Source of the DNA: Clostridia bacterium | GTDB lineage: Bacteria > Bacillota > Clostridia > Christensenellales > QALW01 | NCBI GenBank assembly: GCA_045630945.1 | Contig: JAZQTV010000015.1 | Span: 1 to 60,709 of the forward strand | Reading direction: 5' to 3' | Length of the DNA: 60,709 nucleotides | Shown here: piece by piece, positions 1 to 60,709 of the stretch | Position numbering within the stretch: the stretch's first letter is position 1 | How the letters are laid out: the number at the start of each line of letters is the position of its first letter | Position numbers and translations under genes: made by a program | Notes under the pieces: generated by a model | Told to the model about the DNA's origin: nothing | What the model saw: the letters and a program-made list of their open reading frames with translations, nothing else | Databases searched by the model: none

Positions 1-201
1 CTTGTTGGGCTTGTTTACGTTCTGTTCCTTTACAGTGCCAAAGCCCACTTTAACAGCTTCATAGCCGTCTTTTTCCTGTGTTTTAACCTGTACTACGTTA
101 CAGGGGCCGGCCTGAACGACTGTTACAGGAACTACAGTACCATCTTGTGCGAAAATCTGCGTCATGCCGACTTTCTTACCCAAAATACCTTTTGTCATCA
201 T
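1..201 (-). CDS. rplC: 50S ribosomal protein L3, N-terminal part (gene runs off the left edge)
   Basis: Reverse-strand translation gives M(M)[53 protein letters not shown], the conserved L3 N-terminus. GGAGG lies 7 nt before the ATG at 201 (alternative ATG at 198). It sits directly downstream of rpsJ, as in S10 operons. Confidence 0.9.
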
Positions 202-213
202 CGTTCATCCTCC

Positions 214-522
214 TTAAAGTTTAATGTTGATGTCAACACCGGCAGCAAGATCCAACTTCATAAGTGCATCTACTGTTTTGGGTCCGGCATTGTAAATGTC
301 TATAAGACGCTTGTGAGTACGAAGCTCAAACTGTTCACGGCTATCCTTATATTTATGAGGAGCACGGAGAATAGTAATAACTTCTTTCTCGGTGGGAAGG
401 GGAATGGGGCCTGAAACTGTGGCGCCCGTCTTGACCGCTGTGTCAACGATCTTTTCGGCTGACTGATCGATAAGATTGTGATCATAAGCCTTCAACTTGA
501 TTCTGATTTTCTGCGATGCCAT
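214..522 (-). CDS. rpsJ: 30S ribosomal protein S10
   Basis: 102-aa [32 protein letters not shown]...[11 protein letters not shown] is a full-length S10 signature. AAGGAGG RBS precedes the ATG at 522. Confidence 0.97.
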
Positions 523-795
523 TTATATACCTCCTTATTTCCGGCTCAAATACACTGCACCGTGTGTGCCGCTTTTAAAATTTTTAAGCGGCGGTGGATA
601 CTTGGCCTTTCGCCCGATCTTTCGGACAATTGTCCACGGAAATTACCTGCATTATAGGAGCAGCAACCTTCCGCTTCATACCATTTACGCTATCCACAGC
701 TAAGTTTTACTGTGTTTAACAAGCGCAGTTGCCCCACCGCACAGGACAACGGCTAAATTATATACCACAATTTTTTTTTACGCAACTATTTTTTG
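523..795 (-). promoter_or_regulatory. Putative S10-operon promoter plus long structured 5' leader
   Basis: Minus strand reads TTGCGT (790-795), 17 nt, TATAAT (767-772). About 240 nt of untranslated leader follow, including a GCCGCTT/AAGCGGC hairpin about 35-60 nt upstream of rpsJ. No ORF with an RBS is present. Confidence 0.35.
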
Positions 796-883
796 CACTT
801 ATTTTGTGAACTTTTTGTAAACAATGACTTTTATTTATCTGTTTGCATAAAATTAAATACATTCTTTAAAAAAAGGAGCCAAT

Positions 884-1795
884 ATGCCGACCGTTGAAAT
901 ACGAACACAGCATTTGTGCGCACTTCATATAAACGGTGCGTATTCGGGAATAATACACCCCGACAAAAGCGCATCCTTTCCTTTTTCGCAGAGCGAAACG
1001 GTAATGTACGCTTTCCCCCTTGAAGAAGACCTTGCGCCAATATATATAATAATAAAGGAAGGCAGGCTTCTTCCTGTGCCTGCACGGCTTAACAAATGGC
1101 ACGATGATATTTACGAGCTTGTTCTTGAATTCAGACGTCCGCCTTGCGCCTTGCCGCCCATAGTAACGAAGGAGCTGCAATGGAACGGTTGCCTTGGCTT
1201 GTGTGGGGGATACGTGGTACACGAGAACTTAAACGGCACCCGTCGCTTTTTCAGCACCCCCGTAAATGACGTAACAATCTTTAACAAAAAAGTATTGGCT
1301 GAAACTAACGGCGGGCTTATTGTTCTTAACGAGGAGCTTGAGGTAATAAAGGAAATCAATCCGTGTGACAGCTACCAAGCAAGCGGCACTCAGCTTAGGG
1401 TAACCTTTACGCCCGGGGATATGGATTTATTTACCGTTGAGCAAGTCTACGACGAAAAGTTTAATCTTATATCGACCGTGCTGAAGGAAGAAAAATGCGT
1501 TACCGAGCTTGACCGCCTGCGTGCATTTTGTCAGGCAGTACGTCTTGACCTTAAGGACGTTGCGATGGGATTTATTACCGACACGCTTAAACAGGAAACG
1601 TCCTTTGAAAGCATAAAGGAATTTTTAGGCATTTTCGACCAGACGGATACCCCACGTTATCTTTCACGGCAAACGGAAAATGCCATTGCGTTAAGATATT
1701 GTATTGATAAATATAACTTCCACTATATGTGCTACGAATTTTCGTTTGATGCCACTACCGGTGTTAAGCTGATTGATGACATCAGCGAGCTATAA
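884..1795 (+). CDS. Hypothetical protein (303 aa), no recognisable family
   Basis: Long ORF with an AAGGAG RBS 6 nt before the ATG. The overlapping antisense ORFs are shorter and lack an RBS. I recognise no motif. Confidence 0.6.
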   Translation: MPTVEIRTQHLCALHINGAYSGIIHPDKSASFPFSQSETVMYAFPLEEDLAPIYIIIKEGRLLPVPARLNKWHDDIYELVLEFRRPPCALPPIVTKELQWNGCLGLCGGYVVHENLNGTRRFFSTPVNDVTIFNKKVLAETNGGLIVLNEELEVIKEINPCDSYQASGTQLRVTFTPGDMDLFTVEQVYDEKFNLISTVLKEEKCVTELDRLRAFCQAVRLDLKDVAMGFITDTLKQETSFESIKEFLGIFDQTDTPRYLSRQTENAIALRYCIDKYNFHYMCYEFSFDATTGVKLIDDISEL

Positions 1796-1916
1796 ATATA
1801 AGATATATATAAATGAATTCATTATTATATATATAAATTTAATTTTCGTAAAAATTACTGCATTTTAATAAGATTTTATGCATAAAAATACTTTTGCGCA
1901 AAACGCAAAAAAACTG

Positions 1917-1945
1917 CTTGCCATTATTATTATTGAGTAGTATAA
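1917..1945 (+). promoter_or_regulatory. Putative sigma-A promoter of serC-serA
   Basis: TTGCCA (1917-1922), 17 nt, TATAAT (1940-1945) in an AT-rich intergenic region about 75 nt upstream of serC. Confidence 0.5.
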
Positions 1946-2018
1946 TATTTAAGAATACAATTCATTGTATAATAATTAAAATATATGGCTAAACGCTAAA
2001 AAACAGGAGGCAAAAAAA

Positions 2019-3095
2019 ATGAGAGTTTACAACTTTAGTGCCGGTCCGTCCATGCTGCCGGAATCGGTATTACAAAAAGCAGCAGCAGATATGCTTGATT
2101 ACGAAGGCTCAGGTATGAGCGTTCTTGAAATGAGCCACCGTGCAAAGTGTTACGATGCCATTATCAAGGAAGCTGAAGCTTTGCTTCGTGAGCTTATGAA
2201 TATTCCCGACAACTACAAGGTTCTTTTCGTTCAGGGTGGTGCATCAATGCAGTTTGCTGCAACAGCACTTAACCTTCACAAGAACGGCAAAGCAGATTAC
2301 GTTGTTTCAGGTAACTTCTCCAACCTTTCATCAAAGGAAGGCAAAAGACTTACAAACGCCCGTGTAATCGCTTCAAGTGAAGATGCTACTTACACCTACG
2401 TTCCCAAGATCACCAAGGATATGGTTGATCCTGAGGCTGACTACGTTCACATTTGCTTCAACAACACCATTTTCGGCACAAAGTACAACTACGTTCCCGA
2501 AACAGGTGACGTTCCGTTGGTTGCAGATATGTCTTCTATGATTCTTTCCGAGCCTGTTGACGTTTCAAAGTTCGGAGTTATCTACGCAGGCGCACAGAAG
2601 AACATCGGCCCCGCAGGTGTTACCGTTGTTATCGTTCGTGAGGACCTTCTTGAGAACTTTACCGAGGATTGCCCCACAATGCTTAAGTGGAAGACACAGG
2701 CAGATCAGGACAGCCTTTACAACACCCCCCCCTGTTATAGCATTTACATTTCAATGCTCGTATTCCGTTGGATTAAGGAAATGGGCGGTGTAGACGCTAT
2801 CCACGCTATCAACGTTAAGAAAGCTAATATGCTTTACGATTACATCGATTCATCCGACTTCTATAAGAACAGTGTCAACAAGGAAGACCGTTCACTTATG
2901 AACGTACCCTTCGTTACACCCAATGCCGACCTTGACGCAAAGTTTGTTAAGGAAGCTGCTGCAGAAGGCCTTGTTTCGCTTAAGGGTCACCGTCTTGTTG
3001 GCGGTATGCGTGCATCCATCTACAACGCAATGCCCGTTGAAGGTATCGAAAAGCTTATTGCCTTCATGAAGAAGTTTGAAGCAGAAAACAAGTGA
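2019..3095 (+). CDS. serC: Phosphoserine aminotransferase
   Basis: MRVYNFSAGPSMLPESVL...FVQGGASMQF...GAQKNIGPAGVT matches the SerC class-V aminotransferase pattern. AGGAGG RBS present. Confidence 0.93.
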   Translation: MRVYNFSAGPSMLPESVLQKAAADMLDYEGSGMSVLEMSHRAKCYDAIIKEAEALLRELMNIPDNYKVLFVQGGASMQFAATALNLHKNGKADYVVSGNFSNLSSKEGKRLTNARVIASSEDATYTYVPKITKDMVDPEADYVHICFNNTIFGTKYNYVPETGDVPLVADMSSMILSEPVDVSKFGVIYAGAQKNIGPAGVTVVIVREDLLENFTEDCPTMLKWKTQADQDSLYNTPPCYSIYISMLVFRWIKEMGGVDAIHAINVKKANMLYDYIDSSDFYKNSVNKEDRSLMNVPFVTPNADLDAKFVKEAAAEGLVSLKGHRLVGGMRASIYNAMPVEGIEKLIAFMKKFEAENK

Positions 3096-3105
3096 GGATA
3101 TCAAA

Positions 3106-4269
3106 ATGACAGAGATTTTAAAGCTTAATTCCATCGCAGGCGTTGTTAAAGACAATCTGCCCGAGGACAAATACACAATTACAGACGATGCAAAGAATCC
3201 CGAAGGTATTCTTGTACGCAGCGCAGATATGCTTTCCTATGATTTTCCTGAAAGCGTGCTTGCAGTAGCGCGCGCAGGCGCAGGTGTAAACAACATTCCC
3301 TGCGACGTATGCGCCGAAAAGGGTATCGTTGTTTTCAACACACCCGGTGCAAACGCAAACGCAGTTAAGGAAATGGTTCTTGGCGCTATGATAGCCGCAA
3401 GCCGCAACATTGTTGAGGCTGCTGATTGGGCAAAAACCCTTAAGGGCAACGGTGATCAGGTTGGCAAGATGGCTGAAAAGGGCAAGGGTCAGTTCGTAGG
3501 TCCCGAAATTATGGGCAAAACACTTGGCGTTGTTGGTCTTGGCGCCATCGGCGGTCTTGTTGCTAACGCTGCAATTGCACTTGGTATGAAGGTTATCGGT
3601 TACGATCCTTTCGTTTCGGTTGAAGCTGCTTGGAAGCTTTCACGCGACGTTAAGAAGGCTGACGATCTTGAAGAAATTTACGCAAAGTGCGATATTATTT
3701 CGCTTCACGTACCCCAGATCGATTCAACAAAGGGTATGATCAATAACGACACAATCGCAAAGATGAAGGATGGCGTTATCATTCTTAACTTTGCACGTGG
3801 CGGTCTTGTTAAAGATGCTGACGTTATCGCAGCTTGCGAGAGCGGCAAAATCTACAAGTACGCAACAGACTTTGCAAGTGATGCACTTATCGGCGCAAAG
3901 AACGTTGTAGTATTCCCCCACCTTGGCGCATCCACTCCCGAATCTGAGGACAACTGCGCAGTTATGGCTTCTTATGAGCTTAAGGAGTTCCTTGAAAACG
4001 GTAACATCGTTAACAGCGTAAACTATCCTTCTGTTTCACTTAATAAGACGGGTAACGCACGTATTACCGTTATGCACAAGAACACAAGCAATATGGTTGG
4101 CAGCATCACAGCCGCTATCGCTTCATCAGGCGAGAACATCAGCGGTATGATAAACGCTTCAAAGGGCGATTATGCTTACACCATTATCGATATCGATAAC
4201 GAATTCAAGCCCGAGGTAGTTGATTTTATCAAGGCTATTGAAAACATTATCCGTGTTCGTGTAATTTAA
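3106..4269 (+). CDS. serA: D-3-phosphoglycerate dehydrogenase with C-terminal ACT domain
   Basis: It has a 2-hydroxyacid dehydrogenase NAD fold (GVVGLGAIGGLVA), the catalytic region (FPHLGASTPES) and an ACT-like tail. I prefer the ATG at 3106 (MTEILKLN, GAGGA RBS) because the ORF-track start at 3076 overlaps the serC end. Confidence 0.9.
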   Translation: MTEILKLNSIAGVVKDNLPEDKYTITDDAKNPEGILVRSADMLSYDFPESVLAVARAGAGVNNIPCDVCAEKGIVVFNTPGANANAVKEMVLGAMIAASRNIVEAADWAKTLKGNGDQVGKMAEKGKGQFVGPEIMGKTLGVVGLGAIGGLVANAAIALGMKVIGYDPFVSVEAAWKLSRDVKKADDLEEIYAKCDIISLHVPQIDSTKGMINNDTIAKMKDGVIILNFARGGLVKDADVIAACESGKIYKYATDFASDALIGAKNVVVFPHLGASTPESEDNCAVMASYELKEFLENGNIVNSVNYPSVSLNKTGNARITVMHKNTSNMVGSITAAIASSGENISGMINASKGDYAYTIIDIDNEFKPEVVDFIKAIENIIRVRVI

Positions 4270-4284
4270 TTAAACTAAAACAGA

Positions 4285-4318
4285 AGCGCCACTTCAAAAC
4301 GAAGTGGCGCTTTTTTTA
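4285..4318. terminator. Bidirectional rho-independent terminator between convergent genes
   Basis: AGCGCCACTTC / GAAGTGGCGCT 11-bp stem followed by a T7 run, with an A-rich stretch on the other side. Confidence 0.85.
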
Positions 4319-5533
4319 TTTTATAACGTATCCCATAACCTCGTAAATAGCCTTGCCGTTAAGGTATCTTTCCTTTACGGCACGCTGAAGACTCGTTGTT
4401 TCCTCAAGCTCTTCTAAGTTAAAGTTCATATCCGCCTTATTGAAAACGAACTTAAATACGCCTTCACCGCGGCTTTTCACCTGAACCTTTTTAAATCTTT
4501 CCTGAAAATCAATTATATTTGAAGTGGGTTTAAGTATTTCCTTAAGTGCAGGGTCGATAAGCCAGCTTCCGCAAACGATTGCCTTATAATCGTAATCGGG
4601 GAAATATGTTCTCAAAAATTCCTTGGTATCGGCAAAGAACTTATCGGTATCCTCCTTTGTGATGGATGCATTTCTCGGCAGATGTATGCTTGCCACAAAA
4701 TCGCCCTTTTGAAGTGCAATTTTCCACTCATTTTTACTTAAAGCCACAGTTTCCTTTAAAATAAGACCGTTCTCATCAAGGGGATGCCCAATATACGCTT
4801 GGTCGGTTTCGGTATAGTCGGCGTCAAAGGCACCCTCCTCATCCTCACAGAACCTTGCGCCAAGCACGTGCCCTGAGCGGTGCACCCTTTGGGGCAGGGC
4901 AAGGGCGGTTATTTCACCGTTTTCGTTTTTAAACACATGCGCATCGCAGTTATATTTTACGTTTACCTGTATCTGCAAGTAGTCAAGGGGAAAAAGCTCA
5001 CCGTCTACCGCAAGCTGAAACCAATTAAGAAGATCGTAGCCGTAATTTCCGTTATGGCGAAGCATAAAGCCCTTAACACCATTCTTTGCAAAGAGGCTTA
5101 ACGCACCTAATATTTTATCATTTTCTAACCCTAACCCCTTCATTTTATTAAAGGAATACTCGGTCATGGAGCATATAATAAGTCCGGGAAGCATATCATA
5201 TTTTATATCGTCCGCGTTATCGGGGGAAACGGGGCGCACAAATTCATTAAGCTCTGCCCTTATTCCGTCGCGCTTTTCAAGCGCCATGGAAGCAAGCACA
5301 AGAAACAGTTCAAACGCCTTATCACCCTTGATTTTGTCGGCGCAGATGATATAAGCCTCCAGTACTTCACCAAACATATGGTATTTGTCTTCAAGCTGAA
5401 CGTAATAGTCACTATCTGCAAGGGGACACCCAAGCTCTTCATACTTTTTAACCGCCGCATCAAAAAGCGAATTCCAGCGTTCAGGCCATTTAGTACAGTT
5501 TACCGCCTGCATAAGCGCATTGATGTTTTCCAT
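4316..5533 (-). CDS. Hypothetical protein, possibly an acyltransferase-domain (GNAT-like C-terminal) family protein
   Basis: Long ORF. AAGGAG lies 8 nt before the ATG at 5533 (MENINALMQ); the track start at 5542 is a GTG abutting the RBS. The family call is from memory of similar clostridial proteins only. Confidence 0.55.
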   Translation of the reverse strand: MENINALMQAVNCTKWPERWNSLFDAAVKKYEELGCPLADSDYYVQLEDKYHMFGEVLEAYIICADKIKGDKAFELFLVLASMALEKRDGIRAELNEFVRPVSPDNADDIKYDMLPGLIICSMTEYSFNKMKGLGLENDKILGALSLFAKNGVKGFMLRHNGNYGYDLLNWFQLAVDGELFPLDYLQIQVNVKYNCDAHVFKNENGEITALALPQRVHRSGHVLGARFCEDEEGAFDADYTETDQAYIGHPLDENGLILKETVALSKNEWKIALQKGDFVASIHLPRNASITKEDTDKFFADTKEFLRTYFPDYDYKAIVCGSWLIDPALKEILKPTSNIIDFQERFKKVQVKSRGEGVFKFVFNKADMNFNLEELEETTSLQRAVKERYLNGKAIYEVMGYVIK

Positions 5534-5782
5534 TTTATACACTCCTTTTTAGCAATACTATGATACAACTCATAACTTTAAAAGTCAATAAATTATTACT
5601 TGAAAAGAAAACAAAAATAAAAACGACTATTTTAAACAAGAATATTGACTTACGTAAAAAAATTGGTATTATGCACTTGAAATATGTATTATGATATCTA
5701 TATAAGGTTGTTTCAGGGTATTTTGATACAAGAGGCTTTTTTAGCCTCCTTTTTGCTTTGAAATGCAAACAAAATATTTTTC

Positions 5783-5811
5783 TTGAAATTTGTTTTGTTT
5801 TCTGTTATACT
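5783..5811 (+). promoter_or_regulatory. Putative promoter of the 5860 gene
   Basis: TTGAAA (5783-5788), 17 nt, TATACT (5806-5811). Confidence 0.4.
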
Positions 5812-5859
5812 TATTATGTATTCATATTTTTATACATTATATTTTAAGGAGGCACTATT

Positions 5860-6747
5860 ATGCCGGAAACAAAGAAAAGAAAGCGCCGCTTTGGCGACCG
5901 CCGCGACGGTTACAAGGTGCGCACTCTGCCACCTATGCAATACGTGGCAGTTTCAATTATGCACAAGAGAAACGACTCGCAAAACCTGTTTGCAGGCAGT
6001 ACCGACTACGCTTACATTGACGAGTATATCAGAAAAAAGCGTGAAGAAGGTCTTACAGGCTTTGGCTTTATGCACGTTATCGTTGCCGCTTACGTAAGGG
6101 TAGTTTCACAAAAACCCGCCCTTAACCGCTTTATAGCAGGCTGGCGCATATTCAAGCGTCACGAAATCGTGTTAAGCATGATGGTAAAAAAATCAATGAA
6201 GGTAAACGCACAGGAATCTGCCATTAAGGTTCGTTTTGCACCTACGGATACCGCTGAAGACGTTTACAGAAAAATGGAAGAAAAAATCCGTGAAGCTACC
6301 GCCGAGGGCGACACCAATACCTTTGACACGGTTGCCCGTGTTATTAACTTCCTGCCCTCAGTTATTTTAAGATGGTTTATTGCATTTATGCAGTTCCTTG
6401 ATTTCTTTGGAATTATGCCCAAGATTATTGACGAGGCTTCACCCTTCCACGCAAGTGTGTATATTTCAAACCTTGGTTCATTGGGTATTCCGCCCATTTA
6501 CCACCACCTTTACAACTTTGGTAACACACCCGTTTTCATTACGTTCGGTGCAAAGCGCCGTGAGCTTGCCTTAAAGAACGACGGCTCAACCTACACCCGT
6601 ACAATGATAGATTACACCGTTGTTACCGACGAACGTATAACAGACGGTCACTATCTTGCCACCGCATTTAAGGATCTTGACAGGCTTTTCCGTGATCCTT
6701 CAAAGCTTGACACACCCCCTGCAACCGTTGTTGAAGACGTAGACTGA
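5860..6747 (+). CDS. 2-oxoacid dehydrogenase acyltransferase (E2 catalytic domain)-like protein, stand-alone
   Basis: AAGGAGG RBS. The C-terminal DERITDGHY resembles the E2/CAT-type DHRxxDG active-site motif. The N-terminus is basic (KKRKRRFGDRRDG) and there is no lipoyl domain. Confidence 0.6.
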   Translation: MPETKKRKRRFGDRRDGYKVRTLPPMQYVAVSIMHKRNDSQNLFAGSTDYAYIDEYIRKKREEGLTGFGFMHVIVAAYVRVVSQKPALNRFIAGWRIFKRHEIVLSMMVKKSMKVNAQESAIKVRFAPTDTAEDVYRKMEEKIREATAEGDTNTFDTVARVINFLPSVILRWFIAFMQFLDFFGIMPKIIDEASPFHASVYISNLGSLGIPPIYHHLYNFGNTPVFITFGAKRRELALKNDGSTYTRTMIDYTVVTDERITDGHYLATAFKDLDRLFRDPSKLDTPPATVVEDVD

Positions 6748-6802
6748 TTTTAAAGCGGCATTTTTGCCGCTTTTTAAATAGTATTTTATAAGGAGCACAA
6801 AA

Positions 6803-8188
6803 ATGGCAAACAGTATTCCGTGGAGTTATTCACCCTATAAACCCTTCTTTTTTGAAACGGGTGACATCTATATTAACCGTATTTCGCCCGAAAAGGATGG
6901 TTTTTATGCAGAATGGCTTGGTATGGATGAAGAAGTCACCGTTTTTATAAAAAAGCGTGACGACAACGAATTTTTCAAGCATTCAACCACTAAAAACAAT
7001 TATTTTTCCATCTCCGGTCTTGACGAAAATACGGATTATTGCTTTTACGTTGAAGCCAAAAACAAGCGAAGTCGTGTTCGGATTGTGCGCACAGGCGAGC
7101 ACGTAGGCATTGCGGTAAACTACCTGCACCCCGATGACGATGCTTATTCGTTTTCGGGCAAATATCTTTGTTCGCCTTCACTTGTAAGACATCCCGACGG
7201 CTTTCTGCTTGCTTCGATGGACGTTTATAAGGGCGGCGCACCGCAAAACCTTACAATTATATTCCGCTCCGACGACGACGGAAAAACTTGGCACTACGTT
7301 TCCGAGGTTATGCCATCGTTCTGGGGCAAATTGTTCATACATAAAAACGAGCTTTATTTGATATCCTGCTCCACCGAATACGGTGACTTGCTTATCGGCA
7401 AAAGCATCGACGGCGGCAAAACGTTTTGTGCGCCTACGGTTATTCTGCGCGGTTCAAACGGCAAGGATGGGCAGGCAGGGGTGCATAAAAACCCACAGAA
7501 CGTGCTTGTTTACAACAACAGAATATATATCTCTATGGAATGGTATTACAATAAATCCTTTGCGCCTACGGTAATTTCCTGCGATTGCGACAAGGATTTA
7601 CTGGACTGTAAAAATTGGGTGATACCCACCCCGTTAAAGTACGATCCCCAATGGAACGGTGTTGCAAAGGGTGAGTCGGCAGGTTGTATCGAGGGTACAC
7701 TTGTTGTTTCGCCCGAAAACAAGGTATATAACGTTATGCGCTATATTCAGCACACCTGTGTGCCTGACCACGGGCTTGCGCTCGTGTACGAGGTTGATAC
7801 AAACGTTCCGCAGAACTCACTAAAATATGCCTATGCAATGGAATTTCCCGCAAACCTTGCCAAGTTTATGATTAAAAAGGACGAACAAACAGGCTTATAC
7901 CTTACGTTTTGTTCAAGAATAACCGATACCAAGCGTATTCATTCAAGGAATTTGCTTTCGCTTATGGCGTCGAAGGATCTTAAAAAATGGGAAGTGGTTT
8001 GCGACCTTATCGACAGGCGCAACGAAGACCCGATGTACACAGGCTTTCAGTACGTGGACTTTACTGTTGAAGGCGACGATATCATCTGGCTTTGCCGTAC
8101 CGCCGAAAACGGCGCGCATAATTATCACGATTCCAACTACATTACCTTCCATCGAATTATTGATTTTAGGAAACTACTTAAATATTGA
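6803..8188 (+). CDS. BNR/Asp-box (sialidase-like beta-propeller) protein
   Basis: Asp-box motifs SDDDGKTW and SIDGGKTF fit SxDxGxTW. AAGGAG RBS. No signal peptide is evident. Confidence 0.65.
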   Translation: MANSIPWSYSPYKPFFFETGDIYINRISPEKDGFYAEWLGMDEEVTVFIKKRDDNEFFKHSTTKNNYFSISGLDENTDYCFYVEAKNKRSRVRIVRTGEHVGIAVNYLHPDDDAYSFSGKYLCSPSLVRHPDGFLLASMDVYKGGAPQNLTIIFRSDDDGKTWHYVSEVMPSFWGKLFIHKNELYLISCSTEYGDLLIGKSIDGGKTFCAPTVILRGSNGKDGQAGVHKNPQNVLVYNNRIYISMEWYYNKSFAPTVISCDCDKDLLDCKNWVIPTPLKYDPQWNGVAKGESAGCIEGTLVVSPENKVYNVMRYIQHTCVPDHGLALVYEVDTNVPQNSLKYAYAMEFPANLAKFMIKKDEQTGLYLTFCSRITDTKRIHSRNLLSLMASKDLKKWEVVCDLIDRRNEDPMYTGFQYVDFTVEGDDIIWLCRTAENGAHNYHDSNYITFHRIIDFRKLLKY

Positions 8189-8242
8189 CTTTAGCCGTAT
8201 ATACGGGTATAATAGACGTAGTTACTTCAATAAGAGGGTTTT

Positions 8243-9166
8243 ATGAAAAGATTTTTTGTTGTTTTTTTAGTTTTAATGCTTGCGCTTGCACCTATGGCGG
8301 TAAATGCCGCACCGTATAACTACCTGCGGGGGCGTTCATGGGAATCTTCAGGTCTTTCCTGCCGTGTAACTGCCAACGGGCTTTCCGTTACCGCTACGAA
8401 TCTTAACTCATCATTCAGCACTCCTTGGATAGATATTCTACCTGCCGTAAAAATGGCACTCGGCACAAAAAATAGCGTGACGGTTGAAATATCGGGTACT
8501 TTGTCGGTAATTATGACAAGCGATTCCGCAAAGACTTCCCCACGCCTTATTATGCGCGCGCACATCAATATGAAAGACGGAAGTACTTTTGATTCAAAAT
8601 ACAAGGCATCGTTGAACGGCGATAAGCCTTTATTTGGACGCAACGGTTCAAACGTTATGACCGATCTTGGCACAAGCTGTACGGTCAGCAACAAAAGTAC
8701 GGCAAAGTTTTCAACAAAGCTTACCGTTACACGCAATCAGGTATACAGTCAAATGACACCTCAGTGGTATTTCTGCTTTGACGGATTTGCAGAGGCAAAG
8801 AGAGGCGAAATTCTTGCACTTGGCGTACAGGACCTTACACTTACCGTGGTTGACGGCGCTACAACAATAGCAACACCTAAACCGATAGTAAACGCAACAC
8901 CCACACCAACACCCCTGCCAAGAATTACCCCAAGTATGACTCAAGCACCTACTGCAGCACCTACAAAGGCACCAGCCACCCCCGTTCCCACTAAAAAGGC
9001 TACTGCAAACCCCGATTTAGCCGAAAAATTTATTGAACAGCCTGTTATTGCAGATATCAACAAAATGGCAAGCTCTGTTTTAGAATGGACGGTAATAATC
9101 ATAATTTCAACAGGCGCTATCGCGGTGCTTACAACCCTGCTTGCCAGCAAGAAGGGCAAAAAATAG
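8243..9166 (+). CDS. Secreted, C-terminally membrane-anchored protein with Pro/Thr-rich stalk
   Basis: It has an N-terminal signal peptide (MKRFFVVFLVLMLALAPMAVNA), a PT-rich linker (TPTPTPLPRITP...APTKAPATPVPT) and a C-terminal TM helix followed by KKGKK. Confidence 0.6.
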   Translation: MKRFFVVFLVLMLALAPMAVNAAPYNYLRGRSWESSGLSCRVTANGLSVTATNLNSSFSTPWIDILPAVKMALGTKNSVTVEISGTLSVIMTSDSAKTSPRLIMRAHINMKDGSTFDSKYKASLNGDKPLFGRNGSNVMTDLGTSCTVSNKSTAKFSTKLTVTRNQVYSQMTPQWYFCFDGFAEAKRGEILALGVQDLTLTVVDGATTIATPKPIVNATPTPTPLPRITPSMTQAPTAAPTKAPATPVPTKKATANPDLAEKFIEQPVIADINKMASSVLEWTVIIIISTGAIAVLTTLLASKKGKK

Positions 9167-9175
9167 CATAAAATA

Positions 9176-9204
9176 AAACACCGATTTTTATCGGTGTTTT
9201 TTGT
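9176..9204. terminator. Bidirectional terminator
   Basis: AAACACCGAT / ATCGGTGTTT stem with a T run after it and an A run before it, between convergent genes. Confidence 0.85.
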
Positions 9205-9215
9205 TTTGCATAAAA

Positions 9216-9866
9216 TTACGCTTTTGCTCTTAATTCTGTTTTCATACCTTCCGCTTCAAGATGGGCATCGTGGCCGTATTCCTTTAACGTGAATTTGCCG
9301 TCCTCGTATTCCACGTATGTAACGGAAGCGTTTGTTACCCACGAAAGCTCAGTATGCATTTTTTCAACAGGCAAATCAAGAACACGCAGTATGAACGCAC
9401 GAATCGCCATTCCGTGACTGCCTACGCACACGGTTTGTCCCACATGCTTTTTTGCCACGTCTTCATACGCTTTATAAACACGGTTACACACGTCGGTTAC
9501 GCTTTCACCCTCGGGGCATTGGGTGGTGCCGATGTTTGTTATCCACTTGTTGTACTCGTCCGAATAGACCTCTTTAATGGTGGTGTAGGGCATTCCTTCC
9601 CATTTACCGCCGCTAATTTCATTAAAGCCTTGGTTTTTTGTCACCTGCATACCGTGTTTTTCGGAGGCAAGCAAGGTTGTTATGTAGGCACGTGAAAGCT
9701 CGCTTGAATAAAACACGTCGATTTTCTCATTTTTAAGGAATTCAGCAGTACACTCCCCCTGTTTTAAGCCAAGGGGAGTAAGCGGAACGTCCGTTCTTCC
9801 CGCAAACGTGTTTGACAGATTTCCTTCGCTTTGACCGTGGCGGATTATAACAAATTTAGTTTTCAT
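9216..9866 (-). CDS. Histidine phosphatase family protein (phosphoglycerate mutase-like)
   Basis: N-terminal VIIRHGQSEGN (RHG catalytic motif) with a later GSHG motif. Its ATG overlaps the upstream stop (ATGA). Confidence 0.85.
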   Translation of the reverse strand: MKTKFVIIRHGQSEGNLSNTFAGRTDVPLTPLGLKQGECTAEFLKNEKIDVFYSSELSRAYITTLLASEKHGMQVTKNQGFNEISGGKWEGMPYTTIKEVYSDEYNKWITNIGTTQCPEGESVTDVCNRVYKAYEDVAKKHVGQTVCVGSHGMAIRAFILRVLDLPVEKMHTELSWVTNASVTYVEYEDGKFTLKEYGHDAHLEAEGMKTELRAKA

Positions 9867-10486
9867 TTTACATTCTCCAAATGTTCGGCTTTGCCGTATT
9901 CTACAAGCTTAAAAGCTCCGTTTTCGTAATCAAGATATGTAATGGATGCGTTTTTAGAAAGGGGGAACACTTCCTCAACGTTCTCCTTTTCTACGTTGAA
10001 CACACCCGAAAGAAGACACCTTAACACCGTACCGTGAAAGCCTACAAGCACCGTTTCGCCAAGATGCTTTTCGGCTAATTCGTAAAACACCTTGCACACA
10101 CGCTTCGTTGCATCGTCAACGGTTTCAGCACCCTCGATATAGAAAAATGCATCACGGTAAAACAAAATCTCCGCTTCTTTAGGATATTTTGCCCAAATTT
10201 CATCAAACGGTACACCCTCAAGAATGCCGCGATCAATTTCCTGCAAATCCTCGATTACCGTAACCGCTTTGTTGTGTGGCTTTGCGGCTATCCGTGCCGT
10301 TTCGTTAGCACGCTGAAGGGGGCTTGAATAGAACGCGTCTATTTTTTCGTTCTTAAGATATTCCGAAGCCGCCTGCGCCTGCATTACGCCAAGCTCGGTA
10401 AGGGGAACGTCTATCCGGCCGCCGCAAAAGCATTCCTTATTCGCCTTACTTTCACCGTGGCGAAGTATTATGAACCGCGTTTTCAT
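9863..10486 (-). CDS. Histidine phosphatase family protein (paralog)
   Basis: [11 protein letters not shown] and a later GFHGT motif. There is a 4-nt overlap with the uvrA stop. Confidence 0.85.
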
Positions 10487-13305
10487 TTTAATACCCTCTT
10501 TAAAAATCTGCCTGTATGACTTTGTTCAAATTCAGCTACCTCCTCGGGCGTGCCTGTGGCAATAACCGTACCGCCGCCCACACCGCCTTCGGGACCCATA
10601 TCGATAATATAATCGGCAACCTTAATAATATCAAGGTTGTGTTCAATAACTATAACCGAATTTCCGCCCTCGGAAAGCCTGTCAAGTATGGAGATAAGCT
10701 GTTTTACATCGTGAGTGTGAAGACCCGTAGTAGGCTCGTCAAGAATATACACCGTCTTGCCCGTAGGCCTTTTTGAAAGCTCGGTTGCAAGCTTAACACG
10801 TTGCGCTTCACCGCCCGAAAGCATGGTGGAAGGCTGACCAAGCTTGATATAGCCTAAGCCAACGTCGTACAAAAGCTGAATTTTTCTGTGTATCTGAGGC
10901 AGGTTTTCAAAGAAGGAAAGCGCCTCTTCCACAGTCATATCAAGCACGTCAAAAATATTCTTGCCCTTATACCTTACCTCAAGGGTTTCCTTTGAATATC
11001 TCTTTCCGCCGCAAACCTCGCAGGGAACGTAAATATCGGGCATAAAGTGCATTGCAATCTTTATGATACCGTCGCCCGAGCAAGCCTCACACCTGCCGCC
11101 CTTTACGTTAAAGCTGAAGCGACCGCTGTTGTAGCCACGCATTTTTGCATCCTGCGTTTGCGCAAAAAGGTTGCGAATATGATCAAACACGCCCGTATAG
11201 GTTGCAGGGTTTGAACGGGGTGTTCTGCCGATGGGGCTTTGGTCAATAACAATTACCTTGTCAAGCTGCTGGATTCCCACAACGTCGTCACAGGGTGCAA
11301 GGGGCAAATGCGCACGGTTTAATTTGCGCGCAAGGGTGGTATAAAGCACCTGATTTACAAGCGAGCTTTTTCCCGAACCCGAAACACCCGTAACTGCACA
11401 TATAACGCCCAAGGGGAACGTAACGTCAATATTTCTCAAGTTGTTTGCGTGGGCATTTTTTACGGTTATATAGCCCTTGGGCGATCTTCTTTTTTCGGGA
11501 ACAGGAATTGTCATTCTGCCCGAAAGATATGCGCCCGTAAGGGAATTTTCACATTCCATAACCTGCTGCGGTGTGCCCGAACAAACTATTTCGCCGCCAA
11601 ACGCGCCTGCACGGGGGCCGATATCCACAATATGATCTGCCCTGCGCATCGTATCCTCATCGTGTTCAACCACGATCAAGGAATTTCCAAGGTCGCGCAA
11701 GCCCTCTAACGAAGCAAGAAGCTTTTCGTTATCACGCTGATGCAAGCCAATGCTTGGCTCGTCAAGAATATACAAAACACCCATCAATCCTGCGCCTATC
11801 TGCGTTGCAAGACGGATGCGCTGTGCTTCACCGCCCGAAAGTGTAGAAGCCGCCCTTGCAAGCGTAAGATATTCAAGCCCTACGTTTTCAAGGAACCTAA
11901 GCCTTGCGTTTATTTCCTTTAAAATTCTTTCGGCAATCATCGCATCTTTTTTAGAAAGGGTGATTTCCTCAAGGAATTTACGAATATCCGCCACCGACAT
12001 AATACTTAATTCGTGAATGTTCTTGCCGTTTATTTTGACCGCGAGCGCTTCGGGGCGGTAGCGTGTGCCGTTACACTTACCGCACAGACTGTGCGTCATA
12101 AACTGTTCAAGGTCGCGCTTTACACCCTCGCTTTGCGTATCGCGGAAGCGACGCTCCGTCTGAGGAATTATTCCTTCAAACGCCTGCTTGAACTGACGTG
12201 AATGACGGCTTGTGGTGATTTTAAACTCGATTTCCTCACCGCCCGAGCCGTAAAGAATTATATCCTGAAATTTCTTATCAAGCTGACAGAACGGCACGTC
12301 AAGAGAAAAGCCGTAATGCTTGCTTAACCCGTCGTAATACATACGGTTCATTGTGTCGGTGCCCATAACGGACCAACCTGAAATACGTATTGCGCCCTCG
12401 TTTAACGAAAGGTTTTCATCATGCACGATAAGGGCAGGGGAAACCTGCATAATGGTACCAAGTCCCGTGCATTCGGGGCAGGCACCGAAGGGCGAGTTAA
12501 AGGAGAAAAGCCGTGGTTCAAGCTCTTCAATGCTTATATTGCAGTCGGGACAGGCGTAGTTTTCGCTGTAAAGCTGCTCGGAAGCGGTATCAAGCCGTTC
12601 AATTACCGCCAAGCCACCTGCAAGCTTTAATGCGCTTTCAATAGAATCGGTAAGCCGTGAACGGATATCCTCACGCACGATAAGTCGGTCAACAACCACC
12701 GAAATACTGTGCTTAAGCTTTTTATCAAGCTTTATCTCATCCGAAAGTTCGTACATTTCGCCGTCAATCTTGGCACGGATATAGCCGTTTCTTTGTGCAT
12801 CCTCAAGTATTTTTACGTGCTCGCCCTTCTTTGCGCGGATAACGGGCGCAAGCACAAGAATTTTTGTGCCTTCGGGCATAGAAAGCACCGATTCAACTAT
12901 CTGATCCACCGATTGCTTGTTTATTTGCTTGCCGCATACGGGGCAATGCGCCACACCGATACGTGCAAACAATAAACGCAGATAATCGTGAATTTCCGTT
13001 ACCGTGCCCACGGTAGAACGGGGATTATTGTTGGTGGTCTTCTGATCAATGCTTATGGCAGGCGAAAGCCCGTCGATAGATTCAACGTCAGGCTTTTCCA
13101 TTTGCCCAAGGAATTGGCGTGCGTACGCAGAAAGGCTTTCAACGTACCTGCGCTGACCCTCGGCATAAAGGGTATCGAACGCAAGTGAGCTTTTTCCCGA
13201 TCCTGAAAGACCTGTAAATACCACAAGCTTGTTTCGTGGTATTTCAAGGCTTATATTTTTTAAGTTATGGGTTTTTGCACCCTTTATAACTATGTTTTCG
13301 TTCAT
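10483..13305 (-). CDS. uvrA: Excinuclease ABC subunit A
   Basis: 940 aa with two ABC modules ([14 protein letters not shown] and [10 protein letters not shown]), LSGGEAQR twice, and zinc-finger Cys clusters. Confidence 0.98.
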
Positions 13306-15263
13306 TCTTCTTCTCCGTAAAGCGTTTTTAGAAGGTCGCGTATCTTTGCCGCCTTTTCGAACTCAAGATTCTTTGAAAGGCGCAGCATTTCTTCTTCAAG
13401 CATACGAATCTGCGTTTTAAGGTCGCCTTCAAGCTTGAATTCTTCTTTAGTTTTGCCTGTAATTTCAATTATATCCGCAATAGGCTTAACGATAGTTTTA
13501 GGTGTTATGCCGTGCTTTTTGTTGTATTCCTCCTGAATACTGCGGCGGCGGCGTGTTTCATCAATGGCAAGGCGCATCGAATCGGTTATGTTATCCGCAT
13601 ACATTATTACCTTGCCTTCAGCGTTACGCGCGCCCCTGCCTATCGTTTGTATAAGTGAGCGTTGTGAACGTAAAAAGCCTTCCTTATCAGCATCAAGAAT
13701 AACAACAAGGGCAACCTCAGGCAAATCAAGGCCCTCTCTTAACAGGTTAATACCCACAAGCACGTCAAACTTATTAAGTCTTAAATCCCTTAATATTTCA
13801 ACACGGTCAAGAGTGTGTATTTCGGAATGCATATACCTTACCCTGAAATCCGCATCCCTTAAGTATGCGGTAAGCACCTCTGCCATATGCTTTGTAAGGG
13901 TGGTAATAAGGGTTCTAAAGCCTTTTTTAGTGTTTTCAACAATCTCGTTCATAAGATCGTCAATCTGATTTTTCGTAGGTCTTACGTCTATTACGGGGTC
14001 AAGCAATCCCGTAGGCCTTATTATTTGCTCCGCAACCTCACCGCCTGCAAGAGAAAGCTCATATTCAGCAGGTGTTGCCGAAACAAAAAGCTTTTGCCCT
14101 AAAAGCGCTTCCGTTTCCTCAAACCTCAGGGGACGGTTATCAAATGCGGCAGGCAAGCGGAAGCCGAAATTAACAAGCATTTCTTTTCTTGAACGGTCGC
14201 CTGCATACATTGCGCGAAGCTGGGGCACGGTAGCGTGGGATTCATCTATTATGGTGATAAAATCGTCGGGGAAATAGTCAAGCAGGGTGTACGGTCTTTG
14301 CCCCGGATTACGCCCATCAAGATATCGCGAATAGTTTTCAATACCCGAGCAATAGCCTATCTCCTCAAGCATTTCCATATCGTAATTGGTACGTTGCTCA
14401 AGTCGTTCCTTTTCAAGAGGCTTGTTCATTTTATCAAATTCCTCAAGGCGCTTTTCAAGGTCAACACCAATCATTTTTATAGCGTTTTTTAACTGTTCAC
14501 TGCTTGCGGCATAGTGGGTGTTAGGGAATATTGCCGCATGCTTAAGGGTTGCAAGTACACGCCCCGAAACAACCTCGGTTTCGGAAATACGGTCTATTTC
14601 ATCACCGAAAAATTCTACACGCAACGCTTTATCCGAGCGTTCTGCGGTGATTATTTCAACCACATCACCGCGCACACGGAACGTACCGCGCTTAAAATCG
14701 GTGTCATTACGCTCATACTGTATATTTATAAGACTTTTTAAAAGTCCGTTTCTGTCCATATTCATTCCCGGACGAAGTGAAACCGCCATTTCGCCGTAGG
14801 AATCAGGATCACCAAGACCGTATATTGAAGATACGGAAGCCACCACAATAACGTCGCGGCGCTCCTTAAGGGCGCAGGTGGCGGAGTGACGGAGCTTTTC
14901 TATCTCCTCGTTTATCGAGGAATCCTTTTCAATATAGGTATCCGTCTGCGGAATATACGCCTCAGGCTGATAATAATCGTAAAAGGAAACAAAGTATTCT
15001 ACTGCGTTTTCAGGAAAGAATTCCTTAAATTCGGAATAAAGCTGTGCCGCAAGAGTTTTGTTGTGAGCAAGTACAAGCGTGGGTCGGTTTACGCGCTCAA
15101 TAATATTAGCCATAGTAAACGTTTTGCCCGAACCTGTTACGCCCAATAAAACCTGCGCATCAAGCCCATCGTTAAACCCTTCAACAAGCCTTTGTATAGC
15201 TTGGGGCTGGTCACCCGTGGGCTTATATGAAGAATGTAAAATAAACTTATCCACCTTGCTCAC
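13302..15263 (-). CDS. uvrB: Excinuclease ABC subunit B
   Basis: [21 protein letters not shown], helicase motifs and a C-terminal UVR domain (FEKAAKIRD). The start is a GTG at 15263, or a GTG at 15254 preceded by GAGGTG. Confidence 0.97.
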
Positions 15264-15343
15264 CTCGCTTTTTTACATATAGTTATTTTACCACATTATT
15301 TAATATTATGCCATATTTTTTGACGGTTTTTTGCGACTGTTAA

Positions 15344-15378
15344 ATAAAGAGGATGTGCAGGCTTTGCACATCCTTTTG
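15344..15378 (-). terminator. Terminator downstream of the zinc-ribbon membrane protein gene
   Basis: GGATGTGC / GCACATCC 8-bp stem flanked by T-rich runs on both strands. Confidence 0.7.
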
Positions 15379-15380
15379 TT

Positions 15381-16241
15381 TTATAATTCGTGGGTTTCGT
15401 TATCCTTAACCGTTGCAAGTTCCCTTTTGAAATCCCTTAAGGTTAAAGCAAACAAAATATATGCTACGCCCTGCGCACCGCTTGCAATATTGGCACCTAA
15501 AAGCGCAATTACGCTTGTTCCGCCCGAAATAAACATTAAAACAATAAGAAGCGTTGAAATTTTGCCTGTCACCTTTGCAGTTATTCCCATTCGGCTTACG
15601 GTGCTTATGGTTTTTATTGCAGGTATATAGAAGATAGCCGCAATGGCAATGCAGAATACGCAAACGGCGATTCCTGCGCTAAGAATAGCATCAACATACT
15701 CCATTGTAAGAACTGCATTAAAATCTTCACCCGTAAGCATTCCTGCTTCCTTCAGCTTTTCAAGCTCTGTTGTAAAGCTGGTCAGCATCTCATTTTTAAG
15801 TGCATCGTTATTCATTGCATCGACAAGCGATACTATGCTCACAACTATGCCAATCACCGCAATGGCTAAACTGATTATTGTGGCAACCTTTATAAGCGTA
15901 AAGCCTGTGCTTGAAAATGCTGTACCGTCTTTTTTGCCCTCGTTATAAATAAAAAACAAACCTATTGCCGCCACCAAGTTTATTCCAACGCTCAAAAGAC
16001 CGATTGTATTGGTCGTTAAAAGCTGAAACAGAACAGCTACCGCAAAGCACACCGCACCTACAAGAAATCTGCTTGAGGATGCGTGCTTTCTTAAAAGCGT
16101 TACTACGTTTTCAGCAGGCGCCTGTGCGGCAGATTGGGAAAAATCGTTTTTAGGTCTTTCCTGAATCAGCAACGATGCACCGCAAGCCTTACAAAACAGC
16201 GCATTATCGGGATTTTCTGTTCCACATTTTGCACAAAACAT
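15381..16241 (-). CDS. Zinc-ribbon domain membrane protein
   Basis: N-terminal MFCAKCGTENPDNALFCKACG (CxxC...CxxC) followed by several hydrophobic helices. AAGGAG RBS lies inside the end of the upstream gene. Confidence 0.7.
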   Translation of the reverse strand: MFCAKCGTENPDNALFCKACGASLLIQERPKNDFSQSAAQAPAENVVTLLRKHASSSRFLVGAVCFAVAVLFQLLTTNTIGLLSVGINLVAAIGLFFIYNEGKKDGTAFSSTGFTLIKVATIISLAIAVIGIVVSIVSLVDAMNNDALKNEMLTSFTTELEKLKEAGMLTGEDFNAVLTMEYVDAILSAGIAVCVFCIAIAAIFYIPAIKTISTVSRMGITAKVTGKISTLLIVLMFISGGTSVIALLGANIASGAQGVAYILFALTLRDFKRELATVKDNETHEL

Positions 16242-16242
16242 A

Positions 16243-17877
16243 TTATTTCTCCTTAAAATACCAATTATTTATTTGAGAGTACACGTTAGTCTCTCTTAAA
16301 ACGCCCGTAACCGAAAGCTTATTCGAATACAAAAGCGTATTCATTTCAAAGAACATTCCTATTTGCGGAAGCTCCTCCGTAAGCTTTTTCTGCAAATTCT
16401 GCACACCGTTCTTAAGCTCGCCAAGGCTGACGGAGCTATTGATTGCATTAAACGCCTCCTGACATTCCTGCGAGGAATAATTAAACAGGTTTCCGCTTCC
16501 GCCGCTTGAGAAGATAAAGCTTAAATTAGGTGTATCCGAAAGATAATATCCGCTTAACACCATATCATAGCTACGGTTATTTAGCGCCTTCTTAAAATCC
16601 TGCAGGGTGCGTGCATCAACGTTCACCTTAATGCCTGCTTTTTTAAGATCGTCACGGATATATTCTGCGGCTTCAAGGCGAATGGGGTTTGCCGCATCCT
16701 TAACAACAAGAAGTGAAAGCTCAATCCCGTCAATATATCCGTCACCGTCGTTATCTCTGTAACCAAGCTTTTCAAGACAGTTTTTTGCCTCAACAAGATT
16801 ATGGTCGTACCGCGTAACAGATGCACTTGAAAGCGACGTATCGTTAAATAGCGGAAGCTCTGCCCCCGTTGCCTTTTTAAGATACACGTTATTTATAATA
16901 TCGGTACGGTTAAGGCTGTACGCAATGGCTTTTCTGAACTCAGTCTGCGACACGAAATTCCTCGCAAGATTGAAGCCTAAAAACACATAGTTGTGGGATA
17001 CGTAATTAAGCTCATCCACGCCGTCAAGAATCTCATAAACCTCGGTAGTTTTTACCGAAGCAGGTACCACATCAAGCTGACCTGCCTTAAACGCATCAAG
17101 CATAGATTGGGTATCGTTATATCCCGTTGCTTCGATTTTTTCGATATAGGGAAGCTTTTTCCACCACTTTGTAAACACCGAAAGCGACATTCTTGTACCG
17201 CCCTCAAAGCTTAATTCATCCACCTTGTACGAACCGCTTCCCACAGGAATATCCCGTGTCATCTTATCACGCACCGAATAATAGCTTTGCGGTATCACGG
17301 GGATATTAAGCGCATAAATAAGGTTGTACGAATTCACCTTGGGGTAAATTATAAGCGTATTGCCGTAACCTTCCGCGCGGGAAACGTAATAGGAAAGGTC
17401 GGTATAATATATACTTTCAGGGTCGGAAAGTATTGCATTTACCGTGTACGCCGCATCAAAACCCGTAACCTCACCGTTATCACCGTGCCAATGCACGTTT
17501 GCACGAAGCTGAAGCACCCACGCGCCCTGCGCTTCATCGTACTTCCAGCTTTCCGCAATGGAAGCGGCAGGCTCAAAGCGGTCGTTAAAGGCAACAAGCG
17601 GCTCAAATATCATAGAATACACGTTTCGCATCTGTGCTTCCTTTACGTATAAGGGATGCATTGTGTATGGCGACGTGTTCATGGGAATACGTAGCGTTCC
17701 GCCTACAACAGGCTCTACCGTACCCGTTTCACCTGTTCCGTAATCACCTGGCGAAAGTATTATACCTTCAGGCTCCTTTAAACTGCAGGCGGATACCGTA
17801 ATCAGCGTTACTGCAATAAGCAGACTACTTATACACCTTTTGATATATCTCATAATAGGTGGTAACCTTTTTAACAT
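16243..17877 (-). CDS. ABC transporter substrate-binding lipoprotein, peptide/nickel (family 5) type
   Basis: Start chosen at the ATG at 17877 (GAGGAGACGAGGA RBS). This gives MLKRLPPIMRYIKRCISSLLIAVTLITVSAC, a lipobox signal peptide. The rest resembles family-5 solute-binding proteins. The 615-aa track ORF has a spurious N-terminal extension. Confidence 0.75.
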   Translation of the reverse strand: MLKRLPPIMRYIKRCISSLLIAVTLITVSACSLKEPEGIILSPGDYGTGETGTVEPVVGGTLRIPMNTSPYTMHPLYVKEAQMRNVYSMIFEPLVAFNDRFEPAASIAESWKYDEAQGAWVLQLRANVHWHGDNGEVTGFDAAYTVNAILSDPESIYYTDLSYYVSRAEGYGNTLIIYPKVNSYNLIYALNIPVIPQSYYSVRDKMTRDIPVGSGSYKVDELSFEGGTRMSLSVFTKWWKKLPYIEKIEATGYNDTQSMLDAFKAGQLDVVPASVKTTEVYEILDGVDELNYVSHNYVFLGFNLARNFVSQTEFRKAIAYSLNRTDIINNVYLKKATGAELPLFNDTSLSSASVTRYDHNLVEAKNCLEKLGYRDNDGDGYIDGIELSLLVVKDAANPIRLEAAEYIRDDLKKAGIKVNVDARTLQDFKKALNNRSYDMVLSGYYLSDTPNLSFIFSSGGSGNLFNYSSQECQEAFNAINSSVSLGELKNGVQNLQKKLTEELPQIGMFFEMNTLLYSNKLSVTGVLRETNVYSQINNWYFKEK

Positions 17878-18409
17878 AGTTCCTCGTCTCCTCAAAGGGA
17901 ATATAGGTAAGGGTTTTTCCGTCGGAAGAATATTCGGGGTTATTAAGCCACTTTTGCACGTTACCCTCGCCTCCGTTATATGCGGCAAGCGCAAGGGGAA
18001 CGCTGTTATCAAACTTTTCAAGCAGGTACGAAAGATAGCAGGTACCCAATATAATGTTGGTTTCAGCATCAAAAAGTTGCGTTGCATCAATGGAAAGCGA
18101 ATACTTTTCCTTAAGCCATTCTGCCGTAGTAGGCATAAGCTGCATCAGACCCCGTGCGCCCACGTGGGATTCGGCTTCCTTATTAAAACTGCTTTCCGCC
18201 GCAATAATAGCGTAGGTAAGATATGGGTCGACTCCGTATTCAGCCGAATATTTTGTTACTTCTTGTTCGTATTTTATGGGAAGCTTACGCTTTATCTCCG
18301 AATTGCCCCACACGAACACAACAAACAACAGAACGGCCAAGATTATTACCGTAATTATTATCTTGGGCAGATTTCTTAATAAATAGCTCTTTTTTCCGTC
18401 TTTAAACAT
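17825..18409 (-). CDS. Lytic transglycosylase (SLT domain), membrane-anchored
   Basis: AESSFNKEAESHVGARGLMQLMP is the SLT catalytic Glu/GLMQ motif, and there is an N-terminal TM helix. ATG at 18409 has an AAGGA RBS; the track start at 18415 is a TTG. Confidence 0.85.
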   Translation of the reverse strand: MFKDGKKSYLLRNLPKIIITVIILAVLLFVVFVWGNSEIKRKLPIKYEQEVTKYSAEYGVDPYLTYAIIAAESSFNKEAESHVGARGLMQLMPTTAEWLKEKYSLSIDATQLFDAETNIILGTCYLSYLLEKFDNSVPLALAAYNGGEGNVQKWLNNPEYSSDGKTLTYIPFEETRNYVKKVTTYYEIYQKVYK

Positions 18410-18986
18410 TTTCAAGTTCCTTTAGTATTTTATCCACCTGCTCAAAGGTTTTTTCAAGCGCACCGCCGTTATCGATTACGTAGTGGGCATATTCCTTGCG
18501 CTCGTGATCCTTAAGCTGACGGTTAATTCGGTTGCGCATATCCATTTGGGAAAGGTTTGACCTTTTTATTCCCCTTAAAATACGTGTTTCCTCTGCGCAT
18601 ATTACAAGAAGCACCTTGTCGCACCGCTTGTGAAGCCCTGCTTCAATAAGAAGGGGCGCATCAAGCACAACAATGGGTTTATACTTGTGGCTTTCAAGCT
18701 GAGCTTCCATTTCCGCGAAAATCAGGGGATGCACTATGGAATTTAAAAGTGCAGTTCTCTCCTCGTTTTCAAAGCAATAGGTGGCAAGAAGCTGTCTGTC
18801 AAGCCTGCCTTCCTTAAAAAACTTTTTTCCAAAGGCTTTTTCTATCTGTTTTGCGCCCTCCGAGCCCTTGTTTAAAACCTTGTGCCCGATGGCATCACAA
18901 TCAACGATAGGAATGTTTTTTGATTTAAGGTAGTTACTTACGGTGCTTTTACCCGAAGCAATACCCCCTGTAAGACCTAAAATCAT
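18402..18986 (-). CDS. coaE: Dephospho-CoA kinase
   Basis: MILGLTGGIASGKST P-loop, about 194 aa. ATGA overlap with the polA stop. Confidence 0.92.
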   Translation of the reverse strand: MILGLTGGIASGKSTVSNYLKSKNIPIVDCDAIGHKVLNKGSEGAKQIEKAFGKKFFKEGRLDRQLLATYCFENEERTALLNSIVHPLIFAEMEAQLESHKYKPIVVLDAPLLIEAGLHKRCDKVLLVICAEETRILRGIKRSNLSQMDMRNRINRQLKDHERKEYAHYVIDNGGALEKTFEQVDKILKELENV

Positions 18987-21481
18987 TTCAGTTCAAACCA
19001 TGTCCTTCCCGTATTGGTATCGGCAGTAAGCGGTACCGAAAGCGAATACACGCTTTCCATAATTTCCTTAAGCATTTTTTCGCACTCATCCTTGTGGGCA
19101 ATAGGTGCTTCAATTATAAGCTCATCATGCACCTGAAGAATAAGCTTGCCAAGATACGCCTTTTCCTTAAGCGCCTCACTTACTTTAAGCATTGCAAGCT
19201 TGATTATATCTGCAGCACTGCCTTGAATGGGTGCATTCATTGCAACACGCTCACCAAACGAGCGCACGTTATAGTTTTGCGCTCTTAATTCGGGAATTTC
19301 CCTGCGCCTGCCCATAACGGTACGTGCGTAGCCGCATTTTTTAGCCTGATTTACGCTTTCCTTTAAGTATTTTTCAACCTTGGGATATCTTTCAAAATAG
19401 GTTTCCATAAACTGCGCGGCTTCCTTTTTAGTGGTGCCTATGCTTTTACTTAACCCGAAATCACTTATTCCGTACACAATGCCGAAGTTGACCGCCTTTG
19501 CTTGCGAACGCTCGGCACTTGTTACAAGCGAAATATCTTTATTAAGCACCTCGGCGGCAGTACGCGCGTGAATATCCTCGCTATTATTAAACGAATTTAT
19601 CAGCGTTTCGTCACCTGAAAGATGCGCAAGTATTCTTAATTCTATCTGCGAATAGTCGGCATTAACAAGCACATGATCAGCCTTTTCTGCTAAAAACGCC
19701 TTTCTTATTGCCCTGCCCGCCTCATAGCGCACGGGAATGTTCTGCAAATTGGGCTCGGTGCTTGAAATTCTGCCCGTGGCGGTTACCGCCTGCTTGAAGG
19801 TAGAATGTATGCGGCCGTCCTTTTGCGAAACAAGCTGGAACATTCCGTCAATATAGGTACTTTTAAGTTTCTGAAGCTGACGGTATTCCATTATGGGTGC
19901 AATAATCGGGTGTTCAAGGCTTTCAAGCACGTCGTTATCGGTGGAATATCCGCGCTTGGTCTTTTTTACGGGCGGTAAGCCCAAATCGTTAAACAGCACC
20001 TCGCCAAGCTGAACGGGACTGTTTATATTAAATTCCTTGCCCGCAAGGAAGTGTATTTGCTTTTGAAGCTCGTTTATCTTTAACGAAAGTTCGCTTCCAA
20101 GCAACTTAAGTGCTTCACCGTCAACGTAAAAGCCTGTCTTTTCCATATCAAAAAGCACGCGCGCAAGGGGAAGTTCCATTTCCTTATAAAGCGAGATAAG
20201 TTCCTTTTTAGCTAACGCCTTTTCCTGCTTATTAAAAATATAGCACAGTGCGGCGGCGCCTTTGTTTGCCGAATAACGCTCAAATATTTTATCCTCGCTT
20301 ATCTCCTCACCGCCTGCTTCAAGAAGATATTCTGCAAGCATAACGTCACCGTAAACGTTGTTTATGCAGTTAAACACGTGCATTGCCTGCTTTGAATCGT
20401 AAAATATTTTTTTGATGCCTTCGTTTTCAAGGTAGGGTGCAAGGGCAATTTTAACGTCTTCAATATCCATACCCACGGAAAGCAAATCAACTGTAAGCGA
20501 AATACGGTATTCTTCCTTTTCGTCGGTTGCAACGAATATCTCGTTTGCGCCCATATACACCGCAAGGGTATCACCCTTAAAAGCGAATTCATCAAAATCC
20601 TTTACTGCAGCATCAAATTTTTCTTCCTTGCCGCCGTATTTTTCAAGAAGCGACTTAAACTGATACTTGGTAAAAATCTCTCTGTGAACCTCGTCACTTG
20701 GCGGTGCGTACACCGTCTGTGAAACGGGGGTAACGGGCACCTGACGGCAGATGGTGGCTAAAAATCTGCTTTCAAAGGCATCGTTTTTGCCATCACGTAT
20801 TCTTTCACCGAGCTTGCCCTTAATATTTTCGGCATCCTCATAGATGCCCTCAAGCGTACCGTATTTTTCAATAAGCGAAAGCGCAGTCTTTTCGCCCACG
20901 CCCTGAATGCCGGGAATGTTATCCGAGCTATCACCCATGAGCGCCTTAAGGTCGCATACCTGCTGGGGCATAACACCGTAAAAATCCTTTAAGTTAAGTG
21001 GTGTAAGCACCTCTAATTCAGAAATTCCCTTTTTTGTAAACCATACGGAAACGTTATTTGAAATAAGCTGAAACGAATCTCTGTCGCCGGTAAGAATAGC
21101 GGCTTCGTAGTCCTCTTCCTCCGCCAAGCGTGCATAGGTACCGATAATATCATCCGCCTCAAAGCCCTTTATTTCAAAGGTGAACACACCAAGGCTTTGA
21201 AGCACCTGCTTTAAAAGCGGTATCTGTGAACGAAGTTCCTCTGGCATAGGCTTTCTGCCTGCCTTGTATTCGCTGTAACGCTCGTGGCGGAAGGTGGGGT
21301 GCTTCACGTCGAAGGCACACACGATGCAATCGGGCGAATACTCCTCCACCGCCTTATAAAACATTTTAAGAAAGCCGTAAACTGCGTTAGTGTACACGCC
21401 TTCGTCTGTGGAAAGTATGGGCAATGCATAAAACGCACGGTTTATTAAGCTGTTCGAATCGATTAACAGAATTCTTTTCAT
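18983..21481 (-). CDS. polA: DNA polymerase I
   Basis: 832 aa with a 5'-nuclease N-terminus and polymerase motifs (DYSQIELR, RSQAKAVNFGIVYG, QVHDEL). Confidence 0.98.
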   Translation of the reverse strand: MKRILLIDSNSLINRAFYALPILSTDEGVYTNAVYGFLKMFYKAVEEYSPDCIVCAFDVKHPTFRHERYSEYKAGRKPMPEELRSQIPLLKQVLQSLGVFTFEIKGFEADDIIGTYARLAEEEDYEAAILTGDRDSFQLISNNVSVWFTKKGISELEVLTPLNLKDFYGVMPQQVCDLKALMGDSSDNIPGIQGVGEKTALSLIEKYGTLEGIYEDAENIKGKLGERIRDGKNDAFESRFLATICRQVPVTPVSQTVYAPPSDEVHREIFTKYQFKSLLEKYGGKEEKFDAAVKDFDEFAFKGDTLAVYMGANEIFVATDEKEEYRISLTVDLLSVGMDIEDVKIALAPYLENEGIKKIFYDSKQAMHVFNCINNVYGDVMLAEYLLEAGGEEISEDKIFERYSANKGAAALCYIFNKQEKALAKKELISLYKEMELPLARVLFDMEKTGFYVDGEALKLLGSELSLKINELQKQIHFLAGKEFNINSPVQLGEVLFNDLGLPPVKKTKRGYSTDNDVLESLEHPIIAPIMEYRQLQKLKSTYIDGMFQLVSQKDGRIHSTFKQAVTATGRISSTEPNLQNIPVRYEAGRAIRKAFLAEKADHVLVNADYSQIELRILAHLSGDETLINSFNNSEDIHARTAAEVLNKDISLVTSAERSQAKAVNFGIVYGISDFGLSKSIGTTKKEAAQFMETYFERYPKVEKYLKESVNQAKKCGYARTVMGRRREIPELRAQNYNVRSFGERVAMNAPIQGSAADIIKLAMLKVSEALKEKAYLGKLILQVHDELIIEAPIAHKDECEKMLKEIMESVYSLSVPLTADTNTGRTWFELK

Positions 21482-21494
21482 AAAACTTCCTTAC

Positions 21495-24400
21495 TTAAAA
21501 ATAATATGCGAACCAAGACGTCATCCATCTTAAGTAATCACCTACAAACTGCTTTGAAATGCTTGTTCCCGTCCAAAGCGGCTTATAAGCTATAAACGCA
21601 ACGATTACAAGTGCGGCAAGCACAATTGCAACAAAAGCACCTGTTTTAAGATATTTTCTGCTTAAATTCCTTAAAATATATACGGTAAACAGTATAATGA
21701 ACGGAACTGTTGCAAAATAGTGGTAAATGAATACGCATCTGCTTATCCCCACCCAAGGAAGAATGTTGCAGGCAACGCCTAAAAGCAGGAATATTATAGT
21801 GCGCGTATCACGTTCGCTTACGTCGTAAGCATCCTCGTCACCTGCGTTAAACAAAGCAAGGAAGCCTTTTTGCTGACGTACGTGCGTGTATACTGCAACC
21901 TTGTCGCCAAAGCATCTCTTTATAAGAATTACAATTCCCCACAAGGTAGCGCCAAGACCTGCATACCACACGATAGGATTACCGAATGCATATATTGCCG
22001 AAATCGTAGTCTTTGTGCTTTGACCTGCATAGTAGAACATAGGCGTTTCCATTACAGGCCAAGTGTACCAATCACTCATATACGGGTGAGTAGCCTCAAG
22101 CTTTGAGTGATAATTGAACATATCCTTCTGGTTATCAAGTATTATCTCATACCACGGTCTTGTTTCGCCTATTGCGTTCCAGTAGGGATAATAGGACAGG
22201 CAGTATATGATAAGCGGAATAATAATAAACACAAGTATGCAGAACAAAATTGTATAGCACGTCTTTAATATGAACGTATCCTTTATATACTTAAGATACG
22301 CTTGCTCTACACCGCGCACCTTATCAACGTTCTTGCACGCAAGCACGTATTCGCGCCATCTGCGGAACAGGGTTATAAAGAATATTACCGCAAGCCCTGC
22401 ACCCGCGTACAGGCATATCCACTTACTTGCCGCGCCAAGACCGAACGAAAGACCGCACAAGCCTAAGGGCACAAAGGTTTTCCATAGCGGCACATCGTAG
22501 AAGCTTAAGCTATAATACCAATACATAAACAGGAACATCAGTATTATAAACAGTACGCCAAATGAGTCGATAGTGGCAATTCGTGTCTGCACAAAATGCA
22601 TACCGTCAAACGCGATAAGAAGGCTTGCAAGGGTTGCCCACGAGGTCTTTTTAAACATAAACAGACCAAGGAAATACATTGCAGGAACCATAATCACACC
22701 TGCAAGCGTACCTGCAAAGCGCCATGCAAACGGATTCATACCCATAAGCGAGATGCACCACGAAATCATATCCTTACCCAGCGGAGGATGAGTCCATTCA
22801 TAAATAGAAAGTCCCCTTGAGGATTCAAGACCTGTACGTGCGTGATAAATTTCGTCAAAGTACATACTGTTAAGGTACGTTGCGCCCTCGTACGGAACAA
22901 GTGTCTGCTCGTCAAACAGCTTTTCACCGCCGTTTTCACTTGCCTGCGGTGTAAATATTTCCTTAATGGGAATGGTTGTCTGCGCATCCTTGGTTTCAAA
23001 GAAGCCCATTTCAAGAAGCTCAAGGAACTGACTGTCAGCAGTAACAAGCACGTATCTTGCCTTATCAAGCGCAGGCGAAATACTGTGCCAATAGTAAAGC
23101 TGGCTCTTTTCCAGGGTTGTTGCGCCGTTACTTTCCCAATTTGTGCCGTCTTCGGAGAAATATACGTTGAAGTTACCTGCACAAATGCTTGTTATATAGT
23201 AGCCGCGGTCAATATTCTTAACCTCACCGAAATCCGCCATAACGTAATCGGAAACGGTATTGATTATCCACTTGTTGCCCGAAATGCCAAGCACCTGATC
23301 CTTTGCTGTTTCTGCTTCGTCAAAATATTCGTTAAGCGCAAGGATATTACCCTCACTGTCGGTTACCGAAACAACCTTGACAGGCTCTTTATTTTCAAGG
23401 AATACGATTTCGCCAAGCGAGCACTTGTATGCGGTTTTAATTAAAAGCTTGTCGGTTTTAGGAACGTCACCCATATCCAGTATAGGCTGTGCCGTTGACC
23501 AGCCGCCATCGTAGGAATAGAATGAAACAACGTCATTCCACGGTTCCTCCTGCGCAAGCTCACCTAACACAGATGATTCCATTGCCGCAGTTATTTCGCC
23601 GTCACCGCCAAAGTAAATGTGGGTTTCTAAAACGTCGATCGGCTTTTCAAGGGTAACAATAAAGCTGCCGTCTGTTTCAAGGAAGGTGGTTATATCAGAA
23701 ACAGTCTTACCAAAGGAATCCTGTGCATCAAAAAGATGCTCAGGCACCGATTTGCCGTTATCGGTGGGCACTACGTTCTGATACGTTGAAGCAACCTCAA
23801 GGGACTCATCCCCGTTAAAGAACACAAGTTCTTCAAGGCGGATTGAAGTGGTGGCTTCAACCTTTATATATCTTGCGTTAAACGGCTTTTCAAGCTTTTT
23901 CCACTCGTTTGCCTGTACCTTGACGGTTTCATAAAGGGCATAATCCTCGCCATCCACCGAAGTGTACAGGTTAAACGTTCCGCCGTTTGCCTTATAGCCG
24001 ATACTGTCGCCCTCTTTTACCTCGCCAAGATCAGCAATCATATACGGCTTTGATTTTGCGGTGTACCAATACGTTTCGGGGGAAACGGTATCACCAAGAC
24101 CGGTGAACGCAATTGCCGTATATATTACTGTTATTGCAAGGCAGATAATAATATCAATTCTTCTTACCTTGGGTAATTTGTGACCTCTTCTTTCAAAAAG
24201 CTTTCTTAACGCCTCGTTTTTAATGGTGCCGTGAGCAGAAGCGCCCGTATTATAGCTTGCCGCCTTATTCTTCTGTTTTAAGGCAATTTTCTGTGTGGTG
24301 GTTGCACTGCTTTCATTAAGCACAAGCCTTACGGTAACGTAGCCTTGGAATATAAACAAAAGCACGGTAATAAGCGAGCCCATTATAAATACCGCATCTT

Positions 24401-26309
24401 CATTGGTGAAATATACACCGATGCCTTCGTAAAGGAACAACAGGCACGCAGTATTTATATAGTTAAGAAGCGCATATCCAAGTGAAATGAACAAAAGACG
24501 TATATCCTTAAACCGAACGTATGCCATAACAAGCATCATAATAACGGGGAACATATATCTTTCGTGGGTACGGGTTGATACCGTTACCGCACCTGCAAGC
24601 ATAAACGCACCTAAAAGCCAGAACCACTTAGGCTCCATAGTTTCCTTTTTAATTATTCTGAAAAGGAACATCGCTACGGTAAGCACAATTACGGAAACAA
24701 GAAGTGCCGTTCCGATGGTTGCATAGCTCAAGCCAAAGATTGCCACCGTTTGCGAGGGTACCCACTGTCCCCCAAGCAAGCCCATAAGACCGAATGAGGA
24801 AAGGGTTGCGTAATCGTATGAGCCAAGCGTTGTGAGGTATTTTTCCACAAGCCAGAATTCAGACTGATCGTTACGCATTACTACCGAAAGTATTACGAAC
24901 AACAGTACCGACGCAATCAGAAAGCCAAAGCCGTAAGCAAGCCTCTTTAAGCCGTCACTGTTATCATTATTTTTAAAAGACTTAAATATAACGTAAAATT
25001 CACGCGCCGCCCCAAGAAGCATAACGGGGCCTGCAAGTATTGCCTGCGGCTTAAACAGTAAGCCAATAGTGAATATAAGAATTGAAATACCGAACTTATC
25101 TTCATCAATAAGCCAGAAGGTAAGAAGCAGGAACAGTACAAGCACCGAATCCACCTGACCCCAGATAGCCGAGTTCAGTATTGCAGTGGGAAGGAATGCA
25201 TAGCCTATGCCAAGCACCGCCGCCATTTTTTCGCCAACGTGCTTTTTAGCAATGTGCATTATCAGTATTGCCGAGATTATATCGCACAATACAGCAGGAA
25301 GCTTCAGAAGCACAAGACCTGCATCCGCCTGAAGATTAAGGTTAAGCGGTGTTGCAATGGAAGAAAGTATTCCGCACACTATCATGTAAAGAGGCGGATA
25401 ATCGCAGAAGAATTTGTTTGAATCTGCAAGATAGAACCCTGCAAGACCTTCTGCTTCCATTCTTTTTCCCCATAACGCAAAGCAGTTTATATCAACCTTG
25501 AAGCCGGTGTACATGCTTGAAGCCACAAGCCTTACAAGAAGCGCTATTCCAATAAGAATATATGCATCGCGAAGCTTAAAATTCAAGCCCTTATATGCCC
25601 AAAGCAAGAATAACGCAAACAAAAGGAACAGTATAAAGCCTATAATTACCGTTTTTGCCTGAATATCTGCGCTTGTCTTTTTATTGGTATCTCCGCCGCT
25701 TTCAGAGGACGAAGAAAATTCAAAGGTCGCCATACTCATTGCGTATTCGCCGTCAGGCACGCTGTCAACACGTGTAAGCGAAACATTATCAAAGTACGCA
25801 ACACCCCTTGCATCAGCGCTGTAATAGCCAAGTCGAAGACCTACCGTAACCTGTTTGGTCTTTGAATCGGTCTTTCCGTATATGACTACCTCCTGCCAAT
25901 CGGTATCGCTTAATATGAAATCGCTTTTACAATGGGTTTGAATAAAACAGATGTTAGCACCCGATTCTGCACTGCGCTTTTCAATATCCCCCGTCTTTAC
26001 CCATGCGGAAAGGCGATAGATAGTATTAGGCTCAACCTTAACGGTCTGCACAAAGCGTGCATCGTTATATTCGGGACTTTCTATTTTTATTACGTTGCTT
26101 CCGTCAGGTGCAGTTGTATCCTCTACCGCCTGATAATATTGAACAGGTGGCGCAACGTCATATCTTTCAAGCGCCCATTCGGATACCGCGGTACCCGTTT
26201 CGCTTTCAAATGAGCCGTTTTCAATAAGCTCACCGCTTTTCTTACTGCTGCATGCGCTGAACAACAGCACAACTATCAGCAATAGTACGATCAAAAGCCG
26301 TTTTTTCAT
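21495..26309 (-). CDS. Giant (1604 aa) multi-domain membrane glycosyltransferase: lipoprotein signal + CBM-like domain + GT-C-like polytopic block + two discoidin-like domains + C-terminal PMT/GT39-like module
   Basis: Signal/lipobox LLFSAC. The first TM block carries CDYPPL (aa 302-307, nt 25386-25406). Two F5/8-type-C-like segments are present. The C-terminal module carries FDEIYHAR (aa 1151-1158, nt 22836-22859), the DE motif of PMT-family transferases. AAGGAG RBS. Confidence 0.75.
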   Translation of the reverse strand: MKKRLLIVLLLIVVLLFSACSSKKSGELIENGSFESETGTAVSEWALERYDVAPPVQYYQAVEDTTAPDGSNVIKIESPEYNDARFVQTVKVEPNTIYRLSAWVKTGDIEKRSAESGANICFIQTHCKSDFILSDTDWQEVVIYGKTDSKTKQVTVGLRLGYYSADARGVAYFDNVSLTRVDSVPDGEYAMSMATFEFSSSSESGGDTNKKTSADIQAKTVIIGFILFLLFALFLLWAYKGLNFKLRDAYILIGIALLVRLVASSMYTGFKVDINCFALWGKRMEAEGLAGFYLADSNKFFCDYPPLYMIVCGILSSIATPLNLNLQADAGLVLLKLPAVLCDIISAILIMHIAKKHVGEKMAAVLGIGYAFLPTAILNSAIWGQVDSVLVLFLLLTFWLIDEDKFGISILIFTIGLLFKPQAILAGPVMLLGAAREFYVIFKSFKNNDNSDGLKRLAYGFGFLIASVLLFVILSVVMRNDQSEFWLVEKYLTTLGSYDYATLSSFGLMGLLGGQWVPSQTVAIFGLSYATIGTALLVSVIVLTVAMFLFRIIKKETMEPKWFWLLGAFMLAGAVTVSTRTHERYMFPVIMMLVMAYVRFKDIRLLFISLGYALLNYINTACLLFLYEGIGVYFTNEDAVFIMGSLITVLLFIFQGYVTVRLVLNESSATTTQKIALKQKNKAASYNTGASAHGTIKNEALRKLFERRGHKLPKVRRIDIIICLAITVIYTAIAFTGLGDTVSPETYWYTAKSKPYMIADLGEVKEGDSIGYKANGGTFNLYTSVDGEDYALYETVKVQANEWKKLEKPFNARYIKVEATTSIRLEELVFFNGDESLEVASTYQNVVPTDNGKSVPEHLFDAQDSFGKTVSDITTFLETDGSFIVTLEKPIDVLETHIYFGGDGEITAAMESSVLGELAQEEPWNDVVSFYSYDGGWSTAQPILDMGDVPKTDKLLIKTAYKCSLGEIVFLENKEPVKVVSVTDSEGNILALNEYFDEAETAKDQVLGISGNKWIINTVSDYVMADFGEVKNIDRGYYITSICAGNFNVYFSEDGTNWESNGATTLEKSQLYYWHSISPALDKARYVLVTADSQFLELLEMGFFETKDAQTTIPIKEIFTPQASENGGEKLFDEQTLVPYEGATYLNSMYFDEIYHARTGLESSRGLSIYEWTHPPLGKDMISWCISLMGMNPFAWRFAGTLAGVIMVPAMYFLGLFMFKKTSWATLASLLIAFDGMHFVQTRIATIDSFGVLFIILMFLFMYWYYSLSFYDVPLWKTFVPLGLCGLSFGLGAASKWICLYAGAGLAVIFFITLFRRWREYVLACKNVDKVRGVEQAYLKYIKDTFILKTCYTILFCILVFIIIPLIIYCLSYYPYWNAIGETRPWYEIILDNQKDMFNYHSKLEATHPYMSDWYTWPVMETPMFYYAGQSTKTTISAIYAFGNPIVWYAGLGATLWGIVILIKRCFGDKVAVYTHVRQQKGFLALFNAGDEDAYDVSERDTRTIIFLLLGVACNILPWVGISRCVFIYHYFATVPFIILFTVYILRNLSRKYLKTGAFVAIVLAALVIVAFIAYKPLWTGTSISKQFVGDYLRWMTSWFAYYF

Positions 26310-26321
26310 TGTATTCTCCTT

Positions 26322-26675
26322 TTAGAATGCGTTTTGTATAAGCTCTATTTGGGGTTCATCACCCATAAAAGTAATTTCCACTACGTCAAACCTTACGGGA
26401 ACTTCCTTTTTTACCTTAAAGCACAAATAATGGCTTGCGGCATAACGTATATGCTCCTGCTTTTTAAGGTTTACCGCTTCCCTGCCCATTCCGTGACGGG
26501 TGCCGTTACGCAGTTTTACCTCAACAAACACTAAAAAGTCCTTGTGCTTTGCCACTATATCCGCCTCGGCAAGCCTTGAAGCATGATAATTGGTTTCAAT
26601 AATCTTATAGCCTTGCTTTTTAAGGAACGTGCAAGCCATTTTTTCGCCTGCATTTCCTGTTTCACGGGTACTCAC
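26322..26675 (-). CDS. yraN: YraN family endonuclease (UPF0102)
   Basis: GNAGEKMACTFLKKQGYKIIETNY...DIVA...LVFVEVK is typical of YraN. GTG start overlaps the rnhB stop. Confidence 0.85.
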   Translation of the reverse strand: MSTRETGNAGEKMACTFLKKQGYKIIETNYHASRLAEADIVAKHKDFLVFVEVKLRNGTRHGMGREAVNLKKQEHIRYAASHYLCFKVKKEVPVRFDVVEITFMGDEPQIELIQNAF

Positions 26676-27262
26676 AGTATTTTAGTCAAAAAGCTTTTTC
26701 TATGATAGGGACACGGACCATATTTTTTTATTGCCTCTATATGTTCCTTGGTGCCGTAGCCCTTGTGCTTTTTGAAGTTGTACATGGGGTATTCCTTATC
26801 TATCTCAAGCATCAGCCTGTCCCTTGTGACCTTGGCAATTATGCTTGCCGCGCCAATAGAAAGGCTTTTTGCATCGCCGCCGATAACAAATTGCTCGTTT
26901 TCTATTGCGCCTATGGTAAAATTACCGTCAATAAGCAAAAAGTCGGGTGTTATTTCAAGTCCCTCAGCCGCCCTTTTCATTGCAAGAATGGTCGCCTGAC
27001 GGATATTTATCTCATCGATAATATTGTTATCCACAAGCTGCACCGAAACCTTGCAGGTTTCCATTATCTTGTCGTAAAGCGCTTCTCTCTTTTTTTCCGA
27101 AAGTTTTTTCGAATCGTTTATGCCCTCGGGAATATTATTAATATCAAGCACCACGCAAGCCGCAGAAACAGGCCCTGCAAGCGGTCCCCTGCCTGCCTCG
27201 TCGATTCCGCCGATTATTTTATATCCCTTTAAAAGCAAGGAATTTTCAATTTCCAAGGTCAT
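26672..27262 (-). CDS. rnhB: Ribonuclease HII
   Basis: GIDEAGRGPLAGPV, DSKKLS and a later ASIIAK motif are canonical RNase HII motifs. Confidence 0.95.
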   Translation of the reverse strand: MTLEIENSLLLKGYKIIGGIDEAGRGPLAGPVSAACVVLDINNIPEGINDSKKLSEKKREALYDKIMETCKVSVQLVDNNIIDEINIRQATILAMKRAAEGLEITPDFLLIDGNFTIGAIENEQFVIGGDAKSLSIGAASIIAKVTRDRLMLEIDKEYPMYNFKKHKGYGTKEHIEAIKKYGPCPYHRKSFLTKIL

Positions 27263-28082
27263 CGGGCACCTCCAGAGTTATTCTTCCAAGCATTCCGCCG
27301 CGGAACTCATCAAGCAGTACGCCTGCGCAACGGGAATAATCGTATTCACGGTTTTTCATTATAAAGCCGCGCTTTTTGCAAATGCTTTCGTAATCGTCAA
27401 TAGCTTCCTCGCCTGTTTCAATCTTGTATCTTTCATTAAGCGCCGTAGGATATTTTTCCCTTAACGCTTTGATCAATTCAAGCGCAAGCTCCTCACGGTC
27501 AAGTATCTCATCGTTCAGCGTGCCCGTAAAGGCAAGATATTTTGCCGAGGTCTGATCCTCAAGCCTTGGCCATAAAAGACCGGGTGAATCAAGCAAATCC
27601 ACCGCGCCCGTTTTAACCCATTGCTTACCGCGGGTAACGCCCGGCTTATCGCCTGTTTTAGCCTTCTGACTTCCCGAAAGCGAATTTATCAGCGTTGATT
27701 TACCCGCATTGGGAATGCCCGCCACAAGTGCGCGCAGGTTTCTTTGAACACCCTTTTCCCTGAAGTATGCTATCTTTTCACTGCAGATTTTATTAACAAA
27801 CGAAACAACCTCGCTTTGTCTGTTACGCGCAGTAACGCTTAAGGCAGGTATACCTTTTTCCTCAAACCACTTAAGCCACAGCTTTGTTTTGTTAGGATCG
27901 GCAAGGTCAGCCTTATTAAGAAGCACAAGGCGGGGCTTATTGAATTTTTCTATATCCGGATTTCCGCTTGAATACGGTATGCGTGCATCGCGAAGCTCAA
28001 TCACCACGTCGATAAGCTTCATATTTTCTTCCATCATTCGCTTTGCAGCCGCCATATGACCGGGGTACCAATTTATATGCAT
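27246..28082 (-). CDS. rbgA: Ribosome biogenesis GTPase A (YlqF/RbgA)
   Basis: Circularly permuted GTPase: MHINWYPGHMAAAKR, NKADL, GIPNAGKSTLIN and DSPG. Confidence 0.93.
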   Translation of the reverse strand: MHINWYPGHMAAAKRMMEENMKLIDVVIELRDARIPYSSGNPDIEKFNKPRLVLLNKADLADPNKTKLWLKWFEEKGIPALSVTARNRQSEVVSFVNKICSEKIAYFREKGVQRNLRALVAGIPNAGKSTLINSLSGSQKAKTGDKPGVTRGKQWVKTGAVDLLDSPGLLWPRLEDQTSAKYLAFTGTLNDEILDREELALELIKALREKYPTALNERYKIETGEEAIDDYESICKKRGFIMKNREYDYSRCAGVLLDEFRGGMLGRITLEVPDDLGN

Positions 28083-28201
28083 ATAATACTCCTATTTTAA
28101 TTTACTTTTTATATTATATCACATATACGTAAAAATTCCAATAAGTTAAGGGCATTTTTTCAAATAAAATCCGCAAAAACGAAAAATTTTTTATTACCCT
28201 A

Positions 28202-28230
28202 TTGAAATATTAAAAACAATCTGCTATAAT
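28202..28230 (+). promoter_or_regulatory. Putative extended -10 promoter of the kinase-like gene
   Basis: TTGAAA (28202-28207), 17 nt, TGcTATAAT (28222-28230). Confidence 0.55.
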
Positions 28231-28261
28231 ACAATCCACAAAAGAGTTTTAAGGAGCTATT

Positions 28262-29326
28262 ATGGAAAAATTCAAGGACATTCTTTTAAATTTCGGCTTT
28301 GATAAAAATATAACCCTTACCCCTTGGGGCAACGGTCACATTAACGATACCTTCCGCATAAATGATAAATTCCTTCTGCAAAAGGTAAATATCGATATTT
28401 TCAAGGATTACAAGGGTTTAATGAACAACGTAATGCTTGTAACCTCATTTTTACAAAAGCAGATTTATGCCGCAGGCGGTGATATTTTAAGGGAAGCTAT
28501 GGGCGTTATGCCTGCCATTGACGGAAAAAGCTACTACGTTACGCCTGAAGGCGAGGTGTACAGGGTGTACATTTTTGTAACAGATTCGTTAAGCCTTGAT
28601 GCCGCCGAATGTAAGGAAGACCTTTTCAACTGCGGTAAAGCATTCGGTATTTTCCAGAGAAAGCTCTCCTCCTTTGATGCTTCACAGCTTATTGAAACCA
28701 TACCCGGCTTCCACCACACTATTAAGCGCTTCGATGCGTTTAAAGAAGCAATCGAAAACAACGTTTCCGGTAAAAAAGATGCTTCAAAGGCAGAAATTGA
28801 CGGTTATTTGAGCCGCTATGACGAAATCAAGGGCATTTGGGATATGTATTTACGCCTGCCCCTTCGCGTTACACATAACGATACCAAGCTTAACAATATT
28901 TTGTTTGACGCTAATACAAGAGAGCCTCTCTGCGTTGTTGACCTTGACACCGTAATGCCCGGTTATGCGGCAAACGACTTTGGTGATGCTATCCGTTTCG
29001 GTGCTTCAACTGCCGCAGAGGATGAACAGGATCTTTCAAAGGTACATTTTGATATTGAACTTTATAAGGCTTTCGCAAAGGGATTTATCGAAGGCTGCGG
29101 CGGCGGACTAACGGAGGAAGAGCTTCTTTCGCTTCCCTACGGCGCAATTATGATGACCTTCGAATGCGGAATGCGCTTCTTGACCGACCATCTTAACGGT
29201 GACACCTACTTTAAAATACACAGAGAAAATCACAACCTTGACAGATGCCGCACTCAATTAAGGCTTGTTGAGGAAATGGAACAGGCGCTTCCCGAAATGA
29301 TAGCCTTTATTAAATCACAAAAATAA
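28262..29326 (+). CDS. Aminoglycoside-phosphotransferase-fold kinase, N-acetylhexosamine 1-kinase (NahK)-like
   Basis: GNGHINDTF...LLQKVNIDIFKD...LMNNVMLVTSFL, VTHNDTKLNNILFD and VVDLDT fit the APH/NahK pattern (HxDxxxxN and DxD). Confidence 0.65.
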   Translation: MEKFKDILLNFGFDKNITLTPWGNGHINDTFRINDKFLLQKVNIDIFKDYKGLMNNVMLVTSFLQKQIYAAGGDILREAMGVMPAIDGKSYYVTPEGEVYRVYIFVTDSLSLDAAECKEDLFNCGKAFGIFQRKLSSFDASQLIETIPGFHHTIKRFDAFKEAIENNVSGKKDASKAEIDGYLSRYDEIKGIWDMYLRLPLRVTHNDTKLNNILFDANTREPLCVVDLDTVMPGYAANDFGDAIRFGASTAAEDEQDLSKVHFDIELYKAFAKGFIEGCGGGLTEEELLSLPYGAIMMTFECGMRFLTDHLNGDTYFKIHRENHNLDRCRTQLRLVEEMEQALPEMIAFIKSQK

Positions 29327-29390
29327 CAACAAAACAAAAAGCGCAGTGATGCGGGAATACCAAGAACAACCGTAAACGATTAGTCTGAAC

Positions 29391-29430
29391 AAAAGGCGTA
29401 CCTGAAATAAATCAGGTACGCCTTATATTT
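29391..29430. terminator. Bidirectional terminator between convergent genes
   Basis: 12-bp perfect stem AGGCGTACCTGA / TCAGGTACGCCT with A/T runs on both sides. Confidence 0.85.
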
Positions 29431-29432
29431 AT

Positions 29433-30617
29433 TTACCTTTTCCTTAAAATGTCGCCCTCAGAAAGCTGATACGGACAGTTTATTGTGATTGTTTCCTGGG
29501 GGTGCGGCGCTTTTTCAACCTTTTCACCCAAGGAATTGTACATATTTTCAACCGTGAAGGAAAGACCGATGCTGTGGGGCGAAATTATTTCAAAAACGTC
29601 GCCTTCCTTAAAGTGATTGCGCTGTTCAACGGTAAGGATTCCGTTTTCGCACTTTTTAACGATTGCCGCAAACACCTTTTCCTGCTTGTACGCCATATCG
29701 TCGTCGGGCATATAACGTTCAAGCTCACCAAAGTAAAAGCCGCTTGAATAGGGGCGGTGGCTTACCGCATCAAGCTCGGTGGATAACACGTCCAGCGGGG
29801 CGGTGCCGTCTATTGCGTGGCGGTACGCGTTCACGACCGTGGCAACGTAGTAGGGCGATTTCATTCTACCCTCTATTTTAAATGAAACAACGCCTGCATC
29901 CGTGAGCTGATCAAGAAAATCAATGCACTTCATATCCCTTGAAGAAAGAAGCGTGGTACCCTTTTCGCTTTCTTCAACGGGGAAGAACTCGTTGGGGCGT
30001 GTCTGCTCAACAAGGTGATAGCGCCAACGGCACGGTTGTGTGCATTCGCCACGGTTGCCGCTTCTTGAGGTAAGATAGGTGCTTATAAAACATCTTCCCG
30101 AATAGGACATACACATAGCACCGTGAACGAAGGCTTCAATTTCAAGGTCCTTGGGAATTATTTTTGCAAATTCCCTGATTTCATCAAGAGTCATTTCCCT
30201 TGCAAGAACTATTCTTTTTACACCCATCTGGTGATACACCTTTGCGGCGAAGGCATTCTGACAGTTCGCCTGCGTGGAAACGTGAATTTCAAGCTCGGGC
30301 ACGGCTTCTCTTAAAGCGCTGATAACACCAAGGTCGGAAACTATTACCGCATCAACGTTAAGTGCCTTAAGCTTTCTTCCGTACTCAACTATATCCTTAA
30401 ATTCGCTGTCCTTTGCAAAAGAATTTACCGTAACGTACAGCTTTTTATTTAACGAATGGGCATAATCTGCCGCTTCGCCGATGTTTTCTAACGAAAAACC
30501 CGTCACCTTTGACCTTAACTGCATAAACGGACCGCCGATATACACCGCATCCGCGCCAAACTTAAACGCAGTTTTAAGGCATTCCATATCTCCCGCAGGG
30601 GCAAGAAGTTCAACCAT
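29433..30617 (-). CDS. Peptidase U32 family protein (YrrO/TrhP-type)
   Basis: MVELLAPAGD..., HVSTQ, and the Cys pattern GAMCMSYSGRC...GNRGECTQPCR typical of U32 Fe-S proteins. Confidence 0.85.
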   Translation of the reverse strand: MVELLAPAGDMECLKTAFKFGADAVYIGGPFMQLRSKVTGFSLENIGEAADYAHSLNKKLYVTVNSFAKDSEFKDIVEYGRKLKALNVDAVIVSDLGVISALREAVPELEIHVSTQANCQNAFAAKVYHQMGVKRIVLAREMTLDEIREFAKIIPKDLEIEAFVHGAMCMSYSGRCFISTYLTSRSGNRGECTQPCRWRYHLVEQTRPNEFFPVEESEKGTTLLSSRDMKCIDFLDQLTDAGVVSFKIEGRMKSPYYVATVVNAYRHAIDGTAPLDVLSTELDAVSHRPYSSGFYFGELERYMPDDDMAYKQEKVFAAIVKKCENGILTVEQRNHFKEGDVFEIISPHSIGLSFTVENMYNSLGEKVEKAPHPQETITINCPYQLSEGDILRKR

Positions 30618-30627
30618 ATCAATTCTC

Positions 30628-32625
30628 CTATTTCAAAGTCTTAAGGTACAGTCCGTTAGTGCGTTCAAACCACGGTGCTGAACCGAAATTATTATATATT
30701 TCACTTACCCTTTCAGGCGTTTCAAGATTAAAATACAACAAATTAAAATCTCCGCCCGTATCCCTGTCGCCCGAATAAAGCGGCAACGAATTAAGCATGG
30801 TAGTATATCTTTTTTTGTTGCAAAGAAGGGTAAATTCAACGTTCATTCTGTCCGTCATTTTGCCTATACCCGTGCACCCCTTACAACCTTCCTTTTTTTG
30901 AAGGGGACAGGCACGCATACGCATAAGCGGCAGGTAGCCGTAGGAAAGCACACCCACGGGAATATGGCGCTTAAGTCGGGCAATATTCTTTATACTGCTT
31001 TCAAACGAGGCTATAAGCATTTTTGCGCCAAGCTTTTTTACAACGTACGCGCTTTGGGAATTAAGAATATTAAGTCCCCAGCCTGCAATAAATTCAAGAC
31101 CGCTTTCACGCGCAAGCTGAAGCGCACCTAAATTGTCAACGTACAGCTTTTTTAATCCAAGCACCTGCTTTTCCTTTATCAGTGCCACCGTTTTTGCCTC
31201 GTCAAAGGGGAAGATAAGCGAAGGAAGCTCACCTATAACGTTGTGCTTTTCAAGCATTTCACCGTCGATTTCCTCAAGGGGAATTATAACGTTTGCCTTT
31301 TCAAGATAGCTTAACTGCTCCTTTTTCATTACGCGGATAAGTGATTCCTCGTTAAACGTATTGTCAGTATCCTCTGCTTTTATCGGCATAATTTGGGGTG
31401 TATCTCTTTTTATGCGAGCTTGAGTAAGCTGACCTAACGCATCGCGTCTTAATGAATTAAGGGTGCTTACCGGCACGAATAAGCCATCCTCAAGGGTTAC
31501 CTCAAGGCTTTCTATATAATATTCGGTACCGCCCACCTTGGAAAGCTGCTTTATCACGTCAGCCTTTTCGGTAGGACGGTTCACCGACCTTTCAGGTGCT
31601 TCGCCTGAAACGGTAACGGTATTTTTGCCGTCAAATGCGGTGATTTTTATGCCCTCGGCATTTATTTTTGCCCATATATTTAAGGAAACGCGCTTATTTT
31701 CTTCCATTTTAAAATCGGAAAGCGCTTCGCTTAAATTCATTACGTCCTCTTTTGTGCGCACACCGAACATATCAAGGGTTCTTTTGCCCGTCATATACCC
31801 ATCGGTGAAGCCTGAACGGGAGAACAACTTTTTAAGTCCTTCAATATCAGGCTTTCTGTTTTCAAGCTTATCGCGCACCGCGCGCACTGCGCCGTACACG
31901 TATTCGGGGCGTTTCATTCTGCCCTCTATTTTAAACGACGTAACGCCTGCATCAATAAGCTTGTCCAGATATTCGATATGGCACATATCCTTTAACGAAA
32001 GCGCATACCCACGCCCGTCAACCTTAAAATCAAGGCGGCAGGGTTGCGCGCAAAGACCGCGGTTGCCGCTTCTTTGCCCAAGCACCGACGAAAGATAACA
32101 TCCACCCGAAATGCACATACAAAGGGCGCCGTGAATGAACACCTCGGTTTCAAGTGACGTTTCTGCGGTGATTTTTTTAATTTCATCAAGGGAAAGCTCT
32201 CTCGAAAGCACCACTCTTTTAAAGCCAAGCTCTTCTAAAAGCCTTGCGCCCGAAGCGTTATGCACCGTCATTTGCGTGGATGCGTGCATTACAAGTGACG
32301 GAAAACTTTCCTTTATAATTTTTGCAATTCCAATGTCCTGCACTATTACTGCGTCAACGTTTACAAGCGCAAGCTCCTTAAGGGTGTTATATACAAGAGG
32401 AAGCTCACTGTCACTTGCAAGAGTGTTTACCGCCGCGTGAACACTTACGTTACGTGCGTGGCAATATTCCACCGCGCTTTTTAATTCATCAAAGGTAAAG
32501 TTTTTTGCATTGCGCCTTGCGTTAAAGCTTCCGTAACCAAGATACACCGCATCTGCACCTGCTTTAACCGCCGCTTCAAGCTGTTCAAGCGCACCTGCAG
32601 GCGCAAGAATTTCACAAGCACTCAT
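30628..32625 (-). CDS. Peptidase U32 family protein, long form with C-terminal extension
   Basis: EILAPAGA..., HASTQ, GALCMCISGGC...GNRGLCAQPCR, plus a roughly 330-aa C-terminal extension with CPLQKKEGCKGC. Start placed at the ATG at 32625 (GGGGGAGG RBS) rather than the track start at 32652. Confidence 0.85.
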   Translation of the reverse strand: MSACEILAPAGALEQLEAAVKAGADAVYLGYGSFNARRNAKNFTFDELKSAVEYCHARNVSVHAAVNTLASDSELPLVYNTLKELALVNVDAVIVQDIGIAKIIKESFPSLVMHASTQMTVHNASGARLLEELGFKRVVLSRELSLDEIKKITAETSLETEVFIHGALCMCISGGCYLSSVLGQRSGNRGLCAQPCRLDFKVDGRGYALSLKDMCHIEYLDKLIDAGVTSFKIEGRMKRPEYVYGAVRAVRDKLENRKPDIEGLKKLFSRSGFTDGYMTGKRTLDMFGVRTKEDVMNLSEALSDFKMEENKRVSLNIWAKINAEGIKITAFDGKNTVTVSGEAPERSVNRPTEKADVIKQLSKVGGTEYYIESLEVTLEDGLFVPVSTLNSLRRDALGQLTQARIKRDTPQIMPIKAEDTDNTFNEESLIRVMKKEQLSYLEKANVIIPLEEIDGEMLEKHNVIGELPSLIFPFDEAKTVALIKEKQVLGLKKLYVDNLGALQLARESGLEFIAGWGLNILNSQSAYVVKKLGAKMLIASFESSIKNIARLKRHIPVGVLSYGYLPLMRMRACPLQKKEGCKGCTGIGKMTDRMNVEFTLLCNKKRYTTMLNSLPLYSGDRDTGGDFNLLYFNLETPERVSEIYNNFGSAPWFERTNGLYLKTLK

Positions 32626-32721
32626 ATAGCCTCCCCCCTTCTTTTTATTCATTATTTTTAATTATATCATATGCGCGCAGTTTTGAAAATAAAAAAACAC
32701 CCCACTTTTTCAAAAAAAGTG

Positions 32722-32750
32722 TTGACAAAGCCTCCGTAATAGGTTATTAT
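32722..32750 (+). promoter_or_regulatory. Putative promoter of the amino-acid ABC transporter operon
   Basis: TTGACA (32722-32727), 17 nt, TATTAT (32745-32750). Confidence 0.5.
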
Positions 32751-32807
32751 AAACACACCATCATCGCTTTAGCACGATAAAGTGATAAAAATTGGAGGAG
32801 ATTTATT

Positions 32808-33599
32808 ATGAAAAAGTTCTTAGTTCTTATGCTTGCCATCGTTATGGTATTTGCTTGCTTCGCAGGTTGCGGCAAGCAAGATGCAACAAAGACAGACCTT
32901 GATTACGTAAAGGAAAAGGGCACGCTTGTTGTTGGTATCACAGATTTTGCACCCATGGATTACAAAGATGAAAACGGCAACTGGATCGGCTTTGATGCTG
33001 ATATGGCTAAAGCTTTTGCAAAGGAGCTTGGCGTAGAGGTTAAATTCCAGATCATTGACTGGGATTCAAAGGTTATGGAGCTTGACGGCAAGACCATCGA
33101 CGTTGTTTGGAACGGTATGACACTTACCGATGCTGTTAAGAGCGCAATGGCAACATCAAACGCATACTGCAACAACCAGCAGATCGTTATCGTTAAGAAG
33201 GACGTTGCTGATCAGTATCAGACAGTTGACAGTGTAAAGAACCTTAAGTTTGCTGTTGAAGCAGGTTCAGCAGGTGCTGAGCAGGCAAAAGCTCTTGGCG
33301 CAACAGTTGTTGAAGTTCAGGATCAGGCAACCGCACTTACCGAAGTTAAGTCAGGTACTGCTGATGCCGCTGTTATCGACTCACTTATGGCAGCTGCAAT
33401 GGTTGGCGAAGGCACAGGCTTCAGTGAGCTTACCTATACAGTTGGTCTTAACAACGAAGAATACGGCGTTGGCTTCAGAAAGGGTTCAAACCTTGCAGAA
33501 GAGCTTAACAAGTTCTTTAAGAAGGCATATGCTGACGGTTCAATGAAAACCACAGCAGAAAAGTACGGCATTCAGGTTGCACTTATCGAGCAGAAGTAA
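32808..33599 (+). CDS. Amino-acid ABC transporter substrate-binding lipoprotein (family 3)
   Basis: Lipobox FAGCGK and a polar amino-acid SBP pattern (GFDADMAKAFAKELGV, WNGMT). GGAGGAG RBS. Confidence 0.88.
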   Translation: MKKFLVLMLAIVMVFACFAGCGKQDATKTDLDYVKEKGTLVVGITDFAPMDYKDENGNWIGFDADMAKAFAKELGVEVKFQIIDWDSKVMELDGKTIDVVWNGMTLTDAVKSAMATSNAYCNNQQIVIVKKDVADQYQTVDSVKNLKFAVEAGSAGAEQAKALGATVVEVQDQATALTEVKSGTADAAVIDSLMAAAMVGEGTGFSELTYTVGLNNEEYGVGFRKGSNLAEELNKFFKKAYADGSMKTTAEKYGIQVALIEQK

Positions 33600-33628
33600 T
33601 TTTATTTAAAGCGAAAATATTACCGTTA

Positions 33629-33655
33629 AGCAGAAAGCGCCCGTGCTTTCTGCTT
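33629..33655 (+). other. Intercistronic stem-loop after the SBP gene
   Basis: AAGCAGAAAGC / GCTTTCTGCTT 11-bp stem with no T run. This is the usual position for a stabiliser or partial terminator that raises SBP stoichiometry. Confidence 0.55.
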
Positions 33656-33677
33656 AATGTTGTTTAAAAGGATTTTT

Positions 33678-34358
33678 ATGAGCGAATTCTGGATAGTTAT
33701 ACAAGCGCTTAACGAAGGCTTTTTAGCATCGTTAAGTCTGTTTGCAGTTACACTTATAGGTGCGCTTCCGTTGGGCCTTATTATTTCATTCGGCTCAATG
33801 AGCAAGTTTAAGCCCTTAAGCTACCTTGTTAAAACGATCGTGTGGGTTGTGCGTGGCACACCGCTGATGCTTCAGCTTTTTATTCTTTTTTATGTTCCGG
33901 GACAGATTTTTTCATCAAACCCGTGGACGTACTTTGGCGAAAATTTTCGTTTTGCGGCGGCATCGGTTGCGTTTATTCTTAACTACGCCTGTTATTTTTC
34001 AGAAATTTACAGGGGCGGTATACAGGGCGTGCCGATAGGTCAGCGTGAAGCAGGTCAAGTTCTTGGCCTTACAAAAACGCAGATTTTCTTTAAGGTAACG
34101 CTTTTACAAATGGTAAAGCGCATTATCCCCCCCATGTCAAACGAAATTATTACACTTGTTAAGGACACGTCACTTGCAAGAACCATTTCCTACTGTGAGC
34201 TTATCTGGGCAGGAAACTCCTTCTTAAAGGGCGGTGCAGGCGGTCTTTCAGGTCTTGTATGGCCCCTGTTCTTTACAGGTATTTATTATCTTTTGTTCAA
34301 CGGCTTGCTTACTATTCTTTTCTCACGTCTTGAGAAAAAGCTTAGCTACTTTAACTAA
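33678..34358 (+). CDS. Amino-acid ABC transporter permease
   Basis: Polytopic protein with an EAA-like loop ([20 protein letters not shown]). ATG at 33678 has an AAAGGA RBS; the track start at 33657 abuts the upstream stem-loop. Confidence 0.88.
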
Positions 34359-34372
34359 AGGGAGGGTTTTAT

Positions 34373-35122
34373 ATGGGATTTCTTAACGTAGAAGGCCTTT
34401 CTAAAAGCTTCGGCAAAAACGAAGTGTTAAAGGAAATCAGCTTTTCGCTTAATAGGGGAGAGGTGCTTACCATTATCGGTTCCTCCGGTTCGGGAAAGAC
34501 CACTCTTTTACGTTGCCTTAACTTTCTTGAAATGGCTGAAATGGGCACTATCTCCATTGGCGACCAGCTGGTGTACGACGGTGAAAACAGAAAAAAGCTT
34601 ACTGATAATCAGCTTCGTGAAAACAGGCTTCATTTCGGACTTGTTTTTCAGCAGTTCAACCTTTTCCCCCAATACACCGTGCTTAAAAACGTTACCCTTG
34701 CACCTACGCTTTTAAAAAGAGGTACACACGAGGAAATTAACGAAAAAGCTCGCTCACTTATTAACCGCGTAGGTCTTTCGGAAAAGATTGATGCTTACCC
34801 CTGCACCCTTTCGGGCGGTCAACAGCAGCGTGTTGCAATTGCTCGCGCGCTTGCACTTGAGCCGGACATCCTTTGCTTTGACGAACCCACAAGCGCCCTT
34901 GACCCCGAATTAACAGGCGAGGTTTTGCGTGTTATCCGTTCACTTAAGGGTCACGATTCCACCATGGTGGTGGTTACCCACGAAATGCAGTTTGCCCGCG
35001 AGGTTTCCGACCGCGTTATCTTTATGGCTGACGGCTATATTGTTGAGGAAGGCACACCCGAAGAAATTTTTGATCACCCGAAAACCGAGAGATTACAGGC
35101 ATTTTTATCAAACAGCTTATAA
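34373..35122 (+). CDS. Amino-acid ABC transporter ATP-binding protein (GlnQ-like)
   Basis: [24 protein letters not shown] and [12 protein letters not shown] motifs. Confidence 0.95.
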
Positions 35123-35142
35123 TTTTAATTCATAATTCTTAT

Positions 35143-35169
35143 GCCGGAGCATTGCGCTTCGGCTTTTTT
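35143..35169 (+). terminator. Rho-independent terminator of the ABC operon
   Basis: GCCGGAGC / GCTTCGGC stem (one G-U pair) followed by TTTTTT. Confidence 0.75.
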
Positions 35170-35202
35170 GCAAAAAAATTTAAAAAATTTCAAAAAAAAG
35201 TA

Positions 35203-35231
35203 TTGACAACCCATTTCGCCTTTGCTATAAT
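35203..35231 (+). promoter_or_regulatory. Promoter of the Fur-family regulator / rubrerythrin operon
   Basis: TTGACA (35203-35208), 17 nt, TGcTATAAT (35223-35231, extended -10). Confidence 0.7.
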
Positions 35232-35241
35232 ATTTTTGTAA

Positions 35242-35262
35242 TTAGAACAATTCTAATTCTAA
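35242..35262 (+). promoter_or_regulatory. Putative Fur/PerR-type operator
   Basis: TTAGAAcaaTTCTAA palindrome (35242-35256) followed directly by a third TTCTAA half-site (35257-35262). It lies between the -10 and the RBS of the Fur-family gene. Confidence 0.5.
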
Positions 35263-35278
35263 AAATCGAGGTGAGGTA

Positions 35279-35641
35279 ATGACACAACAAAGACGGCTTA
35301 TACTTGACGCGGTAAAGGAGGCGTGCTGTCACCCTAACGCGATGGAGATTTACGACCTTGTAAGGCAAAAGCACAGCGTATCGCTGGCAACGGTATACAA
35401 CAGCCTTAACTATCTTGCGGAAAACGGATACGTTCGCAGGGTTGCCATTGCAGGTGAGGCTGACCGTTTTGACCATAACACCACCGAGCATTACCACGCT
35501 ATATGCGACAAATGCGGCAAGATATTTGACGTTGAGGTGCACGGTATTGTTGAGGATCTTCAAAAAGAATATGGAATAAAAGTAACGTCATTTGGCATAA
35601 ATCTTCATTGTATATGTAAAAAATGCCAGCAAAATAATTAA
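35279..35641 (+). CDS. Fur family transcriptional repressor (PerR-like by context)
   Basis: 120 aa with a winged-helix N-terminus (LILDAVKE...ATVYNSLNYL), and metal-site residues HYHAICDKCGK and a CxxC (CKKC). It is followed by rubrerythrin. Confidence 0.85.
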   Translation: MTQQRRLILDAVKEACCHPNAMEIYDLVRQKHSVSLATVYNSLNYLAENGYVRRVAIAGEADRFDHNTTEHYHAICDKCGKIFDVEVHGIVEDLQKEYGIKVTSFGINLHCICKKCQQNN

Positions 35642-35699
35642 AAAACAGGTATAAAACCTGATAAATTTAACAATAATTTTTTTAGGAGGAATAAAAACT

Positions 35700-36236
35700 A
35701 TGTCAACATTGAAGGGAACAAAAACAGAAGCAAATCTTATGGCCGCTTTCGCAGGCGAATCACAGGCACGCAACAAATACACATACTTTGCAAGCGTTGC
35801 AAAGAAGGAAGGCTATGAGCAGATAGCCGCTATCTTCCAGCAGACTGCTGATAACGAAAAGGAACACGCAAAAATGTGGTTCAAGGAATTAGGCGAGCTT
35901 GGCGATACAGCAGCAAACCTTAAGGCTGCCGCAGAAGGCGAGAACTACGAGTGGACAGATATGTACGCAACCTTTGCAAAGGAAGCTGAAGAAGAAGGCT
36001 TTACAGCTATCGCTGCAAAATTCAAGCTTGTTGCTGCAATAGAAAAGGCACACGAAGAAAGATATCTTAAGCTTTTAAATAACGTTGAAATGCAGGAAGT
36101 TTTCGAAAAGGCTGAGGAAACAATGTGGGAATGCCGTAACTGCGGTCACCTTGTAATCGGCAAAAAGGCACCCAAGGTATGCCCCGTATGCGTTCATCCC
36201 CAGAGCTTCTTTGAGGTTAGAAAAGAAAACTACTAA
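35700..36236 (+). CDS. rbr: Rubrerythrin
   Basis: Diiron four-helix region ([16 protein letters not shown] and a later EKAHEERY) plus a C-terminal rubredoxin-like CRNCG...CPVC. Confidence 0.95.
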
Positions 36237-36251
36237 AACACCTAAAAAAAC

Positions 36252-36286
36252 AGCCCCGACAGAAACACTCTGTCGGGGCTTTTTCT
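36252..36286. terminator. Bidirectional terminator
   Basis: AGCCCCGACAG / CTGTCGGGGCT stem with an A run before and a T run after. Confidence 0.85.
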
Positions 36287-36300
36287 ATTTACAAGATTTC

Positions 36301-36891
36301 TTATTTCAAGAAAACTCCTTTTACAAAAATGAAAACACCTATCAAAATAAGTATCACACCGCCAAGGATAGAAGCCTTATTTTCAAGCTTTGTACCAAAG
36401 TGCTTACCGATGTGTATGCCAATATAGCACACAACGTAGGTAACCAAAGCAATAATGCCTGCATTAACAAGTGCCTGCAACAGATTGTACGAGGAAATTG
36501 TAACGCCAACGGAAAGTGCATCAATGCTTGTTGCTATTCCCTGAACGATAAGCATACCGAAGCATATGGCACAGGGTCCCTTTTCTTCGCCGCATTCCTT
36601 TTCACTTAAGCCCTCGAAAAGCATTTTGCCACCGATAAACGCAAGCAGGATAAGCGCTATCCACGGAATGTATTTTTCAAAAACCTTAAAATACTCAAGC
36701 AGGGTATGCACTAAAAACCAGCCGATAAGCGGCATAAGCGCCTGAAAAAACGCAAAAGTGCCTGCAACAAGGTGCATTTTTCTTGCTCTCATTTTACTTT
36801 CGTTAAGTCCGTTTGCAAGGGACACGGAAAACGCATCCATACTAAGACCCAATCCAAGAAAAAATGCAGTAACAAAAAATAAAATATCCAT
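36301..36891 (-). CDS. mntP: Manganese efflux pump MntP
   Basis: GLGLSMDAFSVSLANG and a second SIDALSVG repeat (DUF204 duplication), six TM helices. Confidence 0.85.
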   Translation of the reverse strand: MDILFFVTAFFLGLGLSMDAFSVSLANGLNESKMRARKMHLVAGTFAFFQALMPLIGWFLVHTLLEYFKVFEKYIPWIALILLAFIGGKMLFEGLSEKECGEEKGPCAICFGMLIVQGIATSIDALSVGVTISSYNLLQALVNAGIIALVTYVVCYIGIHIGKHFGTKLENKASILGGVILILIGVFIFVKGVFLK

Positions 36892-36900
36892 AAAAACCTC

Positions 36901-38355
36901 TTAAAGTAATCTGTTGCCGGGGCGCGAGGAGCTTCTCTTTCTGCGGCGGTCTAACCCGCCCTTCTGGCGCGCGCGAATCTTATATGCCTGTCTTCTTTTA
37001 AAGTACAGGAACGAAAGCGCAAGCACAACAAGCGCAATTATAACGATAACGGGTATTAAAAACCACTTGCTTGTAAGGAAGCCAAACGAAATACGCACCT
37101 TACCCTTAATGCCAAGGGAAACAAGATCCATAGGACTTTGTATTTCCGCATCAACGGCACGGGAGGCAAGCGCGGTGCAGGAATAGAGCACCTTATTATC
37201 GTACACATATTCAACTATGCCTACGTTCTGCCCTGCTTTAACAGGTGCGTTAAGCACGGGATATCTTATGGAAACCGTATTTTCATCAAAGGTACGTATT
37301 TTTGTACCCTCAGTCTTGGTAACGGTTATGTATTCAGCCTTTTCGGGATGCTGAAGGTATATTTCAAGCTGACCGTTGGATTCATCAGAGGCTTCTGCAT
37401 TATTAAGATCAACAATGATTTTCTTTGATGCAAAAAGCTCATTAAGATTTATTGTATCAAAGCTGTTAAGTCCGTACTTTATAAGCGTTTTCATATCCGA
37501 ATCACGCTCATTATGCTCTGAATTGCAAACCACGGCAACCAATCTTCTGCCATCTTTTTCGTAATAACCGGCAAGGCAGTTGCCCGCAAGCTTTGTATAG
37601 CCTGTTTTTATACCCTTAAAGCCATCCATATATACGCTTTTGTTGGGATTAAGCATATCGTTGGTGTTATAAACCGTCTGTTTTACGGGTGCGTTTTCAT
37701 CACCGCCCGAATATAACGTAAGCGTATATTTGTAGCTTGAAAATATTTTGACAAGTTCTTCGTTATTACAAAGCGCCCTTGCAAGAAGCGAAAGATCATA
37801 AGGCGTGGTATAGTGCCCTTCAGCATCAAAGCCGTGGGCATTCTTAAAGGACGAATTTTCCATACCAAGCTGGCCTGCGCGCTCGGTCATTAAAAGCGCA
37901 AAGTTCTTTTCGTTACCCGAAACCACATACGCAAGTGCGCGCGCCGCATCGTTACCCGAGGGCAGCATCATTGCATAAAACAAATCGTAAATGCTTATTT
38001 TGTCGCCTATCTTAAGGTTGGCGTTTGAGGAGCCGTCAGGCACGGTAAGCATTTCCTTGGTAAGCGTTATAAGCTGATCCTGCTTACCTAACGTATTTTC
38101 GTACGCAACAAGAAGGGTCATCATCTTGGTCATACTTGCAGGGCGGATAGTGTTGTTCATATACCGCTTATAAAGAATGGTATCGGTATTAAGATCAACA
38201 AGAATTGCGCCCTTACAGGTAATGTCAAGGGACTGACCTGTCGCCATATCACTATATGCAAAAACAGAAACCGAAAGAATAAGCAACACAAGAAGCATTG
38301 CAAATATCTTCTTAAAAATTTTATTAAGCATATCTTCACTCCAAAATTTACTCAT
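36901..38355 (-). CDS. D-alanyl-D-alanine carboxypeptidase (PBP5-type) with C-terminal TM anchor and basic tail
   Basis: SMTK (SxxK), SGND (SxN) and KTGYT (KTG) motifs. C-terminal TM helix followed by RRQAYKIRARQKGGLDRRRKRSS. Confidence 0.88.
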   Translation of the reverse strand: MSKFWSEDMLNKIFKKIFAMLLVLLILSVSVFAYSDMATGQSLDITCKGAILVDLNTDTILYKRYMNNTIRPASMTKMMTLLVAYENTLGKQDQLITLTKEMLTVPDGSSNANLKIGDKISIYDLFYAMMLPSGNDAARALAYVVSGNEKNFALLMTERAGQLGMENSSFKNAHGFDAEGHYTTPYDLSLLARALCNNEELVKIFSSYKYTLTLYSGGDENAPVKQTVYNTNDMLNPNKSVYMDGFKGIKTGYTKLAGNCLAGYYEKDGRRLVAVVCNSEHNERDSDMKTLIKYGLNSFDTINLNELFASKKIIVDLNNAEASDESNGQLEIYLQHPEKAEYITVTKTEGTKIRTFDENTVSIRYPVLNAPVKAGQNVGIVEYVYDNKVLYSCTALASRAVDAEIQSPMDLVSLGIKGKVRISFGFLTSKWFLIPVIVIIALVVLALSFLYFKRRQAYKIRARQKGGLDRRRKRSSSRPGNRLL

Positions 38356-38396
38356 TCTAAAGTATAAGATAAATATCGGTTTTTGTAAACTTCTTT

Positions 38397-39929
38397 TTAC
38401 ATCAGCGGTGCCGCAGATTTAAGTATTTTGCCCCATATTTTTGAAAATACCCCTCTTTTTTTCATATCCGCAGCCGAAAGCATACGGCATTCATCAAGCG
38501 TTTTATCAAAATCGGCACAAATATCCTTAATGCAATTAACCTTATATAGCAGGCATCCGCACTCAAAATGAAGATACAGGCTTCTGTAATCAAAATTCAC
38601 CGTACCCACCGTGGCAACGGTTCCGTCAGATAAAAGCACCTTGGCGTGCACAAAACCCTTGACGTAAATAAATATCTTTACACCTGCACCCATAAGCGCC
38701 TGAAAATGCTCAATCGCCAGAGTGTACGCATACTTGTGGTCAGGTCTTCCCGGAAGAATAATTCTTACGTCAACGCCCCTTTTTGCCGCATAGCACAGTG
38801 CGTTTTCCGTTTCCGCATCAAGAATAAGATACGGCGTCATTATATACACGTATTTTTCGGCACGGTTAATAAGATGCAGATACACCTGCCGCGCAAGGCT
38901 TTCATCGTCAAGGGGGTTATCGCCGTAGGGTATTACCGTACCCTGCGCACTAACAGGGGTGTATTCATTCAAGAAGGAATAATCCCTGTTTTTTTCGTTG
39001 TAATTCCACATTTCAAGAAACATTCTTAAAAATCCCTTTACCGCCTCTCCCGTTATTTTTACCGCAGTATCCTTCCAATGCCCCAAGGGATTAGTGACGT
39101 TTGCGTATTCATCGGCAAGATTTATACCGCCCGTGTATGCACTTTTTCCGTCGATTACCGCTATTTTGCGGTGGTCGCGGTTGTTATATCTTGTTGAAAC
39201 GAACGGTCTTAACGGTGCGTACATCTTGCATTTTATGTTAAGGCGTTCAAGCTTTTTAGTGTAGCCGTAGGGAAGATTTACTACCGCGTTGGTACCGTCG
39301 TAAAGCACCCTTATATCCACACCCCGCCTTGCCTTTTCAGTTAAAATATCAAGTATCCGTTGCCATACCGCACCGTCTTTTATTATAAAATATTCTAAAA
39401 AAATAAATTTTTCAGCTTGCTCAAGGGATAAAACAAGGCTTTCCAAAAAGCTTTCGCCCACAGGAAAATATTCAGCATCCGAATCAGCGTACGCAGGGAA
39501 TGCACCCACGTTATCAAGATAGCGTTCAAGCCCGCCAAGCTCATCAATATTTAAGGAAGCATCTTTATATTTTTTACTTTCCTCAATGCTTTTTGCAATT
39601 GCCTTTTGTTCCATACGGTGTCCTATATCAAGCTGCGTGAACGTGTACATCAGCGCACCGAACACAGGCAAAACGCCAATAAAAAAGCACCACGAAAGCT
39701 TTATTGAAGGATCCGCCTTTCCGTTTATTACCACAAGCATCATAACAAATGTGAACGCAGTTACGCTTCCGAAAAGGTACGGCACGTATTTTTTTGCCGA
39801 AAGCATTATCATTGACAAAATAAAAAACTGCACTGCAAGCAAGAAAATAATTATCATGGTTCTTCCAAGAAAAACACTTAATATGCCTCTTTTGCCGTTT
39901 TTGCACATTTTTTTAGCCTTTTCCTTCAT
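38397..39929 (-). CDS. cls: Cardiolipin synthase
   Basis: Two PLD HKD motifs (NRDHRKIAVIDG and FVHAKVLLSDG) with N-terminal TM helices. ATG at 39929 has a GAGGTG RBS; the track start at 40022 is a non-coding extension. Confidence 0.9.
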   Translation of the reverse strand: MKEKAKKMCKNGKRGILSVFLGRTMIIIFLLAVQFFILSMIMLSAKKYVPYLFGSVTAFTFVMMLVVINGKADPSIKLSWCFFIGVLPVFGALMYTFTQLDIGHRMEQKAIAKSIEESKKYKDASLNIDELGGLERYLDNVGAFPAYADSDAEYFPVGESFLESLVLSLEQAEKFIFLEYFIIKDGAVWQRILDILTEKARRGVDIRVLYDGTNAVVNLPYGYTKKLERLNIKCKMYAPLRPFVSTRYNNRDHRKIAVIDGKSAYTGGINLADEYANVTNPLGHWKDTAVKITGEAVKGFLRMFLEMWNYNEKNRDYSFLNEYTPVSAQGTVIPYGDNPLDDESLARQVYLHLINRAEKYVYIMTPYLILDAETENALCYAAKRGVDVRIILPGRPDHKYAYTLAIEHFQALMGAGVKIFIYVKGFVHAKVLLSDGTVATVGTVNFDYRSLYLHFECGCLLYKVNCIKDICADFDKTLDECRMLSAADMKKRGVFSKIWGKILKSAAPLM

Positions 39930-40078
39930 TTTTAACACCTCGTCGAATATTGTAGCAAACCTTTGTGTGCTTTTTTTAACGGCAAAATGAAAAACAAATG
40001 AAGTGATAAATATATTTTGCATTTTTTATATAAAAGTAGTATAATAAACTAAAATACAATAATGGAGTAGTGTTTTTT

Positions 40079-40957
40079 ATGGATTCTGTTGTTGTTTACG
40101 CACCGGGAAAGATCAACTGGACGCTTGATATTCTTTCGCTGGACGAAAACAATTATCACATTCTTGATATGCTTATGCACCGTATCACCCTTTGCGACAA
40201 GGTTACGGTAAAAAAGACTAAAGAGGGAATAACCCTTTCTTCAAACAACCGCCGTATGCCTACCGATTCAAAAAACACCGCCTATAAAAGCGCGGAACTG
40301 TTCTTTGAAGAAACGGGTATTAACGGTGGCTGTGAAATCTTTATTAAAAAAAGCATCCCCTCGGGCGCAGGTCTTGCAGGGGGCAGTGCTGATGCGGCGG
40401 CAGTTTTTAAGGGACTTAATACCCTTTACGGCAACCCCCTTGATTACGATAAGCTTAACGCGCTTGCATTAAAGGTGGGGGCAGACGTGCCTTTTATGCT
40501 TCGTTCGGGTCTGTACCGTGCAGGCGGAATAGGTGAGAAGCTTAAAAAAATACATTCCGCACCTGTAATACCCATTCTTCTTGTTATGAACACCCAACAA
40601 AGCGCACCCACAAAGCGTGTTTACGGTATTTATGACGAGATAGGCTCTTCGCAAAAGCCCGACACCGATAATTTTCTTAAGGCGCTTTTGCGTAAGGATA
40701 CCGAAAAAATGAAACTTTACGGTGGCAACGTGCTTACCGATAGCGCGGTATCCATTGCGCCTGATATAAAAATTCTTATTGAACGGCTTTATTTAGCAGG
40801 CGCTTCATTTGCAACCATGACGGGTAGCGGAAGCGCGGTATTCGGCGTATTCGATTCCGTTGAAGAAGCCTACGAAAAACGGCAATTGTTTTCTGACGTA
40901 TGGTCGTGCGTATGCACAAGCTCATCATACGGCACAAGAATAAAGGAGTATTTATAA
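40079..40957 (+). CDS. ispE: 4-diphosphocytidyl-2-C-methyl-D-erythritol kinase
   Basis: APGKINWTLDI and the GHMP kinase motif IPSGAGLAGGSADAAA. Confidence 0.92.
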   Translation: MDSVVVYAPGKINWTLDILSLDENNYHILDMLMHRITLCDKVTVKKTKEGITLSSNNRRMPTDSKNTAYKSAELFFEETGINGGCEIFIKKSIPSGAGLAGGSADAAAVFKGLNTLYGNPLDYDKLNALALKVGADVPFMLRSGLYRAGGIGEKLKKIHSAPVIPILLVMNTQQSAPTKRVYGIYDEIGSSQKPDTDNFLKALLRKDTEKMKLYGGNVLTDSAVSIAPDIKILIERLYLAGASFATMTGSGSAVFGVFDSVEEAYEKRQLFSDVWSCVCTSSSYGTRIKEYL

Positions 40958-41847
40958 TGGAAGTTTCAGCTAAAACGGGGGTTATGATAGAAAACCTTTT
41001 CGGCATCGACGTATATTGGTACGGTGTTATGATTGCCATTGGCTTTCTTCTTGCATATATCAATACCTCGTTCTTATGTAAAAAGCGTGGCTACAAGAAC
41101 GACCTTACCACCGATATGCTTATCGTATGCATTATCGGTGCAATAGTAGGTGCAAGAAGTTATTACGTTGCATTTTCGTGGGACGATTATTTTGTACCCA
41201 ACAATATCGGTGCAACCATAACGAAAATCATTGATATCCGCAACGGTGGGCTTGCCATCTACGGCGGAATAATCGGTGCGGTTATCGGGCTTTTTATCTA
41301 TTCAATAATAAAGAAATTAAGCATTCTTTCGCTTATGGACGTGTGTGCCGCATCCCTTGCGTTAGGTCAGGCTATCGGCAGATGGGGCAACTTTTTCAAT
41401 CAGGAAGCGCACGGCGCGCTTGTTACCAACGAAAAGCTGATGTTCTTTCCCTATGCGGTATACTTTGATGCACCCAAGAATTACGAGCCTGCAGGCTGGT
41501 ATCAGGCAACGTTTTTCTATGAATCGGTGTGGTGCCTTATAATATTTGCAGTGCTTACCGTTCTGTTTTTCAAGCAGAAATACTACGGTCAGCTTACGCT
41601 TACCTACCTTGCGCTTTACGGCTTGGAAAGGGGAATTGTTGAATGGTTACGTACCGACCAGCTTATGCTTGGCCCCGTTCCCGTTTCAGCAATGCTTTCG
41701 CTGGTGCTTTTTATCGGCGCAACGGTAACGCTTATCGTTTTAAAAATAAGGAAGTACGAAAAACCGCTTCCGTATTATAAAAAGGGCGAAAAGCCCGAAG
41801 AAATCAAAGAGGACTCTACTTGCAAGGAGGATACTGAAAATGCGTAA
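40957..41847 (+). CDS. lgt: Prolipoprotein diacylglyceryl transferase
   Basis: YWYGVMIAIGFLLA, GGLAIYGGIIG and GRWGNFFNQEAHG are Lgt signatures. ATG at 40957 overlaps the ispE stop and has an AAGGAG RBS. Confidence 0.92.
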   Translation: MEVSAKTGVMIENLFGIDVYWYGVMIAIGFLLAYINTSFLCKKRGYKNDLTTDMLIVCIIGAIVGARSYYVAFSWDDYFVPNNIGATITKIIDIRNGGLAIYGGIIGAVIGLFIYSIIKKLSILSLMDVCAASLALGQAIGRWGNFFNQEAHGALVTNEKLMFFPYAVYFDAPKNYEPAGWYQATFFYESVWCLIIFAVLTVLFFKQKYYGQLTLTYLALYGLERGIVEWLRTDQLMLGPVPVSAMLSLVLFIGATVTLIVLKIRKYEKPLPYYKKGEKPEEIKEDSTCKEDTENA

Positions 41848-43282
41848 TCTTACAATGATGACAGACCTTTATCAACTTACCATGATGAACGGGTACTTAA
41901 AGCACGGTATGAAGGATAACGTAGCCGTTTTTGATTTGTTCTTCCGTCCGCTTATGAATAATAGTGTTTATGCCGTTATGGCAGGACTTGAACAGGCGAT
42001 AGAATACGTTGAAAACCTGCACTTTTCCGATGAGGATCTTGAATACCTCAGCTCACTTAACATTTTCGACGATGCTTTTATAGAATATTTGCGTAATTTT
42101 AAGTTTTCGGGTGAAATTTATGCGGTTGAAGAGGGTACACCCGTGTTCCCGCGCGAGCCGCTTATTCGCGTAAAGGCGCCCATTATGGAAGCACAGCTTA
42201 TGGAAACTGCACTTCTTAACATTATAAATCATCAGACGCTTATTGCGACCAAGGCCTCTAAGGTAGTTACTGCCGCAGACGGTGCAAAGGTGCTTGAATT
42301 CGGTCTTCGCCGTGCACAAGGCCCCGATGCAGGTATTTACGGTGCCCGTGCCGCAATAGTCGGCGGTTGTAACAGCACGAGCAACGTGCTTACAGGTCAG
42401 CTTTTTGACGTTCAGATAAGCGGAACTCACGCACATTCGTGGGTAATGTCGTTCCCCGACGAATTAACAGCGTTCCGTGCATATGCGGATATCTATCCCA
42501 AGGGATGTCTGTTGCTTGTTGATACGTATAACACCTTAAAAAGCGGTGTTCCCAACGCAATTACGGTATTTAAGGAATTGCGCGAAAAGGGTTACGAGCC
42601 CATCGGCATCAGGCTTGACTCAGGCGACCTCGCTTACTTAAGTAAGCGTGCAAGAAAAATGCTTGACGATGCAGGCTTTGAAAACGCAAAGATAGTTGCT
42701 TCGGGCGATCTTGACGAAAACGTTATATGGGACCTTAAAATGCAGGGCGCACGCATTGACGTTTACGGTGTAGGTACAAAGCTTATAACAAGCGGTGATA
42801 TGCCTGCGCTTGGCGGTGTGTACAAGCTTGCCGCAGAAATAGTTGACGGTGAAATCGTACCCAAGATAAAGGTAAGCGAAAATCCCGTAAAGGTTACAAA
42901 CCCCGGCTACAAGCAGGTTTACCGCCTGTATTCCAACGAGGATAACAAGGCGATTGCAGACCTTATTACTCTTGATGACGAGGTTATTGACGAAAGCAAG
43001 CCCCTTACCATATTTGACCCCGTTGACACGTGGAAGAAGATGACCCTTGAAAACTATACCGCAAAAAAGCTTTTAAAGCCTATATTTATTGACGGAAAAA
43101 GAGTGTACACTTCGCCTGACCTTAAGGATATTCAAAAGAATTACTTTACGGAAATGGAAACCCTTTGGGATGAATACAAAAGACTTAACAAGCCCCACGT
43201 GTATAAGGTAGATCTTTCGCAAAAGCTGTACGATCTTAAAAAAGAGCTTCTTGAAAGCGCAGGAAGGATTGATATAAAATGA
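41840..43282 (+). CDS. pncB: Nicotinate phosphoribosyltransferase
   Basis: TDLYQLTMMNGY, FGLRRAQG and GTHAHSW motifs, 480 aa. Confidence 0.93.
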   Translation: MRNLTMMTDLYQLTMMNGYLKHGMKDNVAVFDLFFRPLMNNSVYAVMAGLEQAIEYVENLHFSDEDLEYLSSLNIFDDAFIEYLRNFKFSGEIYAVEEGTPVFPREPLIRVKAPIMEAQLMETALLNIINHQTLIATKASKVVTAADGAKVLEFGLRRAQGPDAGIYGARAAIVGGCNSTSNVLTGQLFDVQISGTHAHSWVMSFPDELTAFRAYADIYPKGCLLLVDTYNTLKSGVPNAITVFKELREKGYEPIGIRLDSGDLAYLSKRARKMLDDAGFENAKIVASGDLDENVIWDLKMQGARIDVYGVGTKLITSGDMPALGGVYKLAAEIVDGEIVPKIKVSENPVKVTNPGYKQVYRLYSNEDNKAIADLITLDDEVIDESKPLTIFDPVDTWKKMTLENYTAKKLLKPIFIDGKRVYTSPDLKDIQKNYFTEMETLWDEYKRLNKPHVYKVDLSQKLYDLKKELLESAGRIDIK

Positions 43283-43839
43283 CGTTAAAACCGTTTTTAG
43301 GCAAATACAAGGTAAAGGACGTTACCGAGTATTTACAGGAGCAAGAAAAAAGACATCTTGACGAAATTGCCGCACTTAATGCGCAAATTGAACAGTTAAA
43401 GGAAGAAAACGCTCGTTTGGCAGAGGAAAATGCCGTTCATAAGAAAAACGAGAGTGTTATTTCGCAGGTGATGTTTGACGCCACTAAAAAGGCAAAGGAA
43501 ATTGAGGATGATTACCGTAAGCGCGCAGACGAATCCGATGCCGCATGCCAGAAGCTTCATGATGAGTGGGTAAGGGGTATGCAGTCGGCAGTTATCAATC
43601 TTCAAAAATTAAGGCAGGAAGCAAAAAGCGTGCTTGAAAATATCGACAGTCAGTTTGCTTCACTTTCCACCTGGGCGGACAACCGTCTTGAATCGCTTAA
43701 GGCTGCACAGCTTCCCACTTCTTCGGGTGATACTACCCTCGAAGCCGAAATCATCAACGGCGCGGGTGCCGATTTAAAGGACGTTTTAAAGGAAATGGGT
43801 ATCGGTGACGAAGAAAAAGACGATAACGATGAAGAATAA
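43279..43839 (+). CDS. Coiled-coil protein (weakly DivIVA-like), acidic tail
   Basis: ATGA overlap with pncB. Heptad-rich EIAALNAQIEQLKEENARLAEEN. No firm family assignment. Confidence 0.55.
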   Translation: MTLKPFLGKYKVKDVTEYLQEQEKRHLDEIAALNAQIEQLKEENARLAEENAVHKKNESVISQVMFDATKKAKEIEDDYRKRADESDAACQKLHDEWVRGMQSAVINLQKLRQEAKSVLENIDSQFASLSTWADNRLESLKAAQLPTSSGDTTLEAEIINGAGADLKDVLKEMGIGDEEKDDNDEE

Positions 43840-45439
43840 GCCTCTTTTATGGGTGCTTGCAGGGATACTGACCGTAGCTTTAATCGCTTCGGCAATATTC
43901 GGCGTTTCGTGGTTCTTCAGATTTGGCAGGGAAAGCACGGGTGAACATCCCCTTGCAAATAAGCTGAACGATGATATTTCATATCTTCCCTACTTAAAGG
44001 ATGGCAATATCTACTATTTTGACGGTACTTCCTCAACGCTTGTTGCCGAAAATGCGTACAATGCGCAAGCTGAAGATCCTGTTTTTACCGCAAACTACGG
44101 TATTGATGCAAAAACGGGGAAGATGATATACGTTTCCAATGATAACACCCTTTATCTTTATGACGGAACGGTAAAAAAGATAGCCGAAAACGTTACCTCG
44201 TGGCGCACAGGGGGAGATATGACCAATATTTCCTTTACTACCAAATGGTTTAACACTACGGAAACCGGCGCCTTATTTATGTATTCGGGGGGTAATATTT
44301 CCCTTGTGGATACGGGGGTTACCGTTTCCACCGTGCGTTTTTCACAGGACGGTACCTGTCTTTTTTACGAAAAGCCCAATCTGCCGCCCAACATCCGTTC
44401 AAGCCTGTATAAATATAAGGACGGTGTGCGCACCCTTGTGCACGGCTCGTCATACTCGGTTTTATGGGTGAACACCGACGGCACACGGCTTATAACCGGC
44501 GAAAATTTTGACGACGGCTTATATTCGTACCGCATTTTTACCAATGACCTTAAAAAGCAGTACGAATTTGAGAACGTGTATTTTTCAGAAGTAAGCGATG
44601 ACCAGAGCATTGCCTATCTTCTTTGCAATTATAATATGGATATTAAGTCAGGTACGCTTATTGCAGTTGATTTAAGCACACTTAAAACAAAGGAAATTTC
44701 CTCAATCGCAAGCTTTTTTAATTCTTCTGCGGTAACGGATTCCTCAAAGGGTGTGGTGTACAGCGTGCTTACCGACTACGAAAGCAATTTTTATTCCGTT
44801 TTTTACGGTGACGTAAGCGGAAACTCCATTCGCCTTATCCGTAACACCACCGAGGAAAGCCTGTACAACGTAATAATAAACCCTGCGCTTAAGGATGGGT
44901 ATTTGCTTTCCTACGGCGCGACAAAGAACAATAGCGGAATATACTATATTTCATTAAAAAAGAATACGGTAGAAGCTACGCGCATTGCTTCGGGTAACGT
45001 TGACGGTATTACCTATTACGAGGAAAACCACCTTGTTACCTATATCAAAAACCCTTCAAACGGAATAGCACAGCTTTACCGCGTGGATAAAACAGGTGAA
45101 AACGTGCTTGTTACAGAGGATTGCGGTGCAATATACAGTGCTTCATCTGCAACCTACCAAAGCGCTTCGGTGCTTTCTTCGGATAAAAAAACAATGTACT
45201 TTAACAACATTGTAACGGGCAACACCACCGTTGATATTTCGGGCACACTGTACGTTGACGGCAAAATGATTAACGAAAACGTTTCCGCAAGCTATATGGA
45301 AGCACCCGTTGCGGACAGCACGTTCAAAAATATTTACTATCTGAAACAATCAGAAAAGCTTGATCTTTACCTTTACGACGGCACAGAAAGCACGTTGATT
45401 GCATCAAACGTTGACGGTATTATTGAGCTTACGAAATAA
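43829..45439 (+). CDS. Membrane-anchored hypothetical protein, probably a beta-propeller-like ectodomain
   Basis: N-terminal TM helix (LLWVLAGILTVALIASAIFGV) followed by about 500 aa rich in repeated Y/G/T beta-strand-like segments. The start is uncertain (ATG 43829 or GTG 43805). Confidence 0.55.
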   Translation: MKNKPLLWVLAGILTVALIASAIFGVSWFFRFGRESTGEHPLANKLNDDISYLPYLKDGNIYYFDGTSSTLVAENAYNAQAEDPVFTANYGIDAKTGKMIYVSNDNTLYLYDGTVKKIAENVTSWRTGGDMTNISFTTKWFNTTETGALFMYSGGNISLVDTGVTVSTVRFSQDGTCLFYEKPNLPPNIRSSLYKYKDGVRTLVHGSSYSVLWVNTDGTRLITGENFDDGLYSYRIFTNDLKKQYEFENVYFSEVSDDQSIAYLLCNYNMDIKSGTLIAVDLSTLKTKEISSIASFFNSSAVTDSSKGVVYSVLTDYESNFYSVFYGDVSGNSIRLIRNTTEESLYNVIINPALKDGYLLSYGATKNNSGIYYISLKKNTVEATRIASGNVDGITYYEENHLVTYIKNPSNGIAQLYRVDKTGENVLVTEDCGAIYSASSATYQSASVLSSDKKTMYFNNIVTGNTTVDISGTLYVDGKMINENVSASYMEAPVADSTFKNIYYLKQSEKLDLYLYDGTESTLIASNVDGIIELTK

Positions 45440-45451
45440 ATCCTTATAACA

Positions 45452-45478
45452 AAAAACCCTGCTTTTGCAGGGTTTTTA
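45452..45478. terminator. Bidirectional terminator
   Basis: AAACCCTGC / GCAGGGTTT stem with an A run before and a T run after, between convergent genes. Confidence 0.85.
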
Positions 45479-45488
45479 TTGTTTTATT

Positions 45489-47666
45489 TTACAGATGCAA
45501 TACTCTTTCCTTTATTTCCTGTGTTCTGCCCTGATTCCAGTACTGTGTGCCGATGTAGCCGCAGGTGCGACGCGCAACGTTCATAGTGCTTTGGTCGGTG
45601 TTGCCGCAGTTGGGACAGGTCCATTTAAGCTTGCCATCCTCATCCTCTTTTATTTCTATTTCGCCGTCGAAGCCGCATTTTTGACAGTAATCGCTTTTAG
45701 TATTAAGCTCGGCATACATAATGTTATCGTAAATGAACCGCATAACGCTTAATACTGCTTCGATATTATTTTGCATATTGGGTACTTCAACGTAAGAAAT
45801 CGCGCCGCCGGGGGAAAGTGATTGGAATTTGGCTTCAAGCTTAAGCTTTTCAAAGGCATCTATCGGCTCGGTAACGTGAACGTGATAGCTGTTTGTGATA
45901 TAGCTTTTATCCGTAACACCCTTTACGATACCAAACCGCTTTTGAAGGCACTTTGCAAACTTATAGGTGGTGCTTTCAAGAGGCGTGCCGTACAAGGAAT
46001 AATCGATATTTTCTTCCTTTTTCCATCTTGCAGTATATTCGTTAAGCTTTTGCATTATTTCTAAGCCCAGCTTTTCGCCCTCGGGCTCGGTAAGCTTTTT
46101 GCCCGAAACAGAATATACGCATTCCCAAAGTCCCGCATAACCAAGCGAAAGTGTTGAATATCCGCCGTGCAGGTACTTATCGATGGTTTCGCCCTTGTTA
46201 AGCCTTAAAAGCGCGCCGTGCTGCCACAAAATAGGCGCCGCATCGGAAAGCGTACCCGAAAGCCTTTCGTGACGTGCCTGAAGCGCCTGATGGCAAAGCT
46301 CCATTCTTTCGTCAAAAATCTTCCAGAACTCATCCATATCTCCGCCTGCGGAAAGACCGATATCCACAAGGTTTACCGTTACAACGCCCTGATTGAAGCG
46401 GCCGTAATACTTAGGCTTGTTATTTTCATCAACGAACGGTGTTAAAAAGCTTCGGCAACCCATACAGGTGTAGCAATGTCCTTCACCGTTTTTATCAATT
46501 TTGTTCTGAAGCATTATCTTTTCCGAAATATAATCCGGCACCATTCGCTTTGCGGTACATTTAGCCGCAAGCTCGGTAAGATAATAATATTTACTGTCTT
46601 TATGAATATTATCCTCCTCAAGCACATATATAAGCTTAGGGAATGCAGGAGTTATCCATACGCCCTTTTCATTTTTAACACCCTGAATGCGCTGATAAAG
46701 CGTTTCCTCTATAATAAGTGCAAGGTCCTTCTTTTCCTGCTCGTTCTTTGCTTCGTTAAGATACATAAATACAGTTACAAAGGGTGCCTGACCGTTAGTG
46801 GTCATAAGCGTTACAACCTGATACTGAATGGTCTGTATTCCGTTGCGTATCTCTTCACGCAGGCGGTTTTCTGTCAGCTTATCAAGCTTTTCTTCGCTTA
46901 AAACCTCGCCGATTGCCTTTAATTCAGCCTCTGCATTCTTACGAATCTTCTTTCTGCTTATATCAACAAAGGGTGCAAGATGAGTTAAGCTGATGCTTTG
47001 ACCGCCGTACTGGCATGAAGCAACCTGCGCGATTATCTGCGTTGCAATATTACAGGCGGTTGAAAAGCTGTGGGGCTTTTCAATTAACGTGCCGCTTATA
47101 ACGGTGCCGTTTTGAAGCATATCCTCAAGGTTTACAAGGTCGCAGTTATGCATATGTTGGGCAAAATAATCAGCATCGTGGAAATGTATAATTCCCTTTT
47201 CGTGTGCTTCAACTATTTCCTTGGGAAGCAAAATACGTCTTGTAATATCCTTGCTTACCTCGCCTGCCATATAATCACGCTGAACACTGTTTACGGTGGG
47301 GTTTTTGTTGGAATTTTCCTGCTTTACCTCTTCGTTATTGCACTCAATCAGCGAAAGTATCTGCTCGTCCGTGGTATTTGCCTTTCTTACGAGGGCACGG
47401 GTGTAACGATAGGTAATATAGTTACGTGCCACGTCAAACGCGCTTTGATTCATAATCTGATTTTCAACCATATCCTGTATCTCTTCAACGTTAAGGGAAC
47501 GGTTAAGATTCATCGCCGCACTTTCAACGTCTTCGGCAATACGCTTAATCTGAATAGGCGTCATTCTTGAAGATGGCACAACGCTTTCGTTTGCACGGGT
47601 TATCGCCTGAACTATCTTTTCCTTGTCAAAAACAACCTCTGCACCGCTTCGTTTAATTATTTTCAT
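45489..47666 (-). CDS. nrdD: Anaerobic ribonucleoside-triphosphate reductase (class III)
   Basis: N-terminal ATP-cone (MKIIKRSGAEVVFDKEKI), C-terminal zinc ribbon CQKCG...CPNCG and the glycyl-radical motif RRTCGYIG. Confidence 0.97.
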   Translation of the reverse strand: MKIIKRSGAEVVFDKEKIVQAITRANESVVPSSRMTPIQIKRIAEDVESAAMNLNRSLNVEEIQDMVENQIMNQSAFDVARNYITYRYTRALVRKANTTDEQILSLIECNNEEVKQENSNKNPTVNSVQRDYMAGEVSKDITRRILLPKEIVEAHEKGIIHFHDADYFAQHMHNCDLVNLEDMLQNGTVISGTLIEKPHSFSTACNIATQIIAQVASCQYGGQSISLTHLAPFVDISRKKIRKNAEAELKAIGEVLSEEKLDKLTENRLREEIRNGIQTIQYQVVTLMTTNGQAPFVTVFMYLNEAKNEQEKKDLALIIEETLYQRIQGVKNEKGVWITPAFPKLIYVLEEDNIHKDSKYYYLTELAAKCTAKRMVPDYISEKIMLQNKIDKNGEGHCYTCMGCRSFLTPFVDENNKPKYYGRFNQGVVTVNLVDIGLSAGGDMDEFWKIFDERMELCHQALQARHERLSGTLSDAAPILWQHGALLRLNKGETIDKYLHGGYSTLSLGYAGLWECVYSVSGKKLTEPEGEKLGLEIMQKLNEYTARWKKEENIDYSLYGTPLESTTYKFAKCLQKRFGIVKGVTDKSYITNSYHVHVTEPIDAFEKLKLEAKFQSLSPGGAISYVEVPNMQNNIEAVLSVMRFIYDNIMYAELNTKSDYCQKCGFDGEIEIKEDEDGKLKWTCPNCGNTDQSTMNVARRTCGYIGTQYWNQGRTQEIKERVLHL

Positions 47667-47724
47667 TACTTCGCCTCCTTATATTTTCGTCGGGGGATTT
47701 TCCGCCATTATATTTTGTGTAGAA

Positions 47725-47753
47725 AGTATAACAAAATATTGTGGCGTTGTCAA
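47725..47753 (-). promoter_or_regulatory. Putative nrdD promoter
   Basis: Minus strand reads TTGACA (47748-47753), 17 nt, TATACT (47725-47730). Confidence 0.6.
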
Positions 47754-47776
47754 CATTAAATACCAATATATTGTGT
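47729..47776 (-). promoter_or_regulatory. Two putative NrdR boxes
   Basis: The 16-mers at 47729-47744 (taacaaaatattgtgg) and 47761-47776 (taccaatatattgtgt) match the NrdR-box consensus acaCwAtATaTwGtgt at 12/16 and 13/16 by my count. They are 32 bp apart, and the first overlaps the promoter spacer. Confidence 0.6.
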
Positions 47777-47851
47777 TTTTCTTTAAAAATTTTTTATTTT
47801 CAAAAAAATAGCCGAATTTTCAACAAAATATATTAAATTTTTTTAAACTGC

Positions 47852-47880
47852 TTGATATTTTTATTCTTATATGTTATTAT
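47852..47880 (+). promoter_or_regulatory. Putative promoter of the SH3b protein gene
   Basis: TTGATA (47852-47857), 17 nt, TGtTATTAT (47872-47880). Confidence 0.45.
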
Positions 47881-47912
47881 ATATGTAACAATAAATTACG
47901 GAGGGATTACAT

Positions 47913-48977
47913 ATGGCAGTTTCAAATAAATATGCCAGAAGAAGAAGGAATGCAGTGCTTGCCGCTGTTGCAATGGCACTTGTATTCATCGTTATCGTTA
48001 TCGTTATAATTGCAAGCCTTGCAAGCTCAGGCAACAAGAAGCCCGTGGCAGCATTTACACCTACGCCCACAATCAATAACGGCGGCTTCCCCACGTTGCC
48101 CACACCCACACCCACAGCTGATAATTCGGGTGATTTTACAACAACACCCCCTGCTGATACAACCACACCCACACCTGATGCAAGCGCAGGCACACTTATG
48201 TACGTAACAGGTACTACCGTAAACGTTCGTAAGGCTGCTTCAGCAACTGCTGAAAAGATTTCATCTCTTGCAAAGGGCTCGGCAGTTACCGCTTATGAGA
48301 AGGTTGAAGGCTTCTACCGCGTTAAGCTTTCCGACGGAAAGACCGGCTACATTTCAGCAGAATATCTTTCCACTACCGATCCTAAGGTTTCGGCTTCACC
48401 CTCAACTTCACCTTCTGCAACACCTGATACCTCAAACGGTAAGAAGATGTACGTTACAGGTGATTCAGTAAACGTTCGTAAGAGTGCTTCCTCATCCGCT
48501 GAAAAGGTTACCTCGCTCAACAAGGGTAAAGAAGTTACCGCTTACGCTACAAGCGATGGTTGGACGTATATTATGTACGGCACCAATAAGTACGGATACA
48601 TTTCATCAAAGTATCTTTCTGAGTCCGCACTTCCTTCAGCATCAACCAACGCAACACTTAATCCTTCAGCAACCGCTACTACCACAACAACACCCACCCT
48701 TGCACCGTCACCCTCGGCAACTGCAAGAGTTTTCAGCTCCTTTACTGAGCTTGGCGTAGCAGAAGCAGTTGCAGATATTGCAGATACCCTGTTAAACGAC
48801 GACGGTGAATTCTACATCAAAACCGTTAGGGGCCGTTCAGGTACGAACATTAATTCGGATGCAAACGTTTATAGCTATTATAAGTTTGCAACCAACGACG
48901 GCGGTTCATTCTATATCGTATTTAAGGGCACAGAAGCTGCACCTACAAACATTAATATTCAGTCAACCGCTCCGTAA
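47913..48977 (+). CDS. Membrane-anchored protein with two SH3b domains and Pro/Thr/Ser-rich linkers
   Basis: N-terminal TM helix. Two repeats follow: MYVTGTTVNVRKAASATAEKISSLAKGSAVTAY...GYISAEYLS and MYVTGDSVNVRKSASSSAEKVTSLNKGKEVTAY...GYISSKYLS (SH3_3 pattern). GGAGGG RBS. Confidence 0.8.
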   Translation: MAVSNKYARRRRNAVLAAVAMALVFIVIVIVIIASLASSGNKKPVAAFTPTPTINNGGFPTLPTPTPTADNSGDFTTTPPADTTTPTPDASAGTLMYVTGTTVNVRKAASATAEKISSLAKGSAVTAYEKVEGFYRVKLSDGKTGYISAEYLSTTDPKVSASPSTSPSATPDTSNGKKMYVTGDSVNVRKSASSSAEKVTSLNKGKEVTAYATSDGWTYIMYGTNKYGYISSKYLSESALPSASTNATLNPSATATTTTTPTLAPSPSATARVFSSFTELGVAEAVADIADTLLNDDGEFYIKTVRGRSGTNINSDANVYSYYKFATNDGGSFYIVFKGTEAAPTNINIQSTAP

Positions 48978-49000
48978 TAGCATCTAAACTTAAACAAACA

Positions 49001-49034
49001 AAACCGACAGATTTTACAGTCTGTCGGTTTTTTA
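49001..49034 (+). terminator. Rho-independent terminator; last core-genome feature before the low-GC island
   Basis: AAACCGACAGA / TCTGTCGGTTT stem followed by a T run. Confidence 0.85.
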
Positions 49035-49102
49035 TTTGTGTTGATTGCCCGCGCTTGCAAAAATATGTGCAACACAGCGCTAAAAAAATTTATTGCGCTA
49101 TG

Positions 49103-49294
49103 TCATGCCGCATTCTTGCGATTGGTATAATTACGCCTACTATATTCATCATAATCGTCAAGCACGTTATAAAACTTACTTTTCGTGCGTTTTCTTACAA
49201 CTCTTTTTCTGTTTCTTAAACGCTTTCCCTCAGTACAGATACTGATTAAAATATTTATACCAAGCCAGAGCATAATCACAATTAAAGCACCCAT
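49103..49294 (-). CDS. Small membrane protein (63 aa) with strongly basic tail
   Basis: AAGGAGG RBS 9 nt before the ATG. One TM helix (ALIVIMLWLGINILISIC) is followed by KRLRNRKRVVRKRTKSK. Confidence 0.5.
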   Translation of the reverse strand: MGALIVIMLWLGINILISICTEGKRLRNRKRVVRKRTKSKFYNVLDDYDEYSRRNYTNRKNAA

Positions 49295-49517
49295 TTAAAA
49301 GTACCTCCTTTTGTTATTTACACCCTGATTATACAACAAGAAAAGTACCGAAAACGGGCTTTTTTGAAGATTATTGTTGATGTGTATAAATATTCATTAT
49401 AAACGAATATATACAAATAATAGCTTCGTTTAATCATTACTATTGTATATCAATAAATTCCGTTAACAAAATATTAACAAAACAAAAAGTCTATTGTAGC
49501 CGTTTGGCTATATAAGC

Positions 49518-49548
49518 AAAAGGCTTCAAGATGACCTTGGAGCCTTTT
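49518..49548. terminator. Hairpin terminator just downstream of the 185-aa gene
   Basis: 13-bp stem AAAAGGCTTCAAG / CTTGGAGCCTTTT (one G-U pair) flanked by A/T runs. Confidence 0.65.
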
Positions 49549-49554
49549 GTTGTT

Positions 49555-50112
49555 TTAATCTACATTTTGTTCTTTTGCTTTCTTTAATTGATTGATAATG
49601 TTACGTTCCTCAAGTTTGCGTTTCTTATGATCAGATATGTAACGATTATATAAGTAACTCATATTCTGCTTTTTTGCGGCATTTACACAAGCCAGGAAAT
49701 ATTCTGTTTTTTTATAACCGTTGCTATTTATGTTTTCCATAAGTCTGTCGTATTCCTCCGGATAAAGCATGATAGAAAATCTTCTTTTCTTGAACGATTG
49801 CCGTGCAAGTGTAAGAGGATGAAGATGTTCACGGTTAGTTTTTTCTGTCTTTTTCAGATCGTCCTCAATAACTTCATTGGGCAAGTTATCTTTCTTTTGT
49901 GTATCCAACACTAAAACATCATCTTCTTGCAGTTCTTCACCATTGTTAATAAAGATATCAATGTTTTTTGTTTTTACACAAAAAGCGTGCGCGGTATCAT
50001 CGGTAGGATGTAGTATGATTTTATCCGAAAAGATCTTTGCCGCATTCAGTTCCATTTCGACAGATTTGCCTTTAAACATAAAAAAGGCCTTAATTTTTGA
50101 AAAAATTCTCAT
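49555..50112 (-). CDS. Hypothetical protein with C-terminal ribbon-helix-helix (CopG/MobC-like) segment
   Basis: AAGGAG RBS. The C-terminal KRRFSIMLYPEEYDRLMENINSNGYKKTEYFLACV fits the RHH strand-helix-helix pattern of MobC/CopG proteins. The N-terminal roughly 100 aa are unrecognised. Confidence 0.5.
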   Translation of the reverse strand: MRIFSKIKAFFMFKGKSVEMELNAAKIFSDKIILHPTDDTAHAFCVKTKNIDIFINNGEELQEDDVLVLDTQKKDNLPNEVIEDDLKKTEKTNREHLHPLTLARQSFKKRRFSIMLYPEEYDRLMENINSNGYKKTEYFLACVNAAKKQNMSYLYNRYISDHKKRKLEERNIINQLKKAKEQNVD

Positions 50113-50203
50113 ATAGATTTTTCTCCTTTATATTTATTAAGCACAGAAAGATTTGTGCCTTCATAACAGCAGCTGCAACCTCCTTTCGATGCTGTTAGGT
50201 GCA

Positions 50204-50238
50204 TAAAAAAACAGGCCTAAAACAATATTAGGCCTGTT
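50204..50238 (-). terminator. Terminator of the ATPase cassette
   Basis: Minus strand has a 10-bp stem ACAGGCCTAA / TTAGGCCTGT followed by T7, 27 nt after the stop. Confidence 0.8.
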
Positions 50239-50264
50239 AAGTAATAATAAATCATTTATAAGTA

Positions 50265-52490
50265 CTATTCTGTTTCAAGCATATTACAACTCTTATATAA
50301 TTCAACGAGTTGGTAGTTTGGTATGTCGATCAATGGTTCGTACATAAAAGCATTAACATGAATGCTTTCTGGAGTAATCAAAAGAACATCACTTATGATG
50401 GCTTTTTCTTCATCTGATAAATGATCATAAGCACGGTTAGCCCACTCGCGAGTTTGGTTGCTTTCACAAATTATATCAATTTCATGATTAATCAAGACAT
50501 GACGCAAAAAGAACTCAGCTTTCAAACGGATAGCTATAGAAAGAATAATTTTGTTTATCAAAGATACTCCTGTTGCATTTTCGTTGCAAATATCATCAGC
50601 CATCTTATAAACTGTATTGACCCATGTGTCTGATGCACAAGAGCATAATAAAAGTTCTAATGAAAACGGCTCTTTGATATGGTTCCAACAATCTTCAATA
50701 GTAATATTGACTGTATTTAACTTCACATGCAACATTCCTGTTAAATAATCTCTTAATGGATTATTTGCAGTGTATTCGCAAATGTTTCTGCAAAAAGGAA
50801 CTGACGAGATAAATGCACGTAGCATGTCTTTATTAGATAAATTGCCCGATCGAATTTTTTCAATAATACCAACATTAAAGAAATCTTTTCTATATTGAAA
50901 AGGAGCCATCGTTATTCTGCCATCAGCCTCCTTTTGCGCAATAAAACACATATTATAGCTTATATTAAGTCTAGAAGAAACGGTTCTGTAAAAATCAAAA
51001 TTATGTGTTAATATTAACAAATCAATCATGTTGTTACTTGATAACTCACTTAAATATTCTATTATTGCATACTTATTTGAATAATCAAATGAATCCGCAA
51101 TATCGTCTGCTACAACCAATTGTTTTTGACCGCTTTTATTTGCTGCATCTTTAATTTTTTCAAGATCAAAAAGAACCTGCAAAAGATATAGGGCATGTTT
51201 TTCGCCTACACTCAAGCATCCCATTAAATCATCTTTTGTTTTTTCTCGTTGCTCTTGACCGCGAACATAATTAAATGAAAGTCGCGCAGGTTCATCATTC
51301 AACATAACCCTTCTCGGGTTTTGGATTTCCACGTTAAAAGGCGCATGAAATCTTTTCTTAAACAATTCTACTACATACTCCCAGTGTTTTCGCTGTTTAT
51401 CAACTTCTTCCAATAGCGCATCAATCTCTTTTTTCTTCGTTTTAATTGAAGCGTTGAGAGTTCTAATATCAAATGATTCTGCATCAAGATATGATATCCA
51501 AATTGCTTTTTTTGTATTAGCCAAATCATTAAGATATTTTATAATTTCCTTATGTTCCTTTATTAAACCTTTTAACACTCGTGCGGCATTATTTCCATTA
51601 ATTAATTTGCTTATGCTATTATGTATACTTGATAATTCAGGCGTATTGTTAATTCGTTCAATTTCTTCATGTACAATCGAATTCCAAGAAGAAATATCGG
51701 AAATAACGGTACCGTCATTCAACAAAAGCTTATGCCTTGCTGAAAACAACCTTGTTTTCTCAATTATTTTTCCAAATTCAACGGCATTGTAATCATCAAA
51801 TTGCAAGCTAAGAAGTTTTGAATCTTTAACTAAATTCCCGTATGTATCAATGTATTGTTGAATTTTTTCTTTAAAAACTAAATCAGCTAATATTTTTTCC
51901 GTATATATATTAAATAATTGATCGTACTTTATTTCCGCCAATTCGCTATGCGGTATAATTTGTGATTCCGCGCCCAATAATGTTTCAATAATTAGTTCCC
52001 AATCGGCATCTATCGTTAATTCGAAGTCTTTGCAAATTTGAATACGAATTTGCTCTTCATCGAATGAAGTATAAGACTTAAAAACACTAATAAAAGAGTC
52101 AATTTCAGAAGAATATGCTCTATGTATAGCATCGTATTTTTGACGTAGCTCATCATCCGCCAATATGGTAGCAACGCTATCAGAATAAGCTTCGAATTTT
52201 TCATCAAAAGAATTAATAACATAAATATTCGGCTGATCATTTTTTCTATATTTAGTGTTTTCTGAATATACAGATGAATAATATTCGACTGTATATGTTG
52301 ATTTTCTCTCAGTAAATATACGATCAATTGGTTTCTTTTTCCTAGATATATCATCTAAAACCTTCGAAAAAGAACTCTTCATAACACCATTAGGAGCATA
52401 TATAATAGCCTTCGAATTATTAGAATCAAATTTAATTTCTTTAATGGTAAAATCCTCTAAGCCGTAACAATTTTTAAAGGTTGCTTTCAT
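50265..52490 (-). CDS. Coiled-coil ABC/SMC-like ATPase of the AAA_13 (RloC/PrrC-like) type with extra C-terminal domain
   Basis: Walker-A-like IIYAPNGVMKSS (aa 29-40). A long helical insert spans aa ~100-400. Signature-like LSVGEKHALYLLQVLF (aa 426-441), Walker B QLVVADDIADSFD (aa 457-469) and LILTHNFDF (aa 492-500) follow. A further ~240 aa C-terminal domain contains RHVLINH. AAGGAG RBS. Confidence 0.7.
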   Translation of the reverse strand: MKATFKNCYGLEDFTIKEIKFDSNNSKAIIYAPNGVMKSSFSKVLDDISRKKKPIDRIFTERKSTYTVEYYSSVYSENTKYRKNDQPNIYVINSFDEKFEAYSDSVATILADDELRQKYDAIHRAYSSEIDSFISVFKSYTSFDEEQIRIQICKDFELTIDADWELIIETLLGAESQIIPHSELAEIKYDQLFNIYTEKILADLVFKEKIQQYIDTYGNLVKDSKLLSLQFDDYNAVEFGKIIEKTRLFSARHKLLLNDGTVISDISSWNSIVHEEIERINNTPELSSIHNSISKLINGNNAARVLKGLIKEHKEIIKYLNDLANTKKAIWISYLDAESFDIRTLNASIKTKKKEIDALLEEVDKQRKHWEYVVELFKKRFHAPFNVEIQNPRRVMLNDEPARLSFNYVRGQEQREKTKDDLMGCLSVGEKHALYLLQVLFDLEKIKDAANKSGQKQLVVADDIADSFDYSNKYAIIEYLSELSSNNMIDLLILTHNFDFYRTVSSRLNISYNMCFIAQKEADGRITMAPFQYRKDFFNVGIIEKIRSGNLSNKDMLRAFISSVPFCRNICEYTANNPLRDYLTGMLHVKLNTVNITIEDCWNHIKEPFSLELLLCSCASDTWVNTVYKMADDICNENATGVSLINKIILSIAIRLKAEFFLRHVLINHEIDIICESNQTREWANRAYDHLSDEEKAIISDVLLITPESIHVNAFMYEPLIDIPNYQLVELYKSCNMLETE

Positions 52491-52550
52491 TTTATTCTCC
52501 TTATAAAAGTTTTAAAAACATGCGATATTCTTATAATTGAACTATTTATA

Positions 52551-52588
52551 ACAAAAGCAACCGGTTTGAATGTGTCAGACCTGTTGCC
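52551..52588 (-). other. Intergenic hairpin between the 4-TM gene and the ATPase gene (attenuator or partial terminator?)
   Basis: Minus strand has GCAACAGG...CCGGTTGC (7 of 8 bp pair) followed by TTTTGTT, in the 110-nt gap. Confidence 0.35.
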
Positions 52589-52600
52589 TAGTTTTAATTT

Positions 52601-53101
52601 TTATTTTGAAATATCGTAAGAACCATCGATATAATTTTCGCCGGTTTGTATAGCTTCGATAAGAGAATTCTTATCAGTCGTAATAGTTCCTTCGCTCGAA
52701 ACTAAAAACAAATTAATTCGATTGTCCAAAACAGCATATGCTTTGCGATAACATTTTTTGTGTTGTTGAGGGTTGATTGCATATCCAAATATAATAAAGG
52801 ATAATGAAACAATAGACAAAAACAACACACATTCTTTGCAAACGTACGGTTCTATAGACAAATAAATTACTGCCGCATTTGCAACAAAAGGTATAATAAC
52901 AAATGCATATTCCGTAAACATCCACAATGTAGCTGCAATAAGCCAAGTACGGGATCTTCCAACTGCCTTCTTTAATAAGAAATCTTTTGCAAGCATATCT
53001 TTGCGTATGTGATTATATCTATTCAATGACAAAAAAATCGCAATTATCCACACAACAAAAAACAAAAATATTACAACCGATATACCAATAATGTATTTCA
53101 T
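52601..53101 (-). CDS. Small polytopic membrane protein (166 aa), no recognised family
   Basis: AAGGA RBS. Hydrophobic helices lie at about aa 5-25, 52-80 (probably two) and 90-112, followed by a soluble ~50-aa tail. It sits directly upstream of the ATPase on the same strand. Confidence 0.6.
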   Translation of the reverse strand: MKYIIGISVVIFLFFVVWIIAIFLSLNRYNHIRKDMLAKDFLLKKAVGRSRTWLIAATLWMFTEYAFVIIPFVANAAVIYLSIEPYVCKECVLFLSIVSLSFIIFGYAINPQQHKKCYRKAYAVLDNRINLFLVSSEGTITTDKNSLIEAIQTGENYIDGSYDISK

Positions 53102-53216
53102 CTTTGTTTTATCCTTTATTCTATACGTTATTTCTTATTAATACAGCGAGAATTATCAATCGTGCCACAAAAAAGGAAACAGGAGAGCTTTTTGCTTGTA
53201 TTATAAATCCCATAAC

Positions 53217-53247
53217 ATTATACCATTTGCGGTATGATAAAGTCAAT
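53217..53247 (-). promoter_or_regulatory. Promoter of the 4-TM/ATPase cassette
   Basis: Minus strand reads TTGACT (53242-53247), 19 nt, TGgTATAAT (extended -10, TATAAT = 53217-53222). Confidence 0.55.
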
Positions 53248-53489
53248 ATTTAAAGCCAAATGTTGACAAAAAACAGGCTTGAGAGTTAACTCTAAGATTG
53301 TTAAACTATTGTTTTTCACCTGTTACCAACACAAAATAAACATAACATTGTATTTCCGTGCTCACTAAGGGATGTTTTTTGTTAAAAAAGATTCATTAGA
53401 GCAGTTGCTTATTCTTTGTAATACATATCATTTAGATATAATACATTTGGATGATATTATAGAGGATTTTTTATTACAAACACATATAT

Positions 53490-53518
53490 AAAAAACAGGC
53501 TTGAATTTCAAACCTGCT
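53490..53518 (-). terminator. Terminator of the Panacea toxin-antitoxin operon
   Basis: Minus strand has CAGGTTTGAA / TTCAAGCCTG stem (one G-U pair) followed by T6, about 70 nt after the stop at 53587. Confidence 0.75.
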
Positions 53519-53586
53519 TGGTATTAAATTACCATATGTTAGTTTATAAAAACGGATGCAAAAACAAATATCTGTAGTTATTGCGT

Positions 53587-54579
53587 TTATTCTAACCTTT
53601 GATGCTTTTCACAAAAATATAGTTTACCATCATGGAATAATTCGTCATCGTAAGGAAAAATATAATTACTATTATTAATCTCAAACTCTATATATGTAAT
53701 GTTTTTACCAGAAGAATCCTCTATAACATCAAAACATCTATACATCCCTGGAGAAATAATATACCTTAAATGGGGATCTTCGCTGCTTTTCATTTCACTA
53801 TATGAAATAAAAAACAGTATAGTCATAAATATAACCACAAACGCACATGTTAATACTTGAATTTTTCTTGCTTTTTTTAGTGTTTTGTTAGCTATATTAT
53901 CACAACTTTGTTGATCGTCTGAAATAACCACGACAGTTGGTTCTTTGTGGAAAAGAACAATGCCAAGAAGAATAACCATGGCAATGATAACCACAAGGTT
54001 TGGAACAATAAAAGCAATAACTGCAGAAGCACCACTTGCGTTGTTCAACCACGCACTTGATGTAGTGGCCACAGATAAAATAATTGTGATAACAGCAGTA
54101 AAAACTCCCATCAACGTAAGAACATGAGTTAAAATAGTGTGTTCTGTATCATTAACTTGGCTTTGAAACTTTTTTACACTTTTCTCAACGACATTAACTT
54201 TTGCCTCAAGTTCATGCTTTTTATCATTATAATCTTTTTGAGTAAATTGAACTTGAGAATCAAGCTTTATCATTTGCTTGCGTAGTTTATTGCCATCAAG
54301 AGAAAATTTAAAAGTATATAGCAATATATCAAGCGTTATATGTAATCTCTTTATCTCTGATTTTTTATCAGATCCATTTAATTCTGCAAATTCATGATTG
54401 TCAACCCTATTTTTTATTAAAGTAACGAACGAATAATATGTTTCCACTCTTTCGATTATATCTATGCCATCTAAACTATGAAGACGTATTTTTTCTAATT
54501 CAGAAAGAACCTCTTTAGTTTCTATGTATGAAAATTTCCTGAGTTCGTTTTCCTTTAATGTATTTAAATTAAGACTCAT
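53587..54579 (-). CDS. Coiled-coil + 3-TM protein (330 aa), candidate Panacea-associated toxin
   Basis: About 150 aa of N-terminal heptad-rich helix, then three hydrophobic helices (HVLTLMGVFTAVITIILSV, AVIAFIVPNLVVIIAMVILLGIVLF, VLTCAFVVIFMTILFFI), then a ~75-aa C-terminal domain. It starts 20 nt after the Panacea gene stop. Confidence 0.6.
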   Translation of the reverse strand: MSLNLNTLKENELRKFSYIETKEVLSELEKIRLHSLDGIDIIERVETYYSFVTLIKNRVDNHEFAELNGSDKKSEIKRLHITLDILLYTFKFSLDGNKLRKQMIKLDSQVQFTQKDYNDKKHELEAKVNVVEKSVKKFQSQVNDTEHTILTHVLTLMGVFTAVITIILSVATTSSAWLNNASGASAVIAFIVPNLVVIIAMVILLGIVLFHKEPTVVVISDDQQSCDNIANKTLKKARKIQVLTCAFVVIFMTILFFISYSEMKSSEDPHLRYIISPGMYRCFDVIEDSSGKNITYIEFEINNSNYIFPYDDELFHDGKLYFCEKHQRLE

Positions 54580-54599
54580 CAGAACCCCTTTTTATTGTT

Positions 54600-55082
54600 T
54601 CAAGACAAGATATTGTTTGTTTTATAGAATTTAAACATATCCTGCTTTGAAATGACTTGGCTATGATTTTCATCGTAGGGATTATATACATTTGCCCAAG
54701 GGCCACCAGCAATATGACTCATCATTACCAAGTCATACGTGTCAATATCAACAGTCTTGTTAAAAATATATTCAATGGCATTTTTCATGTTTTGCTCTAG
54801 CAAAGAATGATTTCCTTCTATTGGAGACATTTCGCCATTTTGATATTGCACAAACATATCATAAACCGAAGGAATTACAGGCCCGCTTGGCCAAGCATAA
54901 AACTCATCATTGAACATCGATTTACCATGGTTATCTTGCATGAATTTCGCATCACTAAAATATAATAATTTTTGAAGACGTTTACATGTCATCGAGATTC
55001 TTTCACTATATAACTTTCCTTCATTATATTTGTTAGTTAATTCTATAATAAGGTTTGCAGCAGCAGTACACATAACTGTCAT
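54600..55082 (-). CDS. Panacea (DUF4065, SocA/GepA-like) domain antitoxin
   Basis: ISMTCKRLQKLLYFSDAKFM...FNDEFYAWPSGPVIPSVYDMF...MMSHIAGGPW follows the DUF4065 pattern (KLQKLLYY...F.AW.YGPV.P.VY...SH...PW). GGAGG lies 7 nt before the ATG at 55082; the track start at 55085 is a TTG. Confidence 0.8.
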   Translation of the reverse strand: MTVMCTAAANLIIELTNKYNEGKLYSERISMTCKRLQKLLYFSDAKFMQDNHGKSMFNDEFYAWPSGPVIPSVYDMFVQYQNGEMSPIEGNHSLLEQNMKNAIEYIFNKTVDIDTYDLVMMSHIAGGPWANVYNPYDENHSQVISKQDMFKFYKTNNILS

Positions 55083-55338
55083 CAAGATACCTCCACTTAA
55101 TTAAAGTTTGGCTATAATATAGTATGCAGGTATTCAATCCCGCTATACAAAGCAAACTAAAATTAATAAGGTAACATCCTCCTTTCGTTTTTAAAAAAGT
55201 TAGCTAAAACAACGAAGCTCGCAACACTATCGAGTAACGTGGGTTAAAAAACATCACTTCAACAGGTATTTACAATAATGCACCTATCGTCCAAAATAGA
55301 GGCATTCTACTATTAATCGAATTTTCTGTCAATATATT

Positions 55339-55394
55339 TGTAAACAAGTTTACATATCAACAAGTAAATATGTTTACTTGTAAACATATTTACA
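55339..55394. promoter_or_regulatory. Three adjacent palindromes sharing a GTAAA(C)/(G)TTTAC core (operator array or leader hairpins)
   Basis: TGTAAAC-aa-GTTTACA (55339-55354), CAAGTAAA-tatg-TTTACTTG (55361-55380) and TGTAAA-cata-TTTACA (55379-55394). All arms are perfect. They lie immediately downstream of the promoter at 55408-55436. Confidence 0.6.
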
Positions 55395-55407
55395 ACAATT
55401 TTATGAT

Positions 55408-55436
55408 ATTATACCACACACGGTACTTGTGGTCAA
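55408..55436 (-). promoter_or_regulatory. Strong consensus-like promoter reading toward the Panacea operon
   Basis: Minus strand reads TTGACC (55431-55436), 17 nt, TGgTATAAT (TATAAT = 55408-55413). Confidence 0.6.
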
Positions 55437-55454
55437 GAGCAAAAGGGCATATTG

Positions 55455-55486
55455 TAAAAAAATAAGAGGGGGAGCATTGCTCCCCT
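55455..55486 (-). terminator. Terminator after the orphan-toxin immunity gene
   Basis: GGGGAGC / GCTCCCC stem, followed on the minus strand by a T-rich run (CTTATTTTTTT). Confidence 0.7.
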
Positions 55487-55555
55487 AAAATAATTAATTA
55501 TGATTAAAGTACTTGAGTGCGGCTCAAGTTGAACAAGTTACCGTTCCCTGGGGTG

Positions 55556-55813
55556 TTATTTTCTTTTCACAATGATAAGCTCTGCCGAATTATCATCTAA
55601 AGAATTATACTCATCAAGATGAATGTGTTTAAATTCCGGTACGTTTTCTTGAGCTAACTCCAACAAATGTCTTGCTAATGAAATCAATCCCCCGCTATCA
55701 GCTTCAATTATCACACTATTATTATCAATTGAACATTTTATTGAAAAATCATCCTCCCATACAAACAAAAAATTTTTTCCATCGTATTTAGGTACAAATA
55801 TATCCATTTGCAT
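55556..55813 (-). CDS. Small immunity protein for the orphan Rhs toxin tip (possibly Imm32-like)
   Basis: 85-aa acidic ORF starting 6-12 nt after the toxin stop, with a GAGAGG RBS. The position is typical of cognate immunity genes. The family resemblance is from memory only. Confidence 0.65.
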   Translation of the reverse strand: MQMDIFVPKYDGKNFLFVWEDDFSIKCSIDNNSVIIEADSGGLISLARHLLELAQENVPEFKHIHLDEYNSLDDNSAELIIVKRK

Positions 55814-55819
55814 TACCTC

Positions 55820-58324
55820 TCAATCAAATATATATACATGAGAATTAGCATTCACTTTAAACTTTCCATGTTTTAATGGGTTGGGTATAAGTGTTTCAAA
55901 ATTAAAATGCGGGGCACCTGCATGATTGTTAATTGGCGCTAAATCAGATGCTGTCATTCTAACTTGACGCAATCCGTCTGACGAAACAAATCTGCCTGGA
56001 GACATTTCGGAATAGCCCTCCCCGAGAAAGTCGTTGGCTAAATCAAGCGCATCTGACGAATTAACTTTAATCCCATCTTCAGGCAACGCTTTTTGAGTTC
56101 CACACAGATTATGAACCAAAATCGATTCTTTTCCAACATAATACGTATGGAGATCAGCAACCTCAAAATTGTAAACGGCGACTGGTATCTCGAGAATCTC
56201 GTGTTGGATTTCTTCAACAATGACGTATTCCCCATTTACAGAAACAAGGATATCACCAGCACGTAATTCACAAGCTGCTGTCCATCCTTTTACCGGAGAA
56301 TAAAACGGATGCTCGTTAGTGCAAACAATTTTTTCGCCATTAACTGTTATGGTTATAAGTTCGTTTGTCTCATTGACAAACGTTTGAACAACTTGCTTTA
56401 ATTCGGTTTCACCGGTTTCCGGATTTGTTGCCCAAACATAATCACCGGCACATATATCTTCAATATTGACAAAGCCTGTTGATGAAAGTATTACAGTTCC
56501 TGCTACAAAACAGGCATTACTATTCGCTCCTCCTGTTATTGCACCTGTTATTGCACCGGATAATGCACCGTCAGCCATACCATTCAAGGCAGCCTCACCG
56601 GCACCGTCCCAGCTCCCTGTCGTTAATCGGTGGTTTACAGCTCCGCTTACGGCGCCATTTACTGCTCCTGTTACAAAGCCAACAGCAGCTCCTTTTGCCG
56701 CACCTGCGGCAATACAAGCGATTGCAGTTCCTGTACCCGCAGTTGCAACAGCAACGACTGCTACAACCGCAACAACAGCAACGGCTGCAACAAGTTTTTT
56801 TGCCCAGTTCGGCCAGTTGCCGCTTTCATCCGTCATATTTATGGGATTATTAAAGCAATATACAAATAAGTTGTAACCGTTTACTGATTCGCCCGTGCCT
56901 GAAACAACAGTATCGCAATTTATAAACCTGCCCACATTAGCATCATAATATCTTGACTGCAGATAATACAATCCCGTTTCGGTATCAAAGTAATATCCCC
57001 GATACCTTAACGGGTTAATGTTGGCTATGTGGTTAGCGTTACCTGATACATTATTACCATTACCGTCGGTAATAGCAATATGGTTACCCCAAGAATCATA
57101 GGTATATTGTGCGACAATAGTACCACTTGAATCTATTATACCTATGATATCATTCTGACCGTTACGGAAATAGTAATATTCATTACCGTTGTAACGGAAT
57201 CCTGTAGCTAAACCGTTCTCATCGTAGGTGTACCAGATTACATTGTCGCCGGTCTTTTGCATTACAATAGTAGTGCCGTTTAAATAATAATCAGTACGAA
57301 CACCGTTAATGGTTTTGGATGTCCTGATACCGTTATCGTCATAAGCGTATGTGATACCATTGTTACCTTTTGTAACACCGCTTAACTGTCTGCCACCAGT
57401 CCAAGTAAAGCTTTCGCCATTTATCCAGTTAAGAGGATTGCCAATAGCATCATAATTGATGTTAACACCATTGTAGTTAGTCAGTAAATCACGCCAATTA
57501 GTATCACCGTAGGTGTATACCTTTTGATTGATAAGATTGCCTAACGCGCCTGTGGTATAGGCATACTCATTTACGGCAAGGATATTGCCGCCATTATCGT
57601 ATGTGTAGGTAATAGTTTTGCCTAATTCATAATTATCCTCGCGGACAAGCTGATTGAGTGCATCATAGTGATAATGCACAAGCTCATATCCTGCAGGATG
57701 TCCGATGGACGTTATATTACCGTTTGCATCATAGGCATAGTTATATGCCATACCGTTACTATATGATACGTAACTCAACTGTGTTGAAGTATTTTTGTAG
57801 TTTACATCCTTAAATCCATATGAAGTTGTAAAGGGTGTGGTTGTGTTGAGGGTTGTTGAGGTGCGTCTGCCGAGGTTATCATACTTATATGTAAGCTTTT
57901 CTGTACCGTTATAGCTTACACCGTAGATAACGCCATTTTTTTGTGAAAGGTCAAACGAATCCGTCTCACCGTAGCGCCACTCGGTTGTAAGGGTATCAGA
58001 GCCAAAGCCGAACTTAACGTCGCTTGCTCTGTTAAACTCATCATAAGTGATTTTAATTACAAAACCTTGAGAGGTACGAACTTGTACAGGTCTGCCTACA
58101 AAATCGTATAAATATTTGTATGTAATATCTTGTACCAAATCAGTAGCCGAATGTATGTTTCCACGGCTATCGTAAACATATGAAAATTTGTCAATACCGT
58201 CAATGGTGAGCTTTATTACACGCTGTTGGTCATCGTAGGTGTATTTGCGTGTATCACCGTTACCATAGGTTGCGGTGTCAAGCAGACCTGTTACCTCATC
58301 GTACAGGTTTGTAATAAGTGTATT
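55820..58324 (-). CDS. Orphan Rhs/YD-repeat C-terminal cassette: YD repeats + Rhs core end + Gly/Ala-rich pre-toxin region + Hint domain + 95-aa unknown toxin tip
   Basis: My manual translation shows the frame open from 58324, just after a TGA at 58325-58327. There is no ATG; the only in-frame start is the TTG at 58138 used by the track. YD repeats are YTYDxxGN-like. The core end is YYLQSRYYDANVGRF...NNPINMTDESGNW. The Gly/Ala-rich region is aa 441-542 of the 772-aa track protein (numbered from the TTG at 58138). The Hint domain CFVAGT...ILVHN spans nt 56108-56512 and the toxin tip nt 55823-56107. Confidence 0.8.
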   Translation of the reverse strand, partial: NTLITNLYDEVTGLLDTATYGNGDTRKYTYDDQQRVIKLTIDGIDKFSYVYDSRGNIHSATDLVQDITYKYLYDFVGRPVQVRTSQGFVIKITYDEFNRASDVKFGFGSDTLTTEWRYGETDSFDLSQKNGVIYGVSYNGTEKLTYKYDNLGRRTSTTLNTTTPFTTSYGFKDVNYKNTSTQLSYVSYSNGMAYNYAYDANGNITSIGHPAGYELVHYHYDALNQLVREDNYELGKTITYTYDNGGNILAVNEYAYTTGALGNLINQKVYTYGDTNWRDLLTNYNGVNINYDAIGNPLNWINGESFTWTGGRQLSGVTKGNNGITYAYDDNGIRTSKTINGVRTDYYLNGTTIVMQKTGDNVIWYTYDENGLATGFRYNGNEYYYFRNGQNDIIGIIDSSGTIVAQYTYDSWGNHIAITDGNGNNVSGNANHIANINPLRYRGYYFDTETGLYYLQSRYYDANVGRFINCDTVVSGTGESVNGYNLFVYCFNNPINMTDESGNWPNWAKKLVAAVAVVAVVAVVAVATAGTGTAIACIAAGAAKGAAVGFVTGAVNGAVSGAVNHRLTTGSWDGAGEAALNGMADGALSGAITGAITGGANSNACFVAGTVILSSTGFVNIEDICAGDYVWATNPETGETELKQVVQTFVNETNELITITVNGEKIVCTNEHPFYSPVKGWTAACELRAGDILVSVNGEYVIVEEIQHEILEIPVAVYNFEVADLHTYYVGKESILVHNLCGTQKALPEDGIKVNSSDALDLANDFLGEGYSEMSPGRFVSSDGLRQVRMTASDLAPINNHAGAPHFNFETLIPNPLKHGKFKVNANSHVYIFD
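56941..58118 (-). repeat. Direct repeat copy A (orphan Rhs YD-repeat region)
   Basis: It aligns without indels to 59532-60709 at a constant offset of 2591 nt. By eye the copies are highly similar, with identical runs such as 57468-57514 = 60059-60105. Similarity stops at the YYD codons, where the toxin-proximal parts diverge. Confidence 0.85.
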
Positions 58325-58352
58325 TCAAGGAGACGGGCAAACCATTGCCGTG

Positions 58353-58880
58353 TCACCTATCATTTTCTTGCTCTTTTTCAGAAGCCTTCTTGGAACGATA
58401 TTTCTTTGGAACAAACACCCGATATAATAAATCTTCAATAAACCGAATTATAGGATTGCGAGAACGATAATGTGTGTTCATCATAATATTAGCGGTTATA
58501 AACATACAAAATAAACAAACCATACTAATACAGTATATTACTCCATGAAAGCCGCTACCCGTTATTTCACACTTTATTACATATACATTCAGAAATATCA
58601 CGCTACATATTGCACTCACAAGGTTAATTATAAAAATAACGTAATGCCATTTTTTAACTAAGTGCCTCATATCCCAAAACAACAGTTTTTTAATAAATCC
58701 TGCTTTTTTTCTGATTTTCCATAGTTCTTTCTTTGCACGTTTTCCATAAGCTAATTCAGTATCCTTTGCAAACATCTCGCCAGCATTGAATAAACAAAAA
58801 AATATTATAAGTACCACTATGCTCATTGCGCTTACAAGTAAGCATTGAAAGAATATACTGATAAATTTACTTAAAAACAT
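58353..58880 (-). CDS. Polytopic membrane immunity protein (175 aa) for the main Rhs toxin
   Basis: About four TM helices. AAGAGG RBS. The ATG overlaps the last 14 nt of the Rhs gene. GC content is very low. Confidence 0.65.
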   Translation of the reverse strand: MFLSKFISIFFQCLLVSAMSIVVLIIFFCLFNAGEMFAKDTELAYGKRAKKELWKIRKKAGFIKKLLFWDMRHLVKKWHYVIFIINLVSAICSVIFLNVYVIKCEITGSGFHGVIYCISMVCLFCMFITANIMMNTHYRSRNPIIRFIEDLLYRVFVPKKYRSKKASEKEQENDR

Positions 58881-60709
58881 TTCTAAACCTCTTGTATAAC
58901 GCTTTTGAGACGCTTACTGCACCCGATTGTACTCCTGATATAAACATAGGCTTAATAAGATATTTTTTATACGCAAATTTTGTTTGAGAAACGTAATATT
59001 TAACACCTTTTTGTATTATCTTTTTTGATCCTGTAGCTATTTTCTTGGTTAAGCGGCTATTTAATGTTTTTATGTTTACATACTTGCCCATTCCTTTGTC
59101 GTTACCGGTAATGGCGCCAACTGCGCCGTCAAAAAGCATATCACCTACATCGAAATTATCAAAACCCTTGTTACTTATCACTTGGTTTGCGGCATTACTT
59201 ACCATAGAAATCGCAGAATTCGCTATCATAGAAACACCGGCACCAACGCCTGAAGCAGCAAGCGCGCCACTTGCCATACCACCAACCACGGCTACACCGA
59301 GACCTTCAGACCAAGTTTTTCCCTCTGCCAAATTGCTAGCAACTTGGGTGATACCGGAAACTATACCGCCCAAAATAGCGCCAACGGCTATATGCCAAAA
59401 CTCTCCGTCACTATCAACTCTCGTAATGGGATTGTTATCACAATATGTAAACAAATTTTTGTCGGTTAATTCAGTGGGTGTTGCAATTAAAGCGTTTTCA
59501 TTATCAGGATTAAGTATTCTACGTGCTTCAGTATCATAATACCTTGATTGTAGATAATATAATCCTGTCTCGGTATCGAAGTAATAACCCCTATATCTTA
59601 ACGGATTTATGTTGGCTATGTGATTGGGATTAGAAGCAACGTTGTTGCCGTTACCGTCGGTAATAGCAATATGCTTACCCCAAGAATCATAAGTATATTG
59701 TGCAACAGTTGTACCGCTTGAGTTTATAATACCAATGATATCATTCTGACCGTTGCGGAAATAATAATATTCATTACCATTATATCTGAAGCCTGTTGCT
59801 AAACCGTTTTCATCATAGGTGTACCAGATTACGTTATCTCCGGTCTTTTGCATTATAACGGTAGTGCCATTGAGATAATAATCTGTCCTTATGCCGTTAA
59901 CTGTCTTACTTGTCCTGATACCATTATCATCATAAGCATAGCTAATGGTATTATTGCCTTTTGATACGCCTGTAAGCTGACGACCACCTGACCAAGTGAA
60001 TGATTCACCGTTTATCCAATTAGTTGGATTACCGACAGCATCATAATTGATGTTAACGCCATTGTAGTTAGTCAGTAAATCACGCCAATTAGTATCACCG
60101 TAGGTATACACTTTTTGACTAACAATGTTACCGAGTGCACCCGTTGTATAGGCATACTCATTTACGGCAAGTATATTGCCGCCATTATCATAAGTGTATG
60201 TAATAGTCTTATTTAATTGTGCATTATCCTCTCTTGTTAACTGATTAAGTTCATCGTAGTAATACTTAACAATATCATAGCCTGCAGGGTCTATAATGTT
60301 TGTAATGTTACCGTTTACATCATAGGCATAGTTATATGCCATACCGTTGCTATATGATACGTAACTTAACTGTGTTGAGGTGTTTTTATAATTGAGGTCT
60401 TTAAAGCCGTAGCTTGTAACAAACGGAGTTGTTGTATTGAGGGTTGTTGAGGTGCGTCTGCCTAAATTATCATACTTGTAGGTAAGCTTCTCTGTACCAT
60501 TGTAACCAACACCGTAGATAACACCGTTTTTCTGCGAAAGATCAAAGGAATCGGTTTCACCATAGCGCCATTCGGTAGTAAGGGTATCTGAACTAAAGCC
60601 GAACTTAACGTCACTTGCTCTGTTGTACTCATCATAGGTTATCTTTATAACAAAACCCTGTGATGTACGTACTTGTACAGGTCTGCCTACGAAATCGTAT
60701 AAATATTTG
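58867..60709 (-). CDS. Rhs/WapA-type YD-repeat polymorphic toxin, C-terminal part (N-terminus beyond the right edge)
   Basis: By my translation the frame stays open upstream of the track ATG at 60342 (…QLSYVSYSNGMAYNY), at least to about 60372, and the in-frame, indel-free nucleotide homology to the open orphan frame suggests it continues to the window edge. YD repeats, then the core end YYLQSRYYDTEARRILNPD...NNPITRVDSDGEFW. The 178-aa C-terminal region (nt 58870-59403) is a Gly/Ala/Ser-rich hydrophobic segment plus a Lys-rich tail. Confidence 0.85.
   Translation of the reverse strand, partial: KYLYDFVGRPVQVRTSQGFVIKITYDEYNRASDVKFGFSSDTLTTEWRYGETDSFDLSQKNGVIYGVGYNGTEKLTYKYDNLGRRTSTTLNTTTPFVTSYGFKDLNYKNTSTQLSYVSYSNGMAYNYAYDVNGNITNIIDPAGYDIVKYYYDELNQLTREDNAQLNKTITYTYDNGGNILAVNEYAYTTGALGNIVSQKVYTYGDTNWRDLLTNYNGVNINYDAVGNPTNWINGESFTWSGGRQLTGVSKGNNTISYAYDDNGIRTSKTVNGIRTDYYLNGTTVIMQKTGDNVIWYTYDENGLATGFRYNGNEYYYFRNGQNDIIGIINSSGTTVAQYTYDSWGKHIAITDGNGNNVASNPNHIANINPLRYRGYYFDTETGLYYLQSRYYDTEARRILNPDNENALIATPTELTDKNLFTYCDNNPITRVDSDGEFWHIAVGAILGGIVSGITQVASNLAEGKTWSEGLGVAVVGGMASGALAASGVGAGVSMIANSAISMVSNAANQVISNKGFDNFDVGDMLFDGAVGAITGNDKGMGKYVNIKTLNSRLTKKIATGSKKIIQKGVKYYVSQTKFAYKKYLIKPMFISGVQSGAVSVSKALYKRFRNVFK
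59532..60709 (-). repeat. Direct repeat copy B (main Rhs gene), truncated by the window edge
   Basis: Partner of 56941-58118. Encoded proteins are near-identical (for example NGGNILAVNEYAYTTGALGN and DNVIWYTYDENGLATGFRYNGNEYYYFRNGQNDIIGII in both). Confidence 0.85.

Follow-up and report, generated by a model that had tools for sequence, protein, structure and literature searches.

An SMC-like ATPase gene in an AT-rich clostridial island belongs to the catalogued single-gene phage defence candidate family PDC-S46 and has a private, conserved C-terminal domain

The described systems closest to the ATPase analyzed here are the anticodon nucleases PrrC and RloC and the ABC ATPases of several defence systems. 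PrrC is encoded within EcoprrI, a type Ic R-M locus, and the literature describes a constant linkage of prrC to type I hsd R-M loci; the protein has an ATPase-gated C-terminal effector and no helical insert in its ATPase. RloC is a single polypeptide in which the head is split by a helical insert, with a CxxC zinc hook and a long antiparallel coiled coil, and is followed by a C-terminal helical domain; coupling to DNA damage has been proposed for it (PMC2610378). The published catalytic triads are R320/E324/H356 in PrrC and R692/E696/H737 in RloC. Septu and Lamassu pair their ATPases, PtuA and LmuB, with separate effectors (PtuB/HNH and LmuA). The PDC families are candidates defined by their embedding within known defence systems, and PDC-S46 is entered in PADLOC as a single-gene phage defence candidate (Payne et al., preprint 10.1101/2024.01.29.577857). 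A literature search for PDC-S46 or AAA_13 defence found nothing; PDC-S46 is named in no paper's main text and is not one of the PDCs that a cold-seep study put to the test.

The window, meaning the whole 60,709-nucleotide stretch of Clostridia bacterium DNA that was analyzed, contains two co-directional genes that the original prediction interpreted as an unnamed two-gene defence system consisting of a sensor ATPase and a membrane effector. The predicted layout was largely recovered: both open reading frames, the extended −10 promoter, the terminator after the ATPase gene, the Panacea neighbour and the two Rhs cassettes are all present. The features of the locus are as follows.

49555–50112 (−): weak RHH open reading frame, NikA-like match below threshold (E 0.04)
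50210–50238 (−): intrinsic-terminator-like hairpin with T-run 3′ of the ATPase gene, 11-bp stem with 5 GC pairs
50265–52490 (−): ATPase gene of the PDC-S46 family, 741 aa
52545–52553 (−): extended −10-like motif TGnTATAAA, read from the sequence, 55 nt 5′ of the ATPase ATG
52546–52597 (−): hairpin plus following U-run within the 110-bp intergenic spacer, dG −14.9 kcal/mol, z −3.85
52601–53101 (−): membrane-protein (TM) gene, 166 aa
53217–53246 (−): sigma-70-like promoter with extended −10 5′ of the TM gene, TTGACT-18-TATAAT with upstream TG, 11/12
54600–55085 (−): SocA_Panacea gene (E 1e-16)
55820–58138 (−): RHS plus PT-HINT gene
58867–60342 (−): RHS-repeat gene

The supposed RHH gene exists as an open reading frame with a NikA-like match that stays sub-threshold. 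The downstream 185-aa open reading frame showed no significant kinship (E 0.047) to a MobC-like gene that adjoins one ATPase relative. The GC content is 0.29–0.33 across 49–56 kb versus about 0.43 elsewhere, which confirms the low-GC block; its lowest 1-kb bin (0.286) is 53–54 kb, immediately upstream of the cassette. The promoter-like site at 53246–53217 (−) has the joint top score in the region (11/12), in AT-rich DNA where such matches occur at chance level (31 found versus 28.6 expected). The stable hairpin and U-run in the spacer were overlooked in the original prediction. None of 200 shuffled sequences folded equally well, and the criteria of the terminator scan exclude this hairpin owing to its long loop. 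It is possibly the terminator of the upstream TM gene, and the TGnTATAAA motif, a pattern match alone, may serve the ATPase gene as a promoter of its own.

The large gene is a member of a widespread, already catalogued family. The 741-aa protein matches the PADLOC PDC-S46 HMM (PDLC05023) with an E-value of 6.8e-190 and 631 bits, and the alignment runs end to end, from protein residues 2–737 against profile positions 5–717 of 719. Length and architecture are the same as in the family. At E ≤ 1 the PADLOC search returned PDC-S46 and a chance Cas5b match and nothing else; the protein also matches phrog_38705 (E 1e-90). Its homologues make up more than 4,600 clusters when grouped at 90% identity; at 50% the number is about 1,155. 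They come from many phyla and include plasmid-borne copies. The large protein therefore holds up as a defence candidate by its full-length PDC-S46 match, and the claim that it belongs to no named system does not, as it maps cleanly onto this single-gene candidate. Assignment to AbiL, Lamassu, Septu or PD-T4-4 was rejected on the same PADLOC result and on the lack of a conserved partner gene. The predicted AAA_13 type is correct in kind, an SMC-like ABC ATPase that carries a further domain at its C-terminus, but Pfam AAA_13 (PF13166) does not match the window protein, whose only Pfam hit is a sub-threshold SMC_N (E 0.004). Among 47 relatives, 22 match AAA_13 at E ≤ 0.01, the best with 1.2e-17, and all six relatives that were rescanned scored 41–55 bits against a threshold of 36. 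In relatives the profile covers the head C-lobe and the distal insert and stops before the C-terminal domain.

An AF2 model of the 741-aa protein (pLDDT 85) contains the helical insert (~280 aa) and the additional C-terminal domain (~210 aa) that had been anticipated from the sequence. The gene divides into four segments.

52185–52490 (−): ABC head N-lobe, aa 1–102, from AF2 strands and helix
51351–52184 (−): helical insert, aa 103–380, from AF2 secondary structure, a short coiled-coil base with a multi-helix cap
50901–51350 (−): ABC head C-lobe, aa 381–530, with signature, Walker B and H-loop
50268–50900 (−): all-helical C-terminal domain, aa 531–741, from the domain model and conservation

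Foldseek places the head with SMC/Rad50 heads and their coiled coil (E 2e-6), as had been expected, with condensin and RecF heads also among the top matches; the retron-IA ATPase, Lamassu LmuB and Septu PtuA, which likewise combine the ABC head fold and a helical insert, are recovered at E 1e-4 to 3e-2. The predicted order of motifs (YAPNGVMKSS, LSVGEK, LVVADD and THN) is present and family-conserved in an alignment of 91 sequences with 25–67% identity to the window protein. The P-loop is non-canonical. It reads Y31-A-P-N-G-V-M-K38-S-S in the window ATPase and N-G-x-M-K-[ST]-S in the family, with Met at the position of the usual GK[ST] glycine; K38 is kept in 91/91 sequences, N34 in 90/91 and M37 in 88/91. 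The signature L-S427-V-G-E430-K, the Walker B LVVAD462-D463 and the H-loop T495-H496-N497 are invariant (91/91), except for T495 (89/91), and Walker B is D-D, not D-E. With the P-loop Met and the D-D Walker B, the protein may hydrolyse ATP poorly or not at all. The insert is modelled as many short helices, not one long hairpin, and residues 103–380 include one Cys and no CxxC zinc hook.

The C-terminal domain (aa 531–741; domain model pLDDT 86, pTM 0.87) is private to this protein family. Across 1,155 representative clusters it is confined to the C-terminus of this ATPase architecture. R568, H588, Q679, H711, N713, E718 and D722 are kept in 91/91 sequences, and N569, R655 and E659 in 90/91. 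Foldseek searches of the PDB and BFVD gave no match at E < 0.5; the weak local matches included three HEPN proteins, HepT (6m6u_H), 8xeh_D and YutE (1ylm), with E-values of 2.7–4.4, probabilities of 0.13–0.33 and TM scores of at most 0.44. An hmmsearch against the PDB returned just chance matches (listerin and glutaredoxin), and Pfam gave a sub-threshold UBC_like in 10 of 21 members and nothing else. Significant sequence or fold homology to a nuclease was found in none of Pfam, PDB or BFVD. A HEPN assignment through the Rx4-6H motif was rejected, with no conserved Arg 4–6 residues before the invariant H588 or H711. The domain is the presumed effector of the PDC-S46 ATPase, and judged by its conservation the invariant His/Arg/Glu cluster looks catalytic.

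The 166-aa protein is a small polytopic membrane protein; hydropathy gives 3–4 TM segments where four had been predicted. Its family comprises 36 clusters with neither a domain nor a name, and a profile search added just more unnamed proteins of ~165 aa. There was no significant Pfam or NCBIfam match and no PADLOC or PHROGs match at all. The suggested SLATT identity, like that of a holin or another effector, found no supporting match in these four collections. Where the context of its relatives is visible, they mostly lie beside PlsC-type acyltransferase and acyl-AMP-ligase genes, and the TM gene is the sole gene that the window has in common with those loci.

The original prediction amounts to a lineage-specific two-gene operon with the ATPase as the sensor of infection and the membrane protein as its cell-killing effector. 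The two genes share a direction and one low-GC block and are separated by 110 bp; the top promoter-like site is 5′ of the TM gene, a terminator-like site follows the ATPase gene, and the TM gene stands in place of an upstream regulator that is found in the closest clade and missing in the window. As the one good promoter-like site of the cassette precedes the TM gene, transcription could read through from there into the ATPase gene. At other loci the two genes are not found in synteny. Relatives of the two share 0 loci among 96 ATPase loci and 9 TM-protein loci, and a tblastn search of every ATPase locus gave no relative of the TM protein; at least 700 bp of upstream DNA was readable in 76 of the 96. 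ATPase relatives were sought by a metagenome scan with an alignment query, a single-protein scan of genome contigs having given 2 loci. A PlsC-type acyltransferase gene adjoins the TM gene in 6/9 of its loci, and none of the 9 has an ATPase gene. Ahead of the closest ATPase relative (L012, 80% identity) lies a terminator-like hairpin and no TM gene, and the window resembles relatives at the DNA level only from the ATPase ribosome-binding site onward, about 15–20 bp before the ATG. The hairpin with U-run and the −10-like motif in the spacer, the conserved candidate effector domain within the ATPase itself and the lack of a SLATT or defence-family match for the TM protein also count against an operon, which we regard as highly improbable. 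Clustering of the neighbouring genes, up to ±3 from the ATPase, revealed no universal partner, and the biggest neighbour clusters cover 8 loci. With no neighbour family common to all 96 loci, these data match the single-gene designation of PDC-S46 and show no conserved partner gene such as an ABC-3C system would have. The ATPase is thus very likely a single-gene unit without the TM gene as a partner. The TM gene is a chance neighbour, cargo that landed in the same AT-rich island, probably with its own promoter and terminator. The pair is not a new two-gene system, because the ATPase belongs to a catalogued single-gene family and the TM gene is a chance neighbour.

The recurrent neighbours of ATPase relatives are R-M methylases, Vsr and restriction enzymes, Fic/DOC pairs, recombinases, integrases, conjugation genes and plasmid leading regions, and in some relatives R-M genes immediately precede the ATPase gene. 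The same kind of context has been described for RloC-like ABC-HEPN proteins (PMC3710099). Upstream of the gene in the closest clade, a LexA/CI-like HTH-S24 repressor recurs. The window copy lacks it, and nothing structural sets the copy apart from the family. The neighbours in the window are the TM gene, the Panacea pair, the Rhs genes and the weak RHH open reading frame, and no R-M gene is beside the ATPase.

Our preferred explanation, which we hold with somewhat better than even confidence, is a stand-alone, mobile, single-gene anti-phage or abortive-infection protein with an ABC-gated C-terminal effector; a role for the PDC-S46 ATPase in defence or abortive infection is itself moderately probable. 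The ABC head and insert would act as the sensor or switch. An infection cue would trigger nucleotide-dependent dimerization or a conformational change of the head, the switch would release the C-terminal domain as a toxic effector, and the growth of the infected cell would halt. By analogy with PrrC and RloC, whose triads R655-x3-E659...H711 echoes, the effector would most plausibly be a metal-independent RNase, an activity that we consider possible but doubtful.

Two further explanations were weighed against this one. The ATPase might not be immune at all, acting instead as an SMC/RecF/Rad50-like maintenance, partition or addiction factor of mobile elements with a C-terminal domain that binds DNA or protein. 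The top fold matches are to SMC, Rad50, condensin and RecF heads, and plasmid locations, neighbours for recombination, integration and conjugation, the non-canonical P-loop and Walker B and the lack of detected nuclease homology all fit such a role. Against it, the PADLOC entry rests on embedding in known defence systems and R-M and toxin genes often adjoin relatives, no conserved Mre11-, kleisin- or RecOR-type partner occurs among the neighbours, the insert lacks the length for a long coiled coil, with neither hinge nor zinc hook, and the invariant His/Arg/Glu cluster looks catalytic; we consider a maintenance role unlikely. The other explanation makes the ATPase a divergent PrrC/RloC orthologue that cleaves tRNA anticodon loops upon R-M inhibition or DNA damage. 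RloC and PDC-S46 are alike as single polypeptides of about 740–800 aa with a split head and a C-terminal helical domain, and in their mobile, R-M- or Fic-rich neighbourhoods; the SOS-type repressor upstream in the closest clade would fit the coupling to DNA damage. R655-x3-E659...H711 (at least 90/91) near the C-terminus resembles the PrrC and RloC triads, but its R-to-H spacing is 56 residues versus 36 in PrrC and 45 in RloC. Membership in PrrC or RloC was rejected, as neither PADLOC model is matched at E ≤ 1. The AAA_13 alignment ends before the C-terminal domain, which has no detectable homology to that of RloC, and the CxxC zinc hook, the long antiparallel coiled coil and the Rx4-6H motif are missing; the P-loop Met for Gly is a further difference from RloC. 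PrrC differs by its lack of an insert and by its hsd linkage, with no hsd genes near the window ATPase. Orthology with PrrC or RloC is accordingly improbable. Septu and Lamassu differ from PDC-S46 in having separate effectors, where PDC-S46 has a fused private domain and no conserved partner.

Within the preferred explanation of a stand-alone defence protein, a tentative joint reading is that the effector domain of PDC-S46 is of a new kind, lacking relatives in solved structures and in Pfam, and is driven by a head with a glycine-less P-loop that may sense nucleotides and not hydrolyse them. In one clostridial clade, the position behind a LexA/CI-like autocleavable repressor would make the gene a suicide module triggered by DNA damage or prophage induction, a control that the window copy would have lost.

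The two-gene claim of a sensor with a membrane effector is not real and should therefore not be carried forward as a discovery. The useful, albeit modest, remainder of the finding is PDC-S46 as a large candidate family. Its C-terminal domain is a candidate effector domain with no detectable structural relative. K38, D462/D463 and H496 in the head and R568, H588, R655, E659 and H711 in the C-terminal domain are targets for mutation, and the HTH-S24 repressor upstream in the closest clade is a possible regulatory handle. If PDC-S46 truly is a PrrC/RloC-like RNase, the paradigm would be extended to a third, more abundant architecture.

The ATPase matches the PADLOC phage defence candidate family PDC-S46 over its full length (E = 6.8e-190, positions 5-717 of the 719 in the profile) and has no other meaningful match in PADLOC-DB. 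PDC systems are 145 'phage defence candidates' picked out by guilt-by-embedding within known defence systems; their S series holds the single-gene candidates (Payne et al., preprint, 10.1101/2024.01.29.577857). The HMM match and the single-gene organisation place the ATPase in PDC-S46, and the real feature in the window is a further member of this catalogued, uncharacterised single-gene defence-candidate family. PHROGs also returns a full-length match, to a family of unknown function. At 90% identity the ATPase family comprises over 4,600 clusters, nearly all of them 740-750 aa long. Members are carried by plasmids of Proteobacteria, Firmicutes, Actinobacteria, Bacteroidetes and Leptospira, nearly always with a hypothetical annotation, and the family appears in 1 of 50,697 phage records.

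In the AF2 model of the ATPase (pLDDT 85), residues 1-102 form the N-lobe of an ABC head, 103-380 a multi-helix insert, 381-530 the C-lobe of the head and 531-741 an all-helical C-terminal domain. Foldseek searches with the model return SMC, Rad50 and condensin heads (E = 2e-6), along with the retron-IA, Lamassu and Septu defence ATPases. The motif set originally read from the window protein is present and is conserved family-wide in an alignment of 47 relatives. The AAA_13 assignment holds for 22 of these 47, which match the Pfam profile, but the window protein itself has no match. In six rescanned relatives the match scores 41-55 bits against a threshold of 36 and covers only the distal insert and the head C-lobe. 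Fold and motifs place the ATPase in the ABC ATPase/AAA_13 superfamily, with the Pfam threshold reached by relatives only. Conservation was counted over 91 sequences with 25-67% identity to the window protein, and head residues K38, S427, E430, D462, D463, D469, H496 and N497 are present in 91/91. The P-loop reads Y-A-P-N-G-x-M-K-[ST]-S throughout the family (aa 31-40, in the 52490-52380 region of the window), with Met in 88/91 sequences at the position of Gly in the canonical GK[ST]. Walker B is D-D, not D-E. The head may be a nucleotide binder rather than an efficient hydrolase.

The window features surrounding the ATPase gene are as follows.

45489-47666, anaerobic ribonucleotide reductase gene nrdD, preceding the SH3-domain gene at the edge of the low-GC block
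49555-50112, minus strand, 185-aa ORF downstream of the ATPase gene, sub-threshold NikA-like RHH match (E = 0.04)
50238-50210, minus strand, terminator-like hairpin downstream of the ATPase gene
50265-52490, minus strand, ATPase ORF, 741 aa
52601-53101, minus strand, ORF for the upstream membrane protein (TM protein), 166 aa
53246-53217, minus strand, promoter-like site TTGACT-18-TATAAT with TG upstream, 11/12, joint best in the scanned region
54600-55085, minus strand, SocA_Panacea antitoxin-type gene (E = 1e-16)
55820-58138, minus strand, Rhs protein, PT-HINT domain, short C-terminal tip
58867-60342, minus strand, second RHS-repeat ORF

As an observation of sequence, the original prediction stands: both ORFs, the extended -10 site, the terminator-like hairpin, the low GC and the motifs are all there. 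Promoter-like sites number 31 in the scan against 28.6 expected, the chance level for AT-rich DNA. A second 11/12 site (52606-52635, plus strand, TTGAAA-18-TATAAT) lies at the TM gene's 3' end, reads antisense into it, and may simply reflect AT-richness. The GC content is 0.29-0.33 at 49-56 kb and about 0.43 in the rest of the window; this low-GC block (49000-56000) starts right after the SH3-domain gene and extends into the Rhs region. The whole window is free of tRNA genes, and the ORFs scanned (38-60 kb) showed no integrase. The neighbours were largely confirmed, with the Panacea gene and Rhs ORFs found and the RHH call reduced to its sub-threshold NikA-like match. The 185-aa ORF has no relaxase nearby, and its similarity to the MobC-like gene adjoining an ATPase relative (L002) is not significant (E = 0.047). 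After the SocA_Panacea gene lies a 330-aa protein (53587-54579, minus strand) with a coiled-coil N-terminal half, several hydrophobic segments and weak sub-threshold matches to the MakA pore-forming toxin and to holin-like families; a membrane-acting toxin of a Panacea pair is a plausible role for it. An 85-aa ORF after the Rhs/PT-HINT gene (55556-55813, minus strand) may be an immunity gene, and a 175-aa ORF without a family (58353-58880, minus strand) follows the second RHS-repeat ORF. The Rhs ORFs are either two cassettes or one main gene and an orphan.

The original prediction had paired a sensor ATPase with a membrane effector in an unnamed system. Among 5.8 billion proteins, a single-sequence search found 10 relatives of the TM protein and a profile search 36; all of them measure about 165-177 aa and have neither domain nor name. 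The 36 clusters are apparently Clostridia/Oscillospirales, with a FGYAINPQRHKKCYRKAY motif strongly conserved past the last TM segment. The TM protein was not found to belong to SLATT or another effector family. None of nine loci with TM-protein relatives encodes an ATPase nearby. A PlsC-type acyltransferase gene adjoins the relative in 6/9, three of which also carry AMP-binding acyl-ligase genes; the remaining 3/9 are copies of one context and show only an unannotated 201-aa upstream gene. The TM gene alone is common to these loci and the window, and its product may be a component of a lipid or acyl-modification cluster. Reciprocally, no TM-protein relative is encoded in 96 loci with ATPase relatives (30-80% identity; genomes, metagenomes, public assemblies and plasmids; 76/96 with at least 700 bp of upstream DNA), and clustering of neighbour genes gave no universal partner. 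At the DNA level, the window and its closest relatives become similar at the ribosome-binding site, about 15-20 bp ahead of the ATPase ATG, and the closest relative (L012, 80% identity) has a terminator-like hairpin upstream and no TM gene. Within the 110-bp spacer of the window a stable hairpin precedes a U-run (52597-52546, dG -14.9 kcal/mol, z -3.85, equalled by 0/200 shuffles), and past it the sequence reads TGnTATAAA 55 nt ahead of the ATPase start. Elsewhere the two genes show no synteny, and the ATPase is a catalogued single-gene entry; both are outcomes that the original prediction had named as refuting it. What looked like a self-contained two-gene sensor/effector cassette is a chance adjacency within an AT-rich island in which Rhs and Panacea modules also lie.

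In six loci of the closest clade (74-78% identity), a 237-242-aa HTH_3 and Peptidase_S24 (LexA/CI-like) gene lies upstream of the ATPase at a distance of 42-43 bp (L002:3590-4318, L014:3625-4338, L015:206-919, L016:95-808, L017:61-774 and L102:4245-4958). It matches transcriptional-repressor families in PHROGs. L012/L013, L101, L103/L104 and the window lack it, and in the window its position is taken by the TM gene. The HTH_3/Peptidase_S24 gene recurs across four distinct flanking contexts, which suggests control coupled to SOS or induction in this clade. In L014 the module is flanked on one side by an RVT_1 reverse transcriptase and an STM3845-family gene (185-2025) and on the other by a serine recombinase and a methyltransferase/MvaI_BcnI R-M pair; all of these together make up a compact defence islet carried by a mobile element. 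Near distant relatives are Dcm methylase, Vsr and restriction enzyme genes or N4/N6 methylase and restriction enzyme genes, each immediately upstream in some loci (for the latter, the methylase genes). Other neighbours are LlaJI- or Eco29kI-type R-M genes, an AbaSI-family endonuclease, serine and tyrosine recombinases, and plasmid leading-region genes including an antirestriction gene. Fic/DOC toxin-antitoxin pairs (a 62-67-aa gene and a ~200-aa Fic/DOC-like gene at +1/+2) immediately follow the ATPase in eight loci (L028-L031, L042, L043, L047, L050). These surroundings are those seen around RloC-like ABC-HEPN proteins, for which a HEPN survey described an R-M and DOC neighbourhood of this kind (PMC3710099).

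The ATPase may work like PrrC or RloC, although membership in either cannot be assigned. RloC was rejected on the lack of a CxxC zinc hook and of a profile match, and PrrC on the presence of the insert and the lack of hsd linkage and of a profile match; no HEPN motif was found. A profile of residues 531-741 matched 1,155 clusters among 1.84 billion representative proteins. The C-terminal domain is private to the ATPase architecture, since every one of the 150 matches listed places it C-terminally in a protein of about 720-760 aa or an apparent N-terminally truncated fragment. Its model is confident (pLDDT 86, pTM 0.87). The fold has no significant match in PDB or BFVD, and sequence profile searches returned nothing credible; HEPN toxins (6m6u_H, 8xeh_D, 1ylm; E = 2.7-4.4) are the sole recurring theme among weak local fold matches. 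R568, H588, Q679, H711, N713, M716, E718, P719 and D722 are present in 91/91 sequences and N569, R655 and E659 in 90/91. R655/E659/H711 follow the R-x3-E...H pattern of the catalytic triads published for PrrC (R320/E324/H356) and RloC (R692/E696/H737) (PMC2610378), a likeness of pattern that does not establish homology. The best reading, for which we infer defence role, gating logic and chemistry alike, is that the ATPase head would gate a fused C-terminal effector acting through abortive infection, with RNase activity the most plausible chemistry. As an experimental target the family is a reasonable choice, being abundant and so far a candidate only, and combining a C-terminal domain without known relatives with an unusual P-loop.

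Follow-up and report, generated by a model that had tools for sequence, protein, structure and literature searches.

The window analysed here is a 60,709-nucleotide stretch of DNA from a Clostridia bacterium (GCA_045630945.1, JAZQTV010000015.1:1-60709). Within it, two genes read from the minus strand form a compact bicistronic unit, the first (panA) encoding a small Panacea-domain protein and the second a putative membrane toxin. The features of this unit, with coordinates counted from the first letter of the window, are listed below.

55469..55485, minus strand: intrinsic-terminator-like hairpin with a 7-bp stem (6 G-C pairs), followed by a T-rich tail
55408..55436, minus strand: distal promoter-like site, TTGACC, 17 nt, TG-extended TATAAT (11 of 12 matches; consensus match only)
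55340..55393, no strand assigned: three 14-bp palindromes, GTAAAC-NN-GTTTAC, between the two promoter-like sites
55304..55332, minus strand: proximal promoter-like site, TTGACA, 17 nt, TAGAAT (11 of 12 matches)
54600..55082, minus strand: panA, putative antitoxin, a 160-aa stand-alone Panacea-domain protein
54580..54599, minus strand: 20-nt spacer between panA and the second gene, with the ribosome-binding site AAAGGGG, read directly from the sequence
54139..54579, minus strand: putative toxin residues 1-147, N-terminal helical domain and long coiled-coil-like helix, predicted cytoplasmic
53953..54138, minus strand: putative toxin residues 148-209, first transmembrane helix (TM1), 12-residue uncharged loop and second transmembrane helix (TM2), the conserved hairpin core
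53803..53865, minus strand: putative toxin residues 239-259, third transmembrane helix (TM3), preceded by a basic cytoplasmic loop (residues 210-238)
53590..53790, minus strand: putative toxin residues 264-330, acidic five-stranded beta domain, predicted extracytoplasmic
53493..53519, minus strand: intrinsic-terminator-like hairpin closing the bicistronic unit, 12-bp stem followed by TTTTATATATG (T run)

The panA reading frame spans 54600-55085 when read from a TTG codon; from the ATG at 55082, which lies 7 nt past a GGAGG sequence, it encodes 160 residues. A preliminary description of the locus had placed a 330-residue open reading frame 20 nt further on, and both the frame (53587-54579, minus strand) and the gap were found as described. 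It had also put a shared terminator at 53490-53518, which we locate at 53519-53493. On the other side, the hairpin at 55485-55469 closes the upstream Rhs/Imm32 unit and marks the 5' limit of the module. With a terminator on each side and promoter-like sites of its own, the pair is thus self-contained; transcription from the proximal promoter-like site would give a leader of approximately 215 nt. The palindromes between the two promoter-like sites occur three times against 0.21 expected, with no other copy in the window, and may possibly constitute an operator array; they were not found in the related loci that we compared. A search of RNA runs returned none containing the sequence of this locus.

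The pair sits in a low-GC stretch at approximately 49-56 kb (29-33 % GC, against 42-46 % outside), which also carries an Imm32 gene and the variable tip of an Rhs/PT-HINT toxin. The same stretch contains the neighbouring gene at 50265-52490, whose 741-aa product is homologous to PDC-S46, a defence candidate in PADLOC (E 7e-190); this was the only match to the PADLOC-DB 2.0 models, with none to PanA or the 330-aa protein. A downstream gene for a 166-aa membrane protein was considered as a third component of the module and rejected on account of its separate promoter-like site and its absence from all the homologous loci.

The first protein had been described beforehand as a DUF4065/Panacea protein of 160 residues, and this is borne out by a match to Pfam PF13274 (SocA_Panacea) at E 1.2e-16 and 62 bits (gathering score 25.7), spanning residues 36-129 and profile positions 1-112 of 113. 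A match to phrog_1281 was obtained as well (E 4e-28), and the protein carries no extra N-terminal domain. These matches support its identification as a stand-alone Panacea protein, a form that neutralises directly in the systems tested (PMC10440598). A further, weak match to the NCBIfam SocA_antitoxin equivalog (NF047745; E 8e-17), together with the standing of SocA as the founding Panacea protein, raises the prospect of a SocAB-like, proteolysis-dependent (type VI) system in which PanA would act as an adaptor delivering the membrane protein to a protease. However, at 61.4 bits this match lies far under the equivalog cut-off of 190, the partner encoded in the window has no similarity to SocB, and Kurata et al. 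(2022; PNAS 119:e2102212119; PMC8832971) saw complex formation typical of type II systems in the PanA-PanT pairs tested. We therefore judge an adaptor role for PanA to be improbable.

The 330-aa protein had been described as possessing a coiled-coil N-terminus, three transmembrane helices and a small cysteine-containing C-terminal domain, and all of these elements were recovered. A hydropathy scan revealed three hydrophobic segments (residues approximately 148-172, 183-209 and 239-259). An AlphaFold2 model built on 36 homologues (mean pLDDT 81) predicts a small N-terminal helical domain (helices 10-14, 18-29 and 39-60), a single unbroken helix from 70 to 180 that runs out of the coiled-coil region into TM1, two further helices (184-211 and 223-265) and, at 272-323, a beta domain of five strands. 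Of the cysteines, at positions 226, 245, 282 and 323, C323 alone is kept without change across the family. The loop of the hairpin carries virtually no charge, the loop between TM2 and TM3 holds approximately five lysine or arginine residues with a net charge of +2.6, and the C-terminal beta domain is strongly acidic with a net charge of -7. According to the positive-inside rule, this distribution of charge would place the N-terminus in the cytoplasm and the C-terminal domain outside the cell.

Modelled by itself, the C-terminal domain reached a pLDDT of 87; comparison with PDB folds gave no structural match (best E 0.65), and the full-length model found no fold match below E 0.02 in PDB or BFVD. 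Likewise, the 330-aa protein has no above-threshold family in Pfam, NCBIfam, PHROGs or PADLOC. Matches to DUF7207, MakA, phrog_5763 and phrog_407 were rejected as reflecting coiled-coil and transmembrane composition well under the respective cut-offs. An assignment to the ClyA/MakA alpha-pore-forming toxins was also discarded, at 18.5 bits against a cut-off of 320 and with no PDB fold match at E < 0.1, and sequence matches to a GPCR in the PDB are spurious and driven by the transmembrane segments.

A word-indexed search of 5.8 billion proteins with the 330-aa protein returned 49 full-length related clusters, all unnamed, at 28-54 % identity, and an exhaustive comparison of the family profile with 1.84 billion representatives yielded just 147 clusters, fragments counted. 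The tblastn searches of phage and plasmid collections gave no match to the 330-aa protein in either. The contexts of seven diverse homologues and nine loci from a genome scan together furnished 13 distinct loci for comparison; the scan gave just nine because the back-translated patterns employed were narrow, and all nine lie in Oscillospirales-type metagenome-assembled genomes (MAGs) labelled Acutalibacteraceae, Faecousia, Eubacteriales or Clostridia.

It had been proposed that the 330-aa protein is the cognate toxin of PanA, and that this be examined by asking whether its homologues recur beside Panacea genes. They do so without exception: each of the 13 distinct loci has a PanA homologue (161-169 aa) as the immediate upstream gene, in the same orientation and 15-62 nt away, and the adjacency is far beyond chance. 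The proposal had named a complete lack of such linkage as grounds for its rejection, and on this count it stands. A conserved, exclusive partner within a self-contained bicistronic unit is the signature by which PanA-PanT pairs are called. By tblastn, PanA is 47-73 % identical to that of the window across these loci and the membrane protein 27-50 %, with no significant co-variation between the two identities (rho 0.19). The other genes near the homologues vary, including those for lysyl-tRNA synthetase, NRPS, HTH, surface-protein, spore germination and sugar-nucleotide functions, and no other neighbour from the window is seen again around the 13 homologous loci. The constant linkage to PanA within changing surroundings indicates that the module consists of exactly two genes and is mobile.

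The same comparison bears on the adjacent Rhs polymorphic-toxin locus, of which the pair could be an accessory, for instance an orphan immunity gene or an export helper, given that it lies directly downstream of the Rhs/PT-HINT toxin gene and the Imm32 gene in the same low-GC stretch. A terminator and separate promoter-like sites nevertheless intervene, and an Rhs or Imm32 neighbour was seen in none of the 13 homologous loci. An accessory role of this kind is largely refuted by the neighbourhood comparison, and we regard it as very improbable.

Conservation within the family is concentrated in the hairpin. The stretch from the last part of the coiled coil through TM1 to the 12-residue loop aligns as SEHTxLTHVLTLMGVFSAVITIIMSVVITSSSWLNNAdGASA, with a mean consensus frequency of 0.83, followed by TM2 at 0.67; values of just 0.27-0.40 were obtained for the first 130 residues, the loop between TM2 and TM3, and TM3 itself. 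Invariant positions comprise E146 (just before TM1), L154, L156, F160, I164, T165, S169, W177, N179, A189, P193 and V196. TM1 is conserved on every face and rich in small and polar residues, a pattern to be expected of a helix packed within an oligomer rather than of a simple membrane anchor. In the C-terminal domain, Y280, F299, H316, L320, C323, H326 and the terminal L-E are kept by all members. Some homologues (P0146, P0148) have additional transmembrane helices together with the same C-terminal domain, and in a relative (P0094) this domain is replaced by a different beta-rich domain.

The closest described counterparts are found among the PanA-PanT pairs of Kurata et al., who validated nine such pairs, three of them with membrane-acting toxins (PMC8832971). 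The PanT of Helicobacter sp. combines an N-terminal coiled-coil-like region with C-terminal transmembrane helices and causes strong depolarisation without SYTOX Green uptake, that is, without large pores (PMC8832971). Dataset S1 of that study places it in toxin cluster T4. In all of the approximately 80 pairs of this cluster the antitoxin gene comes first and encodes a stand-alone PanA, and the pairs are mostly from Firmicutes (many Clostridia including Acutalibacter muris, Tissierellia, Bacilli and streptococcal prophages) and also from Campylobacterales and Acinetobacter (PMC8832971). One further T4 member, Streptococcus phage P9 gp52, is marked toxic, and a member from C. difficile is marked not toxic in E. 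coli (PMC8832971). The NCBI assemblies that carry relatives of the window protein are recent MAGs and are absent from the T4 table.

Profile comparison with hhalign indicated, by way of an intermediate group, that the hairpin of the window family is probably homologous to that of T4 PanTs. The most distant matches of the profile search (alignment A2; E 1e-5 to 5e-4) carry the hairpin motif TILGIFSAIVL...SG...SSSVL.N, related to that of the window family (alignment A1), and the two alignments match at 99.0 % (E 4.5e-18, 78 columns). The A2 alignment in turn matches the T4 profile at 98.6 % (E 4.8e-16, 187 columns), this profile (A4) being built wholly from phage proteins, namely P9 gp52, phiNIH1.1 p53 and three phage relatives. 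Controls with reversed sequences, which preserve composition, coiled-coil character and hydrophobicity, gave at most 12 % and E 0.0025 or worse, and hence these links are not artefacts of composition. Compared directly, the window family and T4 match weakly (78.8 %, E 1.6e-5, 29 columns, confined to the TM1 motif), so that the link is transitive and rests on a transmembrane segment, and formal membership in the FlaGs T4 cluster can be put forward only tentatively. On this evidence the window protein is best read as a divergent branch of a superfamily of PanA-associated coiled-coil/transmembrane-hairpin proteins that includes T4. As judged from the alignments, the two share a core that takes in the final part of the coiled coil and the highly conserved transmembrane hairpin. 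The suggestion in the preliminary description that the protein may represent a new PanT class was consequently not upheld, since the Helicobacter PanT in T4 has the same architecture and the cluster is joined to the window family by these transitive matches. DUF334, the Pfam annotation of some T4 members (phiNIH1.1 p53 among them), has no match to the window proteins at E values up to 0.01.

The genomic settings of these relatives are also informative. The streptococcal phage pairs P9 gp51/gp52 and phiNIH1.1 p52/p53 each lie directly after a lysin gene. Members of A2 likewise occur with PanA: P0208 (Holdemanella; hundreds of gut contigs) is located at one end of a prophage, where holin, PanA, P0208 and integrase genes follow one another in that order, and P0246 is found beside a Shedu nuclease gene and an integrase. 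A third, P0242, is preceded by a 231-aa protein without a Panacea match, which may be understood as the partner swapping typical of toxin-antitoxin toxins. The low-GC island, the neighbouring defence candidate and the prophage-end and Shedu-adjacent positions of relatives are all consistent with a role in defence, without being proof of one.

Taken together, the comparative evidence lends good support to a toxin-antitoxin reading, and we consider it probable, though well short of assured, that the pair belongs to the PanA-PanT type, acting as a toxin-antitoxin or abortive-infection module with a membrane-depolarising toxin. The 330-aa protein would insert in the cytoplasmic membrane with its N-terminal helical domain and coiled coil in the cytoplasm, the TM1-loop-TM2 hairpin and third helix in the bilayer, and the small acidic beta domain outside the cell. 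Unrestrained, several copies would be gathered through their coiled coils, and the hairpins, rich in polar residues, could then assemble into an ion-conducting structure, so that the membrane potential collapses and growth halts, a step that we have modelled on the related PanT of Helicobacter sp. The stand-alone PanA, presumably produced from the same transcript, would bind the cytoplasmic part of the toxin and hold it inactive; residues 1-147, which vary in the family, are the presumed docking region. Release would follow a cue, most likely phage infection.

A different account of the same module retains the linkage to PanA and dispenses with toxicity. The membrane protein could be a sensor or an exclusion factor, which might block phage DNA entry or signal through its outside domain, with PanA as a cytoplasmic partner or regulator. 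The C-terminal domain is indeed conserved and predicted to face outward, P0094 has exchanged it for another beta-rich domain as receptors do, the C. difficile T4 member is not toxic in E. coli, and prophage-borne relatives occupy the moron position after lysis genes, where exclusion genes are common. Yet it is the transmembrane hairpin and not the outside domain that is most conserved, relatives without any outside domain are still linked to PanA, and two T4 members are toxic, one of which depolarises the membrane. On balance, a non-toxic sensor or exclusion factor appears unlikely.

Even so, a simple toxin-antitoxin model leaves the role of the outside-facing domain unexplained. It is tempting to speculate that the acidic beta domain acts as a detector of surface events, for example phage adsorption, cell-wall damage or the injection of DNA, and signals via TM3 to the hairpin, with PanA serving as the cytoplasmic lock; we would call this a long shot. 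If true, such an outside-in route to abortive infection would amount to a Panacea-gated ion channel that is triggered extracellularly, a mode of action that, to our knowledge, has not been described for any toxin-antitoxin system.

Should the depolarising-toxin reading be confirmed, the membrane-depolarising PanT toxins would gain a compact and well-delimited subfamily of approximately 150 clusters at 50 % identity, so far only from gut Clostridia MAGs and metagenomes. By itself, the pair is an incremental addition to a described system, and its main value lies in the defined hairpin and the extra domain. The scattered T4 sequences have in common one small, very conserved transmembrane hairpin, which provides a target for mutagenesis and structural work on how the potential is dissipated and by what means a membrane protein is kept in check by a soluble Panacea protein. 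The additional outside-facing domain may furthermore offer a handle on the trigger of PanA-PanT systems.

Several known systems invite comparison. The PanTs of E. coli STEC O31 (T3) and Bartonella apis (T12) are likewise Panacea-neutralised, membrane-acting and depolarising (PMC8832971); they are, however, small peptides with a charged N-terminus that form large, SYTOX-permeable pores, they lack a coiled coil or outside domain, and no sequence relation to the window protein was detected. RosmerTA, with its effector RmrT, and other depolarising abortive-infection effectors likewise come as two-gene modules whose effector inserts in the membrane, and they occur in defence islands or prophages. 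The antitoxin of RosmerTA is an ImmA-type protease/HTH protein whereas that of the window is a Panacea protein, and comparison of RmrT-type effectors with the window protein revealed no sequence or fold similarity and no PADLOC match. In SocA-SocB of Caulobacter crescentus, SocA shares the Panacea domain with the window PanA; SocB is a soluble replication inhibitor degraded via ClpXP, unlike the membrane protein of the window.

The resemblance is closest to T4, as represented by Helicobacter sp. 13S00482-2 (WP_095295401.1/WP_095295403.1), P9 gp51/gp52 and phiNIH1.1 p52/p53. Here too the first gene specifies the antitoxin, a Panacea protein of the stand-alone form; in the toxin, an N-terminal coiled coil leads into transmembrane helices; and the hosts are mostly Firmicutes and their prophages. 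Both families carry the motif (T)xxxT..xT(I/L)(L/M)G(V/I)FS(A/S) in the last part of the coiled coil and in TM1. The differences lie around this core. The window family has a different N-terminal domain, its genes stand 15-62 nt apart whereas those of the phage T4 members overlap, and the window PanA is just approximately 28 % identical to T4-linked PanAs. In the phage T4 members a Cys/His-rich loop (CxCxxNxCxH) precedes the last helix, at which the protein ends. In the window family, by contrast, a basic loop leads to a third helix, which is followed by an acidic beta domain of 65 residues closing with HDGNLYFCxEHxxLE. What is new here relative to the T4-type core is, hence, the distinct N-terminal domain and the acidic C-terminal beta domain, which is probably extracytoplasmic.

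The panA gene, which encodes the putative Panacea antitoxin, and the gene for the 330-aa membrane protein, its putative toxin partner, lie in a stretch of low GC content. Across about 49000-56000 of the window GC content is 29-33 %, as against 42-46 % in the flanks; the low-GC stretch starts past the genes for an SH3-domain protein and the anaerobic ribonucleotide reductase nrdD (45489-47666), and it looks like an accessory island gained horizontally. The following features lie around the pair:

50265-52490, minus strand: gene for a 741-aa protein, a full-length match to the PADLOC phage-defence candidate PDC-S46 (E 6.8e-190)
52601-53101, minus strand: gene for a multi-pass membrane protein of 166 aa, immediately downstream of the two genes
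55340-55393: three 14-bp palindromes, GTAAAC-NN-GTTTAC, upstream of panA, closely spaced between its two promoter-like sites
55556-58138 and 58353-60342, minus strand: Rhs region with Rhs-repeat ORFs, an Imm32 gene and a 175-aa ORF

The PDC-S46 homologue, which also gives weak ABC/SMC-type ATPase signals, shares a common low-GC island with the pair. The 166-aa membrane-protein gene has a separate promoter-like site of its own (53246-53217); none of Pfam, NCBIfam, PHROGs and PADLOC gave a match for its product, and no homologous pair has this gene beside it. At the other side, GC content falls at the tip of an Rhs-repeat/PT-HINT polymorphic toxin (772 aa counted from its listed start), with the Imm32 immunity gene directly downstream of the toxin gene and a second Rhs-repeat ORF (491 aa) and the unannotated 175-aa ORF farther upstream. 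Taken as a set, they point to an array of Rhs toxin and immunity genes, either tandem or rearranged.

One palindrome copy is exact and two carry one mismatch, giving three observed against 0.21 expected, with no further copy elsewhere in the window. They resemble an operator array, but the motif was not found in related loci, and the window's PanA contains no DNA-binding domain.

Domain shuffling occurs within the membrane-protein family. In two relatives, P0146 and P0148, several additional transmembrane helices are inserted and the C-terminal HDGNLYFCEEHKTLE domain is kept; in a third, P0094, that domain gives way to about 180 residues of unrelated beta-rich sequence. The partner may also change:

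L038:1809-3451: genes for P0242, a distant relative of 316 aa, and a preceding 231-aa protein

Here the two genes overlap by 4 nt, and the 231-aa protein, which has neither a Panacea nor any other Pfam match, may represent an antitoxin swap.

Pairs of PanA and membrane protein are also carried by prophages:

L033:7712-9033; L034:917-2295; L025:2563-3858: pairs of P9, phiNIH1.1 and Holdemanella-type prophages

In the streptococcal prophages P9 and phiNIH1.1, and likewise in the widespread gut Holdemanella-type prophage, the pair has the lysis genes on one side and the end of the prophage on the other; in the streptococcal phages it adjoins virulence morons (streptodornase, speL). In phage proteins of the T4 type, the PanT toxin cluster that includes P9 gp52 and phiNIH1.1 p53, the segment that separates the second transmembrane helix from the last one holds a conserved Cys/His-rich motif, CxCxxNxCxH...H (L034-L037, alignment A4). 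This motif, which may form a metal site, is absent from the window family.
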